Shown piece by piece: positions 1-14,852 of a stretch of 14,852 nt of DNA. Source of the stretch: Methanobacteriota archaeon (lineage in GTDB: Archaea > JAADCQ01 > Methanopyri > Methanopyrales > Methanopyraceae); assembly GCA_027064305.1 (NCBI GenBank), contig JAMOPY010000029.1, positions 1 to 14,852 on the forward strand. The letters are read 5' to 3'. The number at the start of each line of letters is the position of its first letter. Position 1 is the first letter of the stretch. Both the position numbers and the translations under genes were made by a program. The notes under the pieces are model-generated. The model had not been told where the DNA came from. It worked only from the letters and a program-made list of their open reading frames with translations, and did no database searches.

Positions 1-50
1 GGGTCGCTATCATAAGGTCACCGCGGCGGTCTACCCTCGGGGGAGCCCGG

Positions 51-1685
51 ATGCCCTTCGACAGGGAGCGGCTGGAGGAGCTTCGATCGCTGGCGCGGGA
101 GGACTTCGATCGGGCGTGGAAGGAGGGGGCGAAGCTGGTTCGGAGGCCGGGGCTGGAGGATCGGTATCCGCGGCTCAGGGTGGAGGCGGGCGAGCCGCAC
201 CCGCTCTTTGAGACGATCCAGCGGCTGCGGGAGGCGTACCTGCGGGCGGGGTTCAGGGAGGTTGTGAACCCGGTGATCATCCCGGAGGAGGACGTGTACA
301 GGCAGTTCGGGCCGGAGGCGGCGGCCGTGCTGGACCGGTGCTTTTACCTGGCGGGCCTCCCGCGCCCGGACGTGGGGTTGGGCGAGGACAAGGTGGAGCG
401 GCTGGCGGAGGTGCTGGGTCGGGAGCCGTCGGAGGAGGAGGTGGAGCGGCTGCGGGAGACGCTGCACGAGTACAAGAAGGGCAGGCTGGACGGGGACGAG
501 CTGACGCACGCGATCGCGGAGGCGCTGGGCGTGGACGACGGGACGGCGGTGCGGGTGCTGGAGGAGGTGTTCCCGGAGTTTCGGAGGTTGCGGCCGGAGC
601 CGTTGGACCCGCCGCTGACGCTGCGGTCGCACATGACGGCGGGCTGGTTCATCACGCTCTCGGAGCTTCTGAAGCGGGAGGAGCCGCCGCTGAGGCTGTT
701 CTCGATCGATCGGTGCTTCCGGCGGGAGCAGCGGGAGGATGAGAGTCATCTGTACTCCTACTTCTCCGCCTCGTGCGTGGTGGTGGGAGACGACGTGACG
801 GTGGACACGGGGAAGGCGGTGGCGGAGGCGATCCTGCGGCAGTTCGGGTTCGAGGATTTCGAGTTCGTGCCGGACGAGAAGATGTCGAAGTACTACGTGC
901 CGGGCACGCAGACGGAGGTGTACGCGTACCATCCGGACCTGGAGGATTCGGTGGAGGACGAGGAGCTGGGCCCGGGCTGGGTGGAGATCGCCACGTTCGG
1001 GCTGTACTCGCCGGTCGCGCTGGCGGAGTACGGGATCGAGTACCCGGTGATGAACCTGGGGATCGGGGTCGAGCGGCTCTGCATGGTGCTGTACGGGGTC
1101 GAGGACGTGCGGGCGCTGGCGTACGTGGAGCACGAGCCGTGGGAGCCGTCGGACCTGGAGCTGGCGCGGATGATCGACTACGAGGTGAAGCCGGCGACGT
1201 CGTTCGGGGAGCGGTTGGTGCGGGCGGTCGTGCGCGGGCTGCGGGAGCACGCGGACGAGGAGGGTCCGGTGGAGGTGACGCTGTTCGAGGGGGAGTTCGG
1301 CGGGCTGGAGGTGACCGTGCGGGCGGTGGAGCGGGAGGAGGGGGAGCCGCTGGCGGGGCCGGCGGCGTTCAACCGGGTGTACGTGCGGGACGGGAGCGTG
1401 TACGCGGTCCCGCCGGAGGGCGAGTTCGGGCGGGAGATCCGGGAGGAGGGGGTGGACGCGGGCGTCTCGTTCGACGAGGGGCTCGCGGCGCGGCTGGCCT
1501 ACGAGGTGGAGGAGCTGCTGGCGTCGGGGGGCGGTGAGACGACGGTCCGGGCGAGGAAGGTCTCGCGTCCCTCGCAGGTGAACATCCGGCTGTCCGATCG
1601 GCTGCTGCGGTACGTCACGGAGAGGGGGAGGGAGATCGAGGTGAAGGGCCCGGTGTTCGTGACCCTGGAGGCGGAGGTCGGGTGA
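51..1685 (+). CDS. sepS: O-phosphoseryl-tRNA(Cys) synthetase (SepRS)
   Basis: 544 aa class II aaRS with SepRS-typical motifs: HPLFETIQRLREAYL, QFGPEAAAVLDRCFYLAGLPRPDVG, TLRSHMTAGWF, FSIDRCFRREQREDESHL, WVEIATFGLYSP, VMNLGIGVERL. GGGGGAG RBS upstream of the ATG. Confidence 0.96.
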   Translation: MPFDRERLEELRSLAREDFDRAWKEGAKLVRRPGLEDRYPRLRVEAGEPHPLFETIQRLREAYLRAGFREVVNPVIIPEEDVYRQFGPEAAAVLDRCFYLAGLPRPDVGLGEDKVERLAEVLGREPSEEEVERLRETLHEYKKGRLDGDELTHAIAEALGVDDGTAVRVLEEVFPEFRRLRPEPLDPPLTLRSHMTAGWFITLSELLKREEPPLRLFSIDRCFRREQREDESHLYSYFSASCVVVGDDVTVDTGKAVAEAILRQFGFEDFEFVPDEKMSKYYVPGTQTEVYAYHPDLEDSVEDEELGPGWVEIATFGLYSPVALAEYGIEYPVMNLGIGVERLCMVLYGVEDVRALAYVEHEPWEPSDLELARMIDYEVKPATSFGERLVRAVVRGLREHADEEGPVEVTLFEGEFGGLEVTVRAVEREEGEPLAGPAAFNRVYVRDGSVYAVPPEGEFGREIREEGVDAGVSFDEGLAARLAYEVEELLASGGGETTVRARKVSRPSQVNIRLSDRLLRYVTERGREIEVKGPVFVTLEAEVG

Positions 1686-1742
1686 CTGGGTCCCTCCTCA
1701 TCGTCCGGCTCGGCAATCCGCCGTACTCCTCATCCCCGACCG
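1674..1742 (-). ncRNA. Putative archaeal C/D box 2'-O-methylation guide sRNA
   Basis: Minus strand reads GGGG-AUGAGGA (C, 1733-1727)-GUACGGCGGAUUG (13 nt guide)-CCGA (D', 1713-1710)-GCCGGACG-AUGAGGA (C', 1701-1695)-GGGACCCAGUCAC (13 nt guide)-CCGA (D, 1681-1678)-CCUCC. Box order, symmetrical spacing and the short terminal stem fit archaeal C/D sRNAs. The boxes are one-mismatch variants of RUGAUGA and CUGA. Ends are approximate. Confidence 0.8.
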
Positions 1743-1761
1743 CCGGGACCCTCGGGAAGAG

Positions 1762-1776
1762 TTCAACGTTATAATC
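1762..1776. promoter_or_regulatory. Archaeal TATA box (palindromic TTATAA), possibly bidirectional
   Basis: TTATAA at 1769-1774 is the AT-rich element of the largest intergenic gap. It lies about 36 nt upstream of the GTG at 1811 (GGAGGGGG RBS at 1796-1803) and about 27 nt upstream of the predicted sRNA 5' end on the other strand. Confidence 0.65.
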
Positions 1777-1810
1777 GTCGGATCCTCTACGGTACGGAGG
1801 GGGAACCGCG

Positions 1811-2572
1811 GTGACCGACGCCGGGGTGCGACCGTTCCACGTGTACGTGCGGATCGCGGTGGAGCTGTTCCTGGCCTCCACGATCCTCGGGATCGCCCTA
1901 TACTTGGTCTTCCCGGAGATTCCGAAGCTGATCGTCGCCGCCGTGAAGCACCGGGTGGAGCGGTTGGCGGCCGTGCTCCCGTTCGGAAGGGAGCGGATCA
2001 CCGTCGCGATCCTGATCTGGAACTCGGTGGTCGTGCTGCTGTGCGTGTTCGGCGGCGTCCTGGCCCTCCTGATCGACCGGACGATCCTGTCGATCGTCCC
2101 CTCCCGACTGCGGCACCGGTTGGAACGGCCCCCGTACGCGGACGCCCTGATCCGACTGGCCCGGTGGATGGGATACGAGGTGAGCCGATACCGGGAGGCG
2201 GACGTGATTCTGACCCTCCGGTTGGGCCCCCTCGTGGTGCCCTTCATCAACGGGGTGGCGGCGGGCTCCTTCTTCGCCTCGGTGGCGGACAAGTTCGGCG
2301 TGCACCGGATGATCAAGCTGCTCCTGCTTCCCCACGGGTTGATCGAGCTCCCGACGGTGATCGCGGCCGCGGCGCTGGGACTGTACCTGGCGGACCACCT
2401 CATCCACCGCGAGCGGGTGCACCGGCGGTGGCCCGACGCGAGCCTTCGGCCCCCGAGCTGGGTGGTGCGCAGCGTCTCCTACTGCCTCTTCGCGCTGACC
2501 GCGGCCGCGTACCTGGAGGTGCACGTGTCGCCCAAGCTGCTGGCGGGGAGCGCCGGATGCGTCTTACGGTGA
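1811..2572 (+). CDS. SpoIIM/DUF95-family integral membrane protein
   Basis: Several hydrophobic segments. Motifs ILIWN, FING, LLLPHGLIELP..IAAAALG and C-terminal AAYLEVHVSP match the stage II sporulation protein M family. Strong RBS. Confidence 0.8.
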   Translation: MTDAGVRPFHVYVRIAVELFLASTILGIALYLVFPEIPKLIVAAVKHRVERLAAVLPFGRERITVAILIWNSVVVLLCVFGGVLALLIDRTILSIVPSRLRHRLERPPYADALIRLARWMGYEVSRYREADVILTLRLGPLVVPFINGVAAGSFFASVADKFGVHRMIKLLLLPHGLIELPTVIAAAALGLYLADHLIHRERVHRRWPDASLRPPSWVVRSVSYCLFALTAAAYLEVHVSPKLLAGSAGCVLR

Positions 2573-3969
2573 GGGAGCTGGACGTGGACGCGGCGCCGGA
2601 CGAGCTGTACGCGGCCCTGCGCACCCTCTCCTCGCACACGTTCCTGTTCGAGTCGGCGGAGGTGGGGGAGAGCGGCCGGTACTCCTTCGTCGGCTTCGCT
2701 CCCGCCCTGCGGATCGCGTGCTCGGGCGACCGGGTGCACGTGGACGTCTGGGACCCCGAGTACGACCTGGTGGACCGGGATCGGAAGCGGTCGGACGAGG
2801 ACTACTTTCAGCTGATGCGCCGCCTGTTCTCCGGGCTCCCGGAGGTGGAGGGCTCGGGGTTCGTGGGCGGGCTGGTGGGGTACATATCGTACGACGTGGT
2901 GGAGGACTGGCTGGACGTGCGGCCGACGACGGTGCCGGACCCTCGGTGGCCCGAGTTCGAGCTGTGCCTGTACGACTCCGTCGTCCGGTACGATCACGTT
3001 GAGGATCGCGTGGAGCTGGTCTCCGTGCACCCGGACGGGTACGAGGTCGAGTGGCGGGCGGAGGCGATCGAGGAGTGCGCCCGGGACGCGACGGGGTCGG
3101 CGGCCCCCCGGGTGTACCGGGCCGGTCCCGTGCGCCGGGACGTGGGGCGGGAGGAGTTCGAGGAGATGGTCGAGCGCGCCCGGGATTACATCGTCTCGGG
3201 CGACATCTTCCAGGTCGTGCTCTCCCGGCGCGTGGAGGTGCGGGCCGCGGCCGACCCGCTCGAGGTGTACCGGAGGCTGCGGAAGATCAACCCGTCACCG
3301 TACATGTACTGCCTGGAGTTCGGCGAGCGCCGGATCGTGGGCTCCAGCCCCGAGACGCTGGTCAAGCTGGAGGGCGATCGGATCGTCACGAAGCCCATCG
3401 CGGGCACCCGACCCCGGGGCGAGACGCCGGAGGAGGACGAGCGGTTGGCCCGGGAGATGCTAGAGGACGAGAAGGAGCGGGCCGAGCACGCCATGCTCGT
3501 GGACCTGGCCCGGAACGACGTGGGCAAGGTCTCGCGCCCGGGCACCGTTCGCGTGACCCGGCTCATGGAGGTGGAGCGGTACAGCCACGTGCAGCACATC
3601 GTGTCCGAGGTGGAGGGGGAGCGGCGCCCCGGGGTCACCCCGTGGGACGTGCTCCGGGCGACCTTCCCGGCGGGCACGGTCTCGGGCGCGCCGAAGGTGC
3701 GGGCGATGGAGATCATCGACGAGCTCGAGGTGTACAAGCGGGGCCCGTACGCGGGTGGGGTGGGGTACGTCAGCTGGACGGGCGACCTGGACTTCGCGAT
3801 CTCCATCCGCACGATCTTCTCCACGGGTCGGCGCTGGTTCACGCAGGCCGGCGCGGGGATCGTGTACGACTCCGTGCCCGAGCGGGAGTGGCGCGAGACG
3901 GAGGACAAGATGCGGGCGATGGTGGGGGCCATCCTTGAGGAGGCTGGTGCTGATCAACAACAAGGATAG
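2557..3969 (+). CDS. trpE: Anthranilate synthase component I
   Basis: True start is probably the ATG at 2557 (MRLTVRE..., GGGGAG RBS) within ORF 2041..3969. Motifs FLFES, GGLVGYISYD, GDIFQVVLS, NPSPYM, GSSPE, PIAGTRPRG, EHAMLVDLARND, FPAGTVSGAPK, QAGAGIV. PIAGT rather than PIKGT argues for TrpE over PabB. Confidence 0.92.
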   Translation: MRLTVRELDVDAAPDELYAALRTLSSHTFLFESAEVGESGRYSFVGFAPALRIACSGDRVHVDVWDPEYDLVDRDRKRSDEDYFQLMRRLFSGLPEVEGSGFVGGLVGYISYDVVEDWLDVRPTTVPDPRWPEFELCLYDSVVRYDHVEDRVELVSVHPDGYEVEWRAEAIEECARDATGSAAPRVYRAGPVRRDVGREEFEEMVERARDYIVSGDIFQVVLSRRVEVRAAADPLEVYRRLRKINPSPYMYCLEFGERRIVGSSPETLVKLEGDRIVTKPIAGTRPRGETPEEDERLAREMLEDEKERAEHAMLVDLARNDVGKVSRPGTVRVTRLMEVERYSHVQHIVSEVEGERRPGVTPWDVLRATFPAGTVSGAPKVRAMEIIDELEVYKRGPYAGGVGYVSWTGDLDFAISIRTIFSTGRRWFTQAGAGIVYDSVPEREWRETEDKMRAMVGAILEEAGADQQQG

Positions 3970-4516
3970 CTTCGTGTACAACCTGTACCACCTCTTCGCG
4001 CCCCTGGAGGGCGTGGAGCTGCGCGTCGTCTCCAACCGGGCGCCCCTCTCCCGGCTCGAGCGGTTGGACCCGGACGGGCTCGTGATCAGCCCCGGTCCCG
4101 GGCACCCGGAGCGGGACGCGGGCGTGTCGATCCCCGCCATCCGCCGCTTCGCGGGGGAGATCCCCATCCTCGGGGTCTGCCTGGGCCACCAGTGCATCGG
4201 GGTCGCGTACGGGGCCCGGGTCCGGCGCGCCCGCCGCATCGTGCACGGGAAGACCTCGCCGATCGAGCACACGGGCGAGGGCGTGCTCTCCGGCCTGGAG
4301 AACCCGTTCGAGGCCATGCGGTACCACTCGCTGGTCCTGGAGGAGTCCAGCCTCCCGGACGAGCTCGAGGCCTGCGCGTGGGCCGGGGACGACGGGGAGC
4401 TGATGGCCATCCGGCACGTCGATCACGACGTGTTCGGCCTGCAGTTTCACCCTGAAAGCTTCATGACGGAAGGCGGGGACGTCATCGCCCGGAACTTCCT
4501 GGAGCTGGTGGGGTGA
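3935..4516 (+). CDS. trpG: Anthranilate synthase component II (class I glutamine amidotransferase)
   Basis: INNKDSFVYNL, ISPGPGHP, LGVCLGHQ (catalytic Cys), RYHSL, LQFHPES. Start probably TTG 3935 (alternative GTG 3947), overlapping the end of trpE. Confidence 0.92.
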   Translation: MRRLVLINNKDSFVYNLYHLFAPLEGVELRVVSNRAPLSRLERLDPDGLVISPGPGHPERDAGVSIPAIRRFAGEIPILGVCLGHQCIGVAYGARVRRARRIVHGKTSPIEHTGEGVLSGLENPFEAMRYHSLVLEESSLPDELEACAWAGDDGELMAIRHVDHDVFGLQFHPESFMTEGGDVIARNFLELVG

Positions 4517-5250
4517 GGCGCGTGGCGGACCTGGACCCGGAGGAGCTCATCCGATACATCTCCGAGAGCCCCAAGCGGACCATCGCCCGGTTCTACATCA
4601 AGACGGACAATCCCGAGGGGCTCGCGGAGCGCCTCGAGGAGCGGGTCGAGGGCGTGAAGGTGTTCACGGGCGTCGACCACGTGGTCGCGGTCGGGGAGCA
4701 CGACGAGATCCTCGAGGTAATCGAGGGCGACGACTCGGTGGAGTACTACCACCGGGAGCTGGACCACCGGAACCGGGCGGTCCCGCTCGCGGACTACGCC
4801 GAGTTCAAGGACGCGCGGATCGAGCCGGGCGCGATCATCCGGGACAAGGTGGAGCTGGGTAAGGGCGTGGTCGTGATGATGGGCGCCGTGATCAACATCG
4901 GCGCGAAGATCGGGGACAACACGATGATCGACATGAACGCGGTCATCGGGTCCCGCGCGGAGATCGGGCGGAACGTGCACATCGGGGCGGGCGCGGTCAT
5001 CGCGGGCGTCCTGGAGCCGCCGAGCGCCAAGCCCGTCGTGATCGAGGACAACGTCGTGGTGGGCGCGAACGCCGTCGTGCTGGAGGGCGTGACCGTGGGC
5101 GAGGGGGCGGTCGTGGCGGCCGGGGCCGTGGTGACCGAGGACGTGCCGCCCGGCAAGGTCGTGGCCGGCGTGCCGGCGAGGGTGGTCAAGGACGTGGACG
5201 AGCGGACGGAGGCGAAGACGCAGATCGTGGACGCGCTCCGCCGCCTCTGA
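4513..5250 (+). CDS. dapH: Tetrahydrodipicolinate N-acetyltransferase (DapH / DapD-like)
   Basis: N-terminal DPEELIRYISESPKRT resembles the DapH N-domain. Also RNRAVPLAD, ARIEPGAIIRD, hexapeptide repeats and AGVLEPPSAKPV. GTGA overlap with trpG and adjacent to dapF. Confidence 0.9.
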   Translation: MRRVADLDPEELIRYISESPKRTIARFYIKTDNPEGLAERLEERVEGVKVFTGVDHVVAVGEHDEILEVIEGDDSVEYYHRELDHRNRAVPLADYAEFKDARIEPGAIIRDKVELGKGVVVMMGAVINIGAKIGDNTMIDMNAVIGSRAEIGRNVHIGAGAVIAGVLEPPSAKPVVIEDNVVVGANAVVLEGVTVGEGAVVAAGAVVTEDVPPGKVVAGVPARVVKDVDERTEAKTQIVDALRRL

Positions 5251-5289
5251 CCGCGGTTCGGGGGGGCTTCCCCCTCGCGGTTCTGGAAG

Positions 5290-6060
5290 GTGCAGGGGGC
5301 CCTCAACGACTTCGTGCTCGTGGACGAGACGGACGGGGAGCGGGTCCCGGAGGGGGAGAAACCCGCGTTCGCCCGCTGGGCCTGCGACCGCCGGGCGGGC
5401 GTGGGCGCCGACGGCGTGATCTTCGTCCGCGTGCGGTCGTCCGAGGTGGAGATGAGGATCTTCAACCGGGACGGGTCCGAGGCCGAGTTCTGCGGGAACG
5501 CGGCCCGGTGCGCGGCCCGGTACGCGACGGACGTGCGCGGCGAGAACGTTAAGGCTCTAAGAACGTTATCGGGCCGTCACGCCGTGGAGGTCCTCGACGA
5601 CCGGGTGCGGGTGGAGGTGCCCGGCGCCCGGGTGAGGGACGCGACGGAGCTGGGCTTCGAGGTCGACGCCGGCGTGCCCCACCTCGTCCGCCTCACCGAG
5701 CGGGACCCCGTGCGCGAGGCCCGCCGACTCACCCGGGAGGCCCGCGAGATCCAGCGCCGGTACGCGGAGCGCGGCGGCGTGAACGTGACCTTCGCGGCCC
5801 CGGCCGGGGACGCCCTGCGCGTGCGTACGTACGAGCGTGGGGTCGGCTGGACCCCCGCGTGCGGCTCCGGCGTGGTCGCGGCCGCGCTCGTGTACGCCGA
5901 CCTGTTCGGGGCGGACGGGCCCGTGCGGGTGAGCACCGCGGGCGGCCCGCTGAAGGTCCTGCTCGACGACGGCCCGCTCCTGGAGGGACCGGCGGAGATC
6001 GTGTACGAGGGTCGGGTAAAGGGGGCGCCCTGGCGTGAGGATCCTGATCACCAACGATGA
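5290..6060 (+). CDS. dapF: Diaminopimelate epimerase (start uncertain; homology extends upstream to about 5278)
   Basis: FWKVQGALNDF N-terminal motif, GVGADG, IFNRDGSEAEFCGNAARC and RTYERGVGWTPACGSG (both catalytic Cys), C-terminal LEGPAEIVYEG. Confidence 0.9.
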   Translation: MQGALNDFVLVDETDGERVPEGEKPAFARWACDRRAGVGADGVIFVRVRSSEVEMRIFNRDGSEAEFCGNAARCAARYATDVRGENVKALRTLSGRHAVEVLDDRVRVEVPGARVRDATELGFEVDAGVPHLVRLTERDPVREARRLTREAREIQRRYAERGGVNVTFAAPAGDALRVRTYERGVGWTPACGSGVVAAALVYADLFGADGPVRVSTAGGPLKVLLDDGPLLEGPAEIVYEGRVKGAPWREDPDHQR

Positions 6061-6826
6061 CGGGATCGCCTCGCCAGGGCTGCGGGAGGCCATCCGCGTC
6101 TGCAAGGAGTTCGGCGAGGTGACGGTGGTCGCCCCGGCGACCCAGCAGAGCGGGGTGGGACGTAGCATCTCCCTGCTGGAGCCCGTGCGGGCGGAGGAGA
6201 TGCGGATCGAAGGGGTGGAGGCGCTGGCCATCTCCGGGACGCCGGCGGACGCCGTGCTGATCGGGGCCTTCTCCCTCATGGACGAGCCACCCAACCTCGT
6301 CGTCTCCGGGATCAACCTGGGGGAGAACCTCAGCGCCGACATCACCACGTCCGGCACGGTCGGCGCGGCGCTGGAGGCGTACGGTAACGGCATCCCCGCC
6401 ATCGCCATCTCCCAGGAGGTCCGGAGCCCCAGGGCCCGGATGGACAACAACCCGGACGACGAGGAGGTGGACTTCACCCTGGCCGCCCGGGTGCTTCGAG
6501 GCCTGCTGCGCGTCCTCTCCGACGTCGACTGGCGGGGCGTCCTGAACGTGAACGTGCCGAGCCCGGAGCGGTGGAACGGCCGCGTGACCGCCGCCCCGCT
6601 GGCCTTCACCATGTACCGGCCCAGGATCGAGGAGCGGCACGATCCCCGCGGTCGCCGGTACTACTGGATCGACGGCGACGTGATCGAGGACCCGCCCAAG
6701 GGCACGGACCTCTACGAGCTGCGGCGCGGGTCGATCGTGATCACCCCGCTGACCGTCGACATCACCGGCGACCTGAAGTCGGCGGAAAAGGTTATCAAAG
6801 CGCTGAGCCGCGAGCTCCGGGGATAA
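6035..6826 (+). CDS. surE: 5'/3'-nucleotidase SurE
   Basis: ILITNDDGI, VVAPATQQSGVG, GTPADAV, VVSGINLGEN, SGTVGAA, LNVNVP, DPRGRRYYWI. Confidence 0.96.
   Translation: MRILITNDDGIASPGLREAIRVCKEFGEVTVVAPATQQSGVGRSISLLEPVRAEEMRIEGVEALAISGTPADAVLIGAFSLMDEPPNLVVSGINLGENLSADITTSGTVGAALEAYGNGIPAIAISQEVRSPRARMDNNPDDEEVDFTLAARVLRGLLRVLSDVDWRGVLNVNVPSPERWNGRVTAAPLAFTMYRPRIEERHDPRGRRYYWIDGDVIEDPPKGTDLYELRRGSIVITPLTVDITGDLKSAEKVIKALSRELRG
6785..6799 (+). promoter_or_regulatory. Putative BRE+TATA promoter embedded in the surE 3' end
   Basis: GAAAAG-G-TTATCAAA, an AT-rich island about 32-45 nt upstream of the GTG at 6831, which lacks a strong RBS. Confidence 0.45.
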
Positions 6827-6830
6827 TCCG

Positions 6831-7220
6831 GTGAACCTCCTCCCGATCCTGGCGCAACCGACCGTCCTCGTCGCCCTCTCCGGGTGCGTCACGGCCGTCA
6901 TCGTCGCCGCGATCGCGGCCCGGGTTTACTCCCGGAAGCTGCGCGTCCGGGAGCTCGAGCTGAAGGTGGAGCGGGAGAAGGTGGAGCTGGTCCGGGCCGA
7001 CCTGGAGCGTCGCCGGCTGCTGGATTTACTCTTCTACCTGCCCGAGGACACCCGGCTCCTCAACCGCGTGAGCGCGATCCGCTCCCTCCTCACGAGCCTC
7101 GCGGAAAAGTATATGGACGTCGAAACGCGCATGACGCGGCTGGAGCTTGAGGCCGAGCTCAAGCGGTTGGAGGAGCTCTCCAAGAGCCTTGAAAAGCTGG
7201 AGGAGGAAGGTGGTGAGTGA
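6831..7220 (+). CDS. Hypothetical protein, N-terminal transmembrane helix + coiled coil
   Basis: Hydrophobic N-terminus (VLVALSGCVTAVIVAAIAA) followed by E/L/R-rich heptads. Sits exactly between surE and the next gene with typical codon usage. Confidence 0.75.
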   Translation: MNLLPILAQPTVLVALSGCVTAVIVAAIAARVYSRKLRVRELELKVEREKVELVRADLERRRLLDLLFYLPEDTRLLNRVSAIRSLLTSLAEKYMDVETRMTRLELEAELKRLEELSKSLEKLEEEGGE

Positions 7221-7609
7221 TGACCATCGCCGAGTTCATCGCGGTCGGCGTGATCACGCTCGCCGTGATCATCGTCGTGGCCCTGATCGTGCGAAGCCGC
7301 ACGAGCACCGAGTCCGGGGAGTCCTCCACCTTGCTGGGTAACAAGCTGTCCGGGAAGCTGTCCCTGTCCAGCTCCGACCTCATCTCCAAGCGCGTGGACG
7401 AGATGATCGAGCGGCGCGTGGAGGAGCTCATCGACAGCTGGGGACTGGCCACGACCGAGGACCTGGAGCAGGTGGAGCGCCGGGTGGACGCGCTCGACCG
7501 ACGGCTGGGGGAGCTGGAGCAGCGGTTCAACGAGTTCAGGAACGACATCCGAAGGAAGATCGAGCGGCTGGAGGCTCGGCTCCGAGAGCTCTCCGAGTCC
7601 GAGGAGTGA
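7217..7609 (+). CDS. Hypothetical protein, N-terminal transmembrane helix + coiled coil
   Basis: TM segment FIAVGVITLAVIIVVALIV, Ser-rich linker, long heptad region (LATTEDLEQVERRVDALDRRL...). Start GTG 7217 or ATG 7220 after a GGTGGTGA RBS. Overlaps both neighbours. Confidence 0.78.
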   Translation: MMTIAEFIAVGVITLAVIIVVALIVRSRTSTESGESSTLLGNKLSGKLSLSSSDLISKRVDEMIERRVEELIDSWGLATTEDLEQVERRVDALDRRLGELEQRFNEFRNDIRRKIERLEARLRELSESEE

Positions 7610-8358
7610 CGACCCGGGGTCCGACCTTGGAGCGGCCCATCGCCTCCTCCGTCCTCAGGAAAGGTTACGAGGTGCTTAACGACCGGGCCCGGAGCGACGT
7701 CATCGTCGTCGGGGCCGGCCCGGCCGGTCTCACCTGCGCCTACGAGCTGGCCCGGAACGACGTGAAGGTGACCGTCATCGAGCGGCAGCTGTACGTCGGC
7801 GGCGGGATGACCGGCGGCGGGATGTTCCTGCCCGCGGGCGTCGTGATGGAGGAGGACGCCGAGCTCCTGGAGGAGCTGGGGGTCGAGCTGGAACCCGCCG
7901 AGGAGGGCCTGCTCGCGTTCAACCCCGTGGAGGCGGCGATCAAGCTCGCCCACGCGGCCGTGGAGGCGGGCGCCGTCATCCTCGTGGGGCTGGAGGTGGA
8001 GGACGTGATCGAGCGTCAGGGCCGCGTCGAGGGCGTCGTCGTCAACTGGACGGCCGCCAAGCGCGCCGGCATGCACGTGGACCCGCTGCCGATGGAGGCC
8101 AAGTTCACCGTGGACGCCACGGGCCACGAGGCCTCGGTCTGCCGGTGCGCGGGCGTGGAGGTGAAGGGAGAGGGACCGATGTGGGCGGAGCGCGGCGAGG
8201 AGCTCGTGGAGAAGCACACCCGAGAGGTCAAGCCGGGCCTCTTCGTCGCCGGCATGGCCGCCTCCGCGGTGCGCGGCGCCTACCGGATGGGACCCATCTT
8301 CGGCGGCATGCTCCGCTCCGGCAGGAAGGCGGCCCGGGAGATCCTGGAGCGCCTCTAA
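7606..8358 (+). CDS. thi4: Sulfide-dependent adenosine diphosphate thiazole synthase (Thi4, non-Cys type)
   Basis: DVIVVGAGPAGL, GGGMTGGG, VVVNWT, MHVDPL (His in place of the suicide Cys), DATGHEA, PGLFVAGM, RMGPIFGGMLRSGRKAA. Confidence 0.93.
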   Translation: MTTRGPTLERPIASSVLRKGYEVLNDRARSDVIVVGAGPAGLTCAYELARNDVKVTVIERQLYVGGGMTGGGMFLPAGVVMEEDAELLEELGVELEPAEEGLLAFNPVEAAIKLAHAAVEAGAVILVGLEVEDVIERQGRVEGVVVNWTAAKRAGMHVDPLPMEAKFTVDATGHEASVCRCAGVEVKGEGPMWAERGEELVEKHTREVKPGLFVAGMAASAVRGAYRMGPIFGGMLRSGRKAAREILERL

Positions 8359-9017
8359 CGCCCTCCCAGGAGCTCCAACGCCTCCCTCACCTCGCGAACC
8401 GTCATCTGCCCCGGGGCCGCCGCGCCCCGGACCGCGGCGTACGTGGCGTACCCGCCCACGAGCAGGCTCACCACCCGCGTGTACCGGGCCCGCTCGCCCA
8501 TCGCGAAGCCGATCGTGGGCGCGTCGGCGGTCTCCACCATCTCCAGCACCCGCAGGGCCTCCCCGTGATCCCGCGCCGTGGGGACCACCTTGGCCACGTC
8601 CCCCAGCTCCGCGCACCGGTCCCGCAGCTCGAACAGCTCCTTCTTCTCCGGAGTACCCTCGAAGTCGTGGTGCGACACGATCGTGCGGCACGCGGGCCGG
8701 ATCACGTCCTCCTCGGCCACGTCCAGCTCCACGTCCACGAAGTCGGCCTCCTCCGAGACCCGCTCCAGGATCTCCAACCGGCGCTCCTCGTCGCCCTCGA
8801 ACCGCCCGCCCTCCTCCGCCCGGCGCAGCGTGGCGATCACGCGCTCGTACCGCGAGCACTCCCGAACGGCCCTCAGGGCCGTCCTCAGGTCCAGGTTCTC
8901 CAGGTAGTCCAGCCGCACCTCCAGCGCGTCCGCGCCCTGCTCCACGGCCTCGACGGCCAGCTCGACCATGTCCTCCACGGTGCGCCCGGTCAGCGTGGCG
9001 ATGATGAGGCCGGGCAA
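8355..9017 (-). CDS. aroD: 3-dehydroquinate dehydratase type I
   Basis: ADALEVRLDYL, IATLRRAEEGG, VDVEL, VSHHDFEGTP, DVAKVV (Schiff-base Lys), FAMGE...TR, APGQ. Confidence 0.93.
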   Translation of the reverse strand: MPGLIIATLTGRTVEDMVELAVEAVEQGADALEVRLDYLENLDLRTALRAVRECSRYERVIATLRRAEEGGRFEGDEERRLEILERVSEEADFVDVELDVAEEDVIRPACRTIVSHHDFEGTPEKKELFELRDRCAELGDVAKVVPTARDHGEALRVLEMVETADAPTIGFAMGERARYTRVVSLLVGGYATYAAVRGAAAPGQMTVREVREALELLGGR

Positions 9018-9020
9018 GGT

Positions 9021-9464
9021 CTACTCCTCCAGCGCCTCCTTGATGCGATCCAGGATGATCTCGGCGATGCGCCGATCCGCCCCGATCGGCTCCGTGTAGA
9101 CGATCTCCGCGTCCACGTCCACGGGCTCGTACTCGCGGTGATGATCGTGGTGATGATGGTGCCCGTGATCGTGATCGTGCCCGTGATCCTCCTCCCAGTC
9201 CGGCTCCAGGCCCAGCATCCTCGGGATGTCCCGCTTGGTGTGCACCCCGTGGGCCAGGAACACCGGCACGACCACGATCCGATCCGCCCCCGACTCGGCC
9301 GCCCGCTTCACGGCCTCCTGGATGGACGGCTCCGAGAACTCCATGAACCCGACCTCCACGGCCTCGAAGTCGCCCATCTCCTCCACGTACTCGGCGAGCT
9401 TCTCCACCACCTCGCGGTTGTACGGGAGGCGGCTGCCATGCCCCACGAGCACGACGGCTACCAT
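9021..9464 (-). CDS. cbiX: Short class II chelatase CbiX-S (sirohydrochlorin Co/Ni chelatase, CfbA-like)
   Basis: LVGHGSRLP, VGFMEFSEP, VVPVFLAHGVHTKRDIP, internal His-rich loop, EPIGAD. Confidence 0.93.
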   Translation of the reverse strand: MVAVVLVGHGSRLPYNREVVEKLAEYVEEMGDFEAVEVGFMEFSEPSIQEAVKRAAESGADRIVVVPVFLAHGVHTKRDIPRMLGLEPDWEEDHGHDHDHGHHHHHDHHREYEPVDVDAEIVYTEPIGADRRIAEIILDRIKEALEE

Positions 9465-9467
9465 GTA

Positions 9468-10202
9468 TCACAACTCCCCCAGTAGCGTGTTAACGACCAC
9501 CAGCACGGCCAGGATGCCCCTATATTCGTCTATCTCCCGCAGCTCCTCGGACAGCTCCAGCTGCAGCCCCTGCACCCGCTTACCGTCGCAGTGATACTCC
9601 AGGATGTCCCCGCCGCAGAACTCCTGCTCGAACCCCACGTCGAACCCGCACTCCTCCAACCGCTCCACCACCTTCGCGACGAGCTCACCCCTCGCGGCCT
9701 CGCCGCCCAGCGCCCCCACGTCCACCTCCGGCCGGATGGGGTCGGACTCCATCCCGTGCAGGTCCACGATGAACCGGATCCCGTGCTCCTCGATCAGCTC
9801 CGAGATCCGGCGCCGGAAGGGCGTGTCCCGCGTCCACTCCCGGTTGTAATCGGCCGGTCGATCCTCCCCGGGCAGGCGCGACCGCCGGCTGACCGTCGCG
9901 ATGAGCGCGTGACAGCCGGCGATCCGCGCGACCCACCACGCGATCTCCCCGGTGAACACGTCCGCCCCGGGCCCCTGCGCGTGCGGGGCCGTGAGCAGGA
10001 TCGGGCGCGCCCCGCGGACCTCCACGTACCCGCGCAGCCGCACCTCCGAGCCCACCCGCTCGCCGTCGACCGACAGCCCCGGCACGCCCCTCAGGGCGCG
10101 CCGGAGCCGCTCCGGAGGGACGTCCAGCCGCTCGGACAGCTCCCGAACGTCCGAGATCCCCTCCCGGAGAATCAGCTCCACGGCCCGGCTCCTCAGGGGC
10201 AA
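9468..10202 (-). CDS. N-terminal HTH-like segment fused to an N-formylglutamate amidohydrolase-like Zn hydrolase domain
   Basis: N-terminus DVRELSERLDVPPERLRRAL is HTH-like. Then LLTAPHA, ADYNRE, IVDLHGM, VDVG and LQLELSEELR resemble FGase/Zn-carboxypeptidase-fold motifs. Confidence 0.7.
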   Translation of the reverse strand: MPLRSRAVELILREGISDVRELSERLDVPPERLRRALRGVPGLSVDGERVGSEVRLRGYVEVRGARPILLTAPHAQGPGADVFTGEIAWWVARIAGCHALIATVSRRSRLPGEDRPADYNREWTRDTPFRRRISELIEEHGIRFIVDLHGMESDPIRPEVDVGALGGEAARGELVAKVVERLEECGFDVGFEQEFCGGDILEYHCDGKRVQGLQLELSEELREIDEYRGILAVLVVVNTLLGEL

Positions 10203-10204
10203 GC

Positions 10205-10930
10205 TCAGAGCCCCAGGATCCTCTTCGCGTTCTCCTCCAGGATCAGATCGTGGTCCACGTCGGCCGCCCGCACCACCTCCAGCTGCGCGGCCGGGCTACC
10301 GTACGGGGAGTCCGAGCCGAAGAGGATGCGCTCCTCCCCCACCCGCTCCGCCGCGCGCTCGATCACCTCCGGATCCTTCACCAGGGAGACCTCCAGGTAC
10401 GCGTTCTCGTGCTCCTCCGCGACCCGGATCGCCGCGTCGTACCCCTGCTCCTTACCCATGTGCGCCATGATGATGGGCGTGTCCGGCACCTCCTCCGCCA
10501 GCCGACCCACCCGGACGGGATCCGAGAAGGGCTCACCCCGGGCCGTGTGAACGATCACCGGCACGCTCAGGTCCGCCGCTTTCTCCACCACCCGAACCGC
10601 CTCCGGGTCGTCCGGGTAGAAGGACTGACTGCGCGGGTGCAGCTTGACCCCCCGCAGCCCCAGCTCGCGCACGCACCGCTCCACCTCCTCCACCGCCGCC
10701 TCCTCGCAGTTCGGGTCCACCCGGCAGAACCCGATCAGCTCCTCGTGCTCCGAGCACGCCTGCGCGATCCGATCGTTCGCCTTCGAGAAGCACACGCCCG
10801 GATCGACGTCGTTGAAGGGGAACACGACCGCCCGGTCGATCCCGTTGACCCGCATCTTCGCGAGCAGCATCTCCACGGTCTGGACCGTGCCGTCCACGTC
10901 CTCCCCTAGGTGATTGTGAACGTCGATCAC
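10205..10930 (-). CDS. Metal-dependent TIM-barrel hydrolase (amidohydrolase_2 family)
   Basis: Only the C-terminal 241 aa of ORF 10205..12229 looks real, starting at GTG 10930 (GTGA overlap with the upstream stop). Motifs IDVHNHLG, GVKLHP, IVHTA, MAHMG, ILFGSDSPY. Confidence 0.9.
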   Translation of the reverse strand: MIDVHNHLGEDVDGTVQTVEMLLAKMRVNGIDRAVVFPFNDVDPGVCFSKANDRIAQACSEHEELIGFCRVDPNCEEAAVEEVERCVRELGLRGVKLHPRSQSFYPDDPEAVRVVEKAADLSVPVIVHTARGEPFSDPVRVGRLAEEVPDTPIIMAHMGKEQGYDAAIRVAEEHENAYLEVSLVKDPEVIERAAERVGEERILFGSDSPYGSPAAQLEVVRAADVDHDLILEENAKRILGL

Positions 10931-12405
10931 CACCGGCTCACGATCCCCCTGCTCACGTGCTCGAGCTGGACGATCTGATCCCCCTCTTTGAGCGGTACCC
11001 TCACGCCCCGGGGCAGCCGGCCCAGCACGCCCTCCCGCTCGGCCACGACCACGGGCTGATCGACGCCCACCGTGATCCGGGCCCGCACGATGTCCTTGAC
11101 GAACCCCAGCCGGTCCCGCCGGTACTCGTAGTCCGCGACCGGGGTCAGGCGCCCCACCAGCCGGGTCCCCTCCGGGATCCTGACCCGCTTCCCGTTGATC
11201 TCCAGGACGCGGTCCGAGCCGAGCCGCACGACGACCTCCTTCCCCTCGTACCGCGCCAGCTCCTCGAACTTCCGCTCCACCTTCAGGGACGGCCGCTCCT
11301 CGAGCTCGGTCTTCCCGTTGCGCAGCTGGGAGCGGAAGGAGAGCCCGAACTCGTCGACGATCTCCTCCACGAGCCCGATCAGCTCCAGGAGCGCCTCCCG
11401 GGCCTCCACGATCCCGTCCTCTCGGACGAACTCCGCCTCGATCCCGGACCGGATCGCCCGCTCCCGGTTCTCCATGTGGTGCTCGTCCGGATGGCTCATC
11501 CGACCCTCCTTCTCGTACAGGTAGAACCCGTGCACGCCCAACCCCGCGATGAGGAGGATCACGTCGTGCAGGTAGTCCAGGGACTTCTGGTTGTCGATCG
11601 CCCGCACCTCCACCCGGTTCCGCTCCGGGCTCTCGTTCTCGTCCCCCGTCACGTTCGAGGCCGGCCCGCGCGGGGTGATGTCCACCAACCGCTTGCCGTT
11701 CGGGTGCGCCACCACCCGCTCCTCGAACTCCGTGTCCTTGCGCAGCCGGAGCTTGTACCGGAGTCGACCGTAGTACTGCGTCTGGGTCAGGGTGGGGCGC
11801 TTGGGGGGCCGCTCCAGCCGCGCGTGCCGGTTGGGCTTGAGCACCCGGCTCTTCAGCAGCCGACAGCTGGCCGCGAGGTTCCGCCCCCCGCAGCAGTAGG
11901 GCGTGTTGGCCGTGGCCGCGATGAGCGTGGGCAGGTGGTACCACAGGTAGTTGTACACCGCGCAGACCTGGGACGGCGTCATGTACGGCTTGTCCTTGAA
12001 CCGGATGGCCAGGTTCACGTGCGTCCCGTTGATCGGCAGGGGATCGCTCTCCACCGGGTGCATGCTCTCCAGCAGGACCAGGAGTCTCATCCGGCTGGCC
12101 GCCTTCCGGATCAGCTCCCGACCCACCTTGCAGGCCTCCAGCGCCTCCTCCGGCGGCACGGGCTGGGTGATGTACTCGATCTGCGCCGGGTTCGGCTCCG
12201 GGTCCAGGCCCAGCACGTACTCCCAGCACGTGTCGAGCAGCGAGTGGTCCGACTTCAGCAGCTCCGCCGCCTCCATGATCACGTCGTCGGCGGCCCGCAC
12301 GAGGGAACCGCGCCGGCTGATGAGGAACAGCTCCTCCTCGATCCCCACGCGCACCTCGATCCGCTCCAGGAACCGGCGCAGCCGCCTCCGGCGGATGAGC
12401 GGCAC
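10927..12405 (-). CDS. Glutamate-cysteine ligase family 2 (YbdK-like) carboxylate-amine ligase with an extra C-terminal domain
   Basis: VGIEEELFLI (ExE metal motif), AQIEYIT, SMHP, NGTHVNL, LIAATANTPY, ASCR, DITPR, RVEVRAIDNQ and ENRERAIRSG match the GCS2/YbdK motif order. Confidence 0.82.
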   Translation of the reverse strand: MPLIRRRRLRRFLERIEVRVGIEEELFLISRRGSLVRAADDVIMEAAELLKSDHSLLDTCWEYVLGLDPEPNPAQIEYITQPVPPEEALEACKVGRELIRKAASRMRLLVLLESMHPVESDPLPINGTHVNLAIRFKDKPYMTPSQVCAVYNYLWYHLPTLIAATANTPYCCGGRNLAASCRLLKSRVLKPNRHARLERPPKRPTLTQTQYYGRLRYKLRLRKDTEFEERVVAHPNGKRLVDITPRGPASNVTGDENESPERNRVEVRAIDNQKSLDYLHDVILLIAGLGVHGFYLYEKEGRMSHPDEHHMENRERAIRSGIEAEFVREDGIVEAREALLELIGLVEEIVDEFGLSFRSQLRNGKTELEERPSLKVERKFEELARYEGKEVVVRLGSDRVLEINGKRVRIPEGTRLVGRLTPVADYEYRRDRLGFVKDIVRARITVGVDQPVVVAEREGVLGRLPRGVRVPLKEGDQIVQLEHVSRGIVSRW

Positions 12406-12411
12406 GCGGTC

Positions 12412-13680
12412 CTACCCCCGGAGCAGCTCGTCCAGGGTCCGCTGCACCACCCTGCCGCCGCCCGTCCGCGGTCCCTCCTCCCCGCCCTCCTCACCGTCTT
12501 CCTCCTCGCCCACGAGGATCTCCCCGTACCGACCGCCCCCGCCCGGCCGGATCCGAACCGACCCCTCCCGGAAGGCCCGCAGGAGCCTCGCGACCCGCTC
12601 GTCCACCTCCGCCACCTCCTCCGGCGGCGCCTCGACCAGCACGTCGATCTCGCTCCCGAACCGCCGGACGAGGGCGTTCCACACGGCGTTCACCTTCTTC
12701 GCCGTGACCGTCGAGAGGCCCAGCGCCTTCGCGATCAGCTCCGACAGCGGGACGATCCGCAGGTACGGGGGCCGATGCTTCGGGTGCCTCGGCTCGTCCA
12801 GGTCCGCCAGCTCGAGCACCCGGTCCCGCACGCCCTTCTTGATCCGTCCACCGCACTCGGGGCACCGCCAGTTCAGCCGCTCCGCCTCCTCCAGCGTGAA
12901 CTGGCGCTTGCACCGGGCGCACGCCGTCCGGTTGTACTTGCCCAGCTCCGGGACCAGGCCCACGTTCAGGACCACGCGACCGCCCGGCTTCCGCCGGATC
13001 GCCGCCTTGATCGCGTCGTAGGAGGGCTCCTCCAGCTCCAGCCGGACGAACTCGCGCCCGAGCCGGTGCGGGTAGGGGGAGTGCGCGTCGGAGCAGGTGA
13101 GGAACGTGTACCGGTGCAGCTCCGAGATCCGGTCCGCGTAGTCGGAGTCCGCGGAGAGGCCCAGCTCCACGAAGTCGACCCGGTCCACGGCGTCGCCGTA
13201 GCACTCGGACAGGGAGTCGTACTCCTTGAACACGCTGGTCCAGGGGACGAACGCGTGCGCCGGGCCGACCAGGCACTCCCGCTCCTTCAGCAGGTCCACC
13301 AGCTCGGCCCCGGAGAGGTCGACCCTCGGCCGACCCTCCTCCTCGATGTCCGGGGAATGAGGCCTCAGCTCCTCGTACAGGTCCTCGGCCGCGTCCAGCG
13401 AGGGCAGGATCACGAGGTGGTGCACCCGGTCCCGATCCTCGATCTCGACCGTGGGGACGAACCGGACGCCCGTGCGCGGGTCCCGGAGCAGCCCGTACTC
13501 GTCCCGCTCCAGCTCGCGCCGCACGTGCCGCCGCCACCGGGGATGGAGGATGTCCCCCGTGCCGACGAGGTCCAGCCCCTTCCTCCTCGCCCCGCGGGCG
13601 AGCTCCCGGATCACCATCCGAGGGGAGGTGCCCCCGGAGTACTTGGAGTGCAGGTGGAGGTCGGCGTCGTAGGTGGGCAC
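12412..13680 (-). CDS. endoQ: Endonuclease Q (PHP domain + Zn ribbon + C-terminal helical domain; TIGR00375-like)
   Basis: DADLHLHSKYS, KGLDLVGTGD, RVHHLV, GPAHAFVPW, ELGLSAD, SDAHSP..HRLGRE, GKYNRTACARC...CPECGG.IKKGV, FGSEIDVL, PGGGGRYG. Confidence 0.9.
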   Translation of the reverse strand: MPTYDADLHLHSKYSGGTSPRMVIRELARGARRKGLDLVGTGDILHPRWRRHVRRELERDEYGLLRDPRTGVRFVPTVEIEDRDRVHHLVILPSLDAAEDLYEELRPHSPDIEEEGRPRVDLSGAELVDLLKERECLVGPAHAFVPWTSVFKEYDSLSECYGDAVDRVDFVELGLSADSDYADRISELHRYTFLTCSDAHSPYPHRLGREFVRLELEEPSYDAIKAAIRRKPGGRVVLNVGLVPELGKYNRTACARCKRQFTLEEAERLNWRCPECGGRIKKGVRDRVLELADLDEPRHPKHRPPYLRIVPLSELIAKALGLSTVTAKKVNAVWNALVRRFGSEIDVLVEAPPEEVAEVDERVARLLRAFREGSVRIRPGGGGRYGEILVGEEEDGEEGGEEGPRTGGGRVVQRTLDELLRG

Positions 13681-13701
13681 CCTACTCCCCCTGGCGGGCT
13701 T

Positions 13702-14196
13702 TTAGACCGGGAGCAGCTCGCGCAGTTTCTCCTCCGTCTCCGGGACGATCTCGAAGGCGATCCAGCCGGCGAGCACGATGATCAGGAGGCCGATGAGCTG
13801 GCCCACGATGTCGTGGGCCACCCGGAACCCCACGTGCCAGACGCTCATCATGTAGAACATGAACGCGAGCCGGAGCACGTTCCCCGCGGTCATGATCGCG
13901 GTCGAGACGGCGATGGCCAGGAGCTTGCGGGTCAGCGAGGGGCCCGGGGTCGCGAGGATGAGACCGACGAAGAGGGCGATCGCGGGCCACACGACGCAGC
14001 CCTTCACGATCACGGCGTTGATCCCGCCCACCTGGAACGTGTACCCCGTCTTCGGGAGGTGCACGCCCAGCGCGTTGAGCAGCGAGTGCACCCAGTGGGC
14101 GGTGCGGTACTGCAGGGGCTCCGTGTCGATCCCGGAGTACACGAACAGGGAGACGGCGACGGCGGCGGTCAGGTACCGCCAGTCCACCCGTCTCAC
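13702..14196 (-). CDS. Archaeosortase/exosortase-family membrane transpeptidase
   Basis: Small multi-TM protein with the family's Cys-Arg-His triad in order: IVKGC, GNVLR, AHDIVG. Also LILATP....RKL. GTGA overlap with the upstream gene. Confidence 0.8.
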   Translation of the reverse strand: MRRVDWRYLTAAVAVSLFVYSGIDTEPLQYRTAHWVHSLLNALGVHLPKTGYTFQVGGINAVIVKGCVVWPAIALFVGLILATPGPSLTRKLLAIAVSTAIMTAGNVLRLAFMFYMMSVWHVGFRVAHDIVGQLIGLLIIVLAGWIAFEIVPETEEKLRELLPV

Positions 14197-14849
14197 CCCG
14201 CGGGCCGGAGGTACCGGGCGATCTCGAACAGCCCGTGGGCGCCGAACGTCTGGATCGTCCAGGCGGCGGCGAACATCATCAGCAGGTCGTCCCCCTTGTG
14301 GTACCGCTCGACCCCCGTCACGTTGGACGCGAGGTCCGCGGCCGTGACCACCGCCCCCATGACGAGCCCGCCCCGCCAGGATCCGGTGATGAGCAGGCCC
14401 AGCAGGAGCGCCGCCAGGAACTCGAAGATCGTGCCGATCGGGCTGATGCCCTCCTCCACATGCCGGACCCGGAGTCCCTCGAGCGAGATCACCGGGTTCA
14501 CGGACCTGGGGACGAACTGGGCGAGCCCGCCCGCGCCGTCGACCCCCTTGGAGACGAGGAACGCGAGGCAGGCGTTCGTCAGCCCGAGGACGGGGGCGAG
14601 CCCGAACAGCATCAGGGCGGCCAGGAGGATCGAGTTCCAGGGGTCGTACCGCTCCCTACGCTCGTAGAGCTTCGGGGCCAGCGGGGGCCGGATGAACGCC
14701 GCGAAAACGGTGAGCCCGAAGATGGTGGCGGGGAGGACGCCCGACATCGCCTGGCCGAGCAGGACCGCCGCGGCCGCCCCTCCCACCGCCGAGTGCAGGG
14801 TCGAGGCGACCGGATCGTCGGAGAGCTTGCGTCGGAGCGCCTCCGCCAC
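14193..14849 (-). CDS. Hypothetical multi-pass membrane protein (start may lie beyond the window edge)
   Basis: Several hydrophobic helices and typical codon usage. Its stop overlaps the archaeosortase start. The frame is open to the window end. Confidence 0.7.
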   Translation of the reverse strand: MAEALRRKLSDDPVASTLHSAVGGAAAAVLLGQAMSGVLPATIFGLTVFAAFIRPPLAPKLYERRERYDPWNSILLAALMLFGLAPVLGLTNACLAFLVSKGVDGAGGLAQFVPRSVNPVISLEGLRVRHVEEGISPIGTIFEFLAALLLGLLITGSWRGGLVMGAVVTAADLASNVTGVERYHKGDDLLMMFAAAWTIQTFGAHGLFEIARYLRPAG

Positions 14850-14852
14850 GGT

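Follow-up and report, generated by a model that had tools for sequence, protein, structure and literature searches.

A very probable ortholog of the Methanopyrus kandleri box C/D guide RNA sR33 overlaps the sepS stop codon in an uncultured Methanopyrus genome

The stretch of DNA analysed here (the window, 14,852 nt in all) carries near its start sepS, the gene for O-phosphoserine--tRNA ligase (SepRS), and directly downstream of its stop codon lies a short duplicated element. On direct reading, CTCCTCATC occurs twice on the plus strand (1694-1702 and 1726-1734), and on the minus strand the duplication resolves into the symmetrical arrangement proposed in the earlier note i.e. C box, 13-nt guide, D' box, 8-nt spacer, C' box, 13-nt guide and D box from 1733 to 1678, with AUGAGGA/13 nt/CCGA present twice (Table 1). 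The G.A/A.G dinucleotides of the boxes are intact. Archaeal C/D guides are usually 12 nt long and are flanked by the consensus boxes RUGAUGA and CUGA, and C/D sRNAs are stable transcripts of ~50-70 nt that are often circular in hyperthermophiles. Both guides at this locus are 13 nt, one above the usual length, which agrees with membership of the class, as do the terminal C and D boxes and the internal D' and C' boxes, whose paired positions co-vary (see below).

The ends of the predicted sRNA follow those published for M. kandleri sR33, which extends 6 nt beyond the C box on the 5' side and 3 nt beyond the D box on the 3' side. The short terminal stem described in the earlier note is possible: the flanks GGUCGGGG and CCUCCGCC can pair over 4 bp and then 3 bp, with one C.C mismatch interrupting the helix. 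The fold of 1744-1670 was not more stable than those of shuffled sequences (z -0.46), which is neutral evidence because a weak fold is expected for the C/D class. A TTATAAT/ATTATAA element, a possible archaeal TATA box to judge from its sequence, precedes the C box by 36-42 nt on the minus strand and also lies upstream of a plus-strand ORF (1811-2572); the 'TA' at its alignment column is kept in all six genomes of the genus. A relaxed scan for further C/D sRNAs in the window brought out no second locus, a weak match at 14359-14437 (plus strand; D' 10, D 6) being judged a chance resemblance, and no tRNA genes were found in the window.

Table 1. Position of the predicted guide RNA, its elements and neighbouring features (numbering of the window)
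Feature	Position	Strand	Remarks
sepS, O-phosphoserine--tRNA ligase (SepRS)	51..1685	+	TIGR00470 at 697.4 bits, cut-off 380.65
Predicted mature C/D box sRNA, ~65 nt	1675..1739	-	ends modelled on the published M. kandleri sR33 ends
Possible terminal stem, 5' half GGUCGGGG	1734..1741	-	pairs with 1677-1670
C box AUGAGGA	1727..1733	-	consensus RUGAUGA; position 5 is G here
D' guide GUACGGCGGAUUG, 13 nt	1714..1726	-	predicted to pair with 23S AAUCCGCCGUA; N+5 is the C equivalent to E. coli C2313
D' box CCGA	1710..1713	-	from sequence and ortholog alignment
D'-C' spacer GCCGGACG, 8-nt variable loop	1702..1709	-	length differs among six genomes
C' box AUGAGGA	1695..1701	-	from sequence and ortholog alignment
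D guide GGGACCCAGUCAC, 13 nt	1682..1694	-	predicted to pair with 23S UGACUGGGUCCC; N+5 is the C equivalent to E. coli C2347
D box CCGA	1678..1681	-	complement falls in the final two sepS codons
Possible terminal stem, 3' half CCUCCGCC, inside sepS	1670..1677	-	pairs with 1741-1734
AT-rich TTATAAT/ATTATAA element	1769..1775	.	possible archaeal TATA box

The predicted sRNA overlaps the final 11 nt of sepS on the opposite strand. The final two codons of sepS span the D box, and the TGA stop codon (1683-1685) falls opposite the D guide, within its complement and 2-4 nt away from the D box, so that these bases belong to both genes as the earlier note had stated. Its further remark that the sRNA is perfectly antisense to the sepS 3' end is true but trivial: the complementarity is perfect because the two genes overlap, and nothing here shows that the antisense relation has a function of its own. 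The overlap is read as gene packing.

A loose dual-box regular expression gave 33 matches in the 1.21-Mb genome, this locus among them. In 20 simulated genomes (first-order Markov) the mean was 0.15 matches, with none in 18 genomes and one and two in the others i.e. the dual-box layout is ~200 times commoner than in the simulated genomes and exceeds chance. Guide spacings of 12/12 and 13/12 account for 14 and 12 of the 33 matches, respectively, and 13/13 is found at this locus alone. At least 9 contiguous pairs with rRNA were found for 44 of the 66 guides in these matches, compared with 191 of 1320 shuffled guides. The genome also encodes the proteins with which such RNAs assemble, with a fibrillarin gene at C40:5685-6362, a Nop5 gene at C40:6571-7254 and L7Ae-family genes on contigs C9 and C25.

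A search with Rfam over the whole window gave no match at gathering thresholds. The best sub-threshold matches, sR30 (RF01134; 16.1 bits, E 0.081) and sR36 (RF01124; 14.6 bits, E 0.22), share the C-guide-D'-C'-guide-D architecture and align over their whole length to 1676-1737 (minus strand), but their guides are unrelated to those found here and the scores lie far under the gathering values of 38 and 55, and we therefore rejected membership of either family. The description of the sRNA as hidden, used in the earlier note, is apt only in that no Rfam family reaches its threshold; an ortholog has already been published (see below).

The sRNA gene lies at the same site, antisense to the sepS 3' end, in 6/6 genomes of the Methanopyrus genus, with boxes and guides kept in every one. 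In these genomes 12 of the 13 positions of the D' guide and 11 of the 13 positions of the D guide are invariant; the variation is confined to the outermost positions, the pairing cores being constant, and the guides are invariant between species whose SepRS proteins are merely 75% identical. The D'-C' spacer, by comparison, ranges from 5 to 14 nt. Six of the seven C-box positions are invariant, with G, C or U at position 5; the D' box is CCGA in four genomes and CGGA in two, and the D box is CCGA in three and CUGA in three. All six orthologs keep the GA of both terminal boxes, C and D. The population variants listed in metagenome contigs (3 runs) fall at 17 positions in 1535-1665 and at one in 1666-1744, and the sole variant listed within the sRNA, 1704 T>C, is in the D'-C' spacer.

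The variable box positions are those that face each other at 3b:3n of the kink-turn. The pair formed by position 5 of the C box and position 2 of the D box is G:C in three genomes, U:U in two and C:U in one, and its C'/D' counterpart is G:C in four, C:G in one and U:G in one. The genus alignment shows real compensatory change at 3b:3n of both kink-turns (U:U, G:C, C:G). At this locus neither kink-turn follows the consensus, position 5 being G instead of U and position 2 being C instead of U, with G:C in place of U:U after the G.A pairs. This box habit is seen genome-wide: G:C is the commonest state among the guide RNA candidates of this genome (21 of 55 C/D pairs), whose G+C content is 70%. 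Compared with the standard box C/D kink-turn (Ashraf, Huang & Lilley 2017, PMC5689011; McPhee et al. 2014, PMC4382518), the tandem G.A/A.G pairs are present, as is G:C at 4b:4n, whereas 3b:3n, usually U:U, is G:C. McPhee et al. state that a Watson-Crick pair at 3b:3n blocks folding in metal ions alone. G:C at this position would still fit protein-induced folding, and the variants could serve as natural material for the question of how L7Ae handles a Watson-Crick pair at very high temperature.

Guide matches were measured as contiguous Watson-Crick runs including N+5; a genome-wide guide scan that tolerated G-U pairs (12/13 positions) was too lax to inform and was superseded by this measure. 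The 23S gene of this genome was not found in the assembly (89% complete), and 23S targets were therefore checked on congeners only. With the 23S rRNA of the congeners G004 and G005, the D' guide forms 11 and the D guide 12 contiguous Watson-Crick pairs, N+5 included in each case. Both thus exceed the minimum used by Dennis et al. (2015, PMC4644070), which is 9 uninterrupted Watson-Crick pairs with rRNA or tRNA across N+5. Chance was gauged with shuffled guides: one trial in 1000 gave a run of 11 or more pairs, and 0 of 1000 gave 12 or more. The best contiguous runs of the two guides were only 7 and 5 with the genome's own 16S rRNA, and only 6 and 5 with its own 26 tRNAs, so that neither of these holds a target. 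Both target sites are present in 4/4 same-genus 23S genes found; they lie 34 nt apart, and in E. coli the equivalents of their predicted methylated nucleotides are C2313 and C2347. The earlier note had placed the targets in rRNA or tRNA and had given two inferred target strings. These strings were nearly right, but the actual 23S sites are AAAUCCGCCGUAG and CUGACUGGGUCCC, and the outermost guide positions are therefore unpaired.

A counterpart is known from M. kandleri. The copy in genome G002 is letter-identical to the published M. kandleri C/D box sRNA 33 (MKAsR33), for which Su et al. (2013 NAR, PMC3695527, Table S1) list 7100 RNA-seq reads, circularisation '+' and a D target at 23S-2545, PLEXY having given no D' target. 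The targets predicted for Mka sR33 by Dennis et al. (2015 BMC Genomics, PMC4644070, Additional file 1) are 23S C2617 and C2583 (alignment numbering); their separation of 34 nt matches that of the sites found here, and they agree with the E. coli mapping. The M. kandleri gene likewise runs antisense to the end of sepS, at the same genomic position, and its RNA shares the 13/13 spacing, both 23S targets and, at 13 of 13 positions each, the D and D' guides. It differs in its boxes and spacer: published sR33 has C box AUGAUGA, D box CUGA, D' box CGGA and a 6-nt spacer, whereas the present copy has AUGAGGA for C and C', CCGA for D and D', and a spacer of 8 nt. Expression and circularisation have been shown for M. 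kandleri sR33; the copy described here is a prediction from sequence.

Taken with the layout, the conservation and the 23S matches, this correspondence indicates, with a probability of roughly 0.93, that the minus strand at ~1739-1675 encodes an archaeal box C/D sRNA orthologous to M. kandleri sR33. If it works as other members of the family do, L7Ae would bind the C/D kink-turn and the C'/D' kink-loop, and Nop5 and fibrillarin would then assemble on the sRNA. Both 13-nt guides would pair with two stretches of nascent 23S domain V, 34 nt apart, and fibrillarin would 2'-O-methylate the nucleotide paired with guide position 5, counted upstream from D' and from D, i.e. the cytidines equivalent to C2313 and C2347, which are the predicted methylation sites. 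Each guide is predicted to cover one strand of a local 23S hairpin, and the double guide therefore probably also keeps this region open during folding. One 23S target contains UGA, and the copy of this UGA in the guide complement acts as the sepS stop codon. The interpretation in the earlier note is thus supported, all checks run of those that it proposed having come out in its favour. The sRNA is of a known type, the counterpart of a published RNA, and the assignment is correct but ordinary; its value lies mainly in annotation, as one guide RNA gene is placed in an uncultured high-G+C Methanopyrus genome in which the standard Rfam models find nothing.

A very unlikely alternative is that the sRNA acts mainly in cis on the 3' end of sepS mRNA, either by forming a duplex that changes stability or termination or by directing 2'-O-methylation of the mRNA itself, in which case the N+5 rule would place the methylated sites at C1686, directly after UGA, and C1718. 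The perfect complementarity and the retention of the stop-codon overlap in all six genomes are what this would require, and the possibility of such a role has been raised, without a test, for 3'-antisense C/D sRNAs of Pyrobaculum (Lui et al. 2018 NAR, PMC6009581). However, the guide cores are exactly as the 23S targets require, so that rRNA pairing alone accounts for their conservation, and the predicted RNA reaches only ~11 nt into the sepS ORF. The Pyrobaculum genes themselves are a close parallel: they likewise converge on a protein gene, with the D guide reaching into its 3' end, and ordinary targets in rRNA or tRNA are known for 40 of 47 such guides, just as the overlapping guide here keeps its rRNA target. 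The present case differs from the class, as described there, in its lineage (Methanopyrus) and in that the stop codon itself is in the guide complement.

It is conceivable, though very doubtful, that the conserved location of the stop codon opposite the D guide is more than packing and that the complex methylating 23S rRNA at CUGAC*UGGG also methylates sepS mRNA at GUGAC*UGGG, right after UGA. If so, such methylation could adjust either termination or how stable the mRNA is at its 3' end, and SepRS output would be coupled to the supply of rRNA-modifying complexes. A cis-antisense role is compatible with rRNA-guide function.

It is extremely unlikely that the locus is a decaying or inactive copy that no longer assembles an active methylation complex. 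Such a copy might be suspected from boxes (AUGAGGA, CCGA) that deviate from RUGAUGA and CUGA, from spacers that are both 13 rather than 12 nt and from the lack of an Rfam match at threshold. The box variants, however, are the same ones that dominate the other guide RNAs of this genome (the 21/55 G:C pairs above), most guides of the candidates, drawn from the 33 matches to the narrower regular expression, match rRNA (44/66), and box positions 5 and 2 change together. The 13/13 spacing is shared by the expressed M. kandleri ortholog, and guides have stayed invariant between the species with 75% identical SepRS.

The remaining reading, a chance resemblance or a sepS 3'-UTR or terminator element without guide function, would draw on the location of the locus at a gene end, where terminators occur, and on our estimate (not a computed value) that a 9-mer repeat within 32 nt is not rare, but it is refuted for practical purposes by the ~200-fold excess of the layout over simulated genomes, two independent long matches to neighbouring 23S sites and a conservation pattern that is that of a guide RNA, and the locus has no stable fold.

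The shared bases also leave a mark on the protein. Comparison of the orthologs indicates that the D-box variant sets the last residue of SepRS, CUGA giving Arg and CCGA giving Gly; this tie between the U/C variant of the D box and a C-terminal Arg or Gly is a small, clean case of mutual constraint between two genes.

The minus strand of the window carries a C/D box guide sRNA that is the ortholog of the published, expressed M. kandleri sR33, with the same two predicted 23S rRNA targets. The earlier note had read such an RNA here, antisense to the stop codon of sepS (the gene for O-phosphoserine--tRNA ligase, SepRS), and direct reading of both strands confirmed that it had described the box and guide layout and the overlap accurately. 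The duplicated CTCCTCATC lies on the plus strand at 1694-1702 and 1726-1734, again by direct reading, and the 8-nt flanks on either side of the sRNA could pair through 4 bp, one mismatch and 3 bp. The sepS TGA (1683-1685) falls within the complement of the D guide, and the last two sepS codons cover the D box. An AT-rich element may be the TATA box of the sRNA; its core, TTATAA, is palindromic.

Features of the sRNA locus and the overlapping gene
Feature	Position	Strand	Basis or remark
C box AUGAGGA	1733-1727	-	sequence reading
D' guide GUACGGCGGAUUG, 13 nt	1726-1714	-	sequence reading
D' box CCGA	1713-1710	-	sequence reading
D'-C' spacer, 8 nt	1709-1702	-	sequence reading
C' box AUGAGGA	1701-1695	-	sequence reading
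D guide GGGACCCAGUCAC, 13 nt	1694-1682	-	sequence reading
D box CCGA	1681-1678	-	sequence reading
sepS ORF	51..1685	+	TIGR00470, 697 bits vs cut-off 381
AT-rich element	1769-1775		36-42 nt upstream of C box; 'TA' kept in 6/6 genomes

The search of rRNA and tRNA with the guide complements that the earlier note proposed gave matches in 23S rRNA. The 16S gene of the source genome is located on contig C40, although no 23S gene was found in this 89% complete assembly, and the 23S targets were checked on the genes of those congeners, four out of five, that have one. In all four, the D' guide forms 11 contiguous pairs with AAUCCGCCGUA and the D guide 12 with UGACUGGGUCCC, at sites 34 nt apart; with shuffled guides, runs of at least 11 pairs arose in 1/1000 trials and runs of at least 12 in 0/1000. 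The best runs of the two guides were 7 and 5 pairs against the source genome's 16S and 6 and 5 against its 26 tRNAs. By the N+5 rule (the nucleotide paired with the fifth guide position upstream of the box), the predicted methylated nucleotides are two cytidines, which a MAFFT alignment with E. coli K-12 rrlH maps to E. coli C2313 and C2347. As read from the sequence, each target stretch forms one side of a local hairpin in 23S domain V (GGCGG...CCGCC and CUGGGUCCC...GGGACCCAG); these hairpins are probably helices H84 and H86.

The published counterpart is 'C/D box sRNA 33' in Table S1 of Su et al. 2013 (63 nt; coverage 7100, circularisation '+'; PMC3695527), which is letter-identical to the copy in G002, one of the five congeners; both transcript and circular form have been shown by others for the ortholog. 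That entry gives 23S_rRNA-2545 as the D-box target and none for D'. Additional file 1 of Dennis et al. 2015 (PMC4644070) assigns Mka sR33 the targets 23S C2617 and C2583 in its own alignment numbering, i.e. two cytidines 34 nt apart, as in our mapping; the offsets of that numbering (G2520 = E. coli G2251; C2880 = E. coli C2606) agree with C2313 and C2347. The overlap with a gene 3' end is likewise an arrangement already described: Lui et al. 2018 (PMC6009581) treat antisense overlap of protein-gene 3' ends as a regular C/D sRNA category in Pyrobaculum, where 40/47 such guides still have an rRNA or tRNA target, and mention methylation of the mRNA or antisense regulation as possibilities. A cis-antisense role on sepS, which would coexist with guide function without conflict, is improbable here; no observation calls for it.

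The locus was found by DNA search in all six genomes of the genus, always antisense to the sepS 3' end and with boxes and guides kept, which answers the earlier note's proposal to check box conservation among relatives. Twelve of 13 D' guide positions and 11 of 13 D guide positions are invariant, the varying ones being the outermost, while the D'-C' spacer varies in sequence and length (5 to 14 nt). Most box differences fall at C/C' position 5 and D/D' position 2, and the changes are coupled. For C/D, G000 (the source genome), G004 and G005 have G:C, G001 and G002 have U:U, and G003 has C:U; for C'/D', four genomes have G:C, G001 has C:G and G002 has U:G. The aligned orthologs thus vary in the way that is classical for guide RNAs. 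Even where SepRS has diverged most among the fetched loci (75% protein identity), both guide cores are unchanged. In metagenome contigs from three runs, 17 variant positions are listed for 1535-1665 and a single one for 1666-1744, at spacer position 1704; for a more distant relative, two long contigs align over 1666-1734 only. That the sRNA is an inactive copy is less probable still; the co-variation, the invariant guides and an expressed ortholog with identical guide spacing speak against it.

A loose dual-box regex found 33 layouts, this locus among them, in the source assembly (1.21 Mb, 50 contigs, roughly 70% G+C; the window is contig C29), compared with a mean of 0.15 in 20 first-order Markov simulations of the genome (0 in 18/20; 1 and 2 in the remaining two). 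Against the genome's own 16S or a congener's 23S, 44 of the 66 guides had at least 9 contiguous Watson-Crick pairs including N+5, vs 191/1320 shuffled guides. The source genome therefore has a set of real guide RNAs with this box type, this locus included. A chance resemblance or terminator is the least credible explanation, given this excess, the ortholog alignment, the 23S pairing runs relative to shuffled guides and a fold analysis of the region that speaks against it.

Since fibrillarin, Nop5 and L7Ae genes are all present in the source genome, we consider the standard reading, a double guide methylating 23S rRNA, the most likely (confidence 0.93). The earlier note was correct in both its observation and its guide-RNA reading. 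Anatomy, complementarity, conservation with co-variation and partner genes were all observed in the present analysis. On this reading, L7Ae would occupy the two kink motifs and Nop5 and fibrillarin would assemble on the sRNA; once the two guides had paired with nascent 23S rRNA, both predicted cytidines would be 2'-O-methylated. The interaction probably also helps local 23S folding, as Dennis et al. 2015 argue for double guides generally (PMC4644070).

Of side interest are the kink-turn variant and the constraint common to the D box and the last sepS codon. Both kink motifs have G:C at 3b:3n (C-box position 5 with D-box position 2, and likewise C'/D'), whereas box C/D kink-turns usually have U:U (Ashraf et al. 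2017). According to McPhee et al. 2014, kink-turns with a Watson-Crick pair at 3b:3n do not fold when only metal ions are present; G:C would be compatible with protein-induced folding. The variant is a habit of the genome and not of this locus alone: among the 55 matches that a wider regex gave in G000 the C/D state was most often G:C (21), followed by U:U (13), C:C (11), A:G (5), C:G (2) and others (3), and in G002 the 26 layouts parsed from the first 30 of 69 pattern matches gave U:U 8, G:C 5 and others 13. In the 33-layout set, U at position 5 accompanies U at position 2 (Fisher p 1.4e-5 for C/D, 2.8e-3 for C'/D'). Because the D box lies within the last sepS codons, its variant is tied to the last SepRS residue: CUGA with Arg (AGG) in G001, G002 and G003, CCGA with Gly (GGG or GGC) in G000, G004 and G005.

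Among the C/D sRNA candidates of the source genome, for example C17:33026 (-), C30:34029 (+) and C36:27217 (+), the two 3b:3n positions are tightly coupled. Two overlapping regex matches with common boxes on the C12 minus strand (17183 and 17214, reverse-complement coordinates) look like a tandem or three-guide C/D arrangement, in which the C' and D of one would double as the C and D' of the next. A C/D sRNA candidate with consensus boxes at C40:12833 (+) follows the 16S gene (C40:11209-12725) at a distance of about 100 nt, on the contig that also holds the fibrillarin and Nop5 genes (C40:5685-7254).

In the window, the ORF at 1811-2572 (+), downstream of the sRNA and divergent from its gene with the AT-rich element between them, matched Pfam SpoIIM (PF01944, 58.8 bits) and no NCBIfam model. 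The long ORFs 7159-9471 (-), 10957-14667 (+) and 5729-6901 (-) had no Pfam match at E 1e-5, and at 70% G+C some of them may be spurious, overlapping frames; the frame of 1236 aa lies partly opposite an ORF with an amidohydrolase domain (10205-12229, -).

Follow-up and report, generated by a model that had tools for sequence, protein, structure and literature searches.

A candidate ATP-dependent carboxylate-amine ligase and an FGase/PghP-like metal (presumably zinc) amidohydrolase are encoded close together in Methanopyrus, with one gene between them, and next to each other in no fewer than six further archaeal lineages, among them Asgard, Korarchaeota-type and Thermoproteota-type archaea. Judging from sequence, we consider it somewhat more probable than an even chance that the two enzymes synthesize and cleave a small gamma-glutamyl-type amide, and that the Amidohydro_2 and Endonuclease Q genes beside it in Methanopyrus are operon bystanders. 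The pairing across distant archaea points to a glutamate-type compound that is both made and broken down.

The window comes from a heat-loving methanogen. In the window (the whole 14,852-nt stretch of DNA analyzed), three minus-strand ORFs encode the ligase (492 aa, 12405..10927, start codon GTG), an Amidohydro_2 TIM-barrel metalloenzyme (241 aa, 10930..10205, GTG) and the FGase-like hydrolase (244 aa, 10202..9468, TTG). The ligase stop and the Amidohydro_2 start share GTGA at 10930-10927, and 2 bases (10204-10203) separate the Amidohydro_2 stop from the FGase-like start, so the ORF coordinates and the sequence confirm the tight coupling reported in the preliminary description. This overlap and gap carry no functional information, because plainly unrelated genes of the same operon and strand are equally tightly spaced. 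An Endonuclease Q orthologue with a PHP domain (12412..13680; phmmer E 1.7e-125 to PfuEndoQ 5zb8, TIGR00375 E 1.3e-112) lies 6 nt from the ligase; the sirohydrochlorin nickelochelatase CfbA (9021..9464; NCBIfam NF033198 E 1.1e-45, CbiX PF01903 E 9.4e-33) lies 3 nt from the FGase-like gene, and the type I 3-dehydroquinate dehydratase AroD (8355..9017; PF01487 E 2.3e-49, TIGR01093 E 9.5e-45) lies 3 nt from CfbA. These three genes are operon neighbors outside the module, passengers typical of the Methanopyrus genome, and they bear out the earlier caution that operons here join unrelated genes. Endonuclease Q adjoins the ligase in Methanopyrus only.

The ligase has no Pfam match at E ≤ 0.01, PF04107 included, and its NCBIfam carboxylate-amine-ligase matches are weak (best E 4.3e-11, 42 bits against a cut-off of 371). 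Its residues 17-357 align with a 24-sequence YbdK-like alignment at an hhalign probability of 100% (E 1.2e-40). In VIA-align comparisons, the AF2 model of the ligase (pLDDT 84) shows the fold of the YbdK/GCS2 ligases (PF04107, including GCS2-type GshA), with Z 28.0 to Salmonella 1tt4 and 27.6 to E. coli YbdK 1r8g (rmsd 3.1-3.4 A over 302-303 residues), followed by plant GCL 2gwc (23.7), Dop/PafA (18.1-19.9) and GS (about 18). The ligase and the YbdK/GCS2 ligases have in common the motifs GxExE, E...IExxT, G-x-H, ANSP...S-x-R and VEVRxxDxQ. Invariant residues of the archaeal family include G21, E23-E25, E70, Q75, E77, H129, N131, R182, R264, E266, R268 and D271, and 9 of the 11 residues invariant in the YbdK set are retained (G, E, E, E, H, R, E, R, D). 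The other two are exchanged for residues that are again invariant, namely Asn (N131) for the second His of G-x-H-x-H and Arg (R264) for the Thr preceding VEVR, so that metal binding or chemistry may not be the same. Together, the model and the alignments indicate that gene 1 encodes a divergent ATP-dependent carboxylate-amine ligase of the YbdK/GCS2 fold, most of whose motifs are intact, in agreement with the GS/GCS2-fold assignment made before; the fold is nearer to YbdK and plant GCL than to Dop/PafA.

Compared with YbdK/GCS2 ligases, the archaeal ligase is about 120 residues longer and has two additional parts, an insertion conserved in the family at about residues 186-262 and a beta-rich C-terminal region (residues 372-492, about 120-130 aa; 10930..11292, minus strand). 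The latter lies beyond the hhalign match, is family-specific without a counterpart in YbdK-type profiles, and is conserved across an alignment of 42 family members, in which the segment positions G47 and D105 never vary. Modelled alone with AF2 (pLDDT 82), it gives weak Sm/SH3-like small-barrel matches, with Z ≤ 6.7, under the noise level of the tool. The family is small and archaeal, its members having about 480 aa: a search of 1.84 billion entries recovered 26 representatives at E ≤ 1e-30, and the next hits were generic GCS2 proteins at E about 1e-15.

The FGase-like hydrolase has its core at about residues 56-244. It matches the N-formylglutamate amidohydrolase family PF05013 above the cut-off in its C-terminal half (E 2.9e-10, 41.1 bits against 28.9, residues 128-221 only), and the phage poly-gamma-glutamate hydrolase family PghP (PF05908) weakly and under the cut-off (E 4.8e-4); its similarity to the solved FGase (2q7s) is marginal (E 0.089). 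The invariant residues of the family are H74, D81, S105, R106, D118, N120, R130, D147, H149, G197, D199, Q214 and E216, and the conserved H...D...H + E pattern and D-x-N-R motif are presumably compatible with a carboxylate-binding metal-dependent amidase. The N-terminal 55 residues are probably a winged HTH specific to Methanopyrus: the best match is HTH_Tnp_1 with E 0.2, and the several wHTH matches of an orthologue in a second Methanopyrus genome all stay under the cut-offs. Thus, in the earlier label of an HTH-FGase-like hydrolase, the FGase part stands, whereas the HTH part has sub-threshold matches only. Also different from N-formylglutamate amidohydrolase, the window shows no histidine-utilization context, and FGase-like proteins carry lineage-specific extras: besides the probable wHTH, there are a helical extension of ~120 aa at the N-terminus, a histone fold and an MTH865-like domain. 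GGACT-FGase-like fusion proteins are present as well (P0052-54).

A survey of 185,579 species genomes gave 69 ligase loci, the majority of whose carriers are Asgard archaea. An FGase-like gene adjoins the ligase at 12 of them: three in Methanopyrus, two each in Njord and Methanodesulfokora, one each in Baldr, Heimdall, Geothermarchaeum and a Nitrososphaerota MAG, and one on a short contig. Among 301 sampled Asgard genomes, the ligase occurs in 44 and a strong FGase-like match (E ≤ 1e-49) in 16, and all 16 FGase-like genes share a contig with the ligase gene and adjoin it, 10 of them co-directional with it and 6 divergent. The FGase core in the window shares 38-43% identity with the Promethearchaeota forms and 27-32% with the clade-A forms; this pattern matches the place of the window ligase in the ligase tree, and the gene trees agree coarsely. 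In a quick IQ-TREE phylogeny with midpoint root, FGase-partnered ligases make up four of the five main branches and stand on either side of the root, and ligases partnered by a gamma-glutamyl cyclotransferase-family protein (GGACT) or a GATase are restricted to one crown clade of 54 rows, the largest of the ligase clades. The FGase/PghP-like enzyme appears to be the older ligase partner. In one genome of 98% completeness (G022), an FGase-like match (E 1.3e-24) is present and the ligase was undetected, so the hydrolase does not strictly require the ligase.

It is also evident that the partner has been replaced. An FGase-like, GGACT and/or GATase1-like partner accompanies the ligase at 67 of the 69 loci, and the two partnerless loci are both cut by contig ends. 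At 55 loci, GGACT (PF06094, E 1.5e-15) and/or GATase (PF00117, E 5.3e-13) lies directly downstream in place of the FGase-like gene, with GGACT between ligase and GATase in 34, GATase alone in 11 and GGACT alone in 10; no FGase-like match was found in the five GGACT/GATase-partnered genomes searched. The functional link of the ligase to an amide hydrolase that was proposed before is thus supported and extends across phyla, and more broadly to enzymes cleaving gamma-glutamyl bonds. Furthermore, an ATP-grasp gene (YheCD 2.3e-15, RimK 1.1e-7, GSH-S_ATP 1.1e-6 to 8e-5, TTL 8.1e-6) accompanies the ligase at 6 of the 12 FGase-partnered loci. Of the 10 co-directional Asgard-sample loci retrieved (L095-L104, partly duplicates of the 12), 9 have it as well. 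A search for the clade-A ATP-grasp homolog in Methanopyrus found none, and a two-ligase peptide pathway is therefore incomplete in the Methanopyrus genome.

We propose that the ligase would activate a carboxylate at the expense of ATP and couple it to an amine. By analogy with YbdK/GshA, the carboxylate would most likely be the gamma-carboxylate of glutamate, and the amine would most likely be an amino acid's alpha-amino group or a similar amine. The FGase/PghP-like metallo-amidase would cleave the ligase product or a later derivative, recognizing a free carboxylate beside the scissile amide. In other archaea, a GGCT-family enzyme and/or a GATase1-type thiol amidase would serve the ligase family instead, and in one clade the RimK/YheCD/GshB-like ATP-grasp ligase that joins the pair could add a further residue. 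The ligase may be a plain gamma-Glu-X peptide ligase. The tails of F420, methanofuran and methanopterin and pseudomurein, named as possible substrates in the preliminary description, are unlikely because most ligase carriers are Asgard archaea, which are not known to be methanogens or to contain pseudomurein.

By analogy of gene content, the archaeal module looks to be a variant related to the bacterial neighborhoods of ligase and GGCT/GATase predicted by Iyer et al. (2008), for example Clostridium perfringens CJD_1902, in which no Pup-like ORF was seen and for which synthesis of a glutathione-like peptide metabolite was predicted. Their gene logic is that of the Asgard crown clade (ligase plus GGACT and/or GATase1), whereas the present family is archaeal, has the extra C-terminal domain and the FGase/PghP-like partner, and in some lineages this partner carries DNA-binding-type fusions. 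The accessible literature holds no biochemical characterization of either the archaeal module or these bacterial systems. Clade A also resembles the glutathione pathway (GshA plus the ATP-grasp GshB) in combining a GCS2-fold ligase with an ATP-grasp protein matching GSH-S_ATP, and the GGACT-family enzyme added in other ligase clades recalls the gamma-glutamyl cycle (GGCT). However, the ATP-grasp protein scores higher to YheCD and RimK than to GshB and is absent from Methanopyrus. To our knowledge, an FGase-like hydrolase is not part of the glutathione/gamma-glutamyl cycle.

The Amidohydro_2 gene could be given a role if the three Methanopyrus genes formed a pathway in gene order, in which an amine is glutamylated as a protecting or handle group, modified by the Amidohydro_2 protein, whose relatives include decarboxylases and hydrolases, and released by FGase-like glutamyl removal (Puu-/butirosin-type logic). 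The gene order with start/stop coupling is kept in all six Methanopyrus genomes (ligase identity 55-100%). The Amidohydro_2 protein matches PF04909 over its full length (E 2.7e-37), with a DVHNH motif read directly at its N-terminus, and its nearest solved sequence relatives are decarboxylases, the nearest being LigW 5-carboxyvanillate decarboxylase (E 4.3e-11). The description of two metal-dependent C-N hydrolases hence suits the FGase-like protein, which belongs to an amide hydrolase family, but not clearly this one. Moreover, a 43% identical Amidohydro_2 homolog in another archaeon again adjoins a GS-fold enzyme, lying between P-II and glutamine synthetase genes. Against such a pathway, Amidohydro_2 is beside the ligase at 9 of 75 loci (some duplicates), every one in Methanopyrus, and its homologs (39-43% identical) occur in four other archaeal genomes in which no ligase was found. 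The six trio genomes are one genus and therefore a single evolutionary observation, and the spacing is as tight for Endonuclease Q, CfbA and AroD. We thus regard the three-step pathway as unlikely; the trio put forward as a unit is confined to Methanopyrus, the conserved unit is the pair, and the Amidohydro_2 gene is probably a lineage-specific neighbor outside it.

Glutamine-dependent amidation, in which the ligase would use ammonia (supplied by GATase1 where present) to make a carboxamide and the FGase-like enzyme would be a deamidase, is improbable. In sequence, the GATase1 partner comes nearest to bona fide subunits of amidotransferases (GMP synthase subunit A 2.1e-8, TrpG 1.8e-5) and matches gamma-glutamyl hydrolase weakly (3.6e-3), and it could be an ammonia donor instead of an amidase; glutamine synthetases are also clear structural relatives of the ligase. 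However, the ligase fold is nearer to YbdK/GCL than to GS, and no GATase adjoins the ligase in Methanopyrus or clade A. GGACT enzymes act on gamma-glutamyl amides and are not known to act on carboxamides, yet GGACT is what separates ligase and GATase in the 34 loci with both, and the loci with GATase alone or GGACT alone also fit poorly.

Less probable again is the modification of a protein, possibly a chromatin protein. Here the ligase would either place an amino acid on a carboxylate of a protein or link glutamate to one of its amines, elongation of this modification would fall to the ATP-grasp enzyme, and a carboxypeptidase-like FGase enzyme, tethered to DNA by the histone fold or wHTH, would erase it. 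Some Promethearchaeota FGase-like proteins bear a C-terminal histone fold (P0048: FGase 2.5e-12, CBFD_NFYB_HMF 6.1e-10), and the genes for these proteins are arranged head-to-head with that of the ligase (L106-L110). This fusion, together with the probable wHTH of the Methanopyrus forms, the TTL and RimK matches of the ATP-grasp partner and the small beta-barrel-like C-terminal domain of the ligase, would suit such a role, and the simple metabolic reading leaves the DNA-binding-type fusions in several lineages unaccounted for. The fold and the write/erase logic of ligase with hydrolase are also common to PafA/Dop pupylation. Nevertheless, PafA/Dop are more distant from the ligase than the small-molecule ligases YbdK and GCL, and the archaeal eraser differs in fold and is no paralogue of the ligase. 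Around the ligase loci, a search for conserved small ORFs of 25-69 aa that stand free of other genes, Pup-like ones included, found none, the eight largest clusters of such ORFs being shadow frames within larger genes. Most family members are paired with GGACT and GATase1, families that act on small molecules; the histone fusion is limited to one small clade (4 tree rows), and divergent genes with a DNA-binding domain would equally fit an enzyme doubling as autoregulator.

Finally, that Methanopyrus holds no functional unit, the three genes being unrelated passengers brought together by accident in an operon that joins Endonuclease Q, CfbA and AroD at 2-6 nt gaps, is very improbable and already contradicted for the ligase and FGase-like pair by its recurrence in other archaeal lineages, the 16 adjoining Asgard genes and the coarse agreement of the gene trees. 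For the Amidohydro_2 gene, accidental adjacency is likely.

The three genes lie in tandem on the minus strand and encode a ligase of 492 aa (12405..10927, GTG start), an Amidohydro_2 protein of 241 aa (10930..10205, GTG start) and an FGase-like hydrolase of 244 aa (10202..9468, TTG start). The ORF coordinates reproduce exactly the overlap of stop and start (GTGA) and the gap of 2 nt reported in the preliminary description, and its caution that operons of this lineage often join unrelated genes is apt. The trio is embedded in a longer minus-strand gene string, in which unrelated members are separated by 3-6 nt or overlap: the Endonuclease Q gene (13680..12412) ends 6 nt upstream of the ligase, and the hydrolase gene is directly followed by CfbA, the F430 nickelochelatase (9464..9021), and then by AroD (9017..8355). 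Because unrelated genes are equally close-packed in this genome (Methanopyrus genus, 89% complete; ~70% G+C in the window), the tight spacing is uninformative on shared function. The window comprises a complete contig, C29, of 14,852 bases. The PHP-domain gene was considered as a member of the system and rejected, since it encodes the Endonuclease Q orthologue (phmmer E = 1.7e-125 to P. furiosus EndoQ, PDB 5zb8; TIGR00375), which acts in DNA repair and has no relation to the module. The two minus-strand genes farther upstream, for a short archaeosortase-like (exosortase/archaeosortase-family) protein of 164 aa (14196..13702) and a multi-pass membrane protein of 218 aa without family match (14849..14193), overlap by 4 nt, and the CfbA protein carries a long His/Asp-rich insertion, with a run of H and D near positions 93-110.

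The first gene is predicted, from sequence profiles and a structural model, to encode a carboxylate-amine ligase. Its product matches no Pfam family at E ≤ 0.01 and does not reach the gathering threshold of PF04107, which ligases of other lineages pass (55.9 bits at locus L061 and 30.0 bits at locus L016; cut-off 21), and its NCBIfam matches to carboxylate-amine ligases are weak (best E = 4.3e-11, far under the cut-offs). When aligned with a 24-sequence YbdK-like alignment in hhalign, it scored a probability of 100% (E = 1.2e-40) over 291 columns, query residues 17-357. An AlphaFold2 model computed with a 24-sequence family alignment as input (pLDDT 84) is closest in VIA-align to the YbdK structures 1tt4_A (Z = 28.0, rmsd 3.1 Å, 302 aligned) and 1r8g_B (Z = 27.6), followed by plant GCL 2gwc (23.7), Dop (19.0-19.9), E. 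coli GshA (~19), PafA (18.1) and glutamine synthetases (~18); Foldseek also gives 1tt4 (E = 5.6e-12) and 1r8g (E = 2.2e-11) as best matches. The modelled fold is of the GS/GCL type, closest to YbdK. The GS/GCS2 fold proposed earlier from the sequence is borne out, and the catalytic motifs then described as intact-looking are retained in part: nine of the 11 residues invariant in the YbdK set are also invariant in the ligase family (G21, E23, E25, E70, H129, R182, E266, R268 and D271 in window numbering), and two are replaced, the second His of G-x-H-x-H (H132 of the YbdK set) by an invariant Asn (N131) and the Thr before VEVR (T231) by an invariant Arg (R264). Catalytic and metal-binding roles of the individual residues are presumed. 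Compared with the single-domain YbdK type of ~370 aa, the ligase has residues 358-492 beyond the profile match; this region is conserved across the family and reaches pLDDT 82 when modelled alone. An Sm/LSm or SH3 small barrel was considered for it and not assigned, as the Z scores of 4.3-6.7 fall below the noise of the tool (~8).

The ligase belongs to a small, well-separated family: when 1.84 billion representative proteins were searched with its profile, 26 of them, fragments included, matched at E ≤ 1e-30, and after a gap the next matches were generic GCS2 proteins at E of about 1e-15. The named relatives are from Methanopyrus (55-99% identity), Asgard archaea (35-41%), and a Bathyarchaeota MAG and Methanodesulfokora (33%), and the ligase was found in six of 41 genomes related to that of the window, all six being Methanopyrus. 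The family is sharply delimited and almost confined to Asgard archaea, Methanopyrus and a handful of thermophilic lineages.

The order Endonuclease Q, ligase, Amidohydro_2 and FGase-like hydrolase is kept in all six Methanopyrus genomes; as these belong to one genus, the synteny counts as one observation. We scanned one genome per species across 185,579 species and obtained 69 ligase loci; those derived from MAGs include near-duplicates and related genomes, so that counts are not independent events. An FGase-like gene adjoins the ligase in 12 loci (three in Methanopyrus, two each in Njordarchaeota and Methanodesulfokora, one each in Baldrarchaeota, Heimdallarchaeota, Geothermarchaeum and a Nitrososphaerota MAG, and one on a short contig). 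In 55 others the position after the ligase is taken instead by genes of the GGACT family (PF06094, E = 1.5e-15), of GATase1 (PF00117, E = 5.3e-13) or of both, with the two together in 34, GATase alone in 11 and GGACT alone in 10. A partner from an amide-cleaving family adjoins the ligase in 67 of the 69 loci, and the remaining two are cut by contig ends. In a profile search of all ORFs at the 69 loci, neither Amidohydro_2 nor Endonuclease Q was found next to the ligase outside Methanopyrus. The conserved unit is the ligase with an amide-cleaving partner, and not the trio on which the preliminary description had been built.

Among 301 evenly drawn Asgard genomes, the ligase (E ≤ 1e-20) was detected in 44 and some FGase-like match (E ≤ 0.001) in 25; the strong FGase-like matches (E ≤ 1e-49), 16 in number, all come from ligase-positive genomes and adjoin the ligase, 10 being co-directional and upstream and six divergent. 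No FGase-like gene was found in five Asgard genomes with a GGACT/GATase-type locus. For 77 distinct ligases, a quick maximum-likelihood tree (IQ-TREE; midpoint and hence arbitrary root; long-branch warnings for the ligases L069, L099 and L062) separates 12 co-directional FGase-partnered ligases (clade A) from a second group comprising five Methanopyrus ligases, two of Heimdall type with a divergent FGase gene, four of Promethearchaeota with a divergent FGase-histone gene, and an Asgard crown clade of 54 rows with GGACT/GATase partners. If this crown clade does not contain the true root, pairing with FGase came first and was replaced once by GGACT/GATase1. The FGase core of the window is 38-43% identical to the Promethearchaeota forms and 27-32% to the clade-A forms, in agreement with the position of its ligase in the tree.

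The hydrolase itself passes the PF05013 cut-off (41.1 vs 28.9 bits, E = 2.9e-10), residues 128-221 aligning with profile positions 113-217 of 219, and matches PghP below threshold. Common to 13 FGase-like homologues are H74, D81, S105-R106, D118-x-N120, R130, D147-x-H149, G197-x-D199 and Q214-x-E216, of which H74, D81, H149, E216 and D118-x-N120(-R121) vary little or not at all. The pattern would fit a metal-dependent, carboxylate-recognising amidase, and these least variable residues may map to the FGase/PghP active site. In a PDB sequence search with the FGase-like profile, the FGase structure 2q7s was matched weakly (E = 0.089), and no hut gene context is seen among the window neighbours, which are the ligase, Amidohydro_2, CfbA, AroD and Endonuclease Q. 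Prediction of a complex between ligase and hydrolase scored 0.00 against a mark of 0.32, which speaks neither for nor against binding.

Because the partners belong to families (FGase/PghP-like, GGACT and GATase1) whose known members, as we understand them, cleave gamma-glutamyl or N-acyl-amino-acid amides, and because YbdK and GCL come closest to the ligase, the most economical mechanism is one that forms a gamma-glutamyl-type amide. The ligase would use ATP to make such an amide from a small amine or an amino acid, and the partner enzyme would hydrolyse it or break it by cyclo-elimination; the product may be lengthened in clade A through a second ligation, by the ATP-grasp enzyme. We consider it somewhat probable that the ligase and its partner form, and then cleave, a small gamma-glutamyl-type amide. 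The adjacency pattern would then predict a metabolite or, less likely, a modification that is new for these organisms, with a gamma-glutamyl peptide or a gamma-glutamylated amine as candidates. To our knowledge, hardly any work has addressed low-molecular-weight thiols or gamma-glutamyl compounds in Asgard archaea or Methanopyrus, and the pairing is directly testable with two soluble enzymes. Cofactor tails and pseudomurein precursors, suggested as substrates at first, were discarded because most carriers are Asgard archaea. Several observations count against strict coupling or a simple reading: a ligase-negative genome with the hydrolase, a GATase1 closer to amidotransferases, the lack of the clade-A ATP-grasp in Methanopyrus, and Amidohydro_2 in genomes in which the search found no ligase.

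Known pathways offer partial parallels. The GshA + GshB pathway has a second, ATP-grasp ligase, and such a gene is present in six of the 12 FGase-partnered loci (among L007-L075; Pfam YheCD 2.3e-15, RimK, GSH-S_ATP and TTL). It had no match in a PDB sequence search, and a profile search of the window's own genome gave no homologue. The Puu-type pathway joins a GS-like ligase to a GATase1/C26 hydrolase; a GATase neighbour occurs in 45 of the 69 loci, all in other lineages, and is absent beside the ligase in the window. In bacterial neighbourhoods of ligase and GGCT/GATase genes, of which the Asgard crown clade is the archaeal analogue, glutathione-like peptide synthesis was predicted over protein tagging (Iyer et al. 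2008). Our literature search, outside which the amidoligase survey of Iyer et al. (2009) lies, found neither the FGase-like partner, nor the ligase C-terminal domain, nor the DNA-binding-type fusions.

A three-step pathway in which Amidohydro_2 also acts would account for the gene order of Methanopyrus, and is unlikely. The protein is a clear family member (PF04909, E = 2.7e-37, 129.5 bits vs a cut-off of 26.4, residues 2-241 on profile positions 1-289) with an N-terminal HxH metal motif in a sequence starting VIDVHNH. Among solved structures, decarboxylases such as LigW (E = 4.3e-11) come closest to it in sequence, so the label of metal-dependent C-N hydrolase given to it earlier is not established. 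Four further archaeal genomes, none of which yielded a ligase, contain homologues of 39-43% identity. One of these homologues, 43% identical (L083, contig C14 of genome G029), lies between the genes of P-II (GlnK) and glutamine synthetase, i.e. beside a GS-fold enzyme, downstream of an ammonium-transporter-like ORF; the Amidohydro_2 homologues at L084 and L086 (genomes G035 and G012) have 428 aa, with an extra C-terminal half.

Glutamine-dependent amidation, with GATase1 supplying the ligase, draws on the sequence of that partner, which is closer to GuaA/TrpG-type subunits (2.1e-8) than to gamma-glutamyl hydrolase (3.6e-3). We regard this explanation as quite improbable. The sole GATase in the window is the partner of a chorismate enzyme (3755-4516). 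The only GGACT-family gene of the window genome is on contig C11, unlinked to the ligase, beside a gene that presumably encodes threonine synthase.

Some forms of the hydrolase carry additional domains. Methanopyrus forms carry a probable winged HTH, which in the window protein would be the N-terminal 55 residues, judging from profile matches: residues 1-60 match HTH_Tnp_1 best (E = 0.2), and the orthologue at L004 matches PF0610-like_N (2.9e-4), HTH_24 (3.1e-3), TrmB, MarR and TFIIE, all below cut-offs; an ESM Atlas search with the N-terminal 58 residues gave no usable match. In Promethearchaeota, the hydrolase P0048 joins the FGase domain (2.5e-12) to a C-terminal histone fold (CBFD_NFYB_HMF, 6.1e-10), and the histone-fused genes (L106-L110; P0048-P0050) are head-to-head with the ligase gene. 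Clade-A hydrolases have an N-terminal extension of ~120 aa without Pfam match, a Heimdall form has a sub-threshold MTH865-like tail, and separate GGACT-FGase-like fusion proteins exist (P0052-54). The recurrent fusion to DNA-binding-type domains is unusual and suggests either an enzyme doubling as regulator of its own locus or chromatin-tethered chemistry. In the main text of the archaeal and Asgard histone papers searched we found no mention of an FGase/PF05013 amidohydrolase.

These fusions would favor a protein or chromatin modification system, which we hold to be very unlikely in general. In a specific version, slightly less probable again, DNA-associated proteins would bear a reversible amino-acid (glutamyl-type) modification, written by the ligase and erased by the FGase-like enzyme, with the eraser held on chromatin by the histone fold (Promethearchaeota) or the winged HTH (Methanopyrus) and a TTL/RimK-like ATP-grasp as elongase in other lineages. 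If true, the archaea most closely related to eukaryotes would have their own equivalent of the eukaryotic TTLL/CCP glutamylation. Tagging of the PafA/Dop type was rejected as a first choice on account of the lower Z scores and the lack of a Pup-like ORF: no conserved Pup-like gene was found near the ligase, the window gaps being just 2-6 nt, and the region within 2.5 kb of the ligase at the 69 loci contains 1,795 ORFs of 25-69 aa, whose eight largest clusters all fall inside larger conserved genes.

Pure coincidence of the gene arrangement is extremely unlikely beside the adjacency in Asgard archaea. The ligase-negative genome with the hydrolase is G022 (98% complete); its FGase-like gene (E = 1.3e-24; L093, contig C6) directly adjoins a UPF0047 (YjbQ-like) gene, as do those of L107-L110, and UPF0047 may be a second recurrent partner of this hydrolase. 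The histone-fused genes of L106-L110 have a UPF0047 gene as neighbour; in L107 at least, the gene of a Ras/Arf-like small GTPase is another. A ~440-aa paralogue at L115 (2964-4289, plus strand), with a C-terminal FGase domain (E = 2.8e-16) preceded by a GGACT-like 'VYGTL' motif, adjoins a MarR/TrmB-like regulator gene; similar frames are present in the genomes G066, G096, G123, G145 and G150, and the paralogue occurs in the same genomes as the cluster of ATP-grasp, FGase and ligase. At L016 (3070-7847) and about 25-30 other Asgard crown-clade loci, the ligase is immediately preceded on its own strand by three genes, two for HGD-D (2-hydroxyacyl-CoA dehydratase-like) proteins and one for a BcrAD/BadFG activator ATPase. 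On the plus strand of the window, two small overlapping genes (6831-7220 and 7217-7609) encode proteins with a hydrophobic N-terminal segment and, after it, a charged coiled-coil-like tail; the second has a weak phasin match (E = 3.3e-5, below cut-off).
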